From Clostridia bacterium (GTDB lineage: Bacteria > Bacillota > Clostridia > JAAYHZ01), in NCBI GenBank assembly GCA_050950825.1, contig JBMNIH010000006.1, positions 96,001-160,000 on the forward strand: a DNA stretch of 64,000 bases, written 5' to 3'. Numbering within the stretch: the stretch's first letter is position 1; each line of letters opens with the position of its first letter. Both the position numbers and the translations under genes were made by a program. The notes beneath the pieces were generated by a model. The model did no database searches. It worked only from the letters and a program-made list of their open reading frames with translations, and was not told where the DNA came from. Of the stretch, positions 1-64,000 are shown one piece after another.

Positions 1-2085
1 GGAGGCCTAGGAAGGCTGGCCGCTTGCTTTTTGGACTCCTTGGCTACCCTCGACCTTCCGGGACACGGCTTCGGTTTACGATACCAATACGGGATGTTTA
101 AGCAAAAGATCGTAGACGGATACCAATTGGAAATGCCGGACCTGTGGCTGGAGGACGGAAACGTTTGGGAAATCCCTCGACCCGAAGAACAAAAGGAAGT
201 CCGCTTCGGAGGACGGGTGGTTGAGACCGTGGAAAACGGAAGAACGGTCTACAAGCACACGGACTATATTACCGTTCTTGCGGTACCTTACGATACGCCC
301 ATTGTAGGCTACGGAGCAAAAAGAGTGAATACGCTGAGGCTGTGGAGCGCCAAATCCGCAAAGAATCTGGATATGGGTCTTTTCGGAAGAGGGGACTATT
401 TGAAAGCATCCGCGGAAAAGGAATTGGCGGAGGTCATATCGAAGGTCCTGTACCCGGACGACAACCATTACGAAGGAAAGGCCTTGCGCTTAAAGCAGCA
501 CTATTTCTTCGTATCCGCTTCCGTCCAGTGTATTGTGGAAAATTTCAAAAAGCGATACGGGGATTTCAAGCTGTTCCCCGACAAAGTGGCCATTCATATT
601 AACGACACCCATCCGGCCTTGGCCATTCCCGAATTAATGCGAATTCTGGTGGATGAAGAGGGCTTGGACTGGGATACCGCTTGGGATATCACGGTAAAAA
701 CCTTTGCCTATACCAACCATACCATCATGGGGGAGGCTTTAGAGCGCTGGCCGGAAAACCTTTTCAAAGAGCAGCTTCCTCGAATCCACATGATCGTCCG
801 AGAAATCAATGAAAGGTACTGCAGGTCCTTGTGGAATCATTACCCCGGGCAGTGGGACAAAATCGCCCAAATGGCGATCGTCGCCTACGGGGAAGTGAGG
901 ATGGCCCCTCTTTGCATCGTAGGAAGCCGATCGGTCAACGGGGTATCGCCCCTTCATACAAGCATATTGAAAAACGACGTATTCAAGGAATACAACCGAT
1001 TGGAGCCTCATAAGTTCATCAACATTACCAACGGCATTACCCAAAGAAGATGGCTTTTGCTTTCCAATCCGGAATTGGCTTCTTTGCTGAACGAAACCAT
1101 CGGAGAAAGCTGGGTTACGGAGCCTTGGCGATTGAAGGATTTGGAGCCTTTTGCGGAAGACGCCGCTTTTCGTGAAGCCTATGCAAAGGTGAAAGCGAAT
1201 AACAAGAAGCGCTTGGCAAAATACATTCAAGAGCATAACCGTATCGATGTCGATACCGATTCCATTTTTGACGTTCAGGTAAAGCGCTTGCACGAGTACA
1301 AAAGGCAGCTTTTGAACATCTTGCATATCATGCATTTGTATACGGAGCTTTTGTATAACCCCGGTGCGGATATTCATCCGAGGACCTTTATCTTCGGAGG
1401 CAAGGCATCTCCCGGCTACCATCGAGCCAAATTAATCATTAAGCTCATAAACACGGTAGCGGACAAGATTAATCGAGATAAAAAAATCAGCGAAATATTA
1501 AAAGTCGTATTCCTCGAAGATTACCGCGTGACGCTGGCGGAAAAAATTATACCCGCCGCCGATGTCAGCGAGCAGATATCCACCGCAGGAAAAGAAGCGT
1601 CGGGAACGGGGAACATGAAGTTTATGCTAAACGGTGCATTAACCGTAGGCACCATGGACGGAGCGAATATTGAGATTTACAAGGCCGTAGGAGAGGACAA
1701 CATGTTCATATTCGGTCTTAATGCCGACGAAGTAAAAAGCATGCAAATGCACGGCACCTACGATCCCCAAACCCTTTATCGGGAAAACCATCGAATCAAG
1801 CTGGTTTTGAACCAATTGGTCAACGGCTTTTTGGTACCGGAGGACACTAATCTCTTCGCGGAAATATATCGATCCTTGCTGTACGGAGAGCACGGCAATC
1901 CGGCCGACCCTTATATGGTGTTAGCGGACTTTAAATCTTATGCAAGGACCCAAGAGAAAATCGGCCGGACGTATAAAGACAAGGATGCATGGTTTAAAAA
2001 GGCCGTTATCAATACGGCCAATGCCGGATACTTTTCCAGCGACCGCAGTATTCGTGAGTACAACTCCGCCGTATGGAATCTTTAA
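1..2085 (+). CDS. glgP: glycogen/maltodextrin phosphorylase (5' end outside window)
   Basis: Frame open from base 1 (GGLGRLAACFLDS); motifs NDTHP, QVKRLHEYKRQ and the PLP-lysine motif EASGTGNMK. Confidence 0.95.
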   Translation, partial: GGLGRLAACFLDSLATLDLPGHGFGLRYQYGMFKQKIVDGYQLEMPDLWLEDGNVWEIPRPEEQKEVRFGGRVVETVENGRTVYKHTDYITVLAVPYDTPIVGYGAKRVNTLRLWSAKSAKNLDMGLFGRGDYLKASAEKELAEVISKVLYPDDNHYEGKALRLKQHYFFVSASVQCIVENFKKRYGDFKLFPDKVAIHINDTHPALAIPELMRILVDEEGLDWDTAWDITVKTFAYTNHTIMGEALERWPENLFKEQLPRIHMIVREINERYCRSLWNHYPGQWDKIAQMAIVAYGEVRMAPLCIVGSRSVNGVSPLHTSILKNDVFKEYNRLEPHKFINITNGITQRRWLLLSNPELASLLNETIGESWVTEPWRLKDLEPFAEDAAFREAYAKVKANNKKRLAKYIQEHNRIDVDTDSIFDVQVKRLHEYKRQLLNILHIMHLYTELLYNPGADIHPRTFIFGGKASPGYHRAKLIIKLINTVADKINRDKKISEILKVVFLEDYRVTLAEKIIPAADVSEQISTAGKEASGTGNMKFMLNGALTVGTMDGANIEIYKAVGEDNMFIFGLNADEVKSMQMHGTYDPQTLYRENHRIKLVLNQLVNGFLVPEDTNLFAEIYRSLLYGEHGNPADPYMVLADFKSYARTQEKIGRTYKDKDAWFKKAVINTANAGYFSSDRSIREYNSAVWNL

Positions 2086-2109
2086 CGTAAAATATCCGAG
2101 GATGTGTGT

Positions 2110-3501
2110 ATGAAAAAGATCAAGGTTTTGTATGTTTCGGCAGAATGCTATCCATACGCATACGTCGGGGGATTAGGCGAAGTGGCTGCCTATCTTCCGA
2201 AAGCCTTGTTAAAAAGGCAGGATACGGAAGTCGTAAGAGTGATGCCGGGGCATAAGGAGATCGAAGATAAAAAGATCCTGACCGACTTTCCGGTGCCCAT
2301 GGGAAGAGGTTACGATACTTGTGTTTTGAAAACCGATCCTTCGAACGAGGAGGTCCTTACGTATTTTCTCTGCAACGACCGCTATTTTTACCGAGACAAC
2401 GTATACGGATACGATGACGACGGGTATCGGTTCTTCTTTTTATGCAGTGCCGTCGTCGAAATGCTTCAACACATTCCCTTTCAACCGGACATCATCCATT
2501 TGAACGATTGGCATACGGGGTTTGTACCGCTGCTCTTAAAAAGGAAAAACCTTAACACAAAAACCGTTTTTACAATCCACAACATCATGTATCGAGGATA
2601 TATACCGAAGGAGTATGTAGAAGATCTTATTTCGGAGGAGGAAGCGGTTCTTTTGGGAAGCCCCGGTTATTTGGATTTTATGAAAGCCGCTTTTCTTTAT
2701 TCCGATATGCTTACGGCCGTCAGCCCTCGGTATGCGGAGGATCTGCTAAGAGAAGATATCAGCGGAGATTTAGAGCAATTGATAAAAAGCCGAAAGGACA
2801 AGCCCGTAGGTATCCTAAACGGCATCGACATGAAGGCGTATGATCCTTCCGGTGACGGCGTATTGAAGTTTCCCTATTCTTGGGATTGTTCGGATAACAA
2901 AAAGAAAAATAAAAGGGAGCTGCAAAAAAAGCTTGGTCTTCCGCAAGAAGACGTGCCTTTGGTGTCCATGGTTTCCCGATTGGAACGGTACAAGGGAATT
3001 GACCTTGTGTTAGAGGCCATGGAGATTTTGAAGGACGAGCCCTTCCAATTGGCGGTTTTAGGATCCGGTAACTCCTATTACCAAGGCTTGCTGGCGGAAG
3101 CCGCCCAAAGATATCCCGACAAAGTGCGGGCTTGCTTCGATTATTCTTCGGATTTGGCAAAAGAAATTTATGCCGCAAGCGATTATTATTTCATGCCTTC
3201 GTCCTACGAGCCGTGTGGCATAAGCCAGCTTTATGCCATGCGCTACGGAGCGATTCCTATCGTGAATCCGGAGGGCGGCTTGAAGGATACGGTCTCGGAG
3301 CATCCGGAATTCGGAAACGGATTTTACATGAAAAAACGAGACGGGGAATCCTTAGCGGAGGCCGCAAAAAGAGCTTTTTCCTTGTACGGGACGAAGGAGC
3401 TTGAAAGGATTCGTATAAACGGCATGAAAGCCGATCATTCATGGGATAAAAGCGCGGCACAATACGAAGAACTGTACGCGAAGATGCTTGATATGCTTTA
3501 A
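2110..3501 (+). CDS. glgA: glycogen synthase (GT5) with atypical N-terminal motif
   Basis: HLNDWHTG, TIHN, SRLxxxKG, PSxYEPCGxxQLYAMRYG; canonical KxGG reads YVGG. Confidence 0.85.
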   Translation: MKKIKVLYVSAECYPYAYVGGLGEVAAYLPKALLKRQDTEVVRVMPGHKEIEDKKILTDFPVPMGRGYDTCVLKTDPSNEEVLTYFLCNDRYFYRDNVYGYDDDGYRFFFLCSAVVEMLQHIPFQPDIIHLNDWHTGFVPLLLKRKNLNTKTVFTIHNIMYRGYIPKEYVEDLISEEEAVLLGSPGYLDFMKAAFLYSDMLTAVSPRYAEDLLREDISGDLEQLIKSRKDKPVGILNGIDMKAYDPSGDGVLKFPYSWDCSDNKKKNKRELQKKLGLPQEDVPLVSMVSRLERYKGIDLVLEAMEILKDEPFQLAVLGSGNSYYQGLLAEAAQRYPDKVRACFDYSSDLAKEIYAASDYYFMPSSYEPCGISQLYAMRYGAIPIVNPEGGLKDTVSEHPEFGNGFYMKKRDGESLAEAAKRAFSLYGTKELERIRINGMKADHSWDKSAAQYEELYAKMLDML

Positions 3502-3514
3502 GCCGACGAAATCA

Positions 3515-3565
3515 AAAAAGCCTTTGTAATCCGTATTCCGAGGATTCCAAAGGTTTTTTTATTTT
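3515..3565 (+). terminator. intrinsic terminator after glgA
   Basis: aaaaagcctttg..aatcc / ggatt..caaaggttttttt hairpin with T-run. Confidence 0.6.
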
Positions 3566-3777
3566 CATAATTGCATACGATAACCGCCGTTGCACATAAG
3601 AAATGTGTGCGAACACAGAAAAATCAAAAAGCAAACCTTGCCAAAGATGCGATTTAAAGGCTGATAAATTCTCCCTTTATCCATGGAGTGATAAAAGCGG
3701 AAACAAACTTCCCATAGAAGATCGATTCGTATATAATACCATAAAAACATGAAAGCGAAAGAAAACAGGTGGGTAGG

Positions 3778-5772
3778 ATGGGATGTATAAATGCCGTTCA
3801 CGATACGGGGGATATTCGATACCGTTCTCCTTTCGGCGCGGTACCCGTAAAAAGCGAAGTGAAGCTATCGATATTTGTCGAATCCGAAAAGACGGACAAA
3901 GTGTGGATCCGTTTGTGGAATAACGAGAAGGGAGAAAAAATCATCGAAGCCCTTTCTTCCGAAGACGGCATATGGCAAGGGACCGTTGCCGTTGATACTC
4001 CCGGTGTTTATTGGTACTACTTTATCGTTGTCACGAAAGACGGATGTTTTTATTACAGCAGAAGAAACGACACGGATTTCGGGACGGGCTTTTTGGATTG
4101 TTGCCCTCGTCATTCTTTTCAAATCACGGTGTATGAAGAGTTTTCCGTTCCTTCTTGGTATCGTGAAGGCGTTATGTACCAAATCTTCCCGGATCGGTTT
4201 TATCGAGTCCGGGAAGGTATTCAACCGATTCCATATGACGAAACATTCGATCAAGTGATCTTGGACAATCGTATGTATTTGGTGAATAAGAACGAAGAGG
4301 ATGTTCCTTCTTGTCTTAGAGATCCCTCCACCGGGGATCTTTCCAACCTGGATTATTTCGGAGGTACGTTAAAAGGTATCATTGAAAAGCTCGATTATTT
4401 GCAATCCTTAGGTATTAACATTCTTTATCTGAATCCCGTTTTTGAAGCCTCTTCCAACCACCGTTACAATACCGGCGACTATTTTAAGATCGATCCTTTA
4501 TTAGGGGACGAGACGACCTTTGAGGAATTATGCAGAGAAGGACAGAAAAGAGGCATATCGATTATATTGGACGGTGTTTTCAGCCACACGGGAAGCGACA
4601 GCCGGTATTTTAACAAAGAAGGCCGGTATCCGGAAATAGGGGCGTACCACAGCAAGGATTCGAAATATTATTCTTGGTACCGCTTTGAACGTTATCCCGA
4701 TAAATACGACTGCTGGTGGGGCGTAAAATCCTTACCGAACGTCAACGAAACCGACCCCTCCTACATGGATTTTATCATAAGGAATGAAAAGAGCGTCGTC
4801 AAATATTGGATGGAAAAAGGAGCGAAAGGCTGGCGTTTGGACGTGGCGGACGAATTGCCGGACCTTTTCTTGGAGGAGCTCCGACGTGCGGTGAAAACGA
4901 AGGATAAGGACGCCGTGATTATCGGCGAAGTATGGGAAGATGCATCCAACAAAATCAGCTACGGCAGCCTTCGTTCTTTCCTGTTGGGAAGGCAATTGGA
5001 CTCCGTGATGAATTATCCGTTCCGAGACCGGGTTTTATCCTATCTTACGGGAAAGATAAGCGGAAGGGAGCTTTCTCTTTTCACCATGAATCTTTATCAA
5101 AATTACCCGAAGCAAGCCTTTTTCTCCTGTATGAACCTGTTAGGCACTCACGATGTACCGAGAATAAGGACCCTGTTAGGAGAAGCGCCTTCCGAAGACA
5201 GCCTTGACTGTAACGAAAAAAAGGATTATCGATTAAATCGGGACCAAAAAAAATTGGCGGACAAAAGGCAAGAGCTTGCGGTTATTTTGCAAATGACTTT
5301 TCCCGGAGTCCCCGCCGTTTATTACGGCGACGAAGCCGGTATGGAAGGGTATTCCGATCCTTTTAACCGAGGAGTCTATCCTTGGGGAAGGGAAGATAAG
5401 GACATGATTGAAAAATACAAGAAATGGATACGATTGCGAAACGAAAACCAAGCCCTGAAAAAAGGGGAGTACATTCCTTTGATTCGTATGAAGATAAATT
5501 TTGAAACCCAAGGCGCTTCGGATGTTTTCGGGTTTATTCGAATCATTCGGAATAATCGAGACGCTTTCGGTGAAGAAGCGGAAAACGGTTTTGTGTTGGT
5601 GCTGGTCAACAGGTCGACACAAAAACGGCATACCCTTCGCATTGATTTAAACGAATACCGAGTGAATACACTAAGAAGATATCCGGATCATTTTGAGCAC
5701 GACAAAATAGACGGAGGTGTTTTAACCGTTACATTACCCCCGCTAGGGTATGCCGTTTGGACTGAAGCTTGA
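3778..5772 (+). CDS. GH13 neopullulanase/cyclomaltodextrinase/amylopullulanase-like glycosidase
   Basis: YQIFPDRF, DGVFSH, GWRLDVADE, GEVW, LGTHD, YYGDE; N-terminal CBM-like domain. Confidence 0.9.
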   Translation: MGCINAVHDTGDIRYRSPFGAVPVKSEVKLSIFVESEKTDKVWIRLWNNEKGEKIIEALSSEDGIWQGTVAVDTPGVYWYYFIVVTKDGCFYYSRRNDTDFGTGFLDCCPRHSFQITVYEEFSVPSWYREGVMYQIFPDRFYRVREGIQPIPYDETFDQVILDNRMYLVNKNEEDVPSCLRDPSTGDLSNLDYFGGTLKGIIEKLDYLQSLGINILYLNPVFEASSNHRYNTGDYFKIDPLLGDETTFEELCREGQKRGISIILDGVFSHTGSDSRYFNKEGRYPEIGAYHSKDSKYYSWYRFERYPDKYDCWWGVKSLPNVNETDPSYMDFIIRNEKSVVKYWMEKGAKGWRLDVADELPDLFLEELRRAVKTKDKDAVIIGEVWEDASNKISYGSLRSFLLGRQLDSVMNYPFRDRVLSYLTGKISGRELSLFTMNLYQNYPKQAFFSCMNLLGTHDVPRIRTLLGEAPSEDSLDCNEKKDYRLNRDQKKLADKRQELAVILQMTFPGVPAVYYGDEAGMEGYSDPFNRGVYPWGREDKDMIEKYKKWIRLRNENQALKKGEYIPLIRMKINFETQGASDVFGFIRIIRNNRDAFGEEAENGFVLVLVNRSTQKRHTLRIDLNEYRVNTLRRYPDHFEHDKIDGGVLTVTLPPLGYAVWTEA

Positions 5773-5787
5773 ACGGTCCGTTCCGCA

Positions 5788-6006
5788 TCAGAATTTATTC
5801 TTTCCCTTAAAGCAAGCATCGTTCACGAAATTTTCGCAATTCTCACATGGCATAGGAGAAGTACAAGTATATGACTTGTTGATTTTTGCATGAAGGGTAG
5901 AATCCTGATGCATTTGACACGGGTCCGTCTTTTCAACATTGGTACGATGAAGAGAAAACTTCATGTCAAACTTATCAATGAGTTCATCATTGATTTGATC
6001 GGGCAT
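5788..6006 (-). CDS. small Cys-containing hypothetical protein (72 aa)
   Basis: AAAGGAGA RBS before ATG at 6006; five Cys including CENC. Confidence 0.55.
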   Translation of the reverse strand: MPDQINDELIDKFDMKFSLHRTNVEKTDPCQMHQDSTLHAKINKSYTCTSPMPCENCENFVNDACFKGKNKF

Positions 6007-6148
6007 TTCTATTCTCCTTTCCATGAGGTATGATTCCACATTATTATTATAATAAAAAAACGGGAAAATGAGAATATCACCCTTAAACTATTTTAAAAAA
6101 ACCATAACAGAATTTAATTTCCATTGACGATACCCCTTATTTGCGAAT

Positions 6149-6184
6149 AAAAAAACTCTTCGGTTCTAAGGGGTAGCCGAAGAG
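6149..6184 (-). terminator. intrinsic terminator
   Basis: ctcttcgg/ccgaagag stem with a T7 run on the minus strand. Confidence 0.7.
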
Positions 6185-6371
6185 GTTGGTGTGTAATTAT
6201 ATATATGAAACGGGTGGGGTCCCGTGATGTCAGACATTAAGGGGAGAGTAATTTCCTTAAGGTCTCCTCATATATTTTATATCTATATTAAAAGTGTGTG
6301 CGTGCTAAGGTTAGTAAACGAACATGAGAACGTTCGCTCGTTCGTCATGTCGTCTATTAAGGCCAACCCGA

Positions 6372-6593
6372 TTAGATCATCAGGTTGGTTACGGGCGGCG
6401 CTACCGTTACGCCGGGCATTACAGGAAGCGGTTTCAATCCTACTGCCGTGTATGCGTTATCGACATTCGGCTTTAAGCCCGTTGTGTATTGAATGTTGTT
6501 ATATACATTCACGTTATCTTGAGTCAAGAACAAGACAACATCCGATTTTTCATTCTTTTTCGTTTGCATTTTTTTCAATAAATCTCTTAACAT
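6372..6593 (-). CDS. 73-aa hypothetical protein, tandem paralogue A
   Basis: AGGAGG RBS; 53/73 aa identical (manual alignment) to the 6740-6961 protein, mostly conservative changes. Confidence 0.85.
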   Translation of the reverse strand: MLRDLLKKMQTKKNEKSDVVLFLTQDNVNVYNNIQYTTGLKPNVDNAYTAVGLKPLPVMPGVTVAPPVTNLMI

Positions 6594-6629
6594 TTTTTTC
6601 GCCTCCTTCATCTTTCTTCTACGATTACC

Positions 6630-6683
6630 ATTGTAGTCTATAGGGTTTAAACGTGTATTAAGACCTTGTTAAAAATTTGTTAA
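6630..6683 (-). promoter_or_regulatory. promoter with four direct TTAACA-like hexamers at 11-bp period (Pho-box/OmpR-family type) plus -10 TACAAT
   Basis: minus strand TTAACA-n5-TTAACA-n5-TTAATA-n5-TTAAAC-n9-TACAAT. Confidence 0.75.
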
Positions 6684-6739
6684 TCTTCGCTTTTCTTTTA
6701 CGGAGTCCGGGTTAGCCAAAGAGTCGTTTTTGTTTCGTT

Positions 6740-6961
6740 TTAGTTTCTCAGATTGGTAACCGGCGGTACGACCGTAACTCCGGGCATTATAGGAAGCGGT
6801 TTGTATCCTATAGCCGAATAAGCGTTTTCTGCACTCGGTTTTATATCCGTATTGTAAACGATATTGTTGTACGGATTTACGTTATCTTGGGTCAAGAACA
6901 AGACAACATCCGATTTTTCTTGCTTTTTAATTTGCATCTTCTTAAACAACTCTTTCAACAT
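6740..6961 (-). CDS. 73-aa hypothetical protein, tandem paralogue B
   Basis: GAGGAGG RBS; same length as and clear homology to paralogue A. Confidence 0.85.
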   Translation of the reverse strand: MLKELFKKMQIKKQEKSDVVLFLTQDNVNPYNNIVYNTDIKPSAENAYSAIGYKPLPIMPGVTVVPPVTNLRN

Positions 6962-6997
6962 TTCCTTCGCCTCCTCTTATCTTTTTTCTATGACCAC

Positions 6998-7051
6998 ATT
7001 ATATGTTCAAGTGTTTAAACGCATATTAAAGCATCGTTAAAAATTTGTTAA
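6998..7051 (-). promoter_or_regulatory. second four-repeat Pho-box-like promoter plus -10 TATAAT
   Basis: minus strand TTAACA-n5-TTAACG-n5-TTAATA-n5-TTAAAC-n9-TATAAT. Confidence 0.75.
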
Positions 7052-7145
7052 TCTTTACTTCTAGAGATTCCAAAATATATAGAACCCTTAAATTCACCTA
7101 TGCATAACCTGTAGTAAACATAAATTGATGAAAGGAGGAATATGC

Positions 7146-8552
7146 ATGATCGTCGAATTGACTGCCATGCATTGGATTTACTCGGCATTTATCCTGATCA
7201 TTCTAGGCGTTATGATCGCTCGAAAAGACACTACGCTTCCTTGCATTATCGGGATATTCATCTTAGGTCTGACGGCGACATCGTCACTTTCACAAGCGGT
7301 GATGGGCATTTTTAACGGCCTCATATTCGCCATAGCGGAGCTTTTAGGAACCATTCTGATCATTTCCGTGATAACGGCCATGAGTAAAAGTATGATGACC
7401 GCCGGAATCAACGAAACGATGATACGGCCATTCTCCAAAATGATACGCACGCCGACTTTAGCCTATTGGGTTATCGGTATCTTGATGATGGTGGTATCTT
7501 TGTTCTTCTGGCCTTCTCCTGCGGTTGCATTAATGGGAGCGGTACTGTTGCCGGTAGCGGTTAGAGTCGGTCTTCCGCCAATCGGTGTTGCCATGGCCAT
7601 GAACTTGTTCGGTCACGGAATTGCATTGTCGGGAGACTTTATCATCCAAGGAGCACCGAAGCTGACGTCGGAGGCGGCGGGAATACCCGTGGGCGATGTG
7701 GTTTCCGCAAGTATACCCTTGGTGGTTATCATGGGTATTGTAACGACGGTTTTGGCTTTTTGGTATTTACGGAAGGACATGAAGAAGGGTTTGTTCAAAA
7801 ACGATCTGCAAACCGTCGTTGTGCCTGAAGCTCAGAAGACAAAGAATGAAGACGGGAAAGGCACTCTTTCCTTGGGTTGGAGAAGAGCTTTTGCTATCCT
7901 GATTCCCGTATTGTTCTTGCTGGATATTGTAGCCATGAGCGTGTTAAAGCTCCAAGGCGGAGATGCAACGGCATTGATCGGAGGTACGGCGTTTTTCATT
8001 TTGATTCTGATCTCCATCGTTACCCATAAAAAAGAAAGCCTAGAGAAAATTACGGAGTATACCGTGGAAGGGTTCCATTTCGGCTTCAAAGTCTTCGGGC
8101 CCGTTATTCCGATTGCCGCTTTCTTTTACATGGGAGATGCGGGAATCTACAGCATATTAGGTAACGTTCTGCCGGCTACATCCACCGGGATTGTCAACGA
8201 CTTGGGGATTGCCTTAGCCCATGCGGTGCCCTTGAATACCGTCATTGCGTCGATTACTTCCGCCATCGTAGGAGCCATTACCGGATTGGACGGGTCGGGT
8301 TTCTCCGGCATATCCTTGACGGGATCCATCGCAAAATTGTTCTCGACGGCTATCGGTTACGGAACGGCTACATTGACGGCTTTAGGTCAAGTCGCCGGTA
8401 TTTGGGTAGGAGGAGGAACGTTGATTCCTTGGGCGCTTTTGCCTGCGGCCGCCATTTGTAATGTAAATCCCTTCGAGTTGGCTCGCAGGAACTTAAAACC
8501 TGTGGTAATCGGATTGGTTATTACCACAATTGTCGCCATATTCTTGTTATAA
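7146..8552 (+). CDS. multi-pass membrane permease, substrate unknown
   Basis: about 12 hydrophobic segments; GLDGSGFSG motif; AAAGGAGG RBS before ATG 7146. Confidence 0.75.
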   Translation: MIVELTAMHWIYSAFILIILGVMIARKDTTLPCIIGIFILGLTATSSLSQAVMGIFNGLIFAIAELLGTILIISVITAMSKSMMTAGINETMIRPFSKMIRTPTLAYWVIGILMMVVSLFFWPSPAVALMGAVLLPVAVRVGLPPIGVAMAMNLFGHGIALSGDFIIQGAPKLTSEAAGIPVGDVVSASIPLVVIMGIVTTVLAFWYLRKDMKKGLFKNDLQTVVVPEAQKTKNEDGKGTLSLGWRRAFAILIPVLFLLDIVAMSVLKLQGGDATALIGGTAFFILILISIVTHKKESLEKITEYTVEGFHFGFKVFGPVIPIAAFFYMGDAGIYSILGNVLPATSTGIVNDLGIALAHAVPLNTVIASITSAIVGAITGLDGSGFSGISLTGSIAKLFSTAIGYGTATLTALGQVAGIWVGGGTLIPWALLPAAAICNVNPFELARRNLKPVVIGLVITTIVAIFLL

Positions 8553-8699
8553 ATTCGTTTACGAATAAGATCGAATAATACATAAGAGGCTCTTTACTCT
8601 CGGGAGGGAGCCTTTTTATATTGTCTCGAATGACAGGTTGCAATATTTTCCCTTCTTATGCTATCCTTATATCCAACATATATAAAGGAAAGATAAACA

Positions 8700-9089
8700 A
8701 TGGATTTAACGGAATGTATTCATAACGATTTGTTTGCCAAGCATGTAGGTATCCGACTTGTCGAAACAAAAGAAGGTTATGCAAAGGCGGAAATGGATAT
8801 TCACGAATACCATTTGAACGGAGTGCGAATGGTGCAAGGGGGAGCCATATTTACATTGGCGGATTATGCTTTTGCCGCCGCATCCAATTCTCGAGGGCTG
8901 CTTTGTATCGGTGTCCAAAACAGCATCTCCTATTTTAAGTCCCCTAAGGGAAAAAAGCTGATCGCCGTAGCGAAGGAAGTATCCTACGGACGAAAATTGT
9001 GCAGCTACGTTATCGATGTTACGGATGAAAACAACGAACGTATTGCCCAAATGACCGCTTTAGGGTATTTAAAGCAGCCGAAGGAATAA
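8700..9089 (+). CDS. PaaI-family hotdog thioesterase
   Basis: HLNGxxxVQGGAIFTLADxAFAAASN motif. Confidence 0.88.
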   Translation: MDLTECIHNDLFAKHVGIRLVETKEGYAKAEMDIHEYHLNGVRMVQGGAIFTLADYAFAAASNSRGLLCIGVQNSISYFKSPKGKKLIAVAKEVSYGRKLCSYVIDVTDENNERIAQMTALGYLKQPKE

Positions 9090-9122
9090 AAAAGCTTCCA
9101 TATCGAAAAACCTTTATAAAAT

Positions 9123-9168
9123 AACGAGAAGAAGGCGGCACTTATCTAAAGGCCGCCTTCTTCTCGTT
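9123..9168. terminator. long hairpin between convergent genes (probable bidirectional terminator)
   Basis: aacgagaagaaggcggc / gccgccttcttctcgtt perfect stem. Confidence 0.7.
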
Positions 9169-9186
9169 GCAGGTTATTAAAACACT

Positions 9187-10563
9187 TTATTCCACGACGG
9201 GAAGGCTTGCAAATCCTTTTTCCAAATCTTCGTCGGTGGGAATGAAATCGGTCATGGTTCCGTTGTTGTAGCTTTCATAGGCCGTAAGGTCAAAGTATCC
9301 GGTTCCGGTCAACCCGAAAAGAATCGTTTTTTCTTCGCCGGTTTCCTTGCATTTCAACGCTTCTTGGATGGCACCGTAAAGAGCATGAGACGATTCCGGC
9401 GCAGGGAGGGTTCCTTCGCTTCTTGCAAACAACGTGGCGGCTTCGAAGACCTTCGTTTGTTCTGCGGACATGGCTTTAATGTAGCCGTCATGATACAGCT
9501 TGGAAACGATGGGGCTCATGCCGTGGTAGCGCAATCCTCCCGCATGGTTGGGAGAAGGTATAAATCCGGAGCCTAAGGTATACATTTTCAGCAAAGGCGT
9601 GGTGCGGCCGGTATCGCCGAAGTCGTAAGCATATCTTCCTCTTGTCAATGAGGGGCAGGAAGCGGGTTCCACGCCGATAAATTCGATGTTGTTTTTCCCT
9701 TCGATTTTGTCTCCCATGAAGGGGGCGATCAATCCGCCGAAATTCGATCCGCCGCCGACGCAACCGATAATCACATCCGGCTGTATGTCGTATTTTTCAA
9801 GGGCGGCTTTCGTTTCTTGACCGATAATGGTTTGGTGAAGGATGACGTGGTCCAACACGCTGCCTAAGACGTAACGACAGTTTTCGGTGCATATCGCCTT
9901 TTCAATGGCTTCGGAAATGGCGCATCCTAAGGATCCTCCCGTATTGGGATTTTCCGCTAAGATTTTGCGGCCTACGTTGGTGGTATCCGAGGGTGAAGGA
10001 ATTACTTTTGCTCCGTAGGTTTCCATTACCGATTTGCGATAAGGCTTCTGCTGTGCCGAAATCTTAACCATATAGACCGTAAGGTCCACTTGGTAATAGG
10101 CACAAGCCATGGACAATGCCGTACCCCATTGTCCGGCACCGGTTTCGGTAGTTAAATGCGTGATCCCTTGTTTTTTGGCATAATATACTTGGGCTGCGGC
10201 GGAGTTTAATTTGTGGGACCCGGACGTGTTGGTGCCTTCGAATTTGTAATAAATTTTGGCCGGAGTATCCAATACCTTTTCAAGGCAGTAAGCTCGGACC
10301 AGGGGAGAAGGACGGTACATTCGGTAGAAATCCCGTATTCCTTCGGGAATTTCTATGAAACGGTCCGTTGTGTTCAGTTCCTGTTTGACTAAGTCTTCGC
10401 AGAAAATCTGCTTTAAATCATCGGCGGTGCAGGGCTGTAAGGTTCCCGGATGAAGCATGGCAGCCGGTTTTTCTTTCATAACGGCTTTCAAATTGTACCA
10501 AGTTGTCGGCAGTTCCTTCTCTGACAAATAAATTTTGTACGGTATTTCCGTCATTTCGATCAT
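9187..10563 (-). CDS. trpB2: TrpB-like PLP enzyme (tryptophan synthase beta, type 2)
   Basis: SGSHKLNSA PLP lysine, TETGAGQWG, GCVGGGSNFGG, HAGGLRYHG, PAPESSHA. Confidence 0.92.
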   Translation of the reverse strand: MIEMTEIPYKIYLSEKELPTTWYNLKAVMKEKPAAMLHPGTLQPCTADDLKQIFCEDLVKQELNTTDRFIEIPEGIRDFYRMYRPSPLVRAYCLEKVLDTPAKIYYKFEGTNTSGSHKLNSAAAQVYYAKKQGITHLTTETGAGQWGTALSMACAYYQVDLTVYMVKISAQQKPYRKSVMETYGAKVIPSPSDTTNVGRKILAENPNTGGSLGCAISEAIEKAICTENCRYVLGSVLDHVILHQTIIGQETKAALEKYDIQPDVIIGCVGGGSNFGGLIAPFMGDKIEGKNNIEFIGVEPASCPSLTRGRYAYDFGDTGRTTPLLKMYTLGSGFIPSPNHAGGLRYHGMSPIVSKLYHDGYIKAMSAEQTKVFEAATLFARSEGTLPAPESSHALYGAIQEALKCKETGEEKTILFGLTGTGYFDLTAYESYNNGTMTDFIPTDEDLEKGFASLPVVE

Positions 10564-10579
10564 TCCTTTCTTTTATTTG

Positions 10580-10848
10580 ATAATAAAAAAGGTCTTTATC
10601 CTAAAATATAGGACAAAGACCTCAAATCTCTGCGGTACCACCTAAATTGTGTTCAAAGAACACCCCTTTATCATATACAATCATATATGCTTCCTTGATA
10701 ACGGGCGAAGATCCCGGCAGGCCTACTCAATTCTTTTCGGCCGAACCCTCATGAGTCCATTCACAATAAGCTTTATCGCCGCATTCTCACCCCCGGCGGC
10801 TCTCTTTGGATAAAGGGTTTATTGCTACTACTCTCAATCAACGGTTTA
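10580..10848 (-). ncRNA. T-box riboswitch with Trp (UGG) specifier
   Basis: minus strand: AGUA, AGAGA and GGUGAGAA stem I motifs, GAA-UGG specifier (10757-10759), T-box AAUUUAGGUGGUACCGC, terminator ggtctttgtccta/taggataaagacc plus U-run; TTGACA-17-TAGTAT promoter upstream. Confidence 0.92.
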
Positions 10849-10953
10849 TGGAATATTTTCAATCGCTCTTCATTGTTTTCATCATACTACACGTTCAATT
10901 TTTATTTGTCAAGGGTTTTTTAAAAAAACAATTAAAAAATTTTTGTGCGTCCG

Positions 10954-12858
10954 CTATACCGTATATTTCCATAAATGAGACGAATGTCCGGGTTGTTTGT
11001 TCGGGTCGTCGACGTATGGAGGTCCGCTAAAATAGATGACTCCGTTCAAATATGCCATGCCGCTTGATACGGGAACAGGAGGCTCCGCTAATTTTTCTAC
11101 GGCAAAGGTTTTGGTATTGATGACATATATGGCTTTTTGGCATAAACCGTACAAGAGTCCGTCTTCTCCTTTTACCAATCCGTCCCGAACCGGGTGCCCG
11201 AAGCCTTTTAGCTGTGCCGTATGAATCGTCTTTTTCTTTAAAGGATCGAAAACAAAATAGACAAGGCCGGATGTAATGCCGTGAAGAATGGCTCTATCGT
11301 CCAATTTCATTAAGGAGATTTCTCTTTGGCCGGGAACGGGGACACAGCGGAAAATGACCTTACGGGTTTTCCAATCGAGAATATACAGCTCGGCTTCTTG
11401 GGCATTCGGTTTTCCGCCGCAGGGGGATTCGATGGTGGTTCCCGCTATGGGGTTTCCGTCCGGCAGTACCTCGATGGCTAAGGTGCTGTGATAGATTAAA
11501 AGTTCTTCGTTCGGAATCACACAATCTTCCTTTGTTTTGTAGTTATATATGCAAAGTCCTCCTCCGGTTCCTCCGTTCGGACCGAAGCCGCCGAAAAGAA
11601 AGCTTTCCTTGTCGATATGGGCGGCTGCGCATCGAGGGCGCAATATTTCTTCGTGTTCCGCCACTAACTTGGGATTTCTTTGGTCCGGATCCTCCGTGTC
11701 GATTCGGATCGGTTTCGACGTGTCGAAAATATGTATTTTTCCGCCGTAATACGCGACGCCGCCTAGAACGCTTCCTTGTACGGCATACGCACATATATTG
11801 CCGCCGCCGGATTTTTCATAGAACTTTCCTCCGTAATGTAGAAGCTTTTCGGTTTCCGGGTCATAACAATAGGCGTGCATGGGGTGATTACTGGTTCCGT
11901 AAATTCTGCCGTCCGGCCCCTTTGCAATCGGAGACAAGTGAGCGCCTTGGGTGACATATTCGAGCCGCAAGGAATGCATTTCATGAGTATCGAGGTCCTC
12001 CCAAAGGATTTCATGATTTCCGATGTCGTATTCTTTAATAAAGGAAGGATCGACAAAGGGACTGTGTATGCTTTGGAAGGTATGGGCGTTGTTATAGTAT
12101 CCGTCGGGGGCTACCGATTCAAAGGGTACGGGTACGGCCAAGCCCTTTTCAAAAAGATACCACTTTTCCTTGGCGTCCTCCGGTTTAAATCCGTAACCCA
12201 CATCCTCCAAATTGAAATGACCGTACACTTTTCCGTCGATTCCTTGCCGGATATAGCAGGAGCCGCGGGTCCGTTCTTCCTCTTTTAAGAGCTGCTTTTT
12301 TTCACCGGTTTCAGGGTGATATGCAACAATCCCTTTTTTGAATGTTCCTACACCCATATAGACCCAACCGTAAGAATCAAGAGCCAAATGATCCACGTAA
12401 TCGCCGTACGGATCCATGATGCCGTAGCCCTGTACGGTTTTCCTTAAGGGATCGTAAGAAAACAAGCGGCCGCCGGTACCGGCGGAATAGGATCCGAAAA
12501 AGATCCGTCCCGAAGCATCTTCCCCGAAGCTCCAGCCTGCCGTATGAGCATCCGGTAATGCTTCATAAAAAGTGAATTGATCCTTTGAAGGATCGTATTC
12601 CATGAACATGCTTTCTGCGGCGGAGTACACAAGGCCCGATCGGCTGACAAAGGATCCGAAGGGATACCCGTTGTTGTTTTCGGGAAAGAATCGTTGGTGC
12701 GCTTTTTTCTCGCTTAAATTCACATTCAGCAAAAACCCTTCCGAGAAAATGATTAGATACAAATTGCCATTGAGGTCCTTCGTTAATACGGAGGATCTGT
12801 TTTCTGCACAATTGGGAACCGGAACGCCGAGATCCGTAAATCTTGAAATGGTATCCAT
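10954..12858 (-). CDS. beta-propeller (WD40/PQQ-like repeat) protein of unknown function
   Basis: repeating DGxIYGxT and YDPxT blade-like motifs; GAGGGAGG RBS before ATG 12858. Confidence 0.7.
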   Translation of the reverse strand: MDTISRFTDLGVPVPNCAENRSSVLTKDLNGNLYLIIFSEGFLLNVNLSEKKAHQRFFPENNNGYPFGSFVSRSGLVYSAAESMFMEYDPSKDQFTFYEALPDAHTAGWSFGEDASGRIFFGSYSAGTGGRLFSYDPLRKTVQGYGIMDPYGDYVDHLALDSYGWVYMGVGTFKKGIVAYHPETGEKKQLLKEEERTRGSCYIRQGIDGKVYGHFNLEDVGYGFKPEDAKEKWYLFEKGLAVPVPFESVAPDGYYNNAHTFQSIHSPFVDPSFIKEYDIGNHEILWEDLDTHEMHSLRLEYVTQGAHLSPIAKGPDGRIYGTSNHPMHAYCYDPETEKLLHYGGKFYEKSGGGNICAYAVQGSVLGGVAYYGGKIHIFDTSKPIRIDTEDPDQRNPKLVAEHEEILRPRCAAAHIDKESFLFGGFGPNGGTGGGLCIYNYKTKEDCVIPNEELLIYHSTLAIEVLPDGNPIAGTTIESPCGGKPNAQEAELYILDWKTRKVIFRCVPVPGQREISLMKLDDRAILHGITSGLVYFVFDPLKKKTIHTAQLKGFGHPVRDGLVKGEDGLLYGLCQKAIYVINTKTFAVEKLAEPPVPVSSGMAYLNGVIYFSGPPYVDDPNKQPGHSSHLWKYTV

Positions 12859-13081
12859 TTTGTTTTCCTCCCTCAAGAATCCCTTCAATATTTTCTATAT
12901 ATATCATATCATGAACGGAAAAGTTTTTTTGCAAATTTTTTACGACAGTAAAAAGCAATCCGATTAGCGTAAAGTAAGTTTCGGATAATAATCAATGGAG
13001 GAATATAACAAATAGAAAGAGGACCCCGATTGTGATATGATTAAATTTCCATACAAAAAATCACAAAGGAAGGTGTCCTCT

Positions 13082-14566
13082 ATGTATAAAAGTATACTAC
13101 ATTTTATTGAAAATGGGTTAGTCGAAATTGAAAAAATGATGGGTGATATTCTGGCAGGTAAAAAAGATGCCGATGATTTGACTGCACTCGTTAATAAAGT
13201 TACGTCAACGTTAGCGGTCAGCCTTATAGCGGATTTGTACGAGAAAGCTGATAACGATATACGAGAAAGCAGCGTGAGAAAAAAGTATTGGAATGTCGAG
13301 CACAGGAACAAAAAGAAAACCATCGTAGATGTCATGGGTAAGGTTGAATTCTGCCGAACCGGATATTGTGCGAAAGGAACGGGTGAGTATGTATATCTTT
13401 TGGATCAGGTGCTCGGATTTGAACCGCACCAGAAGGTAACGCTAGGCGCAGCTGCGAGAGCCTTGGAAGAAAGTATAGACAGCAGTTACCGCAAAGGCGG
13501 AGAGAATGCGAGCATAAAAGCGGAAGAAGGCATTAGCAAACAAGCCGTAATGGATCTGGTACATGAGATTGAGGCGGACATGCCGATGCCGGAACCGGAA
13601 GGAAAGAAGAAGATAAAAAGGCTTCATGTCATGGCCGATGAAGATCATGTGGCGGCACAGTTTTGGAATGAAAAGGGCGATTTGAAGCGAGATGCGAGGG
13701 GCCATAAGATTAATACCCTGATGCCTAAGCTTGTTTGTGTATTCGAGGATATTATCAATGAATCGGGGGAAGCATCCAAGAATCCCAGATATAAGCTGAT
13801 CGGAAAAAAATACTTTTGCGGTATTTACGAGGGTGGCAAAGGCAACGAAAAGCTTTGGATGGAGGTTGCCGAATACATAGAAAAAACATACGATACGGAC
13901 TATCTTGAGAGAATATACGTAGTCGGAGACGGAGCTTCGTGGATAAAAAAAGGATGCGAATATTTGGAGAACAGCAAATATGTCCTTGATAAATACCATA
14001 TGATGAAATATATAAACAGGTCAGTGGCGCATCTTTACGATAGCGCGGACGAGGTGAAAGACTGGATTTGGGGAGCCTTGAATCGTTTGGACAAAAAGGA
14101 ATTGAAGAATATCTATGAGCAGATCCTGAAGGTTACGGAAAGTGAAAACAAGAAGCAAGAAGTGGAAGATGCGTTAAGATATTTTCTAAATCATTGGCAA
14201 GGGATAAAAACCCGAGTGGAAGAAACAAGCGGCTGGACATATTGCATAGAAGGGCAAATAAGCCATGTATTGTCGGCAAGAATGAGCAGCAGACCAATGG
14301 GATGGAGCGAATTGGGTTGCGACCGCATGGCAAGGCTCAGAGCGTACAAAAGAAACGGCGGTAAGATTCTTGACTTGCTAAAATATCAAAAACAACGAAA
14401 AAAGCAAAAGGAAAGGCGTGAAGCACAAGAAGAATTGATAAGAGATCTGAGAAGAAGACATTCAAAATGGACGTATGCGGAAGATACCAGACGTCACATA
14501 CATGGTTTGGAAAGGAGCAGTATGAAGTGGCTAAAGAATATGACCACACTGGCTTGGGACGCATAA
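13082..14566 (+). CDS. ISLre2-family (UPF0236) transposase
   Basis: ADEDHV, GDGASWI, LDKYH, EGxxSHVLSARMSSRPMGWS motifs; start may be 13037. Confidence 0.9.
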   Translation: MYKSILHFIENGLVEIEKMMGDILAGKKDADDLTALVNKVTSTLAVSLIADLYEKADNDIRESSVRKKYWNVEHRNKKKTIVDVMGKVEFCRTGYCAKGTGEYVYLLDQVLGFEPHQKVTLGAAARALEESIDSSYRKGGENASIKAEEGISKQAVMDLVHEIEADMPMPEPEGKKKIKRLHVMADEDHVAAQFWNEKGDLKRDARGHKINTLMPKLVCVFEDIINESGEASKNPRYKLIGKKYFCGIYEGGKGNEKLWMEVAEYIEKTYDTDYLERIYVVGDGASWIKKGCEYLENSKYVLDKYHMMKYINRSVAHLYDSADEVKDWIWGALNRLDKKELKNIYEQILKVTESENKKQEVEDALRYFLNHWQGIKTRVEETSGWTYCIEGQISHVLSARMSSRPMGWSELGCDRMARLRAYKRNGGKILDLLKYQKQRKKQKERREAQEELIRDLRRRHSKWTYAEDTRRHIHGLERSSMKWLKNMTTLAWDA

Positions 14567-14609
14567 GCAGCTTGAACCGCTATGACTTTGTAACCGTGTG
14601 ACGGTAGGC

Positions 14610-14775
14610 TTTATGCCGCGAAAGTCGCTTTACGATGAGTAGACGGCATGTTAGGCTTGTCTGCCTGGCATCAAACACACAAAGCCGTATCCGGCTTCAC
14701 CCTGTAGGAAGATGCCGCAGAGGCCACTAAACATGCCGGCAGAGGCTCGTCGTAAAGCGAACCGTGGAATAAATG
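14610..14775 (+). ncRNA. candidate structured non-coding element in the ISLre2 3' arm (homologous to the element in IS256)
   Basis: nested stems with compensatory changes relative to 44533-44696; see findings. Confidence 0.6.
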
Positions 14776-14865
14776 AGTACTTTACTTGTGCATGTTAAGG
14801 ACCCCTTAGACGGTTGGACAGATTGTATAAAAATGTAATACAATTTGTTCAAGGGGGAAGAAAGT

Positions 14866-15174
14866 ATGAGGAAGAGATTCACAGTTGAACAAAAATTAGC
14901 AGCAATTAAGGATTATGAGGCAGGAGTTAGAGTAGCGGAGATATGCAGAAAGCATAATATTAGCCCTAATACCTTCTATAAATGGAGAGCTAAATATGAG
15001 GAAACAGGAGTAGATGGTCTTGCGCCAAAGGCAATAAGCTCCATTACCTCGAAAGAGTATGAACTACGGAGAGAAAATGAAGAATTGAAGAAACTCCTGG
15101 GTGAAAAAGAATTAGCAATTAAGATATATAAGGATCTATTAAAAAAAACGAGCCCGGGCTTGAAGATAGATTAG
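14866..15174 (+). CDS. IS3 OrfA (HTH)
   Basis: MRKRFTVEQK..ICRKHNISPNTFYKWR HTH plus coiled coil; A8C slippery run at 15141-15149. Confidence 0.88.
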   Translation: MRKRFTVEQKLAAIKDYEAGVRVAEICRKHNISPNTFYKWRAKYEETGVDGLAPKAISSITSKEYELRRENEELKKLLGEKELAIKIYKDLLKKTSPGLKID

Positions 15175-16100
15175 GGGTAGCAGATAAATACATAAAAGCA
15201 GGGCATGCTGCGAAAACAGTATTAAAGTTAGTTAAAGTAGCGCGCAGTACATACTATTACTGGAAGAGAAATAGAAACCGAAGGGACTCGTCTGAAGGGA
15301 ACAGAAAAGGAAGAAAGCCAGAAGGATATTCTTTGGATGAGACAGGTAGAAAAATTAAAGATGAAGAGATAGTTTCAATAATTCGGGAAATTTTGAGTGG
15401 AGAGTGCAGTTGCTATGGTTACAAGAAAGTAACTGCACATCTCAGGGTATTATACAAGATAAAAATAAACAAGAAGAAAGTATATCGGTTGATGCGCGAA
15501 AATGGACTTTTAAAGCCAGTTAACAGGAAACATGCACATAGAAGAAGGGTAGATGACAGAAAAGTTGGAAGACCGAATCAAATGTGGGCTACGGACATTA
15601 AGTATGGCTATATTGCAGGAAAAGGCAGGACATTTTACATTATTAATTATATAGATGTTTTTACAAGAGAGCTTGTTGGAAGCTATGCTGATTATAGTAT
15701 AAATTCAAAGAAAGCGGTCAGGGCTTTAGATAAAGCAATTAAGGATAGGGGAATTGATCCGTTAGGACTTATTTTAAGGAGCGATAATGGGTCTCAATAC
15801 ATAAGTGAGAACTTCGCGGAATATTGCAAAATAAAAGGAATTTATCATGAATTTACTCATGTAAGATGTCCGGAAGAAAACGGTCATATAGAAGCGTATC
15901 ATGGAATTCTTGAGGAAGAATTATTGAGTAGAAGTGAATTTGACAGTTTAGAAGAGGCGAGAGCTGCTTTATTAGACTGGGAAGATTTTTACAATAACAG
16001 GAGATTACACTGGGGACTTAAGTTAAAAACACCTAAACAGGCATATAAAGAATATGCTCAAAAAACTGAAAAACTCAAACTTCGCAGTAAATTAATATAA
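15141..16100 (+). CDS. IS3 OrfB integrase-core transposase (reached by -1 frameshift; last residues replaced by the inserted IS)
   Basis: WATDIKY, RSDNGSQY, ENGHIEAYH DDE motifs, YNNRRLH; removing the inner IS restores the end KTEKVIEKAS-stop. Confidence 0.85.
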   Translation, partial: KKNEPGLEDRLGVADKYIKAGHAAKTVLKLVKVARSTYYYWKRNRNRRDSSEGNRKGRKPEGYSLDETGRKIKDEEIVSIIREILSGECSCYGYKKVTAHLRVLYKIKINKKKVYRLMRENGLLKPVNRKHAHRRRVDDRKVGRPNQMWATDIKYGYIAGKGRTFYIINYIDVFTRELVGSYADYSINSKKAVRALDKAIKDRGIDPLGLILRSDNGSQYISENFAEYCKIKGIYHEFTHVRCPEENGHIEAYHGILEEELLSRSEFDSLEEARAALLDWEDFYNNRRLHWGLKLKTPKQAYKEYAQKTEKLKLRSKLI

Positions 16101-17694
16101 TAAATTCCTAGATAATTTAATATAAGCTTTTTAAGTAATATATGTAACTAAGCGACTTTTGACTTGGGTAATCTTAGTTTTAAATATTCAGGAAGTCTAG
16201 AAATGAAAATTCTAAGAAACCCATTTACTCGCTTATCATCAATCATGAAATACTCCATTAAGCATTCTGACAGTATTTCGAGAATCAGTTGTATTACTTC
16301 ATCGAACTTTATGTCTTGCAATTCATCGTAGCATAAATAAAACAACTCACCTATAGTTCGATTATCCATATTGTTCCGATTTTCTATTGCCAGCATGATA
16401 TACCTACTGAGGACTACTGCGGTATGAGCCGTCATCATATCATATGACAAGCCTTGAAACTCTCTACCTAAATTGAGATATGTCTTGCACATTTTATAGA
16501 AAACTTCTATATCCCAACGTTTGCCATACGTTTGAATTATTTGCTCTTCCGAAAGCGCCAAATCGGTTGAAATGATGGCTATCCATTTCTTCCTGTTATT
16601 CCGATCCCGTACGAATACAATGCGAGCATCCATAGTCTCTTCTTCTTTGTTGTGAATGGATACGACAACCGACAAAAGGTATTTGGAACGACCACGTCTC
16701 TTTTTTTGAGAATTATAGATTTCCTTAAGGGTCATTTTCTTTCCGTTAAAGGAATACTTGATATTAGGAGTATCTTTAAGCCGCCCGATGCTGTGAAGCT
16801 TCAACTTCGCAATGTCCATGAGTATTGCAGGATAGGAAAACCAACTGTCGAACAGCACGTGCTTTGCAGGTATGTGTTGCTCGACTGCTTGCCGAAGCAT
16901 CGCTATCATTAAATCAGGGGCTTTCTGCATGGCTTGCATTCTTCGTTTGTATCCATTGGTGTTTTTATGGATATCATCTCTCATTTTACACAAATGTTTT
17001 TCAACTTTGCCGGATGTGAGCAAACAAAAATTAAACGGAATAAGTGTGTTGCCATCTGACCATGCAAGAGTAAGCAACCTGAATCCTTTTTTACACTTGT
17101 TGTCGGTATGATCTCTGACAAACGAAAGCATCTCTACACATTTGCTTCGTAAACGGCCGTAGAAGGTATCATCTACAACAATGACATTAATACGGTCATC
17201 CGATGTCAAATCCTTTACATGGCTGTTTATAACCGTGGATGCCAATGTCATAACAAATGTCTGCCAGTTAATATATATAGAGTTTAGGAAACGATATACA
17301 GTATCTTTTTTAAAATCGACATTTTTGTCTCTGTTGCTGTCTTTATTTTTTATCAGGTTCATATACATACTTCTGTTTGTGAAAACCAATTGAAACAAAT
17401 AGAGAAAAATTTGAATTACCGGTACACCTCTTTTTTTATAAGCATTGGCATGTTGCAGAGCTTGATAAATTTTAAACTTTCTAAAAAAAAGATTGATTCT
17501 ATCGTTAAACTGCTTTTCTTCGATATAATTTTCCGGTATACTATTCATGGCAAGGGGCTCCTTCGTTGTGATATTATGTTTGATTATGTTAATTAATATT
17601 ATACCACAACCCAGGTCTCCTTGCTCATACTTTTTTGCACTAAACTATTGAATTATCTAGGTTCGAACGCACTTTTTCAAGTGCGAAGTTTGAG
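16074..17694 (-). mobile_element. IS4/IS701-like DDE element inserted in IS3 orfB
   Basis: perfect 13-bp IRs CTCAAACTTCGCA; DR TGAAAAA at 16067-16073 and 17695-17701. Confidence 0.85.
16148..17548 (-). CDS. DDE transposase (IS4 superfamily/IS701-like; exact family uncertain)
   Basis: VDDT, LFDSWF, YGKRWDIEVFYKMCK (YREK-type) motifs. Confidence 0.85.
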   Translation of the reverse strand: MNSIPENYIEEKQFNDRINLFFRKFKIYQALQHANAYKKRGVPVIQIFLYLFQLVFTNRSMYMNLIKNKDSNRDKNVDFKKDTVYRFLNSIYINWQTFVMTLASTVINSHVKDLTSDDRINVIVVDDTFYGRLRSKCVEMLSFVRDHTDNKCKKGFRLLTLAWSDGNTLIPFNFCLLTSGKVEKHLCKMRDDIHKNTNGYKRRMQAMQKAPDLMIAMLRQAVEQHIPAKHVLFDSWFSYPAILMDIAKLKLHSIGRLKDTPNIKYSFNGKKMTLKEIYNSQKKRRGRSKYLLSVVVSIHNKEEETMDARIVFVRDRNNRKKWIAIISTDLALSEEQIIQTYGKRWDIEVFYKMCKTYLNLGREFQGLSYDMMTAHTAVVLSRYIMLAIENRNNMDNRTIGELFYLCYDELQDIKFDEVIQLILEILSECLMEYFMIDDKRVNGFLRIFISRLPEYLKLRLPKSKVA

Positions 17695-17884
17695 TGAAAA
17701 AGTAATAGAAAAAGCAAGTTAATGTCCAATTTTAAGGGGCCAAAGCAGTGCATTTGCTATTGTCTTCATGAATTCTTGAATAGGGGATTAAGTCTATATA
17801 ATGGTGTAAAAAGAAGTTGAGCCAAAGCTCATGCCTCGGTTAGAATATAAATTACTAAAAAACAAACCCGAGGAGGGATGAGCA

Positions 17885-19096
17885 ATGACTCAATTTAATA
17901 TTACTATAAGCGGAGAACTTTTGCACGGATTATTTTTATCAAATGGCAAGGATGAAGCGTTTGCCAAATTATTGGAAGAAATATTTAACCAGGTTCTTTT
18001 AGCCCAGTCTTCAGAGCAATTGAAGGCCGACCCCTACGAGCGATCCGAAGAAAGAACCGCATACCGCAATGGATATCGAGATAGACAGTTAACTACTCGA
18101 GTAGGTACACTTACCCTGCGCATTCCCAGACACCGCAACGGGCAGTTCTCCACAGAGTTATTTGCCCGATATCAGCGCAGTGAACAAGCATTGGTGTTGG
18201 CAATGATGGAGATGGTAGTCAATGGTGTTTCCACTCGAAAAGTGGAATTAATAACCGAGGAACTATGCGGGAAGAAGTTCTCAAGATCCACTGTCTCAGA
18301 TCTTTGCAAGAAGTTAGATCCCATCGTGGAGGCTTTTAGAACTCGTCCTCTGCAGTGCCACTATCCCTTTCTCATAGTGGATGCCATCTTTGTAAATGTG
18401 CGGGAAAATGGTCGCGTACAATCAAGTGGTTTGTTGATAGCCACTGCAGTGAATGAGGAAGGCTATCGCGAAATCATAGGGTTTCAATTAGCCAACAGTG
18501 AATCCGAAAGCAGCTGGGGTGAATTCTTTTCCTCTCTTAAAGAAAGAGGGCTAAAGAATGTTGATTTGGTTACCTCTGACGACCATAAAGGGTTGGTCAA
18601 AGCTGTTAGAAGGCACTTTCAAGGCGCTGGTTGGCAACGCTGTCAAACACACTTTTCCAAGAACATTTTGGATCATACACCGAAGGCGCTGCAACCTGAA
18701 ATTAAAGAAGAGCTACGCCGGCTTTATGAGGCCGTTGACCTTGAGAGTGCTCGTAACATCAGAGATGGGATAATCCAAAATTATGAAGCCAAGGCGCCGA
18801 AAGCCACGGCTATTCTGGACGAGGCATTTGACGATATCACTGCTGTTCTGGCCCTGCCCTTAAGGTATCGAAAACGGCTTCGTACTACAAATAGTGTGGA
18901 AAGACTCAACCAGGAAATTCGTCGTCGTGAACGGGTTATTCGAATCTTTCCCAATGCATCATCAGCCATACGGCTTATGGGTGCTTTATTAATGGAACAG
19001 CATGAAAAGTGGCAAACAGGACACAAATATTTCAATATGCAGTTGTATTACCAGATGCGGAAAGAGAACGATTCGAAGTCCGGTACTGCTGCCTAA
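17885..19096 (+). CDS. IS256-family (Mutator) transposase
   Basis: YRNGY, VDA, SDDHKGL, QRCQTHF, TTNSVERLNQEIRRR. Confidence 0.95.
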   Translation: MTQFNITISGELLHGLFLSNGKDEAFAKLLEEIFNQVLLAQSSEQLKADPYERSEERTAYRNGYRDRQLTTRVGTLTLRIPRHRNGQFSTELFARYQRSEQALVLAMMEMVVNGVSTRKVELITEELCGKKFSRSTVSDLCKKLDPIVEAFRTRPLQCHYPFLIVDAIFVNVRENGRVQSSGLLIATAVNEEGYREIIGFQLANSESESSWGEFFSSLKERGLKNVDLVTSDDHKGLVKAVRRHFQGAGWQRCQTHFSKNILDHTPKALQPEIKEELRRLYEAVDLESARNIRDGIIQNYEAKAPKATAILDEAFDDITAVLALPLRYRKRLRTTNSVERLNQEIRRRERVIRIFPNASSAIRLMGALLMEQHEKWQTGHKYFNMQLYYQMRKENDSKSGTAA

Positions 19097-19101
19097 GATC
19101 G

Positions 19102-19265
19102 CATTTATTCCACGGTCTGTTGACAACGAGCCTCTCATGGCATGTTTTCCGGCATCGGGGCCATCCCCCACAGTAACAGGGATGGGCTTCATAGAAGGTG
19201 GATGATGCCCGGCTATCAGCCTAACATGCCATGTAACTCATTGTCAACAGCTTTCGCGGCATAAA
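19102..19265 (-). ncRNA. candidate structured non-coding element in the IS256 3' arm (copy 1)
   Basis: reverse complement of 44533-44696; homologous to 14610-14775. Confidence 0.6.
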
Positions 19266-19492
19266 CGCTTGCGACCATAGGCTGATTGCTACATTTAAAA
19301 TGCCGAGGTAATTTACACACTAATTTGGACTTGACTAATAGGGGTGATGTGTAATAATCAATTAAAAAAACAAATGTGGAAAAATTGATGGAAATGATAT
19401 ATGATACAGACAAGATTTAATCTTATCATAAGGGTGAACTCTCTCTTTTTATTTCCGAATGTATATTGACGCTATCAGCAATCCGTCGACAT

Positions 19493-19522
19493 TTGACATA
19501 TACTCGTTAATAAATGTATAAT
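19493..19522 (+). promoter_or_regulatory. sigma-A promoter for the CDF gene
   Basis: TTGACA-18-TATAAT, both hexamers consensus. Confidence 0.7.
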
Positions 19523-19618
19523 TTTGTTCAACCCTTTATATAGCTTTAATGGACCAAGAGAGTTTTAGAAATTGAAGCCTTTGGGTCGGAGCCGTAAAAG
19601 GGATTATTTGGAGGTATC

Positions 19619-20563
19619 ATGATTCGCTTTCTTATTAAACGGTTTGTTCAAGATTATGAAAACGTGTCCGATCCTGAGGTTCGAGCGGCGTACGGAATGC
19701 TGTCCGGCACTTTAGGCCTTATAAACAACTTTGTTTTGTTTGCTTTGAAATTAACGGTGGGACTGGTGATAAACAGTATCGCCGTCATTTCCGATGCATT
19801 CAACAACCTAAGCGATTTTTGCACCTCCCTCATTCAAATCTTCGGCGTCAAGATGAGTTGCAAGCCTCCCGATAAAAATCATCCCCAAGGTCACGGGCGG
19901 TCCGAATATATCGCCTCCCTTGCCGTTGCTTTTGTGATCTTCAGTGTCGGAACCCGGCTTTTCGGAAGCTCCTTTGAGAAGATGATTCGCCCTGAGCAGC
20001 CGACGGTAAATGTAACGGTTCTGGTTCTTTTGTCCGTATCCGTGTTCGTAAAGATTTGGATGTTTTCCTACAACCGGAGTATCGGAGAACGAATCGATTC
20101 CGAGATCAACAAGGCGGCGGCTCAAGACAGTATAAGCGATGCCGCGGCCACCTTCGTTGTGGTGCTGGGAACCTTCATAGGAACCTTTACAACCTTTCCT
20201 ATCGACGGGATATTGGGTCTTGTTATCTCTTTTCTTGTTATGTACACCGGTTTTAAGATTGCAAGAGATTCCGCCAGCCTCTTGTTAGGAAGAAGCTTGA
20301 GCGACGATGCCGTACAAAAAATACGAAAGATTGCTTTGTCTTCCGAGGTAATCACAGGGGTTCACGACCTTATCGTTCACGATTACGGCCCCGGAAAAAC
20401 CTATGCATCCATGCATGCGGAGGTGTCGCCTTTATCGGATATTGTGGAAGCTCACGACCAAGTGGATCGAATCGAGCAAAAAATATACAAGGAGCTGGGG
20501 GTAAAAATCACGATACATATGGACCCCATGGAATCCGCCAAGCCGGAAGGCAAAGAGGAATAA
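19619..20563 (+). CDS. cation diffusion facilitator transporter
   Basis: SIAVISDAFNNLSD, HPQGHGRSEY, VHDYGPG, IHMDP. Confidence 0.93.
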   Translation: MIRFLIKRFVQDYENVSDPEVRAAYGMLSGTLGLINNFVLFALKLTVGLVINSIAVISDAFNNLSDFCTSLIQIFGVKMSCKPPDKNHPQGHGRSEYIASLAVAFVIFSVGTRLFGSSFEKMIRPEQPTVNVTVLVLLSVSVFVKIWMFSYNRSIGERIDSEINKAAAQDSISDAAATFVVVLGTFIGTFTTFPIDGILGLVISFLVMYTGFKIARDSASLLLGRSLSDDAVQKIRKIALSSEVITGVHDLIVHDYGPGKTYASMHAEVSPLSDIVEAHDQVDRIEQKIYKELGVKITIHMDPMESAKPEGKEE

Positions 20564-20682
20564 AGAATTTTTCTTTCGGTGCTATTTATATTTATGCAAT
20601 TTCTTCTCATTTTTCTTGAAAAAGAAAGGGTCTTTTGTTATGATTGTGATAAAATATGCAAGAAAGTGAATGAGGAAAGCGC

Positions 20683-22239
20683 ATGAATAAAGACAGTTTA
20701 CAGATTATCATTTCGATGTGCAGCTATTTGATACTGGTCATCGGAATCGGCCTTTATTACGCCAAACGTGCAAACGAAAGCAGTAAAAACTACTTTATCG
20801 GCGGCAGAACACTAGGGCCTTGGATTACGGCACTCAGTGCAGAAGCCTCGGATATGAGCGGGTGGCTGCTGATGGGATTGCCCGGAGTCGCCTATTTTTA
20901 CGGGTTAAGTGACGCCATCTGGACGGCTATCGGACTTTCCGTCGGTACCTACATATGCTGGCTGTATTTAGCCAAAAGACTTCGCAATTATTCCCATGTT
21001 GCCGGTGATTCCATTACCATACCGGATTACCTCAGCAACCGATTCAAAGAAAACAAAAAGGTGATTATGACCATCGCCGCTTTGTTTATTCTCATTTTCT
21101 TTACGGTTTACGCATCCAGCTGTTTTGTTACGGTAGGTAAGCTTTTCAGCACCCTGTTCGGTTTGAATTACCAATTGATGATGATTGCCGGAGCGTTGTT
21201 CGTATTGTTCTATACGGTTTTAGGAGGCTTTTTAGCGGAAAGCGCATCGGACTTCCTGCAAGCATTGGTTATGATATTTGCCTTGGTTGCGGCATTTATC
21301 GTATCCTTCGTTACGGCAGGGGGGATCAAGCCCGTTTTGGATAATATCCGTGAAATACCGGGCTTTTTCGAATTTTTCGGAATCGCACAGCCTACGCTGA
21401 AAGACGGTGTGCAAGAAGTTGTAAACGGCAAGCCTTTGTTCGGATCGGCGGGAAAATACGGCTTCCTGACGGTCATTTCCACCCTTTCATGGGGATTGGG
21501 ATATTTCGGTATGCCTCACTTCTTGATTCGCTTTATGGCGATTCGTGATGCGGAAGAGATTAAAAAATCCAGAAGAATCGCTATTATATGGTGTGTTATT
21601 TCCCTCATGGCTGCCGTAGGTATCGGTTTGATCGGCCGCGCTTTGTATCCTGCAGAGCTTCTAACACAAAGCACGGCGGAAAGAATTTTCGTTGTAATAA
21701 GCTGTAATCTGCTTCCGCCTTTATTCGCAGGAATCGTTATGGCCGGTATATTGGCCGCTACAATCAGCTCTTCCGACTCCTATCTTTTGATTGCCACATC
21801 GGCCATATCGAAAAACTTGTTCCAAGGAGTTATAAAGAAGGACGCTACGGACCGTCAAGTCATGCTCGTATCCCGTATCATTCTTCTATTGATTGCCGTC
21901 GTCGGTATCATCATTGCTTTGGATGAAAACAGCGTTATCTTTAAGGTTGTTTCTTTTGCTTGGGCCGGCTTTGGTGCTACCTTCGGACCGATTATGATAT
22001 TGTCACTCTTCTGGAAAAGAACAACACAAGCAGGAGCCATTGCCGGTATGATTTCCGGCGGAGTCATGGTGTTTGTGTGGAATTTATTACTCAAGCCCTT
22101 AGGCGGTGTTTTCGGTATTTACGAATTGCTGCCGGCGTTTGTGATTTCCTGCATCGTGATTGTCATTGTCTCTCTGTTGTCCGGAGAACCTTCCCGAGAA
22201 ATCCAAGAAGAATTTGAAAAAGTTAAGGCGATGAAATAA
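20683..22239 (+). CDS. putP: sodium/proline symporter (SSS family)
   Basis: ALSAEASDMSGWLLMGLPG, GLGYFGMPH, AWAGFGATFGP. Confidence 0.9.
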   Translation: MNKDSLQIIISMCSYLILVIGIGLYYAKRANESSKNYFIGGRTLGPWITALSAEASDMSGWLLMGLPGVAYFYGLSDAIWTAIGLSVGTYICWLYLAKRLRNYSHVAGDSITIPDYLSNRFKENKKVIMTIAALFILIFFTVYASSCFVTVGKLFSTLFGLNYQLMMIAGALFVLFYTVLGGFLAESASDFLQALVMIFALVAAFIVSFVTAGGIKPVLDNIREIPGFFEFFGIAQPTLKDGVQEVVNGKPLFGSAGKYGFLTVISTLSWGLGYFGMPHFLIRFMAIRDAEEIKKSRRIAIIWCVISLMAAVGIGLIGRALYPAELLTQSTAERIFVVISCNLLPPLFAGIVMAGILAATISSSDSYLLIATSAISKNLFQGVIKKDATDRQVMLVSRIILLLIAVVGIIIALDENSVIFKVVSFAWAGFGATFGPIMILSLFWKRTTQAGAIAGMISGGVMVFVWNLLLKPLGGVFGIYELLPAFVISCIVIVIVSLLSGEPSREIQEEFEKVKAMK

Positions 22240-22370
22240 TCGGACAAGCATATGAATATTCCGTAGGCACCTGTTTCTAAAATGGCAGGTGCTTTTTGTA
22301 TCGCCTCGGTTGACGAAATTTTGAACACAGGGTAGAATCATTGTATAAATTTTTCGAAAGGAGAGGAATT

Positions 22371-23426
22371 ATGACCCCTCGAGAACGTGCTTTGGCGGTA
22401 TATCGATTTCAAGAAACCGATGTGCCGTGTTTTGATTTGATGGAAGGTACCGTTTGGCCGGAATTGGCGGAAGATTTCATAAATAAATACGGGATGTCGG
22501 ATCTTGAGCAAATACAAACGGCGTTAGGCTGCGACTTTCGATGGACCATCTTTCGGACAAGGTTTAATCCGGGATGGGAAACGGAGGATTATTCCGGAGC
22601 GGCTACGTATGCAGACGATGTGGGAACGAGAGTATTAAAATCCGCAAAGACCCCGGCGGATGTTCGCCGTATGCTGATCTTAAATCCCGATCTCGTACAA
22701 ATACCCGACTTTGCCGGGTTTCGAAAGGAGCATCCCGATAAGGCGCTGATTTGCTGTCCCGCATGGATGCCGTCTTTTTCCGGTGCATGTGAGGATTTCG
22801 GTATGGTTCAAGCAATGAGTTTGATGGCGTTAGAACCGGAAATTATTGAGGAATATGTTCGCATCAAGAAAAATTACGCTTTGGAAATCATCCGAAGAGC
22901 CATCAAAGCCGGCGCCGCAAAATACTGCGACTTTATGTGGCTTGGAGACGACTTTGCAGGGGAATCCACCATGCTGATCTCTCCGGATATGTGGCGAGAG
23001 CTGTTTAAGCCTGCATTAAAAGAACAGGTGGAGGAAGCCAGAAACGCAGGACTTTATGTTATGTTCCATTCCTGCGGTTATGTATATCCCGTATACGAAG
23101 ACTTTATTGAAATCGGAATCAATGCACATGTGGGGGTACAAACCAGCTGCCCGAATATGAGCCCGGAAGAATTGGCGGAAAAAATCGGCGGAAGACTGGT
23201 CATCCACGGCGGTGTGGACGCCCAAAAGACCTTGGTGGAAGGGGATTTTGACGAAGTCGTGGCGCAGACAAAAAGAAACATCAAGGCCTTTTCCAAATGC
23301 GGCGGATACGTAGTATCCAACTCCCACCACGGAATGTCGGATATCGGCGCGGACAAGATTGTAGCCATGTCGGTAGGAGCGGGACGCTGGGATTTTGGTA
23401 CCGGTTTTCATACGGACAAAAGATAA
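22371..23426 (+). CDS. uroporphyrinogen decarboxylase (URO-D/MtaA-like) family protein
   Basis: MTPRER start, GDD, LISPDMWRELFKP, FHSCG, GGVDAQ, GGYVV. Confidence 0.82.
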   Translation: MTPRERALAVYRFQETDVPCFDLMEGTVWPELAEDFINKYGMSDLEQIQTALGCDFRWTIFRTRFNPGWETEDYSGAATYADDVGTRVLKSAKTPADVRRMLILNPDLVQIPDFAGFRKEHPDKALICCPAWMPSFSGACEDFGMVQAMSLMALEPEIIEEYVRIKKNYALEIIRRAIKAGAAKYCDFMWLGDDFAGESTMLISPDMWRELFKPALKEQVEEARNAGLYVMFHSCGYVYPVYEDFIEIGINAHVGVQTSCPNMSPEELAEKIGGRLVIHGGVDAQKTLVEGDFDEVVAQTKRNIKAFSKCGGYVVSNSHHGMSDIGADKIVAMSVGAGRWDFGTGFHTDKR

Positions 23427-23519
23427 ATGAAAGTATAGGATATATATCAAGTGCGGACTAAAAACCGCACTTTTTTGCTTTCGGAATATATGTATTCCAT
23501 TCCGTATAGAGGTGGGGAC

Positions 23520-23897
23520 ATGGAAAAGTCTTTGTTGGAAAAGCAAATCTTCGATTTGGAATGTCTTTTATTGCAGCCTTTCGTTCGACGATCCGCGGAA
23601 AAAATCGCGGAACTATTGGCGGAGGATTTTTTTGAGTTTTGCAGCTCCGGAAAAGTGTATCGCTACAAAAAAGGCGATGTATTTGACGACGTTAATACAC
23701 CCGCAGCGGACCGAGAGATTACGGATTTTACCGTACGGGAATTATCTTGCGATACCGTATTGGCAACTTACAAAATAATTCAAAATCACAAAACGCCGAA
23801 CCAAAAGACATACTCGTTACGAAGCTCCGTATGGAAATGCTTTAACGGACAGTGGAAAATCATTTTTCATCAAGGAACGTTAACGGAGAAACCGTAA
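23520..23897 (+). CDS. DUF4440 / NTF2-like protein
   Basis: LLAEDFFEFCSSG and SLRSSVW..WKIIFHQGT motifs. Confidence 0.82.
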   Translation: MEKSLLEKQIFDLECLLLQPFVRRSAEKIAELLAEDFFEFCSSGKVYRYKKGDVFDDVNTPAADREITDFTVRELSCDTVLATYKIIQNHKTPNQKTYSLRSSVWKCFNGQWKIIFHQGTLTEKP

Positions 23898-23936
23898 AAC
23901 AAGGAGTAACTTTCGTGTTTTTCAAGAGAAAAAATA

Positions 23937-23968
23937 CGGTAATTTCAATTACGTAACATTGGTTACCG
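23937..23968. promoter_or_regulatory. two abutting GTAA-n6-TTAC palindromes (Crp/Fnr-family, HcpR-like site candidate)
   Basis: GTAAtttcaaTTAC (23939-23952) and GTAAcattggTTAC (23953-23966) upstream of the FrdX-like gene. Confidence 0.5.
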
Positions 23969-24039
23969 AACACGAGATAAATCCGGGATACAATTTTTTT
24001 GAAGTTAAGAAAACGAAAAAAACGGACGGAGGATGAACA

Positions 24040-24750
24040 ATGATACGGAAAATTATCACCATAGATGAAGAAAAGTGCAACGGCTGCGGCTTGTGTGTTA
24101 CGGCTTGCCATGAAGGAGCGCTGCAGATTATAGACGGAAAAGCAAAGCTTGTTTCCGAATCCTATTGCGACGGTTTGGGAAACTGCTTGCCGGAATGTCC
24201 CGTAGGGGCGATTACCATAGAAGAAAGAGAGGCGGCTCCTTTTGACGAGGAGGCGGTGAAAAAGAATATGGAAAAGGCGCAAGCTCAAGAATGCGGCGGA
24301 GGCTGTATCAGCGCAAGACCATTCGAACTGAAAGGAAAGCAAAAAAACGTACGACCGGAGCCGAGAACGGAAAGGGAAGAAGTCGAATCCCAATTGCGAC
24401 AATGGCCCTGCCAAATTCAATTGGTACCGGTAAACGCACCGTATTTCAACGGAGCCCATCTTTTAATTGCAGCGGACTGCACCGCTTATGCCTACCCGAA
24501 TGTTCACCGAGACTATATGAGAAACAAGATCACATTGATAGGCTGCCCGAAATTGGACGATGCGGATTATGCGGATAAATTGACCGAGATACTGAAAAGA
24601 AATGATATACGAAGCGTTACCGTATTGCGGATGAGCGTACCCTGCTGCGGCGGACTGGTTTATGCCGTACAGCAAGCGTTGATTCGAAGCGGAAAAATGA
24701 TTCCGTGGCAGGTTACGGTGATCGATATCGACGGAACCGTTTTGGAATAG
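24040..24750 (+). CDS. 4Fe-4S dicluster protein (FrdX-like, family usually found with hcp)
   Basis: CNGCGLCVTAC, CDGLGNCLPECP, QWPxQ, ADC, GCPKLD, VPCC. Confidence 0.85.
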   Translation: MIRKIITIDEEKCNGCGLCVTACHEGALQIIDGKAKLVSESYCDGLGNCLPECPVGAITIEEREAAPFDEEAVKKNMEKAQAQECGGGCISARPFELKGKQKNVRPEPRTEREEVESQLRQWPCQIQLVPVNAPYFNGAHLLIAADCTAYAYPNVHRDYMRNKITLIGCPKLDDADYADKLTEILKRNDIRSVTVLRMSVPCCGGLVYAVQQALIRSGKMIPWQVTVIDIDGTVLE

Positions 24751-26581
24751 ATATGTTTCGTTAATCCATATTTTGAATTTTCCGGAGATATATTTTATGT
24801 TCAGAGCAAACGATTCACATAAACAACAACCGATTTTCTCAAGTCTCGATTGGATGCATGAAAAAGCACGCGAAAGATTTAAAAAATCTTGGGCACCTGT
24901 ATTCTATGAACATGTATTTTGCCATATCAACGAAGAACCTTTTGCGAAATTGTACAGCAAGACAGGCAGACCGAATACACCTGTGAATATATTGCTGTCT
25001 TTGGAATATATCAAGTATATGAAAGATCTGAATGATCAAGATCTTTTGGATTCCCTATATCTTGATTATCAAACGACTTATGCCGTCGGAGGGAAAACGC
25101 TTGGCGAGATTTACATATCGGAAAGAACGCTGTATTACTTTCGGGAAAGAGTATATGAATATTTGACGGAGCATCCCGAGGACGAAAACCTCTTATTCGG
25201 TCAATTCATAGAGTTACTGAGGAATTTTGCGAAACTGACGGGAACCTCGCTCGACGAACAAAGAACCGATACGACCATGTTCGTAAGCAATATCAAGAAA
25301 GCGGGTCGATTGGCATTGGCTTACGACGTATTGGAGAAAGGGGTAAAAGCCATTCCGAAAGAACAAAGACCCGAATCAATGGGGAAGGTTCTTGAAAAGG
25401 ATTTCAAAACCGAAATGCTGCATAAGGTAAGAACCGTCGATACGGAAAGCAGGCTTACGACGCTTTTGTCTATGAGCGCGGAAGCTCTCAAGATATTGAA
25501 GGAACTGCCCGACAAGAAAGAATCGGACGAAGTTCGCATACTGGAACGGTTCATCAAAGAACAGTCGGAGACCGATAAAAACGGTAACCTTGTACCGAAG
25601 AAGAGCAAAGAAATCTCGTCCGATTCGCTTCAATCCGCCTATGACGAGGACGCCACCTATCGAAAGAAAGGCAATAAAGGGCAAAGCGGCTATGTACTTG
25701 AGGTATCGGAAACCTGCTCGAAAGACAACAAAGTTCAATTGATTACCGATTACGCCGTTAAGCCCAACATTGTAAGCGACAAAGAAATATTAAGCGGGCG
25801 AATCCGAAAGGTCAAAGAAAACACCGGATGTACCGACATGTACATAGACGGAGGTTTTCACTCGGAAGATGTATACAAAGCCGCGGAAGCCAATGATGTC
25901 CAAATTCATTTGACGGACATGTGCGGACGGAAGCCGTCGGACAAGATCTCGGTGAGTGAGTTTGAAATAAAAGAAGAAACGGGATTGATTGAAAAATGCC
26001 CTGCGGGACATATGCCTTTCCGATCGGTTAGAGCGAAAGGACAATTGGTGGCATACTTCGAAACAGATGTTTGTCTGCAATGCGAGCATTTTAACAGATG
26101 CTACAGCAAGCAACAGAACAAAAACTGTGTGGTGAGAATCAGTGAAAAAGCAATGGAAACCGCAAGGAAACGAGAAGAAATAGCCACTTGCAGGAAGGAA
26201 AACGTTAGTAAGAGAGCGGGAATCGAAGGAACCGTTTCGGCGTTGAAACGCACAGGACTGAATAATATGAAGGTACGCGGTTTGATTAAATCAACCGTTG
26301 TATGCGGATTCTTATCAATGGCGCAGAACATAAAACGAGTTATCAAATTTTTGCAAGGCGGATATGCAAAAGTAACAACTTGACAAACAAAAGGGATTAT
26401 TGTGCCTTTTATTAGGCAAAAGGTAAAAAACACATGAAAACTACCTCGATTTGATATCGAATCGAGGTAGCTGATACCCAAATTCGGGACGTTTATCGCA
26501 ATTGAATACCATAAATTGGATTTTATTATGTCATTAGTGTAATTTTACGAGTGTAAGAATGAGCTTTTTGCAGTAGAATCA
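24746..26581 (+). mobile_element. IS1182/IS5-like element, copy 1, lacking the left end
   Basis: right IR TTTTTGCAGTAGAATC ends 26580; identity with copy 2 starts only at AATAGATATG (24746). Confidence 0.75.
24797..26383 (+). CDS. IS1182/IS5-like DDE transposase
   Basis: GRPNTP, RTDTT, QSAYDEDATYRKK, IDGGF, CPAG..CxxC..C, RAGIEGTVSALKR. Confidence 0.85.
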   Translation: MFRANDSHKQQPIFSSLDWMHEKARERFKKSWAPVFYEHVFCHINEEPFAKLYSKTGRPNTPVNILLSLEYIKYMKDLNDQDLLDSLYLDYQTTYAVGGKTLGEIYISERTLYYFRERVYEYLTEHPEDENLLFGQFIELLRNFAKLTGTSLDEQRTDTTMFVSNIKKAGRLALAYDVLEKGVKAIPKEQRPESMGKVLEKDFKTEMLHKVRTVDTESRLTTLLSMSAEALKILKELPDKKESDEVRILERFIKEQSETDKNGNLVPKKSKEISSDSLQSAYDEDATYRKKGNKGQSGYVLEVSETCSKDNKVQLITDYAVKPNIVSDKEILSGRIRKVKENTGCTDMYIDGGFHSEDVYKAAEANDVQIHLTDMCGRKPSDKISVSEFEIKEETGLIEKCPAGHMPFRSVRAKGQLVAYFETDVCLQCEHFNRCYSKQQNKNCVVRISEKAMETARKREEIATCRKENVSKRAGIEGTVSALKRTGLNNMKVRGLIKSTVVCGFLSMAQNIKRVIKFLQGGYAKVTT

Positions 26582-26666
26582 TGAAATATTTTGTTATAAA
26601 CGTTCATACGAGGGACCGAAACTTGGAAAAGAACAGATGATTTTTGTCGAATTTTATCCTGATGCC

Positions 26667-26772
26667 TGTGGACAATCGCGGAAAGTTATCCACGGGCTTT
26701 TTGCTTTATTTCATGGGATATTCAAAAGTTATCCACATTATCCACAGAAATGACCTTTTGAATTGTGGATAA
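26667..26772. promoter_or_regulatory. cluster of five DnaA boxes
   Basis: TGTGGACAA 26667, TTATCCACG 26686, TTATCCACA 26729, TTATCCACA 26738, TGTGGATAA 26764. Confidence 0.8.
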
Positions 26773-26815
26773 CTTAAGAAAAAGAACAAAGAATCGATAA
26801 AAAAAGGGAAGCTTT

Positions 26816-29800
26816 TTAGGCTTCCCCGTTTATATATTCATAGCTTATCGGAATCCAAGCCGACATTCCTTCCTCTATTTCGTAAATGAATCCTTGGGTT
26901 TCGTCCTTCGGATCCTTTAAGGATCGGATCGGAGAGCTGTTGCCGATGTTAAGCCTTAATAAGCCGTCCTTTTGCTCGTATCCGAATATTTTAAAAGCGG
27001 AAACGGATTTTTCTCCGGTTTTAATGAATACATGGCGGTGCCGCTTCGGATCCTTCAAAAAGTCGGAAGGAGCTTCTCCGTTAAAGGAAATATCGATAAA
27101 ACATTCGGTTGTTATATCTTTCGTAAAGCTTGTAACCGTACCTTCGATTATTCCCGTCTTTTCCTTTATATTCAGCTGATCCCGGGTTCCTGCCGATGTT
27201 CCGCCGTCGGTAAAGGCATAGATTAATTGATTTTCTCTAAAACGCAAGATGCAAAAGCCTCCGCTTAACACCTTGTTTTCTTCAACGATGCAGCAGGTAT
27301 CGTAATCGTCGGACAATAGAACGTAATCCGTGTCGCCGTTTTTATGAAGAACCTTCACCGCGACGCCGTCGCCGGATAGGAATTGGGCATCCTTTACCGT
27401 ATGAACTTCTTGTATAAAATCCTCATTTGTCCATGAGGAGATGCAGGACAAGAAACGGTGCCTGCCTTGTAGTTCTTTTCTCAGGATGAAATAGTCCAGC
27501 TCCCTCATGTTCCCGATTTTATTGCGGGGAGGAATTCCCTTTGCCAGTGCGGCGGAATCGTAGGAAGACAGCACCCGCACATCCAAGCGGACATTCGGAT
27601 CCTTTCCTTCATGAACGTTCCAATTGTCTTGGATGTCCCACCGGATATGAAGAGGATTCGTGTTTGTTTGCAAATGCTTTACGTCCTTTAAATAATGGAA
27701 GCCGGAGCCGTCGTAAGGAGAATAGGGCTTGTTGTAATCCACGTTAGGATCTTTTGCATATTCCACATCTTCTCCGGCATAAGTTCCTTTTTCTTGGATT
27801 TTTACGATTCCGTCTTCGTTTCGGAACGACGCATCCCCTTTGCCGCCGTGGAGAAGATAATGGCAGGATCCTTCACCCTCTACCGTGAAGCAATCGATAA
27901 TATAGGATTTGCCTTCGCCGCAATATACCAAAGCGCAGCTTCGGTCGTAGCGAGATAGGTGAGGATACGAAGGAAGACCGTCCGCTCGAACATATCCTGC
28001 CACGGGTCCCGCAGCATAGCCTAAAAGATACCCTCCGTTATGTCTTTTTTGCACTTTGTCACAGAGCACGGTATTGTGGGAAACGGTATGGCTTTCCCAT
28101 TCTTTTCTTCTTCGGTTAAACCCGTCCGTATATTCCGGGTATCCCAGATCCGGCATCAAATCCAACCGATAATTGTAATAGCCGATGTTCAGCGTATCCG
28201 CATGGGCGTGGCCTAAGGTTCTGCCGTAATAGATGGTAAAGTACGGGTCGGCTTTGTCGTCTTTGCCTCTCACGGCCAATGCTCCGTGTCCGTAAGCGGG
28301 AAGAGAGGATCCGTACAGATACTCGTTTTCGCCGATTTTCGCCTTTTCCTCCAATTCCTTTTCCAATTCCCGGATGTTTCCTTCACACAGATCACGGAAC
28401 AAGCCCTTGGCGCTATTGCCGTTCAAACGCCATGCGGTATACGCCAAAGAAGGAGAAGAATAAACGGAGAAGAATTCTGCAATCAGATTTTCCAATTTTT
28501 CCGTTCCCGGATTTCCGCATTTGGCCGTATCTCCATGGTGGGGAATATACTCACGGTTTATAAACAGAGGGATATAGGAATAGGCCATCTTGATGAAACG
28601 GGGATGGAGGAAAAGGTCGTAAGCGGGATTCAAGCCCCGGTACAATCGCAGCATCTTCGCCATTTTTAGGAACATGGAAGGCCAAATGCTGTTGTACGTA
28701 GGAGACACTTCGTCACCAAAGCCGTCTCGGCTTACCCTGGAATACAAAAGGGGAAGAATGTTTCCGCCTTTTAAGGTCTCGGGAGGAAGAGACAGACCCT
28801 CTTTTTTATTGCTTCTGAAAATCCAATCGATCCATTCGTCGGCTTCCTCGCTTTTACCGGCCACTACCGCCGCTAAGGCCAAGGATTTTTCGTGCATGCC
28901 GGTATTTCCTGCATTTTCTTCATAAATGACGCCTTTATATACTTCTCGAACAATATTCGTGTAGATTCGATCCGATAAGGATTGGTTATCGAGCGACGGA
29001 TAGGAGATATTGTTTTCTCGGTACAAGCGGTTCAGTATGTTTACCGCTTCGGACCGGGGAATTAAAGGAACGAAGAGGTCCACGGCCTTTAAAATGGTTT
29101 CCGTAATACCCGGCTCGGAGATACAGCCTGCGATTTTGCCTTTTCCGGTGCCGCCGTCGTTGTTGTAGTAGGGCTTCCAGCCTTTAAAATCGGTAAGATG
29201 CATATCCGGATACACGTCGGCGATACGACTTAGGATAACAAGACCTATGTCGGCGCAGCGCATATCTCCCGTGTAAATATAGGCATCGGTGAGATAAGAA
29301 AGGGTGTTTAGGATAAAGGAAGTCCAAATGCCGAACAGGTTGTAATAGGCGGCAAAAGCCCAAACCTCGCCCCGGTCGTTGGTCCATCCGAATCCGTTGT
29401 CCGTAAAGCAGCCCGGATCCTTGTCGGGATACATTTCATTGACGAGGAATTTGGGATCCGCTTTTTCCGGGTCAAACATGCCGAAAGAATCCAACCCGCT
29501 TTTGTAATAGGATTTAAAGTCGTTGGAGGGGAAAACGGAGCGGCAATTGGGGCATTGGATTTTCCAATCAATGGAATCCGTGTTTATAATCCAAGAATAG
29601 ACGCCGAACCTTTCGGTCATTTCTTTTCCGCATACCGGACATTCTTTCTCGAAGTTGGTGTGAATGTTTCTCGGCAGCTTGCAGGATGTGACGGCAAACC
29701 AGTAGAATTCGGGTCCCTTTTCCAAGCATTTTTTCGCTTTGGATATGGCTTCTTTCGCTATATCCTTACCCCTTCCCGATTGAATATTCAGCCGAGCGTT

Positions 29801-29854
29801 ACGTATCTTTTCTTGTGTGTAATAATGTCCTCCGTAGCTTTTGGGTATACTCAT
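26816..29854 (-). CDS. heparinase II/III-like polysaccharide lyase-family protein with N-terminal CxxC pair
   Basis: GHAHADTLN, DLGYP, SHNTV motifs; CPVC and CPNC; no obvious signal peptide. Confidence 0.7.
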   Translation of the reverse strand: MSIPKSYGGHYYTQEKIRNARLNIQSGRGKDIAKEAISKAKKCLEKGPEFYWFAVTSCKLPRNIHTNFEKECPVCGKEMTERFGVYSWIINTDSIDWKIQCPNCRSVFPSNDFKSYYKSGLDSFGMFDPEKADPKFLVNEMYPDKDPGCFTDNGFGWTNDRGEVWAFAAYYNLFGIWTSFILNTLSYLTDAYIYTGDMRCADIGLVILSRIADVYPDMHLTDFKGWKPYYNNDGGTGKGKIAGCISEPGITETILKAVDLFVPLIPRSEAVNILNRLYRENNISYPSLDNQSLSDRIYTNIVREVYKGVIYEENAGNTGMHEKSLALAAVVAGKSEEADEWIDWIFRSNKKEGLSLPPETLKGGNILPLLYSRVSRDGFGDEVSPTYNSIWPSMFLKMAKMLRLYRGLNPAYDLFLHPRFIKMAYSYIPLFINREYIPHHGDTAKCGNPGTEKLENLIAEFFSVYSSPSLAYTAWRLNGNSAKGLFRDLCEGNIRELEKELEEKAKIGENEYLYGSSLPAYGHGALAVRGKDDKADPYFTIYYGRTLGHAHADTLNIGYYNYRLDLMPDLGYPEYTDGFNRRRKEWESHTVSHNTVLCDKVQKRHNGGYLLGYAAGPVAGYVRADGLPSYPHLSRYDRSCALVYCGEGKSYIIDCFTVEGEGSCHYLLHGGKGDASFRNEDGIVKIQEKGTYAGEDVEYAKDPNVDYNKPYSPYDGSGFHYLKDVKHLQTNTNPLHIRWDIQDNWNVHEGKDPNVRLDVRVLSSYDSAALAKGIPPRNKIGNMRELDYFILRKELQGRHRFLSCISSWTNEDFIQEVHTVKDAQFLSGDGVAVKVLHKNGDTDYVLLSDDYDTCCIVEENKVLSGGFCILRFRENQLIYAFTDGGTSAGTRDQLNIKEKTGIIEGTVTSFTKDITTECFIDISFNGEAPSDFLKDPKRHRHVFIKTGEKSVSAFKIFGYEQKDGLLRLNIGNSSPIRSLKDPKDETQGFIYEIEEGMSAWIPISYEYINGEA

Positions 29855-29875
29855 GCAAAACCTCCCTATAAATAA

Positions 29876-31147
29876 CTACAACGGCATACTGATAATGAAC
29901 TCGGTCCCTTCTCCGGGATTGCTGGTCATTTTTATATTTCCGTTGTATAAGTTTACGATGTGTTTGATGATAGACAAGCCTAAGCCGGTACCGCCTAAAT
30001 TACGGGACCTTCCTTTGTCTACTCGGTAGAAGCGCTCGAATATTCTCTTGTGGTGCTCCGTCGGAATGCCGATGCCGTTGTCTTTGACCTTGAGGATTAA
30101 GGTTTCGTTTTCGCGGTAGGCGTCCACCCAAATTTGACCGTTGTCTTTATTGTATTTGATGGCGTTGTCCACAAGATTCATAAGGAGCTGTTTGATACGG
30201 TTCGGATTTACCCGTACGTAGATGGTGTCGTCGATGTTTTCGTGTATGATAACGTTCTTTTGCTCCGCCGCCTTTTCCAATACGGGAAGGATATCAAGAA
30301 ACAACGTACGCAAATGGTAGTCGTTTAAATTCACGTCTTCTTTCATGGATTCGATTTCCGATAGCTGCAGGATGTCGTTGATCAAGGTGGATAACCGGTC
30401 GGCCTCGATATCGATGATGTCCAAGAACTGTTCGGCCACTTCCTTGTCGTTGATGGCGCCGGCACGAAGCGTTTCCACAAACCCTCGAATGGAGGTTAGA
30501 GGTGTTTTCAATTCGTGGGTTACGTTGGAGACGAATTCCGTTCGCATCTTTTCAAGCTTAATGATGTTGGTGACATCCTGAAGGGCCACGATAACGCCGG
30601 CTACCGTATCCTTGTTGTTCCGAGGATAAAGGGGAGTGACGGATACCTTGAAGATGAGGGGCTCCGGAAGATTCATCTTAATCTCTTCCGTTTTGGAGGA
30701 TCGATCCTCGAAAGTTTCTTCCACTAAACGGATGAGCCGGTCGTTTTGAAATATATCGGACAAGCTCGACCCGACGCAGTCCTTTTCCGACTTATGGACA
30801 TGACAATAGCAAGTCATGGCCGTATTGACGAAAAGAATCCTTTTGTCTTTATCCACAATTAATATGCCATAGTCGATGCTGTTTAATGCGGAAACGGCCC
30901 GATTGTATTTTTCCTTCATCCTTTGAATCCGTACATCGGATTCTCCCTTTAACCGGTTGTATTCATCATCCGCTTTTTTTGACAATAGACTTGAAATCCC
31001 GAAGCTTGCGGCGAAGCCGAACACGGTAAAAAGAATCAAAGGCAGATAATTCCCGGATTCTCGTGACATAATCCACAGGAAGAGGTCGGCAAACAGAACC
31101 ATGCTTGCCGTGTATAGGATTGTATGCGTAAAAATGTGCTTTTTCAT
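29876..31147 (-). CDS. phoR: PhoR-like sensor histidine kinase with PAS domain
   Basis: EFVSNVTHELKTPLTSIRGFVETL, NLVDNAIKYN, FERFYRVDKGRSR, GGTGLGL. Confidence 0.82.
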   Translation of the reverse strand: MKKHIFTHTILYTASMVLFADLFLWIMSRESGNYLPLILFTVFGFAASFGISSLLSKKADDEYNRLKGESDVRIQRMKEKYNRAVSALNSIDYGILIVDKDKRILFVNTAMTCYCHVHKSEKDCVGSSLSDIFQNDRLIRLVEETFEDRSSKTEEIKMNLPEPLIFKVSVTPLYPRNNKDTVAGVIVALQDVTNIIKLEKMRTEFVSNVTHELKTPLTSIRGFVETLRAGAINDKEVAEQFLDIIDIEADRLSTLINDILQLSEIESMKEDVNLNDYHLRTLFLDILPVLEKAAEQKNVIIHENIDDTIYVRVNPNRIKQLLMNLVDNAIKYNKDNGQIWVDAYRENETLILKVKDNGIGIPTEHHKRIFERFYRVDKGRSRNLGGTGLGLSIIKHIVNLYNGNIKMTSNPGEGTEFIISMPL

Positions 31148-31857
31148 ACCGATTCCGCTTTATCGTTAAATCGATATCCGACGCCCCTGACGGTTTCGAT
31201 ATATACGGGCCGGTTCGGATCGTCTTCGATTTTCTGCCTTAAATATCGAATGTGGACATCCACCGTTCGAGTTTCGCCGAAATAGTCGTATCCCCAAATT
31301 TTCTCCAGCAATGTTTCTCGAGTAAGAACCCGTCCTTTGTTGAGCATCAGCATTTTTAAAAGCTCGAACTCCTTTAAGGTCATTTCGATTAACGTACCGT
31401 TTTTATATACTTCTCTTCTTGTATCGTCGATGGTGATTTGACCGTGTTGAATCACATCCGGCTGCGGGGTGTTGTTTTCTCTTGATGTTCTTCGCAATAC
31501 GGCTTTGACGCGAGCGGTAAGCTCGATGACGCTAAAGGGCTTTACGATATAGTCGTCGGCTCCTAATTCCAAGCCTAAAACGCGGTCAAACTCTTCGCTT
31601 TTCGCCGTAAGCATAATGATGGGAATGTTATTGGTTTTCGGATTCTCTTTCAGCTTTCGGCAAACCTCCAAACCGTCAATCCCCGGAAGCATGATATCCA
31701 GAATGAACAAGTCGGGTAGGGCTTCCTTGCACTCTTCAAGAGCCGATTCGCCGTCGAAAAACGTGAGAACTTTATAGCCTGCAGACTCTAAATTGTATTG
31801 GACCAATTTCTGAATATTGACTTCGTCTTCAACGACATAGATTACTTCCTTCGACAT
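31144..31857 (-). CDS. phoP: PhoP/PhoB-like OmpR-family response regulator
   Basis: LDIMLP, LGLELGADDY, WGYDYFGETRTVDVHIRYLR; stop overlaps kinase start. Confidence 0.82.
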   Translation of the reverse strand: MSKEVIYVVEDEVNIQKLVQYNLESAGYKVLTFFDGESALEECKEALPDLFILDIMLPGIDGLEVCRKLKENPKTNNIPIIMLTAKSEEFDRVLGLELGADDYIVKPFSVIELTARVKAVLRRTSRENNTPQPDVIQHGQITIDDTRREVYKNGTLIEMTLKEFELLKMLMLNKGRVLTRETLLEKIWGYDYFGETRTVDVHIRYLRQKIEDDPNRPVYIETVRGVGYRFNDKAESV

Positions 31858-32079
31858 ACGATTCTCCTTATTCATTTAAATCCTGTTCCGACCGTGTTTT
31901 TGCCGGCATCTACAAGCTATATTATACCATTACCCGCAGGCTGTAAATTCATTATTTATAGAAATAATCGCATAAACCTTTGCTTGTTTTTCTTGAGTTG
32001 GCGAATTCCGACCGGTACAATGATAGTTGAAAAAATTAGCGAGAAGAAGGTGGCTTTTATGCCTACGGAAGGCATTGAA

Positions 32080-32886
32080 ATGTCCGTTACGGTGAGCAAA
32101 GAGGATATCGTAAAAGCATTTCGAGAAGCGGGAGTAAATGAAAAGGATACGATTCTGATTCATTCTTCTTTAAAAAGCTTCGGATACGTGGAAGGTGGTG
32201 CCATGAGCGTCATTGACGCCGCCAAGGAAGCGGTTACCGAAGAAGGAACGGTGGTGTTTCCCACGCTGGTGCAAAGGGATTTTGCCAATGCCTATAAAAA
32301 CTGGGACAAGGATAAATCTCCTTCCGACGTAGGATACATAACCGAGGTGTTCCGAAAGCTGCCGGGCTCTTACCGAAGCGACCAAGCTACCCACTCCGTT
32401 GCGGCTTGGGGGAAGAACGCCTTGGAGCTGGTGTCGGAGCATACGGCATACGGACCTCGACAAGGTGTCTTCGGAGATTACTGCTTTTCCTATTCGTCGC
32501 CTTGGCAAAAAATGTACTTTTTAGGCACTCGTATCGTGTTTATCGGGGTAAACACGGTATACAACACCTTTAAGCACTTTGCCGAATACAAGCTGGTCGA
32601 GTTTTATTTGAATTCCATTCCATGCGAGAAGAGAAAATGCATGGCCATGTCTAAAATTGCACGCCACAACATACCCGGAGTATGGCCTTTTCATGACGCC
32701 AACAAAACCGAAAAGGCCTTGGACGAAGCCGGTCTCATATCTTACGCAAAGTGCGGAAGGTCCTTGTTTACATCTATTAGAGCCGACGAGTATACGGATT
32801 TTGTATTGAAGCTTTTTAAAGAAAATCCGGATGAATGGTTCAATGAAAATTTTATTCGTTGGTTGGACGAATATGTTCGAGTATAA
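32080..32886 (+). CDS. AAC(3)-family (Antibiotic_NAT/YokD-like) N-acetyltransferase
   Basis: IHSSLKSFGYVEGG, VGYITEVFR, RSDQATHSVAAWG, NTFKHFAE; start uncertain (32059 or 32080). Confidence 0.82.
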   Translation: MSVTVSKEDIVKAFREAGVNEKDTILIHSSLKSFGYVEGGAMSVIDAAKEAVTEEGTVVFPTLVQRDFANAYKNWDKDKSPSDVGYITEVFRKLPGSYRSDQATHSVAAWGKNALELVSEHTAYGPRQGVFGDYCFSYSSPWQKMYFLGTRIVFIGVNTVYNTFKHFAEYKLVEFYLNSIPCEKRKCMAMSKIARHNIPGVWPFHDANKTEKALDEAGLISYAKCGRSLFTSIRADEYTDFVLKLFKENPDEWFNENFIRWLDEYVRV

Positions 32887-32912
32887 ATGCCAAAAAGAAG
32901 GAGGATACTTTC

Positions 32913-33812
32913 ATGTTTATTGACATTCACGCCCATGCCTATCGTAAGCCGGTTCCTTTTGTCGTGAAATTCTGTTCGGCGGAAGAACTGATTCAAACCT
33001 ATGATAAATTGGGAATTGAAAAAGGGGTTTTGCTTCCGATTGTCAGCCCTGAAATCTATTTCCCGCAAGCGAACGAAGATATTTTGGATATGGCGGAGCG
33101 GTATCCGGACCGGTTCATACCTTTTTGCAACGTGGATCCGAGAGCGTTGACCAATTCTCCGGAAGCCCCGTTGGACAAGGTCTTGTCCTATTACAAGGAA
33201 CGAGGCTGCAAAGGGATCGGCGAAGTCATGCCCAATTTGCCGGTGATGCACCCTATGGTGCAAAACCTGTTCCGACATGCGGAAAAAGTAGGGCTTCCCG
33301 TAATCTTCGACGGATCGGACCAGCTGACGGGAGATTTCGGGCTTTATGACGATCCCGGATTGCCGCAGCTAGAGCATACCCTGCAGCGATTTCCCAATTT
33401 GATTCTCTTCGGACACGGACCTTTATTCTGGTCGGAAATCGGAAGATTGGAGACGCCGGGAGAACGGTGCATTATCTTCAACCTCAAAGGCCATCAAGTG
33501 GGAAGGCTTCCCGAGGGTCCCATAAAGGAAGAAGGGGTCGTGCCGAAGCTGTTTCGAAGATATCCGAATCTCTACGGGGATTTGTCCGACTATACCGCGT
33601 ACAATGCCATTGCGAGAGACCCGGAATACGGCCCGAAATTCTTAACGGAATTCCAGGATCGGCTGTTCTTCGGAACGGATATGTGTTTTCCGGATATGCC
33701 GGTGCCTTTGATTGATTTGCTGAAGAGGTGGAGGGATGAAGGGAAAATCGGCGAGACGGTATTTTACAAGATCGCAAGAGGCAATGCGGAAAAATTGCTA
33801 GGGTTGATATAG
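32913..33812 (+). CDS. amidohydrolase_2 family metal-dependent hydrolase
   Basis: IDIHAH, GIGE, GHGP, YGDLS, FGTD. Confidence 0.85.
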   Translation: MFIDIHAHAYRKPVPFVVKFCSAEELIQTYDKLGIEKGVLLPIVSPEIYFPQANEDILDMAERYPDRFIPFCNVDPRALTNSPEAPLDKVLSYYKERGCKGIGEVMPNLPVMHPMVQNLFRHAEKVGLPVIFDGSDQLTGDFGLYDDPGLPQLEHTLQRFPNLILFGHGPLFWSEIGRLETPGERCIIFNLKGHQVGRLPEGPIKEEGVVPKLFRRYPNLYGDLSDYTAYNAIARDPEYGPKFLTEFQDRLFFGTDMCFPDMPVPLIDLLKRWRDEGKIGETVFYKIARGNAEKLLGLI

Positions 33813-33860
33813 AAAAAACCCCGATGACGGTAAAGAAAAATGTCGTCGGGGTCTTGTTTT

Positions 33861-34934
33861 TTAAAAGCTATCGATAATGCTTTTGTCCAAGTTTTTAACA
33901 ATGGCTACGGCCCATCGTACCGCTTCCACGTAATCCTTGTACGAGGAATAGTTGTAGTGGGTATGGGCGTAACGAACCGGAATACCGATTACGATAACGG
34001 GAATACCCGTGTTGGCCAAGTGAATGGCGCCGGCATTGGTACCGCCGCTTTCTCGAACCGCGTCTTGGAATACGATATTTTCTTTTTGAGCAATTTCCCT
34101 TGCAAATTTTACAAAGCGAGGATTGGAGATCATGGAAGGATCTCGGTGCCTTATCTGAGGACCTTTTCCCATGGACCCTTGCGCTATGGACGGGTCCGTA
34201 AATCCGTCGTCGGAAGGAGTGCCCTCAAAAACGATCGCCACATCCGGGTTTACGGTTCGAGCGGCAACTTGCGCACCTCTTAATCCCACTTCTTCTTGGG
34301 CCGTCAAGCAGCCTGCCAAATCCACCGAAAGCTCCGCATCTTGAAGCTGCATTAATGTGTCGATAACGCAAGCACAGCCGAGGCGGTCGTCAAAGGCCTT
34401 TCCCATCATCACGTTATTCACGGGATTGAATTCGAATGTAACGTCCGGAACTACGGGAGCACCGAGTTCGATTTTGAATTGATTCACTATTTCGTCCTTG
34501 CTTGTCGCTCCCACGTCGATGACCATATTGTTTATTTCAATTACCGTATTTTTATCCGAAGCGTTCATAAAATGAGGCGGTTTCGATGCCACAACCCCGC
34601 TTACGTAAACACCGTCGGCATTTCTTACTCGAACCTTATGGGCGCCTACGTTTTGCGAAAACCAGCCGCCGATGGGAAGGAATTTTAATGTACCGTCGCT
34701 TTTAATGGATTGGACCATAAAGCCGACTTCGTCGGAATGCCCGTCCAGCATAACGACCGGTCGATTCCCTTTATTGTTTTTCGGGTAGATGTATAGGTTT
34801 CGGATGGAATCTTCTTTCACATCCATGGAATTTCCTATATATTTTCTTGCCGTCTCCGACACTTGGTCTTCAAATCCCGAAATACCGTTGGCATTGCTTA
34901 AATCTTCGATGAGACGTAACGAATCCATATTCAT
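33861..34934 (-). CDS. M42 family aminopeptidase
   Basis: DGHSDEVG, KAFDDRLG, QEEVGLRGA, GGTNAG, RYAHT. Confidence 0.92.
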   Translation of the reverse strand: MNMDSLRLIEDLSNANGISGFEDQVSETARKYIGNSMDVKEDSIRNLYIYPKNNKGNRPVVMLDGHSDEVGFMVQSIKSDGTLKFLPIGGWFSQNVGAHKVRVRNADGVYVSGVVASKPPHFMNASDKNTVIEINNMVIDVGATSKDEIVNQFKIELGAPVVPDVTFEFNPVNNVMMGKAFDDRLGCACVIDTLMQLQDAELSVDLAGCLTAQEEVGLRGAQVAARTVNPDVAIVFEGTPSDDGFTDPSIAQGSMGKGPQIRHRDPSMISNPRFVKFAREIAQKENIVFQDAVRESGGTNAGAIHLANTGIPVIVIGIPVRYAHTHYNYSSYKDYVEAVRWAVAIVKNLDKSIIDSF

Positions 34935-35136
34935 ATGCTACCTCCCGGGAATGGAACTGTAATTGATTCTTTCTCATTATATCCCTATTTCCAAGAAAGT
35001 AAAAGCCGTTTTCAGCGGCTTTCGATCATGAAAATTGGCAACGGTATGATTAAAAAAGGGTTCTTTTGCACAACATATTGAAAGAATAACGAAAATAGGC
35101 AGGATAGAACCGTTTTGCAAAAAGGAGGACTTGTAA

Positions 35137-38100
35137 ATGCCTAAAAAAATGAAAATGATGGACGGGAACATGGCCGCTTCCCATGTTTCCTATGCCTTTA
35201 CCGAGGTTGCGGGGATCTATCCCATCACTCCTTCGTCCCCTATGGCGGAGACGGTGGACGAATGGGCGGCGGAAGGCCGAAAAAACATATTCGGACAGCC
35301 GGTCAAGGTCATCGAAATGCAGTCGGAAGCGGGAGCGGCCGGGGTGGTACACGGCTCTCTTGCCGCAGGCGCTCTTACCACCACCTATACCGCATCCCAA
35401 GGGCTGCTTTTAATGATTCCCAATATGTATAAAATAGCGGGGGAGCTTTTACCCGGTGTTTTTCATGTCAGTGCTCGGGCGCTTGCTTCCCATGCGTTGT
35501 CCATATTCGGAGACCACCAGGATGTTATGGCCTGCAGAGAAACCGGGGTGACCATGCTGGCCTCCTCCAACGTGCAGGAGGTCATGGACTTAGGCGCCGT
35601 CGCCCATTTGGCGGCCATATCGTCAAGTATTCCGGTTTTACACTTTTTTGACGGATTCCGAACATCCCACGAATACCAAAAAATCGAGCCCTTGAATTAC
35701 GAGGATTTGGCTCGTTTGGTCGATTATGAAGCCCTTGAAAGATTCCGAAGCCGCTCATTAAATCCCAATCGGCCGATATTGAGAGGGACGGCGCAAAATC
35801 CGGATATCTTCTTCCAGAATCGTGAGGCTTCCAATCGGATTTATGAAAAAGTACCGGATACGGTTTTAAGGTATATGCAGGAAATCAATAAACTAACCGG
35901 ACGCGATTACAAGCCTTTCAACTATTACGGTGCCGAGGATGCGGAATATGTCATCGTAGCCATGGGTTCGGTATGCGATACCATACAAGAGACCGTAGAC
36001 TATTTAAACGAACAAGGAGAAAAAACCGGGGCTATCTTCGTTCATTTGTACCGCCCCTTCCATGCTCCGTTTTTCTTTGACGTGCTGCCGAAAACGGTAA
36101 AGAGAATCGCCGTTTTGGATCGAACCAAAGAGCCCGGAGCCCCCGGAGAGCCCTTGTATTTGGATGTGGTGAGTTTGTTTTATCAAGTCGAAAACAAACC
36201 GGAGATTTTTCGAGGACGCTACGGTTTAGGCTCGAAGGACACACGACCTTCCCAAATTGTTGCCGTATTTGAAAACCTGAAAAAAGACACGCCCAAGGAC
36301 GGGTTCACTATCGGTATTGTCGATGATGTCACCTTTACCTCTTTGGAAGAAAAGGAGGATATCGAAACCACGCCGAAAGGAACGGTCAGCTGTAAATTCT
36401 GGGGATTGGGCTCCGACGGAACCGTAGGTGCCAACAAAACGGCGGTGAAGATTATCGGGGACAAGACGGACCTTTACGCCCAAGCTTATTTCTCCTATGA
36501 CAGCAAAAAGTCCGGAGGGTCCACGGTCTCCCATTTGCGTTTCGGTCCGAAGCCCTTGCGGTCCCCCTATTTGGTATACAACGCCGATTATATCGCTTGC
36601 CACAATCCGTCCTTTGTCAATCAAATGGATTTGGTGAAAGGCTTGAAAAAGAACGGCACCTTCGTTTTGAATTGTCCTTGGACGGTTTCCGAGCTGGAAG
36701 AAAAGCTTCCCGCCTCCTTGAAAAGATACTTGGCACGGAACAACATCCAATTTCATATCATCGATGCCATCTCCATTGCGGGAGAAGTGGGGCTGGGGAA
36801 TCGAATCAATATGGTGATGCAGAGCGTTTTCTTTAAGCTTGCCAATGTGATCCCCACGGATCAAGCCATCGCCTACTTGAAAGAGTCGGTAGAGCAGATG
36901 TACGGAAGCAAAGGCGAAAAAATCGTTCAAATGAATATCCAAGCCATCGACCGATCCTTGGAAAGACTCTACAAAGTGACGGTTCCGGAGGAATGGGCTT
37001 ATGCAGAGGATCCGCCAAAAGAAGAAAAAGAGGAGCCGGAATTCATTAAGAAAATTGCTCGGCCTATGGCAAGACACGAAGGAGACGAGCTTCCGGTCAG
37101 TGCCTTCATCGGAATGGAGGACGGAAGCTTCCCCACAGGAACCACTTCATACGAAAAAAGAGGAATCGCGGTGTTTATACCCGAGTGGCAAATCGACAAT
37201 TGCATCCAATGTAACCAATGCGCCTACATTTGTCCTCACGCCGTCATACGACCTCTTCTTTTGACCCAAGAGGAAAACGACCGGGCGCCGGAAGGATTTT
37301 TGACGCTGAAGGGCAAAGGAAAGGGCTTGGACTCATACTATTACCGCATTCAAATCAGCCCCTTGGACTGCACCGGATGCGGTAACTGTGCCGATATTTG
37401 CCCGGCTCCGACGAAAGCCTTGATCATGAAAGACGCGGAAGAACAAATCCGAAAGCAAGCGGACCTTTGGGAATACGGGCTGAAGGTAACGGAGAAAACG
37501 GGAGTCGTTCCCGTTCATACGGTAAAGGGCAGCCAGTTCTCAAGACCCTTGTTCGAGTTTCACGGCGCTTGCCCCGGATGCGGCGAAACCCCGTATATTA
37601 AGCTTATTACCCAGTTGTTCGGAGACCGTATGATCATCGCCAATGCCACCGGCTGCTCTTCCATCTACGGAGGAAGCGCACCCTCCATTCCCTATACGGT
37701 CAACAAGCAGGGGAAAGGCCCCGCATGGGGGAACTCCTTGTTTGAAGACAATGCGGAATACGGCTACGGTATGTTCTTAGGTACGAAGGCTTTAAGAGAG
37801 CGTATCGCGGATCTTATGGAAAAAGCCATCGAAGAAGGGACGGAAAGCGCTGTCGCCGAAGTTTTCCGCGAATGGATCGAAAACATGGATGACGGAGAAG
37901 AAACAAAACGACTGGCCCCGAAAATCTTAAGCATATTGGAGGATCCTTCCGAATCCGATCGTGAAACCTTCCGAGAGATTTATAAACTGAAGGATTACTT
38001 GATCAAACCCTCCCCGTGGATTATCGGCGGAGACGGTTGGGCTTACGATATCGGATACGGAGGGTTGGACCACGTTTTGGCGACGGGAGACGACGTAAAC

Positions 38101-38664
38101 ATCTTGGTTTTGGATACGGAAGTCTATTCGAATACGGGAGGACAGTCCTCCAAAGCCACGCCGGCGGCATCGGTTTCCAAATTCGCTTCGGGCGGGAAGA
38201 AAACCCGTAAAAAAGATTTGGGGCTAATGGCCATGAGCTACGGATACGTTTACGTGGCGCAAATTGCCATAGGGGCCGATATGAATCAGACCTTAAAAGC
38301 GTTTTTGGAAGCGGAAAAGTATAAAGGGCCTTCTTTGATTATCGCTTATTCGCCTTGCGTCAATCACGGTATTAAAGCCGGAATGGGAAAAAGCCTGGCT
38401 CAAGAAAAGAAGGCCGTGGAGGCGGGCTATTGGCATTTGTATCGTTACAATCCGGCACTAAAAGAAGAAGGCAAGAATCCTTTCGTCTTGGATTCGAAAG
38501 ACCCCAAAGCCGATTACAAGGAGTATTTAAAGGGAGAAATTCGGTATGCACGATTGGCCTCGTCCAATCCCGCTGTTGCGGATGAGATGTACGAAATATC
38601 CGAAAAGCATGCAAAAGAGCGGCTGGAAAGCTATAAAAAATTGGCGGAGACGAAAAACCTATAA
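35137..38664 (+). CDS. nifJ: pyruvate:ferredoxin (flavodoxin) oxidoreductase
   Basis: YPITPSS, MQSEAGAAG, two ferredoxin motifs, GACPGCGE, GGDGWAYDIG. Confidence 0.97.
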   Translation: MPKKMKMMDGNMAASHVSYAFTEVAGIYPITPSSPMAETVDEWAAEGRKNIFGQPVKVIEMQSEAGAAGVVHGSLAAGALTTTYTASQGLLLMIPNMYKIAGELLPGVFHVSARALASHALSIFGDHQDVMACRETGVTMLASSNVQEVMDLGAVAHLAAISSSIPVLHFFDGFRTSHEYQKIEPLNYEDLARLVDYEALERFRSRSLNPNRPILRGTAQNPDIFFQNREASNRIYEKVPDTVLRYMQEINKLTGRDYKPFNYYGAEDAEYVIVAMGSVCDTIQETVDYLNEQGEKTGAIFVHLYRPFHAPFFFDVLPKTVKRIAVLDRTKEPGAPGEPLYLDVVSLFYQVENKPEIFRGRYGLGSKDTRPSQIVAVFENLKKDTPKDGFTIGIVDDVTFTSLEEKEDIETTPKGTVSCKFWGLGSDGTVGANKTAVKIIGDKTDLYAQAYFSYDSKKSGGSTVSHLRFGPKPLRSPYLVYNADYIACHNPSFVNQMDLVKGLKKNGTFVLNCPWTVSELEEKLPASLKRYLARNNIQFHIIDAISIAGEVGLGNRINMVMQSVFFKLANVIPTDQAIAYLKESVEQMYGSKGEKIVQMNIQAIDRSLERLYKVTVPEEWAYAEDPPKEEKEEPEFIKKIARPMARHEGDELPVSAFIGMEDGSFPTGTTSYEKRGIAVFIPEWQIDNCIQCNQCAYICPHAVIRPLLLTQEENDRAPEGFLTLKGKGKGLDSYYYRIQISPLDCTGCGNCADICPAPTKALIMKDAEEQIRKQADLWEYGLKVTEKTGVVPVHTVKGSQFSRPLFEFHGACPGCGETPYIKLITQLFGDRMIIANATGCSSIYGGSAPSIPYTVNKQGKGPAWGNSLFEDNAEYGYGMFLGTKALRERIADLMEKAIEEGTESAVAEVFREWIENMDDGEETKRLAPKILSILEDPSESDRETFREIYKLKDYLIKPSPWIIGGDGWAYDIGYGGLDHVLATGDDVNILVLDTEVYSNTGGQSSKATPAASVSKFASGGKKTRKKDLGLMAMSYGYVYVAQIAIGADMNQTLKAFLEAEKYKGPSLIIAYSPCVNHGIKAGMGKSLAQEKKAVEAGYWHLYRYNPALKEEGKNPFVLDSKDPKADYKEYLKGEIRYARLASSNPAVADEMYEISEKHAKERLESYKKLAETKNL

Positions 38665-38861
38665 AAAACCCTATATTCATCATTATATATATTCAAAGAG
38701 GAAGAGAAAAAACAAAATATCTTCCTCTTTTTCACGTAAAGTTATACAACGATAAGTAATGTGCATAAGAATATCGTAAAATATAAAAATATTTACATTA
38801 TCGGAGTTGTATGTTAATATGCATATATAGTCTATATGTATGTACGGTGTGGAGGACAGCC

Positions 38862-39365
38862 ATGTATAAAAAAAGGATTGTTGTTTTCTTGGTATTGTCT
38901 CTTTTTGTCTTTACGGCTGTCCTATCGGGTAGCTGCGATAAAGCAACGTCCGACCCAAGGCTCGTGGAAAGCTTGGCGACCCTCCCTGTTCCGGAAGAAG
39001 ACTTTTTAGGAGATATCCAAAACACCGAGATTACTTTTATCTACACGCCCAACCCCTCCATCGATTTACGGTTTAATGCCGATTTCAAAGAGGTTGTTAC
39101 CAAGGTTACGGATCTTGTATATGAAAAATACAAGATCAAAGTCAATATGGAATTTATTGCGAATCAAAATTACTACGACACGGTCAGCGTAAGGCTGAAA
39201 TCCAACGACCGAATCGATGTGTTTTCTCCTTATCCGAGCAAATACCCTAATATGGAAACGGTACCTTATAGTACGCAAAACTATTTGCAGCTCGACAGGG
39301 AAGAACAAGAAAGACTGCTAGACCGTATCAGGGCGCATGTGGAAGAGTTGAAAAAGATGAAGTAA
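38862..39365 (+). CDS. short lipoprotein resembling the N-terminus of a solute-binding protein (possibly internally deleted)
   Basis: lipobox-like LSGSC; VYEKYKIKVNMEFI..D SBP-like segment followed abruptly by a helical tail. Confidence 0.55.
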   Translation: MYKKRIVVFLVLSLFVFTAVLSGSCDKATSDPRLVESLATLPVPEEDFLGDIQNTEITFIYTPNPSIDLRFNADFKEVVTKVTDLVYEKYKIKVNMEFIANQNYYDTVSVRLKSNDRIDVFSPYPSKYPNMETVPYSTQNYLQLDREEQERLLDRIRAHVEELKKMK

Positions 39366-39386
39366 ACATTAATGAAAAGGGGGAGG

Positions 39387-41024
39387 ATGGATATGGATTT
39401 ATATAAAAAAGGACTGCTGTTTGTTATTATCCTTTGCCTATTATGTTCATGCTCCAACGGAGGACACGATGAACAGGAAACGGAGCAAGAAATCACAACC
39501 GTTCCCATTGATGAAAAGGAAGTAATTAAATTGGATTCGAAACCGTTGACGATTATATATTATTCCGCTGATTTGTGGGGAGTTCCTGTGTCGAGAGAAG
39601 ACAATTTGGCTCTCAATTTCATTGCCATCTCCAATCTGTGCGAGAAGAAGTTTGGGTTTAAAGTAAAATTTCAACAATATGACGAAGCTACGGCACAAGA
39701 AAATGTATTCCAAGCATACATAAAAGCAGGACTTGATGCGGATTTGGTTTTCCCGTCCCCGGTTAGACCGAGCATCGACCCGAGTCTTGTGCAAAAAACA
39801 TATTTTTGGGGGGATCGATATATCGAGGATAGACTCTATACCGACTTAACCCCTTACTTACGGCTTTGTCCGGAAGCTCAACTTAATTTTGAAAAGTATC
39901 CGTACATAAAAGAGATGAGTACAAGAAACGGTAAAACCTATGCCATTTACACAGGTATGCCGAGTATTTCGGTATTGGCATTGTATGTCAAGAAGGAGCT
40001 TTTGGAACAAACGAAAACGGATATCCAAAGCTTAAACGAGATTGATGAAATTTATAGCTTCATGTACAACCTTTACGGGGAAAACCCGCCGGATAGTGCA
40101 CAAAAGATATTGCTTGATCGACCGGAGGTCATGACGGAATATTCCATTTACAACTCCGGATATTACCCTCTTTTTTCTCAAAGCTTTGATTTTTTGCTGC
40201 GTTCCTCCGATAAAAATTATATCCCTTATCCCATCGAAGACACGGAAGTTTTGGATTATTTATTGGAGAAATTCTTGCCGTTTTTCGAAAGATCCTACTT
40301 TCGTTATGACGAAAAATATATGGATTTCTTGTTTGACGGCTCCCAAGATTTGTTCTTATCGAATGATCCTTTAAGATATATCAAATATTTCACTCGCGGG
40401 AATCAAAACGTTTTCCAAAAATACTCGATTGTGCTGCTCAAGGACCAAAAGCCGGTCATCGACAGATACGATTCCATCTTGCCGATTATGGTCCCCTCCA
40501 CAAGTACGCAGCCCGAGAAAGCCATGGTTTTCATGCAGTGGCTGATGACCGACGAGGATGTTGCCGATATTCTGACATTCGGCTCCCAAATTATGAACTT
40601 AAAGCACTATACTTTCTCCGAAGACGGGACCATCCTGCCGGAGAAAAACAATACGATTTATGCCTTTTGCCACTTAATCGCCAATTTTTCAAAAAAAGCA
40701 TTCTTGTACGGAAACCAAGCTTTTGATATCGGTGCGCAATACCGAGATTTGACTTATCGAGCGGAATACCCCGACTTTTACAAATTGGTAGAGTCTCAAC
40801 ACTTTTATTACGATTTCTTAAGCGAAAGCTATCGGAACACTTATCTTCTGCAGGCAAAAAGAGAGAATTTTTTAACGAATCGAATGATCGAATGGATGAA
40901 CGATCCGGATTCCTTATCGAATGCCGATACTATAAACGAGGATTTACGGAAGATAACCGATGCAAAAGCTTTGATCGATGAAGCCAAGAAATATATAAGT
41001 AAGGTTTTGGAATCAAGCTATTGA
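39387..41024 (+). CDS. extracellular solute-binding lipoprotein (ABC type, orphan)
   Basis: lipobox LCSC; DLTPYL, NGKTYAI, PEKAMVFMQWL motifs. Confidence 0.75.
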   Translation: MDMDLYKKGLLFVIILCLLCSCSNGGHDEQETEQEITTVPIDEKEVIKLDSKPLTIIYYSADLWGVPVSREDNLALNFIAISNLCEKKFGFKVKFQQYDEATAQENVFQAYIKAGLDADLVFPSPVRPSIDPSLVQKTYFWGDRYIEDRLYTDLTPYLRLCPEAQLNFEKYPYIKEMSTRNGKTYAIYTGMPSISVLALYVKKELLEQTKTDIQSLNEIDEIYSFMYNLYGENPPDSAQKILLDRPEVMTEYSIYNSGYYPLFSQSFDFLLRSSDKNYIPYPIEDTEVLDYLLEKFLPFFERSYFRYDEKYMDFLFDGSQDLFLSNDPLRYIKYFTRGNQNVFQKYSIVLLKDQKPVIDRYDSILPIMVPSTSTQPEKAMVFMQWLMTDEDVADILTFGSQIMNLKHYTFSEDGTILPEKNNTIYAFCHLIANFSKKAFLYGNQAFDIGAQYRDLTYRAEYPDFYKLVESQHFYYDFLSESYRNTYLLQAKRENFLTNRMIEWMNDPDSLSNADTINEDLRKITDAKALIDEAKKYISKVLESSY

Positions 41025-41100
41025 TGAAAAAGGCAAAACCGAAGATAAAGAAAGAATAGGATCGAACCGTAAAAATCAATAATCGATGAAAGCAAAAAAG

Positions 41101-41144
41101 AACGGTTCTTTTGAATGCGCCGATCCGCAGTCAAAAGAACCGTT
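41101..41144. terminator. hairpin between convergent genes
   Basis: aacggttcttttga / tcaaaagaaccgtt stem. Confidence 0.7.
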
Positions 41145-41159
41145 ATCTCCGATACCAAA

Positions 41160-42686
41160 TTACTTATCTATTTCATCCCATGATTGAATATCTTTCACCA
41201 TTTTGTTTTTAAACAGAGCTTTGATAATATATCCGCTTGCAAACACCAAGACGCTTATTAGCCATCCGCCGAGAATATTGGACGTTAAGGTATATCCGTC
41301 GGCTGCTCCGTAAATTCCGCCGTTCCTAATGAGTGTAACGATATTCCAGATGAAAAATGCGGTTAAAATGGCAGGAGCGATAAACTTAATGGCGATATTA
41401 AAGAATCCTGCAGGCATTTTGAATTTCTTCGTATTTCTATTGACTTCTTCCAGAACTTTTGTAGTGTTGAAGATCCATCCGATAGCAACGGATTCGATTA
41501 TACCTATCAGAATCAGGTTGTAGTTATTGCACCAGTTATCCACAATATCCAGCCACGCCAGACCTGCACCGGTTACAAAGAACAAGGAGATTGCGCCCGA
41601 AACAAGGCAGACGATAATCGTTGTTTTCTTCTTGGGAACTTCAAACCTGTCGGATATCGCCGTAGAAACGCCCTCTACAAGGGAAAATGCCGAGTCTATA
41701 GCAAGGGTACACAGGCAGAAATAGAAGATAAATGCGAATATGGCATTAACCCAGCCTGTATTTGTTAGCAAAACGATTGCCTGCGGGTATATAAAGAAAG
41801 CCGTTGCTATTCCGGAAGCGGATATGTTATCCAGCATTCCCACGCCGCCCATGGTAAGAAATGTAACGATACCGGCAAGAACACTCACCGCCATATCACA
41901 AAAAGCGATTATTGTAGCGTCGAGAGCAACGTTGGTATCTCTATCAAGGAAGGATCCGTAAGCAATCATTATTGCCATCATGATAGACAAACTGTAGAAA
42001 ACTTGTCCACAAGCATCAATCCAAATGGTTACACTTGATAGAGCGGAAAAGTCAGGTACAAAGAATTTTACTAATCCGTCAATCGATCCCGGCAGGAAAA
42101 GCCCCCTTACCGCGAGAATCAAAAGACAGATTATGGGAAGAAGTACCGTGTATTTAATAACTTTGCCTACGCTTTCCGTACCGTTACGTATGCAATAATA
42201 TATTGCACCCCATGCAATAACCAAAGCTATTAAAACGGGCCAAGCAATTGTACCGTAACCGGAAACGGTTCCTGTCGTTTTAATGGTTGTTGCCCATAGC
42301 GAGCGTGCGGCTTCGGTATTTCCGGTTAAGCCGGCAAACTTGTAACTGATTCCGGCCATCAGGATAACCCATGCAAATACCACGGCATAGTATGTAACGA
42401 TAACAAAAGCATTTGCTGTTGCCGCCCATCCGATAGGCTCCAGTTTTTTGTTGATTCCGGCGAATGCTCCGGGAGCACTTTGCCGCATCTTACGACCGAT
42501 ACTAATTTCCATCATAAGAAGCGGTATACCGAAAACTATCATTGCCAACAAATAAACCAGAAGAAATGCTCCTCCTCCATGTTTTGCGGCAAGACCCGGA
42601 AAACGCCATGCATTTCCCAAGCCTACGGCAGATCCGATCGCAGCCAATACGAAAGTTGACCGGGATGACCATTTGTCTCTTTCCAT
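41160..42686 (-). CDS. sodium-dependent transporter, SNF/NSS family
   Basis: RDKWSSR..AIGSAVGLGNAWRFP, GGGAF, GQVFYSLS. Confidence 0.93.
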   Translation of the reverse strand: MERDKWSSRSTFVLAAIGSAVGLGNAWRFPGLAAKHGGGAFLLVYLLAMIVFGIPLLMMEISIGRKMRQSAPGAFAGINKKLEPIGWAATANAFVIVTYYAVVFAWVILMAGISYKFAGLTGNTEAARSLWATTIKTTGTVSGYGTIAWPVLIALVIAWGAIYYCIRNGTESVGKVIKYTVLLPIICLLILAVRGLFLPGSIDGLVKFFVPDFSALSSVTIWIDACGQVFYSLSIMMAIMIAYGSFLDRDTNVALDATIIAFCDMAVSVLAGIVTFLTMGGVGMLDNISASGIATAFFIYPQAIVLLTNTGWVNAIFAFIFYFCLCTLAIDSAFSLVEGVSTAISDRFEVPKKKTTIIVCLVSGAISLFFVTGAGLAWLDIVDNWCNNYNLILIGIIESVAIGWIFNTTKVLEEVNRNTKKFKMPAGFFNIAIKFIAPAILTAFFIWNIVTLIRNGGIYGAADGYTLTSNILGGWLISVLVFASGYIIKALFKNKMVKDIQSWDEIDK

Positions 42687-43090
42687 GAATTTATTCCTCC
42701 TATTGGTATGTTATATATTTATTTCAATAATACTGTCGTATTATAGAAATCCGTGAAGATCGTCAAAAGGATTTAAGATTGGCAAAATTTATGATGTGCA
42801 AAATGTTTCGACTTGTTCAATCACCGGTATTTTATTTGACCTGTTCCATTGTTTTATGTTATCTCTTTTTTGCCCAACCAATAAACATTAAAATATGGTA
42901 TTATCACTCCCGTTCGAAAGATTATATATTAAGTCCTATTTTACTGAAAAGGATGTACGATATGCAACTTTTTTTGTCTTTTTTTCTTCTAATTACGTCA
43001 TAAAATATCTGTATTTTATAGATTTTTGCAGTTTGGATACAAGGCCGGATTATGACTATGCAACAATCCGGCTTTTCATCCTTTATTTCC

Positions 43091-43258
43091 TTATTTCTGA
43101 TTCTCATCCACGTATTCTTTTGCGTGGTAAACATCCCATTCTCCGGGTTCGATGACATTCGTCTCTTCTTGTTTATCATCCATATTGTATAACGGTGCCG
43201 TCGAGTATCTTTCTACGGGCTTTTTCTTAAAAAAATCTTTGATTCGTTTAAAGGCCAT
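43091..43258 (-). CDS. 55-aa DUF3787/CDIF630_02480-like spore-associated small protein (absent from ORF track)
   Basis: AAAAGGAGG RBS; manual translation MAFKRIKDFFKKKPVERYSTAPLYNMDDKQEETNVIEPGEWDVYHAKEYVDENQK; hairpin 43042-43076 downstream. Confidence 0.75.
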   Translation of the reverse strand: MAFKRIKDFFKKKPVERYSTAPLYNMDDKQEETNVIEPGEWDVYHAKEYVDENQK

Positions 43259-43406
43259 GGTTTCTTCCTCCTTTTACATTAATATTTTTTCAAAAGAAGG
43301 CTTGAATTATGTATGATGATAGCCTGCTTGCAATTTAAAACACTAGTATAATAATAGAAAAATTATATCCTGATGATGTTTTTGATATTATAAGTCAAAT
43401 ATGGTA

Positions 43407-43450
43407 AAAAGAGTAGGAGTAAGGCTCAAAACCTTATTCCTACTCTTTTT
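43407..43450. terminator. bidirectional hairpin at the edge of the AT-rich island
   Basis: aaaagagtaggagtaagg / ccttattcctactctttt. Confidence 0.6.
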
Positions 43451-44100
43451 AATATAGAACTATTGTTGATATTTGGCCTTTAATTTTATTACCTGTCACT
43501 TTTATCCGTATAAAAAGTTCCCAAATGAACTGGAATAAAAAGTTAGGTACTACAAGGAACTAAGACATTAAAAGTAATGAAATAAAGAGGTATACCCTTT
43601 ACAAATAATATCCAATATGCTATTTTAATTTAGGCATTTTAGAAAGTAGTTAGTAAATTGAGTAGAACAGCAGAAGTAATTGCTTTACTGCAATTTATTT
43701 CTCCTGTTCTACTTTTATAAAATAGTTTTATATTTTGATAGAATATCAATGGAAAGATTAAAACCCGATTTTAGAAACGGGTTCCTTTATAAGAAAATTA
43801 GTAAGAATGAATTATTAGAATTCATTCTTTTGCATGAGAAACGGAGCAAATAGGTAGATTTTAATAGGGAAAAGGAGTTAGAAACGGTTTTAAGGGTTAA
43901 GGAATAAAAAAGTGATTCTAAAATTGAAAAAGGCAGGTGAAGGGGGATTATAGGTTAAAGGGAATAGGGGTCTTGGAATTAAAAACTGCATAATATGATA
44001 GTAACTATTAAAGTATTAAATTTTCTTACCCATTAAATCTTATTAAAAATCTATAGAAAAAGACTTTCCAGTTTTCTTGCTGGAAAGCCTTGTAAGATAA

Positions 44101-44388
44101 TTAGTTAGTAAGCCATTCATCTAAATAAACAATCATTTGACTTATGCTTGGATATTTTTCTCTAAACTGCTCAGGTGATAGTTCAGGTATTTGTTTTGAT
44201 AGTTTTGCAAGAAGAGCCTTTGATTCTTCTAGTAAATCCTTCTCACTGTCATAGTTGCATTCATAAACAGTTACTAAAATATCAAGAATGTAATCCAATT
44301 TTTGGTATTGAATAGAGTCTTTACCTAACACCTTCTCGACATTACTTAATAGTCCTTTGATTTCTGATTTAAGATTCTTATTTTTCAT
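44101..44388 (-). CDS. 95-aa orphan helical protein
   Basis: GGAG RBS, TTGACT-18-TACAAT promoter upstream, hairpin near 44060-44091 downstream. Confidence 0.6.
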   Translation of the reverse strand: MKNKNLKSEIKGLLSNVEKVLGKDSIQYQKLDYILDILVTVYECNYDSEKDLLEESKALLAKLSKQIPELSPEQFREKYPSISQMIVYLDEWLTN

Positions 44389-44532
44389 ACAGCACCAACT
44401 CCTTTCCAAGATTTACAGTATTGTAGGAAAGGATAAACATAAAAGTCAAATATATTTTTTAAGTCAAATCCAAATTAGTGTGTAAATTACCTCGGCATTT
44501 TAAATGTAGCAATCAGCCTATGGTCGCAAGCG

Positions 44533-44696
44533 TTTATGCCGCGAAAGCTGTTGACAATGAGTTACATGGCATGTTAGGCTGATAGCCGGGCATCATCCAC
44601 CTTCTATGAAGCCCATCCCTGTTACTGTGGGGGATGGCCCCGATGCCGGAAAACATGCCATGAGAGGCTCGTTGTCAACAGACCGTGGAATAAATG
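44533..44696 (+). ncRNA. candidate structured non-coding element in the IS256 3' arm (copy 2)
   Basis: homologous to 14610-14775 with covarying stems. Confidence 0.6.
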
Positions 44697-44701
44697 CGAT
44701 C

Positions 44702-45913
44702 TTAGGCAGCAGTACCGGACTTCGAATCGTTCTCTTTCCGCATCTGGTAATACAACTGCATATTGAAATATTTGTGTCCTGTTTGCCACTTTTCATGCTG
44801 TTCCATTAATAAAGCACCCATAAGCCGTATGGCTGATGATGCATTGGGAAAGATTCGAATAACCCGTTCACGACGACGAATTTCCTGGTTGAGTCTTTCC
44901 ACACTATTTGTAGTACGAAGCCGTTTTCGATACCTTAAGGGCAGGGCCAGAACAGCAGTGATATCGTCAAATGCCTCGTCCAGAATAGCCGTGGCTTTCG
45001 GCGCCTTGGCTTCATAATTTTGGATTATCCCATCTCTGATGTTACGAGCACTCTCAAGGTCAACGGCCTCATAAAGCCGGCGTAGCTCTTCTTTAATTTC
45101 AGGTTGCAGCGCCTTCGGTGTATGATCCAAAATGTTCTTGGAAAAGTGTGTTTGACAGCGTTGCCAACCAGCGCCTTGAAAGTGCCTTCTAACAGCTTTG
45201 ACCAACCCTTTATGGTCGTCAGAGGTAACCAAATCAACATTCTTTAGCCCTCTTTCTTTAAGAGAGGAAAAGAATTCACCCCAGCTGCTTTCGGATTCAC
45301 TGTTGGCTAATTGAAACCCTATGATTTCGCGATAGCCTTCCTCATTCACTGCAGTGGCTATCAACAAACCACTTGATTGTACGCGACCATTTTCCCGCAC
45401 ATTTACAAAGATGGCATCCACTATGAGAAAGGGATAGTGGCACTGCAGAGGACGAGTTCTAAAAGCCTCCACGATGGGATCTAACTTCTTGCAAAGATCT
45501 GAGACAGTGGATCTTGAGAACTTCTTCCCGCATAGTTCCTCGGTTATTAATTCCACTTTTCGAGTGGAAACACCATTGACTACCATCTCCATCATTGCCA
45601 ACACCAATGCTTGTTCACTGCGCTGATATCGGGCAAATAACTCTGTGGAGAACTGCCCGTTGCGGTGTCTGGGAATGCGCAGGGTAAGTGTACCTACTCG
45701 AGTAGTTAACTGTCTATCTCGATATCCATTGCGGTATGCGGTTCTTTCTTCGGATCGCTCGTAGGGGTCGGCCTTCAATTGCTCTGAAGACTGGGCTAAA
45801 AGAACCTGGTTAAATATTTCTTCCAATAATTTGGCAAACGCTTCATCCTTGCCATTTGATAAAAATAATCCGTGCAAAAGTTCTCCGCTTATAGTAATAT
45901 TAAATTGAGTCAT
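44702..45913 (-). CDS. IS256-family transposase (same protein sequence as copy 1)
   Basis: ORF translation matches 17885-19096. Confidence 0.95.
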   Translation of the reverse strand: MTQFNITISGELLHGLFLSNGKDEAFAKLLEEIFNQVLLAQSSEQLKADPYERSEERTAYRNGYRDRQLTTRVGTLTLRIPRHRNGQFSTELFARYQRSEQALVLAMMEMVVNGVSTRKVELITEELCGKKFSRSTVSDLCKKLDPIVEAFRTRPLQCHYPFLIVDAIFVNVRENGRVQSSGLLIATAVNEEGYREIIGFQLANSESESSWGEFFSSLKERGLKNVDLVTSDDHKGLVKAVRRHFQGAGWQRCQTHFSKNILDHTPKALQPEIKEELRRLYEAVDLESARNIRDGIIQNYEAKAPKATAILDEAFDDITAVLALPLRYRKRLRTTNSVERLNQEIRRRERVIRIFPNASSAIRLMGALLMEQHEKWQTGHKYFNMQLYYQMRKENDSKSGTAA

Positions 45914-46032
45914 TGCTCATCCCTCCTCGGGTTTGTTTTTTAGTAATTTATATTCTAACCGAGGCATGAGCTTTGGCTCAACTTCTTTTTACACCATTAT
46001 ATAGACTTAATCTATTTTTTATAAATTTAGTT

Positions 46033-46428
46033 CTAAAATGGTATATCTTCAGGCTCAATAATGATAGGATTAAAATTTTCGTCTACTAAAACAGATGGTG
46101 AGTATTTTTCAGGGAAAAGATATTCATCAAGTTTAAATGGAATGCCTCTTATTATCTTACCCATCATGTTAATAATTTGTTCTCTTGTACATTTCTCATC
46201 AATTTCTTTAATTGTATCCATATCAAATTTCTGCTTAAGCCGATACAACTGGGCATCTGAAATGTTCATAAAACAGCATTCAGGATTCTGGGAAGAATCC
46301 GTTTCACATAACTCTGCTTCACAACAAGGAGAGGCAGGGAGAGGGTCTGTTCTATTTAATTCAAATTTACAATTATTTGTATTGTTTTTAGCATTATTCA
46401 TATCAGGTTCAGTGATTGATGTAATATT
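46033..46428 (-). pseudogene. 3' fragment of a gene cut by the IS1182-like element; ends in EPEDIPF
   Basis: the first codons of the tracked ORF (MSFCSRI) come from the IS left IR, so the true 5' part is missing. Confidence 0.6.
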
Positions 46429-47935
46429 GATTCTACTGCAAAAACTCAAGTAAATCTATACAATTAATGTACCTAGAAAATTTCATAAAGGGCTCTTAAA
46501 AAGCCTCGAAACACTTGAAAACACTAGACTTGAGACAGGTTTTATGGTAAAATAGATATGTTTCATTAATCCATATTTTGAATTTTCCGGAGATATATTT
46601 TATGTTCAGAGCAAACGATTCACATAAACAACAACCGATTTTCTCAAGTCTCGATTGGATGCATGAAAAAGCACGCGAAAGATTTAAAAAATCTTGGGCA
46701 CCTGTATTCTATGAACATGTATTTTGCCATATCAACGAAGAACCTTTTGCGAAATTGTACAGCAAGACAGGCAGACCGAATACACCTGTGAATATATTGC
46801 TGTCTTTGGAATATATCAAGTATATGAAAGATCTGAATGATCAAGATCTTTTGGATTCCCTATATCTTGATTATCAAACGACTTATGCCGTCGGAGGGAA
46901 AACGCTTGGCGAGATTTACATATCGGAAAGAACGCTGTATTACTTTCGGGAAAGAGTATATGAATATTTGACGGAGCATCCCGAGGACGAAAACCTCTTA
47001 TTCGGTCAATTCATAGAGTTACTGAGGAATTTTGCGAAACTGACGGGAACCTCGCTCGACGAACAAAGAACCGATACGACCATGTTCGTAAGCAATATCA
47101 AGAAAGCGGGTCGATTGGCATTGGCTTACGACGTATTGGAGAAAGGGGTAAAAGCCATTCCGAAAGAACAAAGACCCGAATCAATGGGGAAGGTTCTTGA
47201 AAAGGATTTCAAAACCGAAATGCTGCATAAGGTAAGAACCGTCGATACGGAAAGCAGGCTTACGACGCTTTTGTCTATGAGCGCGGAAGCTCTCAAGATA
47301 TTGAAGGAACTGCCCGACAAGAAAGAATCGGACGAAGTTCGCATACCGGAACGGTTCATCAAAGAACAGTCGGAGACCGATGAAAACGGTAACCTTGTAC
47401 CGAAGAAGAGCAAAGAAATCTCGTCCGATTCGCTTCAATCCGCCTATGACGAGGACGCCACCTATCGAAAGAAAGGCAATAAAGGGCAAAGCGGCTATGT
47501 ACTTGAGGTATCGGAAACCTGCTCGAAAGACAACAAAGTTCAATTGATTACCGATTACGCCGTTAAGCCCAACATTGTAAGCGACAAAGAAATATTAAGC
47601 GGGCGAATCCGAAAGGTCAAAGAAAACACCGGATGTACCGACATGTACATAGACGGAGGTTTTCACTCGGAAGATGTTTACAAAGCCGCGGAAGCCAATG
47701 ATGTCCAAATTCATTTGACGGACATGTGCGGACGGAAGCCGTCGGACAAGATCTCGGTGAGTGAGTTTGAAATAAAAGAAGAAACGGGATTGATTGAAAA
47801 ATGCCCTGCGGGTCATATGCCTTTCCGATCGGTTAGAGCGAAAGGACAATTGGTGGCATACTTCGAAACAGATGTTTGTCTGCAATGCGAGCATTTTAAC
47901 AGATGCTACAGCAAACAACAAAGCAAAAACAGTGT
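46428..47935 (+). mobile_element. IS1182/IS5-like element, copy 2, right end removed at the IS21 junction
   Basis: left IR GATTCTACTGCAAAAA at 46429 is the inverse of the copy 1 right IR; near-identical to copy 1 until 47935. Confidence 0.82.
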
Positions 47936-47975
47936 TGTTTGTGCTAATCTAAAAGTAGACCACTACATTAATTGA
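46602..47975 (+). pseudogene. C-terminally truncated IS1182-like transposase
   Basis: lacks the RAGIEGT catalytic-Glu region; tail VCANLKVDHYIN is read from the IS21 IR. Confidence 0.85.
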
Positions 47976-48039
47976 AAACTGTACCGGTTTGAAGTAAGAT
48001 TACCCTTTAAAAAGAATATTTTTAAAGGGGGCAAAAGGA

Positions 48040-49632
48040 GTGATGAGATTGGATCAGAAAGCAGAAATTTTAATTAAATATTATAGGGAAAATAAATCAC
48101 AGAGAGCAATAAGCCGTGAAATGAAAATTTCCAGAACCACAGTAAGAAAATATATCAAAGAATATGAATCCAAGTGCGAAAAGATTTTTGAGTTACAAGA
48201 GAATGTGGATGGTGATAAAAGTGAGATGTCAGCACTGATAGATGAACTGTCCTCTTCGCCCAGTTATGACACCAGCAACAGAAAGAAAACAAAGCTAACA
48301 ACCGAGATTATTGGCAAAATAGAAGAACTATTAATGCAGAATGAACAAAATAAGTTCCTAGGCAGATCCAAGCAGTTGATGAAGAAGATTGACATACACG
48401 AAAAGCTCGTTGATATGGGTTATGACATCAGCTACTCTACGGTGTGCAATTACATCAGAGAAAACTGCGAAATCAAAGAGGCATTCATCAGGCAAGAATA
48501 TGACTTTGGCGAAACGGTGGAATTTGACTGGGGTGAAGTAAAACTGACGATAGCCGGTAAAAATGTTACAGTACAGATGGGTTTGATGACTACAGCCTGC
48601 AGTCCGTATCATTATGCGAAGCTTTACCACAATCAAAAAATGGAGAACTTTTTAGATATTCATGTTCAGTCATTTAATAACATAGGCGGCGTTCACAAAG
48701 AAGTTGTGTATGATAACTTGAAGCAAGCCGTAAGGAAATTTGTCGGAATAAACGAAAAAGAAGCAACAGAAGACTTAATCAAGCTGTCATTGTATTACGG
48801 CTTCAAATATAGGTTTTGCAATGTAGCCAGCGGGAATGAGAAAGGTCATGTGGAGCGGGGAGTTGAGTTTGTCAGGAGAAAAATATTTTCTAGCAGAACT
48901 GATTTTGATACATTGGAGCAAGCAAATGAACATCTGATAATCGAGCTCCATAAACTTAATTCAAAGAAAAGAAACTGGTTAAAAAACAATCAAAGCCCAA
49001 TCGATGTGTTAAAGCAAGAGATGCCCTATCTCATACCATTAAAGCCATCTTACGATACATCCAGAAGGACGGAAGCGAGAGTCAATAAATACAGCGTAAT
49101 TAACTTGGATCTTAACAAATATTCAGTACCTGACTATCTTGTAGGCAAATTTGTGGATGCAAGGATTTATCCCGAAAGGATAGAAGTCCATCATAAAAAA
49201 ATTAAAGTGGCCGAGCACAAAAGATCATACCAAAAGCATGAGTGGATTATTGAGATTAATCATTATCTGGATACATTAAAAAAGAAGCCCGGAGCCTTAC
49301 ATTCCAGTGCCGGCAGGCGCCAGCTTAGCCCGGAGCTTCAAACAATTTATCATGAATATTATACAGATAAAGCAAGAGATTTCATAGAGCTTTTGGAATT
49401 AATCAAAGAGAAAGGCTTGAATAGTGTGGTTAATGCAATAAATGAACTGAAAAAGATTAAAAACGAATTGGTAACAACAGCGAATATCAAGAATATCGTT
49501 TGCAAGACTCCGAGAGAGCATTACGAACCTTTAGGAGCAGAAGATCTCACAATACAAAAGGCGTCGATAAGGCAAATAGAGATACTTAATGAAATGTTCA
49601 ATTTAAAATCATCAGGGGGGTATAAAAATTGA
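48040..49632 (+). CDS. istA: IS21 transposase
   Basis: N-terminal HTH, EFDWG, YDNLK, EKGHVER, YSVP. Confidence 0.93.
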   Translation: MMRLDQKAEILIKYYRENKSQRAISREMKISRTTVRKYIKEYESKCEKIFELQENVDGDKSEMSALIDELSSSPSYDTSNRKKTKLTTEIIGKIEELLMQNEQNKFLGRSKQLMKKIDIHEKLVDMGYDISYSTVCNYIRENCEIKEAFIRQEYDFGETVEFDWGEVKLTIAGKNVTVQMGLMTTACSPYHYAKLYHNQKMENFLDIHVQSFNNIGGVHKEVVYDNLKQAVRKFVGINEKEATEDLIKLSLYYGFKYRFCNVASGNEKGHVERGVEFVRRKIFSSRTDFDTLEQANEHLIIELHKLNSKKRNWLKNNQSPIDVLKQEMPYLIPLKPSYDTSRRTEARVNKYSVINLDLNKYSVPDYLVGKFVDARIYPERIEVHHKKIKVAEHKRSYQKHEWIIEINHYLDTLKKKPGALHSSAGRRQLSPELQTIYHEYYTDKARDFIELLELIKEKGLNSVVNAINELKKIKNELVTTANIKNIVCKTPREHYEPLGAEDLTIQKASIRQIEILNEMFNLKSSGGYKN

Positions 49633-50390
49633 GTAATGAAATGATCACTGAAATAAAAAAATACATATCGGAGCTGAAGATTCCGGGAATCAACCAGAGA
49701 CTGACAATGAATATTGAAGAGGCATATAAATTTGATAAGCCGTATGAAGAATTTCTACGTGATATTTTAGTAGAAGCTTATGATACAAGGAAGGAAAACG
49801 GTAGGAAGAACAGGATCAGAAATGCCAAATTTCCGTATAGAAAGCACTTGGATGAACTTAGACCCGAATACCTTCCGGAAGACTGTAGAAAGAGATTAAA
49901 AGAGCTTAAAACGTTAAATTTTATTGACGAAGGAAGGAATATAATATTATCCGGAAATCCCGGAACGGGTAAGACGCATCTTTCCATTGGTCTTGGTATT
50001 GAAGCATGCAACAAGGGTTATAAGGTATATTTTTCGACGGTACCGTCCTTAATAAACGAATTAAAAGAAACAAGAAGTGAAAGAAAGCTGTATGCATATG
50101 AAAAAAGGTTTGAAAAATATGATTTAATCATCGCAGACGAGTTGGGATATATTTCTTTTGATAAAGAAGGGAGTGAATTATTATTTACATTTCTCTCTTT
50201 AAGAGCGGAGAGGAAATCCACTATCATTACAACTAATCTTTCCTTCGACAGATGGAATGAGGTATTCAATGATGCAACCATGACTGCTGCTTTAATTGAC
50301 AGATTAACCCACAAGTCTTATGTGATAAATATGAATGGAGATTCTTACAGGATAAAGGAAACTAGCGAATGGTTAGAGAAAATTAATTGA
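49629..50390 (+). CDS. istB: IS21 helper AAA+ ATPase
   Basis: GNPGTGKTHL, IADELGY, TTNL, DRLTH, GDSYR. Confidence 0.95.
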   Translation: MSNEMITEIKKYISELKIPGINQRLTMNIEEAYKFDKPYEEFLRDILVEAYDTRKENGRKNRIRNAKFPYRKHLDELRPEYLPEDCRKRLKELKTLNFIDEGRNIILSGNPGTGKTHLSIGLGIEACNKGYKVYFSTVPSLINELKETRSERKLYAYEKRFEKYDLIIADELGYISFDKEGSELLFTFLSLRAERKSTIITTNLSFDRWNEVFNDATMTAALIDRLTHKSYVINMNGDSYRIKETSEWLEKIN

Positions 50391-50505
50391 TTTGATAATA
50401 GGGTGGTACAGTTTGTAGGTGGTACAGTTTTCGATTGTAAAATGGTACAGTTTTAGATTGACAAATACAACGATTTTGCGAGGCTTTGCGTGGTATAGGT
50501 TGCAC

Positions 50506-52891
50506 GTTTCAACCCACGCTCCCGTATGGGAGCGACCCGTCATGCTATGTGGATCCATGTGAATCTCGTGGTTTCAACCCACGCTCCCGTATGGGAGCGA
50601 CGAGCGGCGCAACGTCCTTGTAGATGAGTGTGGTTTCAACCCACGCTCCCGTATGGGAGCGACGGAATGCCTTCTGCGACGTCTCGCACGGGTCAGTTTC
50701 AACCCACGCTCCCGTATGGGAGCGACGGAATTTGCCTTGTGCCGACAGGTGCCGCAGCGTTTCAACCCACGCTCCCGTATGGGAGCGACTACCGTCGCAC
50801 ATGTAATCAGTCGTCTCTGATCCGTTTCAACCCACGCTCCCGTATGGGAGCGACGCGAATGCTAAACTTTGCGATCGTGCCGCTGGGTTTCAACCCACGC
50901 TCCCGTATGGGAGCGACCAATAAGCCTTTACGGTGTATAGGTGCTAACCTGTTTCAACCCACGCTCCCGTATGGGAGCGACTCCACAAGCGAAGACAAGA
51001 TGCGTCTCCGCTGTTTCAACCCACGCTCCCGTATGGGAGCGACCCGATGCACCGTTACGGCGGATTTGCCGACTCCTCGAAGAGTTTCAACCCACGCTCC
51101 CGTATGGGAGCGACGCCGAGGAGAAAGCTCCGGGCAGGCATGGACCAGGTAAGCGTTTCAACCCACGCTCCCGTATGGGAGCGACGCCATATCCGGCGTG
51201 GATCCGGAGTCACGCAAGGTTTCAACCCACGCTCCCGTATGGGAGCGACCCACAGCAACTTAGCATCGGAGATGTCCGGAGTTTCAACCCACGCTCCCGT
51301 ATGGGAGCGACGATGATCCAAGCGCTATGTGGGCGCTGTCCCGTCGTTTCAACCCACGCTCCCGTATGGGAGCGACGCCGTTAAGCTGCCCGCATGCCAG
51401 CAGAGGCTTGCAGTTTCAACCCACGCTCCCGTATGGGAGCGACCTACGGGTGTCAGCTCCATATGCCATACTATCCGTTTCAACCCACGCTCCCGTATGG
51501 GAGCGACTGCCATGACGATCAAAGGCTTTTCACCCATTAACTCGTCAACGGGTTTCAACCCACGCTCCCGTATGGGAGCGACATCATGGTCACGCGTATC
51601 ACTGATCGCGACTACCCCTTCATCGTTTCAACCCACGCTCCCGTATGGGAGCGACTGGCGATCGCCTTGGAACTGCGAACGACGTTCGGTTTCAACCCAC
51701 GCTCCCGTATGGGAGCGACCGCCATCGGAGTCACGCTTATCACCGCACGAGGTTTCAACCCACGCTCCCGTATGGGAGCGACGGACTGAGCAGACGTCAT
51801 CGATATGACCTTATCGTTTCAACCCACGCTCCCGTATGGGAGCGACCATGTACAGGATCATCGGCGCTTATTGCCATCAGTTTCAACCCACGCTCCCGTA
51901 TGGGAGCGACGTATGCCGAATGACGTCTTGAGGTATGCGTTTCAGTTTCAACCCACGCTCCCGTATGGGAGCGACACGAGACCGATGATAACCTATGTCA
52001 ATCGGAGTTTCAACCCACGCTCCCGTATGGGAGCGACAGTCAAGACGTACTTCGTACGAGTGATCATCTACGGTTTCAACCCACGCTCCCGTATGGGAGC
52101 GACGTCAGCCGGCAAAGCGATACGTTGGATCATACGAAGTTTCAACCCACGCTCCCGTATGGGAGCGACTCAAGCCCGAGTATATGACTGAGCTGAAATC
52201 GAGGTTTCAACCCACGCTCCCGTATGGGAGCGACAGGAGGGCCCAAGGATGAGCACCCCACTCCATCGAAAGTGTTTCAACCCACGCTCCCGTATGGGAG
52301 CGACGTCGACGCGGCTCGGTTTCCAAGACTTATCGACCTCTCCGGTTTCAACCCACGCTCCCGTATGGGAGCGACGTTGTCGTAGTCCGAATCTGACGTA
52401 CCGCGTAAGGTTTCAACCCACGCTCCCGTATGGGAGCGACGAGATATTACGCACGCTCTGTTGTAGAGGATGTCAGTTTCAACCCACGCTCCCGTATGGG
52501 AGCGACCAGAAAGTGTATCCTAATAGCCGTTCGGCGTAATGGGTTTCAACCCACGCTCCCGTATGGGAGCGACGTGCACCGTAGTTACGATCGGCCTAAT
52601 GCGATGTTTCAACCCACGCTCCCGTATGGGAGCGACAAGTGAGAGAACGGCGCTTGACAGGCGGAAGAAGTTTCAACCCACGCTCCCGTATGGGAGCGAC
52701 ACAATGTACATTTTGGCGAGATTAACGGTTGTAAGTTTCAACCCACGCTCCCGTATGGGAGCGACGTCACGGACACGTTTGCCCGACTCCCGATGTCGTT
52801 TCAACCCACGCTCCCGTATGGGAGCGACCGTATAGTGCAGTTCCATTGTCATAGGCGCCCGTTTCAACCCACGCTCCCGTATGGGAGCGAC
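50506..52891 (-). CRISPR. type I-C CRISPR array: 37 identical 31-nt repeats, 36 spacers plus one orphan spacer-sized segment
   Basis: repeat on minus strand GTCGCTCCCATACGGGAGCGTGGGTTGAAAC with CGCTCCC/GGGAGCG hairpin; counted by hand; spacers 31-44 nt. Confidence 0.98.
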
Positions 52892-53038
52892 TGCTAAATA
52901 TTGTGAATGATAAACTTTGGAGTCTATATCTTGATTTTTATATTTCTTTTCTTTGTATTATTGGTAACATATGTTACGCATTTTGCATAATTTTTAGTGC
53001 GAATCTTCTAGGGATTTTATGTGAGCATGGCATTCGCA
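52892..53038 (-). promoter_or_regulatory. CRISPR leader
   Basis: AT-rich segment between cas2 and first repeat; GTGCGAA/TTCGCAC inverted repeat next to the cas2 stop. Confidence 0.8.
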
Positions 53039-53329
53039 CTAAATAACAAGAGGTCCTTCAAAGTCGATCGATGGTTTTGCACCTATATGTACTACCTTTT
53101 CTTTATAGTTATTTCCTAGAGTATAGAATCGCAGACTGTCTTTTTCACGATCAATAATTTTCTCGAGTTTATGCTGTAATTCTCGATATTGGGCATAATC
53201 AAGCACACACTCAAATACAGAATTCTGTACTCGTTGACCATAATTCTCACACATTTTTGCAACATGTCTGAGTCTTTTCTGTCCGGACAAATCCGTTGTA
53301 TTAACATCATATGTAATTAGAACTAACAA
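53039..53329 (-). CDS. cas2: CRISPR-associated endonuclease Cas2
   Basis: VLITYDV, GQRVQNSVFEC, DSLRFY. Confidence 0.97.
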   Translation of the reverse strand: MLVLITYDVNTTDLSGQKRLRHVAKMCENYGQRVQNSVFECVLDYAQYRELQHKLEKIIDREKDSLRFYTLGNNYKEKVVHIGAKPSIDFEGPLVI

Positions 53330-53338
53330 AGAATCACC

Positions 53339-54370
53339 TCATTTCCACAAAAACGGCGGATATTCTTCTATATCACCTCTTATATATCTTGCCAAAAGCA
53401 TTGCTTGACAATGCGGTACTAATCCCCATTCAATTTGCTCTTCTAAGTAGGGATGCATAATAGTTTCCCTTTTTCTTTCTTGCCAAGCGGTTAGCACCTT
53501 CTTGCGAGCATTATCATTGATGACAACGGCACCATTTTCACGGGTAATAAAATCCTGTTTTGTAATAATCATTTTATTAACTAGACTCAATACAAACCGG
53601 TCTACCACTATTGCTCTCAATTCCTCCAGAATGTCAAGTGCTAAAGAAGTGCGGCCCGGTCTGTCTCTGTGAAAGATGCCGACATAGGAATCTAAACCTA
53701 CTGTTTCACATGCAGCAGCACATTCGTTCGCCAGTATTACATAGAAGAACGACAGTAACGCATTAAGGTTATCGGTAGGAGGTCGCTTAATTCTGCTTTT
53801 CCAAACAAAGTCATCTTTTTGTTGTAATATAAGATCATCGAATATGTCAAAGTAGGTTGATGCAGCTTTTCCTTCGATCCCTCTTATTCGGTCTAGGGTA
53901 TCCGCCTCCTTGAGTTCATTTATTGAGTTATACAGATACTCAGACACATTTTTTAGCTTATCAACATCTAATCTCATGCCATGGTCGCGGATAGCTCTGT
54001 CTACAATCGATTTTGCATTATAAAGCTTTCCTGTTATCATATTTCCGGCAACTTTCACACACTCGTCTTCATTATCGGATAAACGATACTGAGCTTTTCG
54101 TAAAAGAACATTACCATTGCTCTCACCGATCACTCGTCCAAGGAATCGCCCATGCGGTGACAGAAAACACAACGATATATTGTTTTGAGTACATGCTCTC
54201 ATAAGAGCGGGGCTCGCACCCATAAATCCAAAAGTCACTATTCCTTCCAGATTCAACAAGGGGAGCTTTAACAGATCTTTTTCTTCCGATCTTATAACAA
54301 CCGTTTCCCCTTCTAGTGATAAATAGGCATCCGGGTTTGTTACATACAGAGTATTAAGTAACTTTCTCAT
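53339..54370 (-). CDS. cas1: type I-C Cas1
   Basis: MRKLLNTLYVT, GIEG, NALLSF, SLALDILEELR, YPPFLWK. Confidence 0.97.
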   Translation of the reverse strand: MRKLLNTLYVTNPDAYLSLEGETVVIRSEEKDLLKLPLLNLEGIVTFGFMGASPALMRACTQNNISLCFLSPHGRFLGRVIGESNGNVLLRKAQYRLSDNEDECVKVAGNMITGKLYNAKSIVDRAIRDHGMRLDVDKLKNVSEYLYNSINELKEADTLDRIRGIEGKAASTYFDIFDDLILQQKDDFVWKSRIKRPPTDNLNALLSFFYVILANECAAACETVGLDSYVGIFHRDRPGRTSLALDILEELRAIVVDRFVLSLVNKMIITKQDFITRENGAVVINDNARKKVLTAWQERKRETIMHPYLEEQIEWGLVPHCQAMLLARYIRGDIEEYPPFLWK

Positions 54371-54389
54371 AGCCTTATCCTCGTTAGAG

Positions 54390-55043
54390 TTATTTTTTTA
54401 ACATATTCGATATATACCTGCTTACGCTTTTATTCTCATTTAAGACAGGAAGGCACAAGTTCGCAAGCGAGCACGACTTACACTTATTCCCCGTTTTAAC
54501 TCGAGGAGTATGTTTTCTCTGCATTAACATATGCATTTCTTCTACTATGCTGCAAACCTCATTTTTTAACTCGGATGTAAATATGACATCTTCCCTGTGC
54601 TTAATTTCTCCATAAAACATGTAACCTTCGTTAATAGTGCAAGCTAACATTTCTTCCAAACACATAGCTTGGGCACAAAGTTGCAAGCGGTCTGCATTAT
54701 GCTTTTTCGGTCTACCCTTTTTGTACTCAATAATAACAGGTTTATACTTTCCCCGTCTTCCATGAAGCGTTATACCGTTATCAACTTCATGAAACTCAAC
54801 GACATCACAAATTCCGGTTATGCCTAGTTTTGAAGATGATACCGGCATACCTCTTGATATAATTAGGCCTTTTCTTTTTTCCGAGAGCTTGCCGCCGTGG
54901 GCGCTCTCGTGAAATATGTGACCTTCAATCGTGTAAACATTTTCAGTCCACATATTTTCTATATATATGAGCGCCCACTGTCTACGGCAAAATGCAAAAT
55001 GCTGAATTCCTGATAATTGTAAATAATCTTCTTCCTTGTACAT
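54390..55043 (-). CDS. cas4: Cas4
   Basis: SGIQHFAFCRRQWALI, CDVVEF, EYKKG, QLCAQAMCLE, CxxCSLxxxC. Confidence 0.96.
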   Translation of the reverse strand: MYKEEDYLQLSGIQHFAFCRRQWALIYIENMWTENVYTIEGHIFHESAHGGKLSEKRKGLIISRGMPVSSSKLGITGICDVVEFHEVDNGITLHGRRGKYKPVIIEYKKGRPKKHNADRLQLCAQAMCLEEMLACTINEGYMFYGEIKHREDVIFTSELKNEVCSIVEEMHMLMQRKHTPRVKTGNKCKSCSLANLCLPVLNENKSVSRYISNMLKK

Positions 55044-55045
55044 TT

Positions 55046-55933
55046 TTATATCATTCTTATGCATGTTACTCCTTCCGGAATGTTTTCGGTAAAGACGGTT
55101 ACTTCATAATCGCTATATTCTCTGGCGGGTTTTTCGAGATCTTTTCTTGTAACTTTTACCGTATCGAAAAGTACATGCGCCGGAGCATTGCCAAAGGTGC
55201 CATTATGCTTAAAAACAATTAACTCTCTTACGGCCATCTTCCCTCGAGCCGCAGATCGGTCGTGCTCGAACATGTTTTTAATTGCCTCCCACAGAAGATC
55301 CAAATCATCATCAGAAAAACCGGTGACTTTCGCCAAGTTTGCCGATACAAATCCTTCCATCCTATAAAGAGCATACGGAATAATATGTTTTCTGCCCATT
55401 TCCGTACCTTTCTTTTCCGCATCGGCTTCCGTTGTTATTGCCACCCTTGTAATGGTAACTTCTTGTTGTACAATGGGATCAATGCTTCGTGCGAAGCTCA
55501 ATTGCACGGGACCTCTGACTTGTCCGCAGCTTAGTGCCGCTTTAACGAATGTTGTCATGACCGCACCGAATGTTCTTATGTCGTAAAAATTGGAACACAT
55601 AAAATCACGTATCTTTTCATCAATACCCGGATCTTTCTTTTTCGCTTCACCGATACTTTTTTCATCGACACCTAGATACTGATATGCCGTTCTGTCGCTG
55701 ACGTTTAAGGGGATATTTTCTTTTATGTAGATTTTGTATTCTTTATCACCCTCTTTAACCGCTTCTACGTAATTTCTTATCTTTCTTTTTATACAGACAT
55801 CGGTTACAATTCCGTGTCCCGTCTCGGGATCAATTCGAGGCATGTTCCCGGCATCAGGATCCCCGTTGGGATTGCCATTGACTACATCAAAAAGAATTAC
55901 AAATTCATACCTGCTATTTATGGGTTCTCTCAT
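55046..55933 (-). CDS. cas7: type I-C Cas7 (Csd2)
   Basis: NGNPNGDPDAGNMPRID, DIRTFGAV, GQVRGPVQ, HDRSAARG. Confidence 0.97.
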   Translation of the reverse strand: MREPINSRYEFVILFDVVNGNPNGDPDAGNMPRIDPETGHGIVTDVCIKRKIRNYVEAVKEGDKEYKIYIKENIPLNVSDRTAYQYLGVDEKSIGEAKKKDPGIDEKIRDFMCSNFYDIRTFGAVMTTFVKAALSCGQVRGPVQLSFARSIDPIVQQEVTITRVAITTEADAEKKGTEMGRKHIIPYALYRMEGFVSANLAKVTGFSDDDLDLLWEAIKNMFEHDRSAARGKMAVRELIVFKHNGTFGNAPAHVLFDTVKVTRKDLEKPAREYSDYEVTVFTENIPEGVTCIRMI

Positions 55934-55939
55934 TTCTAA

Positions 55940-57712
55940 TTACTCCTTTCTAACCTTTTCATAATTGGCTTGTTTTTGATGATAATAACCTAAAATAAAT
56001 ATTCCTTGTTCCTCTAGCGTTAAGTTCGCCGGAAACGGATCATCGTTGACTTCCAACATATTCAGCAGCTCTCTTATCTTAATCTCCGCATTTTTACCGT
56101 ACTGAGCTTTCGCAATATGGTGGTTGCTTAATCGTAGCAGTACGGGGAAAACGGATGCAGGCGTTGCACAAGCCGAGGTAAAATATCTGTCTTTAATCGT
56201 TGTGTTAATTCCCGGATTCGCTTCCTCCTGTACTTTTTCCAATACGGAAAACAAACGCCCCAATATATATGCTTTTTCTTTACATTCGGGATTTAGCGCC
56301 ACTGTTAAGACCTCCTTATATTTTTGATAATTGTATTTTTTTATCAGATAAGCTTTGATAATTCCCGCCCTTGCTCGGTTTATATCTCTATCAGCCCGAA
56401 TTCGTATCATTATGGCCGAGTACAACGCCGAAGGATACGGCTGCCCGGACAATATCGCTCGTAAAACGGCTCCTGTCAATAACGGTGATGACGATTTGTC
56501 TTTCGATGCTTTAGGTACCGTCTCCAGCATGACCTTCCATAGAGGTACATATTGGTAGTCATCCGGATGTCTTGCAATCTCCATGTTTCTGTAGTGCTCA
56601 ACCAATCGATCTACATATGATCCGTACCTGCCGCTTAGAAAGAATCGTATAGAGATTCTCCCTGCATTGGGGGATAAAGCCAAAACATAAAACGGCACAT
56701 CCGGATCCAATGATTGATCCGCCTCTTCAATAGGCATCCCCGATGCCACTTTCCGAAAAAGATCTCGGATCCGATAAGTCGTCTTTGTATCTTCAACGTT
56801 TTCAGGTCCCTGAATTTCTTCTTCGCTTGGCATAAGTAAAAAGTTAAACAAATCGAGATACTGCGGTTTCGTACTTTCCGCCCAAAAAACAACGGCGCTA
56901 TCTCCTATGTCAATTCGATGATTGTAACTTCCGAGCATAAAATTTAGTGCCGTAGTATAGGCAAAAGCGGCACGTTCACTGACAGGCGCATTGGCTCCTT
57001 GCTGTTTTTCATGACCATAAGACTCATATGCTTGACTGTTAAAGGAAACAATATAGGCTCCCGACGATTGAGCTCCTTTCACGCCTTTTATTGCTGTGTG
57101 AATTCTTGCAATAGGTAACATCTTCCCCGTTACCAAACACTGCATCACCGTGTCACTTTCCATTTTGCTTTTATACTCCTGCCAAGCCTCTCTGACTTTA
57201 GGATCCTCATGTACGTATCCCGTTCCGTTTAAGTAGAACACCAAGTTACCGCCGCTTAAAATATCATCGAGGTATTCTTTTAGTACCGGACTTTCTTTTT
57301 GATCCTCGGGGACCCACTTATCGATAAATGCCAAGACGGCTCTTGCACAAGGTGTTTCCACACCTTCTAAAACCCTTCGATGCAAATCTTGAAACAGATT
57401 AAAGCATTCTTTTGTGCGTGTAGGATTGTCTTTTTTATCGATTCCCAAAACATATCCGGAGTTATCGCAAAGAAAATTCGATCCCGTGTTAACGGTCCTT
57501 GTAATCTGTTCTGGTACTTCCATTTCCTGGGGTTTGTATACGGTCTTTTTACCGACTCTTGTAGGTACCTGCAGCGGGATAATGCCTATTAAGTCTCCGG
57601 ATTCATTGATATTGAGAGCAAATGATACTTTTGCTTTGGAATAACCCTGCTCCGGTAATTGACCGTTTTCAACCATTAAGTTATAGTAATTTGTCAGCGC
57701 TTGCAGTATCAC
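55940..57712 (-). CDS. cas8c: type I-C Cas8c (Csd1)
   Basis: ILQAL start, FLCDNSGY, CLVTG, VSFN, LSPNAGRISIR, YILGRLF, FILGYYHQ. Confidence 0.96.
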   Translation of the reverse strand: MILQALTNYYNLMVENGQLPEQGYSKAKVSFALNINESGDLIGIIPLQVPTRVGKKTVYKPQEMEVPEQITRTVNTGSNFLCDNSGYVLGIDKKDNPTRTKECFNLFQDLHRRVLEGVETPCARAVLAFIDKWVPEDQKESPVLKEYLDDILSGGNLVFYLNGTGYVHEDPKVREAWQEYKSKMESDTVMQCLVTGKMLPIARIHTAIKGVKGAQSSGAYIVSFNSQAYESYGHEKQQGANAPVSERAAFAYTTALNFMLGSYNHRIDIGDSAVVFWAESTKPQYLDLFNFLLMPSEEEIQGPENVEDTKTTYRIRDLFRKVASGMPIEEADQSLDPDVPFYVLALSPNAGRISIRFFLSGRYGSYVDRLVEHYRNMEIARHPDDYQYVPLWKVMLETVPKASKDKSSSPLLTGAVLRAILSGQPYPSALYSAIMIRIRADRDINRARAGIIKAYLIKKYNYQKYKEVLTVALNPECKEKAYILGRLFSVLEKVQEEANPGINTTIKDRYFTSACATPASVFPVLLRLSNHHIAKAQYGKNAEIKIRELLNMLEVNDDPFPANLTLEEQGIFILGYYHQKQANYEKVRKE

Positions 57713-58371
57713 TGTACCACCTCGCATTCCGTCAAGTCGATTACGCCATCCATCATAATCGCTCTGAAAAATTTCGGTTTGATGTCGTTCGGATCGGAAT
57801 AATCCATATCATACAACATGTAACCCAAATCCTTTGTACCCGTATAAGCCGTCTGAATCGGACCGCCCTTGTAAAGAGCCACATTTGCAGGGAACTCCCT
57901 ACACCCGAAATAGGGGGTATGGTAATTCTGACCCTTTTCAAGCCTTCTTAAGATTATGTTGTAGTACTTTTTTTCCGCATCGGAGCCAAAATCCTTTTGC
58001 AGCTTGAAATGAGCCTCAATGACGTATCTTACATCTTTTAGAATCATCGATGCCCGTTGTTGCCTGTCTTTTGTTGCAATAATACCCAATGGATCATTTT
58101 TACCGTTGATAACGCTTTGCACGTTTCTTGCGGAAATTTTCGACCCTACTTCATTGCGCCTTATGTTCACAAACTTTATGGGCTTGCAAACATATATCTT
58201 GTCAATGACCCATTTGATTTCAGGCTTCCAACAAATCGCATCAAGAATTCCCCGCGCCGCAGAAGGAGTTATCACATCGTAGCTTACCCGCTCCACTTTC
58301 ATCTCGGGACGCGTAAACAGAGCATAGTCTCCCCACACCTCAACGCAAATTCCAAATGGCAAAGTAATCAC
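57709..58371 (-). CDS. cas5: type I-C Cas5c
   Basis: GDYALFTRPEMKVERVSYDVITPSAARG, PYFGCREF. Confidence 0.97.
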   Translation of the reverse strand: MITLPFGICVEVWGDYALFTRPEMKVERVSYDVITPSAARGILDAICWKPEIKWVIDKIYVCKPIKFVNIRRNEVGSKISARNVQSVINGKNDPLGIIATKDRQQRASMILKDVRYVIEAHFKLQKDFGSDAEKKYYNIILRRLEKGQNYHTPYFGCREFPANVALYKGGPIQTAYTGTKDLGYMLYDMDYSDPNDIKPKFFRAIMMDGVIDLTECEVVQ

Positions 58372-58424
58372 CTCCTATACTTTTTTAAATTACATATGAT
58401 AAATTGATTGGAATCTCACCCGGT

Positions 58425-60599
58425 TTAACAAAATATACCGATACCGTCCTCGATCTCGACTTTAAGACCGGTTCTTTCGTTGTATAAGCTTGTGTCCATG
58501 AGCACAAACAGCTCGGTATCAATCATCTCAATTGCTCCGACACCTAACAATTTTTCCGCTTCTTTTTTGTATACATTGACAATATAGGGTTGTATATTGC
58601 GTACTGAGCTTATGGTTCTTTCATTGTTTTTTAATCTTTCTATAAACAATTTCGCTTTTTCATCGTAAGGTATGATGATACCGTAAGTTATATCCTCGAT
58701 GAGTTTATATTCCGATGCAATTTGATGAAACGGAAAGCTCCCACCGTTTACGGCTCCTTCTTCTAATCTGGATATGATATCTTTGTAATCCAAGCTTTTT
58801 CCGGCGGTGTGGAATAGCTGTGTAAAATAGGCTTCTATGGCTTCAGGCGAAGATACATCCGTATATCTTTCGGCAATTCCTTTCGCTATTTCGGTAGGTC
58901 TTCGAAGAGCGCTCGGCAGCTTTTGATTATAATCGTCATCCATATCATAAATGTAAACATTACTATCTTCTATTGATCTTCTTCCTTCTCTATTGCATCT
59001 TCCTGCCGCTTGGATTTGAGACTCGAGTCCTGCCATCTGTCTGTAAACCGCAGGGAAATCTACGTCAACACCGGCTTCGATAAGGCTTGTTGAAATCACT
59101 CTGCAAGGCATTTCTTTCTTTAGTCTGTCCTTTATTTCGGCAATTTTTTGTGATCTGTGTACGGGACACATTAATGTCGACAGGTGGAAATTACCGGGTT
59201 CACTAAGACCGTCACTTATATTTCTTGCCGTTTTTCGAGTATTGACAATGCACAAAACTTGATTTCGCTTTTCAAGATGATCGATTAACAATTCATAACT
59301 TAACTTACCGATGTATTTGATATTCGTACGCTTAAATGCTTTATACAAGGCAGGCGCATTTTCAATGATTTCCGTAATTTTTGTTCCTTTCGGAAACAAA
59401 TCCTTTATAGCAGGTTGGGTGGCACTGCATAGAACACATGTACTTCCATAATTCGTTACCAATTCACTGATGGTACGAATACAGGGCAATAAATAATAAA
59501 TCGGAAGCATTTGCGCTTCGTCAAACAAAATTACGCTGTTTGCGGTATTGTGCAGTTTTCTACATTTTGATGCTCTATTTGAAAAAAAGGATTCAAAAAA
59601 CTGAACATTCGTCGTTACGACAATCGGAATATCCCAATTCTCCGTTGCCAAACGCAGCTTTGACATTTCTTCACTTTCATCGTCGTAAGCGATATTGGAA
59701 TGGTGTTCTAAAACGTACTCGGATCCTAAAATACTCTTTATGACGGCGGCATTTTGCTCAATAATCGAAGTATACGGTATTACGTATATGATCCGTTTCA
59801 TTCCATGTTTCTTTGCGTGCTTTAAAGCAAAGCTCAACGAAGATATTGTTTTTCCTCCTCCGGTAGGTACGGTTAAGGTATATATCCCTTTAGGATTTTC
59901 TGCGGCATGCAAACACCTGTTCAGTATCTCACACCTTTTCTCATTAACGAGTCCTACGGGAGAATCAAACCTTTTTATATATTCAAGCAATTTATCGAGT
60001 AAGGTGTCTATCGAACAGTCGATGCTTCTATCGATTGTATTTCCCGACATAAAACGCTCGGTATCCAAATAATCGGCATCGACAAGACAGGAATATAACA
60101 TTCGGATTAGAAAGGATATCGATAATCCCCCGCCGGCCACAGGTTGAATGGGAATTTTCGACGGAAGCTTTTCTTTTGGGATATCAAGAAATTTCCTGTA
60201 TGTACCATAGTTCGGTAAATTACGACGCTTCAGTTTACCGTACAATGTAGGCTCGTCGCCTGTATCCGCTGCGCTGCCTCCATCCGGAAGACCTGCATGA
60301 TGGCCCGCTATGCAATAAGCCAATATGATACCGAATGCTTTAACGTATTTATATATTTCAATGGCGCCGGCAGTCGAATGATCTACATATATGGAATGTC
60401 CGCGAATTCTTTTTTGAAATTCTTGTGAATATTTTCCTATATCATGAACCAGTCCGCATAAGTAACCCAAATCCTTACACCCGAATACCGATGCGAAATC
60501 ACTTGCAAGTTTTGCGGTACCCATTAAATGACTTTGAATTGTTTGAACTACCCCGTCTTCCCTTATATGTGCAGCAAATGTATTTTCCACTATAAACAC
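58425..60599 (-). CDS. cas3: Cas3 HD nuclease/helicase
   Basis: HDIGK, HHAGL, LVDAD, PTGGGKT, DEAQ, QAAGRCNR. Confidence 0.97.
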   Translation of the reverse strand: MFIVENTFAAHIREDGVVQTIQSHLMGTAKLASDFASVFGCKDLGYLCGLVHDIGKYSQEFQKRIRGHSIYVDHSTAGAIEIYKYVKAFGIILAYCIAGHHAGLPDGGSAADTGDEPTLYGKLKRRNLPNYGTYRKFLDIPKEKLPSKIPIQPVAGGGLSISFLIRMLYSCLVDADYLDTERFMSGNTIDRSIDCSIDTLLDKLLEYIKRFDSPVGLVNEKRCEILNRCLHAAENPKGIYTLTVPTGGGKTISSLSFALKHAKKHGMKRIIYVIPYTSIIEQNAAVIKSILGSEYVLEHHSNIAYDDESEEMSKLRLATENWDIPIVVTTNVQFFESFFSNRASKCRKLHNTANSVILFDEAQMLPIYYLLPCIRTISELVTNYGSTCVLCSATQPAIKDLFPKGTKITEIIENAPALYKAFKRTNIKYIGKLSYELLIDHLEKRNQVLCIVNTRKTARNISDGLSEPGNFHLSTLMCPVHRSQKIAEIKDRLKKEMPCRVISTSLIEAGVDVDFPAVYRQMAGLESQIQAAGRCNREGRRSIEDSNVYIYDMDDDYNQKLPSALRRPTEIAKGIAERYTDVSSPEAIEAYFTQLFHTAGKSLDYKDIISRLEEGAVNGGSFPFHQIASEYKLIEDITYGIIIPYDEKAKLFIERLKNNERTISSVRNIQPYIVNVYKKEAEKLLGVGAIEMIDTELFVLMDTSLYNERTGLKVEIEDGIGIFC

Positions 60600-60813
60600 C
60601 TGCTTTATCTTTTTTCTATATTTTTAGATTAGCATTTATTATTATTAAAAGCAATTATGTTAACCTTTTTTGTCGAATTTTTGAATATCGCTTCATTCAT
60701 TTTTGTATTTTTTATAATACGCAAAAATCGATAAATGTTATTCTTTAGCAAAACACGACACGGCTACCGTATACTATGCCGTGTCGTGAAGAATAAGTGT
60801 TATATTTAACCGC

Positions 60814-62064
60814 TTATGAAAGCATAATTTGAATGGCTTTGGCCAAGATACGGCTTGAGCGTATGCATTCTTCCAGAAGATTTCCTTCCGCCCCTATTTC
60901 CACCAATAAGGCACCGGTGCTGACGTGTTGGTTGTATCTGTACTTGCTTATGTAAACAGGGTCCGTAATACCGGGATACATGCTTTCCAATATGGTCGTA
61001 AGTCTAAGTGCCATTTGCAGATTCTGCTTCCAGTTTTCATGAGGCAGGCCGATTTCTCCCGTAGCCACAACAAAGGATATTTTCGCTACGGTTCCTTCCT
61101 TCGTTTCGTAGGGTAGCCTCATCTTAACATCGCTATCCAACGCATTTCTATGTACATCGATCACGATATCGGTGTTCGGGTTGCTTTCGATCAATCCGCT
61201 TATGGTTTTCAACGAGTTGGAATAGGCGTTGTTGAATACCGGGTAATCGTGAACCGTCGTATCGTGCAAAACGTTATAGCCGTATTTTTCTAAAGATAGG
61301 TAAAGCTCTCTTCCTACTCTGCAGATATTTTCCGAAGGATCGTCGCTTCTGGTATAAATCTCGCTGTTATAAATATCCGATACCCGGCTGACAAAGCTTT
61401 CGGTGGTATGGGTATGGTAAATTATTATCTTCGATTTGTTTTTATCAAAATAAAAGGGAAAGGGGTTTTCATACAGCTCCTGCACGATTTGATGAATGTT
61501 GTACCCGGTTTCGTTGATGAATTTGATGTTGTTGTAATCATAGGAAGGATCGACGGGCATCTCCACGGAAATACCTTCCGTATTCAGGTCCTTGTCCAAG
61601 GTTGTCTTGGTTCCGGAGGAGATTACTTCGTCCGACGGTATGACGATCTCGCCCGGTTCCCCGGTTTTCAGCTCCGTTTGCAAGTCCAATTCAATTTCTT
61701 CATCCAAAGCAGGATGATAGAGCATCATATCGCTATAGGGTATAAACAGCGGGTGTTCCGCAGCAAGAATGGAAATCGGCTTGTCGTCTTTACATCCGAA
61801 TAAGCTTAAAACATACCGGATAGCGTCGTTTATAACCGAATCGCTTTGGTGTCCCGGTTTTGTGTAAGAGATCATGATAGGCAGTTCGTGAGAAACAATA
61901 TCGTAGTGGACTTCGGTGTCGTTTTGAAAAAGCATACGGTTCAGCTCGGAGACCTTGTCCGTTACCAAATCGTTTGTTGTCAGCATTAGGATCAGTATTA
62001 CGATTAAACCGGCTATACATATATTGTATCCTCGATCAAGCAGCGCTTCTTCCCTTATCTTCAT
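60814..62064 (-). CDS. spoIIP: stage II sporulation protein P
   Basis: IYHTHTTES, DVHR, YNQHV, LVEIGAEGN motifs; N-terminal TM segment. Confidence 0.9.
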   Translation of the reverse strand: MKIREEALLDRGYNICIAGLIVILILMLTTNDLVTDKVSELNRMLFQNDTEVHYDIVSHELPIMISYTKPGHQSDSVINDAIRYVLSLFGCKDDKPISILAAEHPLFIPYSDMMLYHPALDEEIELDLQTELKTGEPGEIVIPSDEVISSGTKTTLDKDLNTEGISVEMPVDPSYDYNNIKFINETGYNIHQIVQELYENPFPFYFDKNKSKIIIYHTHTTESFVSRVSDIYNSEIYTRSDDPSENICRVGRELYLSLEKYGYNVLHDTTVHDYPVFNNAYSNSLKTISGLIESNPNTDIVIDVHRNALDSDVKMRLPYETKEGTVAKISFVVATGEIGLPHENWKQNLQMALRLTTILESMYPGITDPVYISKYRYNQHVSTGALLVEIGAEGNLLEECIRSSRILAKAIQIMLS

Positions 62065-62175
62065 ATGACCTCCCTAAATCCGTAACCGTTTTTTAGCAAA
62101 ATAAAAATGCATCCGTTATGTTAATGTATATGCATATAACGGATGCATTATCTATTTTCTTTATCATTTTTACGG

Positions 62176-63246
62176 TCAATTTAGCAGCTTAAAGGTATAT
62201 CCTTTTTCCTTACATGCGGTAATAATGGAATCCAAAGCCTCCGCGTTGTCCTTCGACACGGCGTGGAGCAATAATACGGCACCGTTGTGGATATTGCTCA
62301 TAACTTTTTCGTAAGCGTAGTTTGCGCCTCGGATTTTATCCGTGTACCAGTCATCGTAAGCAAAGCTCCAGAACACCGTCTTGTATCCCAACATATCCGT
62401 AATCATTAACGTTCTTTCGCTGTATTCTCCTGAGGGCGGTCGGAATAACCGGGTACGGAATCCGTATCTTTCTACCATCTTTTTATCAAGATTATACAAT
62501 TCATCGTAGATCTTATCGTTATCGATATCGGGAAAACTCGGATGGGATACCGAATGATTTCCCACGATGTGTCCTTCGTTGACCATACGATCTACAAGGT
62601 CTTGATTCTTATCGAGGTAATATCCCGTAATGAAGAATACCGCTTTAACGTCATGCTTTTTTAAGGTATCCAAGATGGATGCCGTATACCCCATTTCGTA
62701 TCCCTCATCGAATGTAAGGTACAGAACCTTTTCATCGGTCTCGCCGATGTAGATACCGTTGTAAGGGGCGATAATCCTCGCGATACCGGGATCGATTTGC
62801 GTCGGTTTGTTCTCGTTGTTCGGATAGTACCACCAAGAATACTTCTTATTCGATACGTCTCCTACCTTTTCCAAGATCGATCGATCCGCAAAATTCGGGT
62901 CTTCCGCTTGCTTCGATGTTTCCTTCGGTGTTTCGCTTGTCGTTACGGAAACAGTTGTTTCCTTTGTCGTAATTTCACTTGTTGTAACTTTGCTTGTTTC
63001 GGTTGTCACCGGTTTTTGCGTTGTCGTTTCCGTCGTTACAACTGTTGTAGTTACCGTTGTAACGGAAGTCGTAGTCGTATCTTCCGTTTCTTTTGTTGTG
63101 CTTCCGATGATGGGGTCATCGGAGATTTCAGGAAAATCCAAATTAAAAAGATACGTAACCAACCCGGCGACTAAAACCAATAAAACAACGGCTATCAGTA
63201 CATTTCTTTCGAATTGATTCTTTTTCCTTTTTTTCTTTCCGGCCAT
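62176..63246 (-). CDS. pdaA: polysaccharide deacetylase (PdaA-like) with TM anchor and Thr-rich linker
   Basis: YLTFDEGYE, GNHSVSHP, FRPPSGEYS, FWSFAYDDW, LLHAVS. Confidence 0.85.
   Translation of the reverse strand: MAGKKKRKKNQFERNVLIAVVLLVLVAGLVTYLFNLDFPEISDDPIIGSTTKETEDTTTTSVTTVTTTVVTTETTTQKPVTTETSKVTTSEITTKETTVSVTTSETPKETSKQAEDPNFADRSILEKVGDVSNKKYSWWYYPNNENKPTQIDPGIARIIAPYNGIYIGETDEKVLYLTFDEGYEMGYTASILDTLKKHDVKAVFFITGYYLDKNQDLVDRMVNEGHIVGNHSVSHPSFPDIDNDKIYDELYNLDKKMVERYGFRTRLFRPPSGEYSERTLMITDMLGYKTVFWSFAYDDWYTDKIRGANYAYEKVMSNIHNGAVLLLHAVSKDNAEALDSIITACKEKGYTFKLLN
62925..63100 (-). repeat. Thr/Val/Glu low-complexity coding linker
   Basis: TTKETEDTTTTSVTTVTTTVVTTETTT... Confidence 0.7.
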
Positions 63247-63391
63247 TTCGTCTCCGCATACTTTATTCTTTTTTAGATTTGATCCCGTTCTTATCATTTT
63301 CTTCATGTACGAAAATATACATGTCCGTTCGCATGGCATACGGATCCGAAGCTTTCAAATAGGGATACCAAATCTTAAGTAAAAGTTTTCG

Positions 63392-63655
63392 CTATTTGTT
63401 CTTCACACGTTTAATGGGGATATCCGCTACCAAAGCGGCGGATCTTTTCCCTCGGTCCTCTTTGCGTGTAATCACTTCCACAGCCATATCGTCGGGATCA
63501 CAATCCATATACTTTTTCAACACTTCCGATATCTCTTTTTTAATCATTAACAACGTATTCGGGGATACGCCGGTTCTGTCTTCCACCAATACGGAAACCA
63601 ATCTTTCGGTAACAATATCCTTTGACTTTGTTTTTTTTCTATTAAATAATCCCAT
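63392..63655 (-). CDS. minE: cell division topological specificity factor
   Basis: SKDIVTERLxxVLVEDR, KKEIxEVLKKY, LVADIPI; follows minD. Confidence 0.88.
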   Translation of the reverse strand: MGLFNRKKTKSKDIVTERLVSVLVEDRTGVSPNTLLMIKKEISEVLKKYMDCDPDDMAVEVITRKEDRGKRSAALVADIPIKRVKNK

Positions 63656-63672
63656 ATCGATTTATTCCCCCA

Positions 63673-64000
63673 CTAGTCATTATTTCTATTAATCAATTTT
63701 TTCAATCTGCCAAAGAACGAAGTTTCGGCCATAATGTCTATAAACGGAACATTTTCCCCGATGATTCTTCTCGCTATGTTGTTGTAGGCTTTTCCCGCCA
63801 TGGAGCGCTTATCGGTAACGGCAGGTTCACCTTTGTTAGTGGATACCACAATGGATTGGTCGTCCGGAACCACGCCGATTAAATCGATAGCCAAAATGCC
63901 GACAATGTCATCAATCGTCATCATGTCGCCTTTTCTTACCATATCCGGTTCAATGCGGTTGACAATCAGTTTCGGACTATTCAGATCGTTTGCCTCCAGC
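63673..64000 (-). CDS. minD: septum site-determining protein MinD (C-terminal part; 5' end outside window)
   Basis: MVRKGDMM..ILAIDLIGVVPDD..STNKGEP..AYNNIARRI. Confidence 0.92.
   Translation of the reverse strand, partial: LEANDLNSPKLIVNRIEPDMVRKGDMMTIDDIVGILAIDLIGVVPDDQSIVVSTNKGEPAVTDKRSMAGKAYNNIARRIIGENVPFIDIMAETSFFGRLKKLINRNND

Follow-up and report, generated by a model that had tools for sequence, protein, structure and literature searches.

Insertion sequences of a Clostridia bacterium carry a probable ssoA/palA-type single-strand origin

Why should two insertion sequences (ISs) with unrelated transposases carry the same structured element behind their transposase genes? The question was raised by an earlier note on the window, i.e. 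the whole 64,000-nt stretch of Clostridia DNA analysed here, which described a covarying structure common to an ISLre2-family and an IS256-family IS and suggested an RNA or ssDNA structure, possibly an unnamed ncRNA or ribozyme-like module. On re-reading, the module sequences were found where they had been placed, with the motifs, the compensatory differences in stems 2 and 3 and the differing apical inserts that had been described, and the transposases are indeed unrelated (ISLre2, NF033529, 258 bits; IS256, NF033543, 392 bits). The modules and their hosts in the window are the following.

12963 to 19476, + strand: ISLre2a element; ends from 13 copies, then located in the window
13037 to 14566, + strand: ISLre2-family transposase gene, 509 aa (PF06782, 3.7e-65; NF033529, 258 bits against a cutoff of 200)
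14606 to 14779, + strand: module variant V1, probable single-strand origin (sso), in ISLre2a; 164.6 bits with covariance model R1, model positions 1-174
17885 to 19096, + strand: IS256-family transposase gene of the second IS256a copy (PF00872, 2.9e-132; NF033543, 392 bits)
19098 to 19269, - strand: second copy of V2, in this other IS256a copy; 175 bits with R1, and by sequence
44460 to 46011, - strand: IS256a element of about 1.55 kb, its ends placed to within a few nt; from an empty-site contig and comparison of the flanks of copies
44529 to 44700, + strand: module variant V2, probable sso, in IS256a; 175 bits with R1
44702 to 45913, - strand: IS256-family transposase gene, 403 aa, convergent with the probable sso; ORF of the same sequence family as 17885-19096

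The covariance model R1, built from the six variants of this genome only, places these three sites of about 172 nt each; its best boundaries lie slightly beyond the earlier ones, and the outer stem is about 3 pairs longer. The genome holds 29 copies of the module, and all 29 are within ISs of the ISLre2, IS256 and IS3 families, which bears out the proposals that the module rides in ISs and is shared by unrelated families. V1, of which the genome has 13 identical copies, begins 44 nt past the stop codon of the ISLre2 transposase gene, and an IS3-family element is inserted 18 nt beyond it. ISLre2a is split at 14793/14794 by a nested block (the IS3-family element, a DDE_5 IS and IS256a), resumes at about 19331 and is flanked by a 9-bp duplication, AGCAATCCG. 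In IS256a, the 5' end of V2 (44529-44700) is set back about 70 nt from the end of the IS, and a few nt separate its 3' end from the stop codon of the transposase gene. A contig from a DNA run connects 44452 directly with 46013, leaving out 1560 nt and sharing 9 letters, and so represents the empty site with its duplication. The module is on the strand of the transposase gene in ISLre2 and on the opposite strand in IS256, a flip that the earlier note had not stressed.

The folding of both variants, as a long rod with a three-way junction, is far above chance. The RNA fold energies are -78.4 and -83.2 kcal/mol (z -7.1 and -9.2; none of 200 shuffles as good), and as ssDNA the folds reach -43.5 kcal/mol for V1 (z -7.3; complement -36.0) and -44.4 kcal/mol for V2 (z -7.2; complement -37.8), so that the module strand is the more stable one by 6.6-7.5 kcal/mol. 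Covariation is strong and strand-specific. In an alignment of 92 sequences (71 distinct) fitted to the model's structure, most rows of which were fetched by a pattern fixing two motifs, 95.6% of cells pair, against at most 44.6% with the partners slid; both sides change in 31 of the 51 pairs, and none of 500 shuffles reached any of these measures. When only the IS256-linked copies are taken (23 distinct), pairing holds in 96.9% of cells, and both sides change in 8 pairs; the hairpin is conserved while the sequence diverges inside ISs. The G-U/G-T wobble of the outer stem is retained in 68 of 71 sequences, and R1 scores 156.9-181.8 bits on the forward strand against 34.1-45.2 bits on the reverse strand of the same sites. 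A conserved, covarying single-strand structure far beyond a terminator, as first proposed, is upheld, and these computational tests predict an element of one orientation only, as expected of an sso.

Rolling-circle plasmids are the textbook carriers of single-strand origins, and ICEs have joined them since 2015; to our knowledge, no insertion sequence is known to have one. In excerpts of the literature, an sso is described as an extensive, partly palindromic hairpin of about 160 nt, with the RSB in its loop-distal stem, orientation-specific and primed by RNA polymerase. In the case of ssoA, the same excerpts state that the bearing strand folds once it is single-stranded, and that host RNA polymerase binds the loop-distal RSB and promoter-like sequences of the stem and makes one short primer RNA, which DNA polymerases extend to convert ssDNA into dsDNA. 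In the predicted ssDNA folds, the 172-174-nt modules form a partly palindromic hairpin of this kind.

Scanning with R1, with filters off, returned exactly one full-length site (model positions 1-174) in each of the three ssoA plasmids tried: pT181 at 3767-3931 (40.6 bits, E 6.8e-10), pE194 at 637-800 (31.3 bits, E 1.8e-7) and pC221 at 635-796 (25.9 bits, E 4.8e-6), scores that are modest (26-41 bits) and E-values that are rough, as they come from a shortened calibration. The same scan of the ssoU plasmid pUB110 gave nothing significant (best 8.8 bits, E 0.17); next-best matches in pT181 and pUB110 did not exceed 8.8 bits, and pE194 and pC221 had no second match at E up to 0.1. All three plasmid matches begin GC-TTTATGCCGAGAAAA and finish TTGGAATAAA-GC, as the IS-borne elements do, and the 3' end TGGAATAAA is common to the IS-borne elements and the ssoA plasmids. 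No match was obtained by blastn of both variants against 72,556 plasmids, because identity to the staphylococcal ssoA is too low and only the covariance model spans the gap; a pattern scan of viral contigs found no stretch.

The motifs known from ssoA could be placed on the module as follows.

14610 to 14624, + strand: RSB-like motif TTTATGCCGCGAAAG, identical at 13 of 15 positions to the published RSB TTTATGCCGAGAAAA
14629 to 14657, + strand: candidate promoter-like pair of V1, TTTACG (-35-like, in stem 2), 17 nt, TAGGCT (-10-like, at the three-way junction); from sequence
44551 to 44580, + strand: candidate promoter-like pair of V2 on the 5' arm, TTGACA (44551-44556), 18 nt, TAGGCT (44575-44580); from sequence

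The RSB-like motif sits at the loop-distal base of the hairpin, on its 5' arm, and is invariant in all six variants of the genome, its constancy in the fetched metagenome loci being given by construction of the search pattern. We found no paper printing this RSB variant in the literature searched. An apparent rearrangement junction at the RSB (C4:453501) was merely a 2-nt insertion in an ordinary IS3 copy. The CS-6 of ssoA (TAGCGT/A), which according to the excerpted literature lies in a loop where primer RNA synthesis stops, is not preserved as such in the IS-borne elements: the site aligned to TAGCGA of pT181 reads nGCCnG (TAGCCG in V2), and a conserved TAGGCT lies about 10 nt upstream of it, at the junction. 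The RSB-to-CS-6 offset in the pT181 match is 53 nt, equal to the value for pSSTET1 in those excerpts. The TAGGCT anchor is found in 69 of the 71 distinct sequences, 60 of which have at most one mismatch to TTGACA 16-18 nt before it; the TTTACG of V1 has two. TTGACA-N16-18-TAGGCT is a candidate promoter-like pair, and we infer that TTGACA-N17-TAGGCT on the 5' arm would act as an ssoA-like promoter, the junction leaving the -10-like part unpaired and the variable apical hairpin being the part that would be transcribed.

The module is like the ssoA/palA origins (pT181, pE194, pC221, pMV158 family) in its size class (about 160-175 nt), its strand-specific imperfect hairpin and its RSB at the loop-distal 5' base, and, as in pT181, where ssoA follows pre/mob, it stands right after the stop codon of a gene. 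It differs in that its host is an IS or integrative element in Clostridia chromosomes, that CS-6 is not conserved as TAGCGT/A, and that the IS modules combine a three-way junction with an apical hairpin that varies, their stem 2 containing a near-consensus TTGACA. The Frpo of conjugative plasmids, a ssDNA promoter hairpin, is comparable to an sso. The ssi or primosome assembly sites of phages also are ssDNA hairpins that recruit RNA polymerase or primase, and excerpts of the literature set the phiX174 ssi against the pT181 sso. Unlike the module, neither Frpo nor ssi has a sequence relation to ssoA; they serve to express early genes or to load primase, whereas the product of ssoA is one primer made by RNA polymerase.

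By these comparisons, the module is a predicted homologue, across its whole length, of the ssoA/palA origins of rolling-circle plasmids. Because of the full-length R1 sites in ssoA plasmids, the RSB match and the common 3' end, we conclude that it is very probably an ssoA/palA-type sso, carried as an accessory module inside ISs. The initial idea of an unnamed ncRNA or ribozyme-like novelty gives way to this homology and to the RSB motif; of the alternative 'RNA or ssDNA', the ssDNA side is retained. The possibility of an existing Rfam family had been left open; none of 4227 covariance models matched at its gathering score, and at E up to 10 only chance miRNA-type matches of at most 15.6 bits appeared, which can be explained by the fact that ssoA-type origins act as ssDNA, i.e. 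are DNA elements. Other named structures were also considered and set aside. A hammerhead-like CUGAUG...GAAA is absent from V1 and the Rfam ribozyme models gave no hit; as for integron attC, IS110 bridge RNA and TnpB omega RNA, the recombinases here are DDE-type and the fold is explained by the ssoA homology.

In other hosts, the module is found at the 3' end of transposase genes of the IS256, IS3, ISLre2, IS21, ISNCY and IS630 families, IS630 being a cut-and-paste family, and also at the 3' end of large serine recombinase genes, which make up 18 of the 69 adjacent ORFs in a metagenome sample. IS linkage was seen at 69 of 80 genome loci; no recognisable IS lay alongside at the other 11 (L010, L012, L017 and L134 are among the copies without one). 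Relative to the transposase gene, the module points the opposite way in IS256 and the same way in ISLre2 and in 19 of 20 IS3 cases, and IS21 has both orientations; this lack of uniformity gives no single simple rule for a function at the level of the IS. No replication-strand bias was seen from GC skew (12 copies with the module on the G-rich strand, 15 on the C-rich strand, 2 weak-skew copies left out). At one metagenome locus (L175), the module lies between two large serine recombinase genes, beside a rolling-circle Rep of family PF23343. This locus is a Rep-bearing integrative element and provides a rolling-circle context for the same module. None of the 29 genome copies, all in chromosomal ISs, has an adjacent Rep gene; these 29 do not lie on the displaced strand of a rolling-circle replicon, which concerns their context and not their structure. 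Our literature searches retrieved no description of an sso within an IS, and no paper joining single-strand-origin terms with copy-out, figure-eight or IS-circle terms. Neither an IS1447 paper nor an IS-in-pGK12 paper describes this element. The presence of an sso inside ISs thus appears to be a new context.

What could an sso do for an IS? The module lies between the stop codon of the transposase gene and the terminal repeat, which would be the only stretch that an IS can spare, and from there it would prime synthesis of the complementary strand each time the IS becomes single-stranded. Such ssDNA might come from the strand displaced or circularised in copy-out/paste-in transposition or, alternatively, from transfer via conjugation, rolling-circle carriers or transformation. 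It is possible that ISs retain the module for second-strand synthesis in copy-out/paste-in, or for rescue after ssDNA transfer. In the excerpts of PMC4595007, sso1 of ICEBs1 is orientation-specific and important after excision and ssDNA transfer, and putative sso's are reported in other ICEs. Like the module, sso1 lies on a chromosomally integrated mobile element (PMC4595007), and the serine-recombinase/Rep element L175 fits this kind. Unlike the ISs studied here, which have only a transposase, ICEs encode a relaxase of their own together with functions for rolling-circle replication and conjugation. The term 'insertion sequence' does not occur in PMC4595007.

The figure-eight/minicircle (copy-out/paste-in) families named in the excerpts of PMC3299598 and PMC7780238 are IS3, IS21, IS30 and IS256, in which host replication must turn a single-strand-bridged intermediate into a double-stranded circle; three of them, IS3, IS21 and IS256, bear the module. 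These excerpts mention no dedicated priming site. They present ISCth4, a 1,503-bp IS256-family element of a related organism, as a structural model for copy-out/paste-in (PMC3299598, PMC7780238); it has non-coding room sufficient for the module. In IS2, the right end is the only donor, and in IS256 and ISCth4 either end can attack (PMC3299598, PMC7780238, in the excerpts). By our own reasoning, which is not found in those papers, the IS2 pathway would imply that the sense strand is circularised, and this is the sso strand in 19 of the 20 IS3-family cases. Unlike this copy-out/paste-in set, the IS630 and serine-recombinase elements carry the module too. We would suggest, tentatively and with more doubt than confidence, that circle-forming ISs recruited a plasmid lagging-strand origin, and that the sso on the circularised or displaced strand lets RNA polymerase prime the complement, leading to the dsDNA minicircle that integrates.

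The module might also be an sso by descent that is a mere passenger in ISs. It would have come from rolling-circle elements or by hot-spot recombination at the RSB, whose definition in the excerpted literature is that of a recombination site, and it would hitch-hike without benefit, being tolerated only in the 3' region that the IS can spare. Indeed, the module is not family-wide: the same genome supports sister ISs that lack it, with 7 copies of an IS256 (406 aa) and 4 of an ISLre2 (482 aa), and other module-less ISs thrive there too (IS1182 with 13 and 6 copies, IS1634, IS91, IS30). Metagenome contigs branch precisely at the ends of the V2 module (44529 and 44698), and the element tree, which has no support values, intermixes IS3, IS21, ISLre2, ISNCY and unclassified DDE hosts, which suggests repeated transfer among hosts. 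A passenger would nevertheless hardly be expected to keep its structure and motifs while diverging for long alongside IS256 transposases (identity between IS256a and IS256c is 77% for the transposases and about 82% for the modules, with pairing kept), nor the pairing seen across the 71 distinct sequences. Since, moreover, ISs are compact and usually shed useless DNA, and free copies are few beside the IS-linked loci, we regard carriage without benefit as unlikely.

A structured ncRNA, which would be antisense in IS256 and part of the 3' UTR of the transposase mRNAs in ISLre2, IS3 and IS21, acting on transposase expression, mRNA stability or RNase III-type processing, would fit the strong RNA folds and the covariation with many G-U pairs, although DNA hairpins tolerate G-T wobbles too. 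Contigs from RNA libraries (assembled contigs, no raw reads) span the module and the IS, which is no proof of transcription, and TTGACA-N17-TAGGCT could fire in dsDNA as well. An origin with an additional role at the RNA level is conceivable, yet we judge the ncRNA reading itself very improbable: the full-length homology is to ssoA, whose origins act as ssDNA, the same module stands beside serine recombinase and Rep genes, no Rfam model matches, and the module strand flips relative to the gene between families, so that no common mRNA role fits. Least credible of all, in our opinion, is a MITE-like or REP-like palindrome that moves into ISs on its own, or a structure that serves IS ends as an intrinsic terminator or an insulator. 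The imperfect palindrome with its inverted-repeat-like outer stem, for which the ssoA homology already accounts, the sharp module boundaries and the few copies without a recognisable IS nearby would agree with it; yet no target-site duplication was seen at the junctions inspected, none of the 29 copies of this genome is free and there is no burst, the outer stem is not followed by a U-tract, and a three-way junction with conserved unpaired motifs exceeds what a terminator needs.

The reading of the module as an ssoA/palA-type sso hints that these ISs pass through a single-stranded DNA stage. That six or more IS families across Clostridia have conserved the module suggests a stage that is regular and limits IS success. 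In practice, R1 offers a means to annotate origins missed by Rfam and blastn, and the module might serve as a portable, host-matched sso in the design of clostridial vectors. If circle-forming ISs did recruit this origin, the sso-bearing strand would reveal the donor end: in IS3-, ISLre2- and IS21-type elements this would be the right end (sense strand), as in IS2, and in the IS256 lineage studied here the left end (antisense strand). Given its free exchange among at least six IS families and serine-recombinase/Rep elements, the module would then be a shared 'replication accessory' of circle-forming mobile DNA.

The earlier note had described three copies of a folded element of about 165 nt, and we found them where it had placed them, with sequences that agree with its description. 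Its claim that the element is shared by unrelated IS types also held, as the neighbours are ISLre2-family and IS256-family transposase genes.

Features of the window around the element
12963-19476: ISLre2a, with the 9-bp duplication AGCAATCCG; its tail resumes at about 19331
13037-14566, plus strand: ISLre2-family transposase gene, neighbour of the element
14606-14779, plus strand: element
14845-15174 and 15333-16100: ORFs of an IS3-family element, nested block
16148-17548, minus strand: DDE_5 transposase, nested block
17885-19096, plus strand: IS256-family transposase gene, neighbour of the element
19098-19269, minus strand: element
44529-44700, plus strand: element
44702-45913, minus strand: IS256-family transposase gene, neighbour of the element

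From the outside in, the rod formed by the element consists of an outer stem, an internal loop that is asymmetric (GAAAG facing AC), a stem 2 of 15-16 bp and a stem 3 of 11 bp, with a three-way junction that bears a small hairpin and a stem carrying the variable apical hairpin. RNA folding gave -78.4 and -83.2 kcal/mol, at z-scores of -7.1 and -9.2, energies that none of 200 shuffles matched; folded as ssDNA, the stated strand was 6.6-7.5 kcal/mol more stable than its complement. Relative to the transposase gene, this strand is the same in ISLre2 and the opposite one in IS256. RNAalifold gave 58 pairs for the six sequence variants of this genome, 13 with compensatory double changes. The covariance model R1, built from these variants only (51 pairs), scored 156.9-181.8 bits at 29 sites of the genome on the stated strand, and 34.1-45.2 bits on the reverse strand at 16 of them. 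In a wider alignment of 92 matches (71 distinct sequences), fitted to the model, as is its IS256-linked subset, and made of relatives that are not independent, 95.6% of the pairing cells paired, versus 28.6-44.6% with partners slid, 31 of the 51 pairs changed on both sides, and 0 of 500 shuffles reached any of these measures. One outer-stem G-U/G-T wobble was kept in 68 of the 71 sequences; the constancy of ATGTTAGGCT and CGTGGAATAAA is partly by construction, since 80 rows were fetched by a pattern fixing both. Among IS256-linked copies alone (39 matches, 23 distinct), 96.9% of cells paired and 8 pairs changed on both sides.

The Rfam scan for which the earlier note had called matched the element to no existing family; the sole match at gathering score within the window is a T-box leader (RF00230, 10606-10850, minus strand, 116.3 bits where 93 is the gathering score). 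The single-strand origins (sso) of rolling-circle plasmids proved more informative. The literature describes ssoA as a hairpin, about 160 nt long, that arises only when the DNA is single-stranded and that functions in one orientation only; RNA polymerase is bound by its loop-distal RSB and by promoters inside it, and synthesises one short primer. The motifs are printed in two papers, RSB as TTATGCCGAGAAAATTT or TTTATGCCGAGAAAA and CS-6 as TAGCGT or TAGCGA. The counterpart of RSB in our element, TTTATGCCGCGAAAG, is identical at 13 of 15 positions, and all three ssoA plasmids tried yielded one full-length R1 match each.

R1 run with filters off on four classical plasmids
pT181 (ssoA): 3767-3931, directly after pre/mob; 40.6 bits, E 6.8e-10
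pE194 (ssoA): 637-800; 31.3 bits, E 1.8e-7
pC221 (ssoA): 635-796; 25.9 bits, E 4.8e-6
pUB110 (ssoU): none significant; best 8.8 bits, E 0.17

The ssoA plasmid matches start at RSB and finish at TTGGAATAAA-GC, and the IS-borne elements have the same ends. In pT181 the distance from the start of RSB to CS-6 is 53 nt, which equals the published offset of the pT181-like pSSTET1; CS-6 is not conserved as such in the IS-borne elements. Given the RSB match, the plasmid matches and the literature description, we class the element, with good confidence, as an ssoA-type sso.

In this genome, blastn located 29 loci in six variants of 70-83% mutual identity, none of them a free copy outside an IS.

Variants in this genome and their hosts
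V1: 13 copies, ISLre2a
V2: 6 copies, IS256a
V3: 5 copies, IS3-family element with PF20310 OrfA and rve OrfB
V4: 1 copy, second ISLre2
V5: 1 copy, IS256 relative
V6: 3 copies, another IS256 relative

Comparison of copies showed that the element is internal to the ISs rather than adjacent. ISLre2a reads stop, 44 nt, element, 181 nt and right end; IS256a reads IS end, about 65 nt, element, 6 nt and stop on the other strand; the IS3 host reads stop, 14 nt, element, about 130 nt and end. In the window, ISLre2a is split at 14793/14794, 18 nt past the element, by a nested block of three other ISs, the third being IS256a. The empty site of IS256a was found in a metagenome contig, where 44452 is joined to 46013 (1560 nt skipped, 9 shared letters). 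At another locus of this genome (contig C2, ~38,900-39,100), the ISLre2a right end abuts an IS256a sso missing only its first two bases; therefore, in this one case, an IS had gone in right at the 5' boundary of the RSB-like motif. RSB was first defined as a recombination hot spot.

Beyond this genome, R1 matched 9 of 60 other genomes among relatives and 13 of 150 sampled across the phylum (E <=1e-6). When one genome per species was scanned with an exact pattern, at least 99 stretches emerged, nearly all of those listed being from Clostridia/Bacillota, with Acetivibrio, Thermoclostridium, Anaerobacterium, Ruminiclostridium, Syntrophomonas and Desnuesiella among the carriers. Of the 80 loci listed, 69 are IS-linked.

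Neighbours at the 80 loci listed
IS256 transposase: 35, on the strand opposite to the element, with 2-22 nt between its stop and the element 3' end
Unclassified DDE transposase (475-491 aa): 7, its stop directly adjoining the element 5' end
IS3: 7, upstream on the strand of the element
ISLre2: 3, placed as for IS3
IS21 helper IstB: 3, mixed arrangement
ISNCY cluster: 3, mixed arrangement
IS21 transposase fragment: 1, placed as for IS3
No ORF call, flanks matching IS-internal flanks: 10
Amid housekeeping genes, neighbour unresolved: 11

IS630 occurred in a single case (L011), as did an IS110 transposase gene, which lies 328 nt downstream (L140). Copies that look solo adjoin SurA-like, GGDEF, GH3 and EF-Tu genes; in genome G190, an EF-Tu gene is followed at a distance of 91 nt by a full-length sso (L134, contig C4; 156.8 bits) beside which no transposase was called, and this sso occurs again on contig C10. 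Short relatives of ~107-113 nt (L015 and L020 in G033; L142 in G097; L143 in G151) match only R1 positions 20/21-154/155, keeping stems 2, 3 and the junction without the outer stem and RSB-like motif; one is separated by 19 nt from an oppositely oriented IS3 transposase gene.

A second pattern gave at least 120 stretches in metagenome contigs. Among the matches listed (80 loci), 69 ORFs lie <=150 nt from the element at 60 loci, including, at E <=1e-10, 18 large serine recombinases, 12 IS3, 10 IS256, 7 ISLre2, 2 IS110 and one each of IS1182, ISNCY, IstB and IS5; every recombinase of ~485-520 aa is encoded convergently to the element, 9-20 nt away. At locus L175 (1362-9655), the sso lies between two large serine recombinase genes, beside a rolling-circle Rep (PF23343), with a HaeIII-type restriction enzyme and a C5 methylase; an integrative rolling-circle element of this sort would be expected to carry an sso. 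Nearly identical recombinase genes (97-99%) occur in at least 8 other metagenome loci, human gut assemblies included.

The module is accessory and moves between hosts. Module-free elements of this genome, whose IS load is heavy overall, include an IS256 of 406 aa (7 copies, only 54 nt from stop to IS end), an ISLre2 of 482 aa (4), IS1182-like elements (13 and 6), IS1634 (4), IS91 (4), IS30 (3), IS481-like (3) and a group II intron (reverse transcriptase in 5 copies). IS91 transposes by rolling circle; its copies here carry no R1-type sso. A FastTree of the 71 distinct elements, only suggestive with 174 columns and no support values, placed IS256-linked ones in a single clade, with one exception on a short contig, and intermixed those of IS3, IS21, ISLre2, ISNCY and the unclassified DDE family. 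Branch points of metagenome contigs fall precisely on the two ends of the module, 44529 and 44698, and in contig sets X15 and X1 the inner 128 nt, between 44550 and 44679, are replaced with the base matched on both sides, consistent with a conserved base and an apical domain exchangeable in the community.

The 5' arm holds TTGACA or a near match in stem 2 and, 16-18 nt on, TAGGCT where stem 3 meets the junction. At this spacing, 60 of 69 distinct sequences have <=1 mismatch to TTGACA, 2 of the 71 lacking the anchor; TAGGCT was fixed by the fetch pattern in most rows, yet it is present too in relatives found by the model alone. The pair is predicted to be a likely promoter. With the 3' arm as template, transcription would proceed into the variable apical hairpin, which would fit a conserved base serving as 'promoter' and a 'transcribed' tip free to vary.

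Passages of PMC3299598 and PMC7780238 describe figure-eight transposition for IS3, IS21 and IS256, in which host replication converts the figure-eight to a double-stranded minicircle, and these three module-carrying families are figure-eight families. It is conceivable, if rather doubtful, that the sso is a priming site for this copy-out intermediate. In those passages the right end of IS2 is the sole donor, from which we reason, beyond the paper itself, that the circularised strand is the sense strand; this matches the module being on the sense strand in 19 of 20 IS3-family cases (5 + 7 + 1 + 6; the exception is L142). For IS256 and ISCth4 they allow attack by either end, so the opposite-strand module there is neither predicted nor ruled out.

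Alternatively, the sso might rescue an IS arriving as ssDNA. On linear ssDNA, sso-primed synthesis would go toward the 5' end of the sso-bearing strand, which would convert the transposase gene to double-stranded DNA in the arrangements of ISLre2, IS3 and IS21 but would leave it out in that of IS256, where circular ssDNA would be needed. No bias of sso strand with GC skew was found in this genome (12 versus 15 copies). The literature searched, which spans few subscription journals and excludes the primary ssoA papers, held no description of an sso inside an IS and no printing of this RSB variant, nor, among the matches listed, a paper linking an sso with copy-out, figure-eight or IS circles.

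To conclude, the finding is real, but the ncRNA-like module that the earlier note gave as one option was not borne out as a new RNA class. What the finding adds is the context, apparently new and also widespread, in which a known DNA element of the ssoA type occurs.
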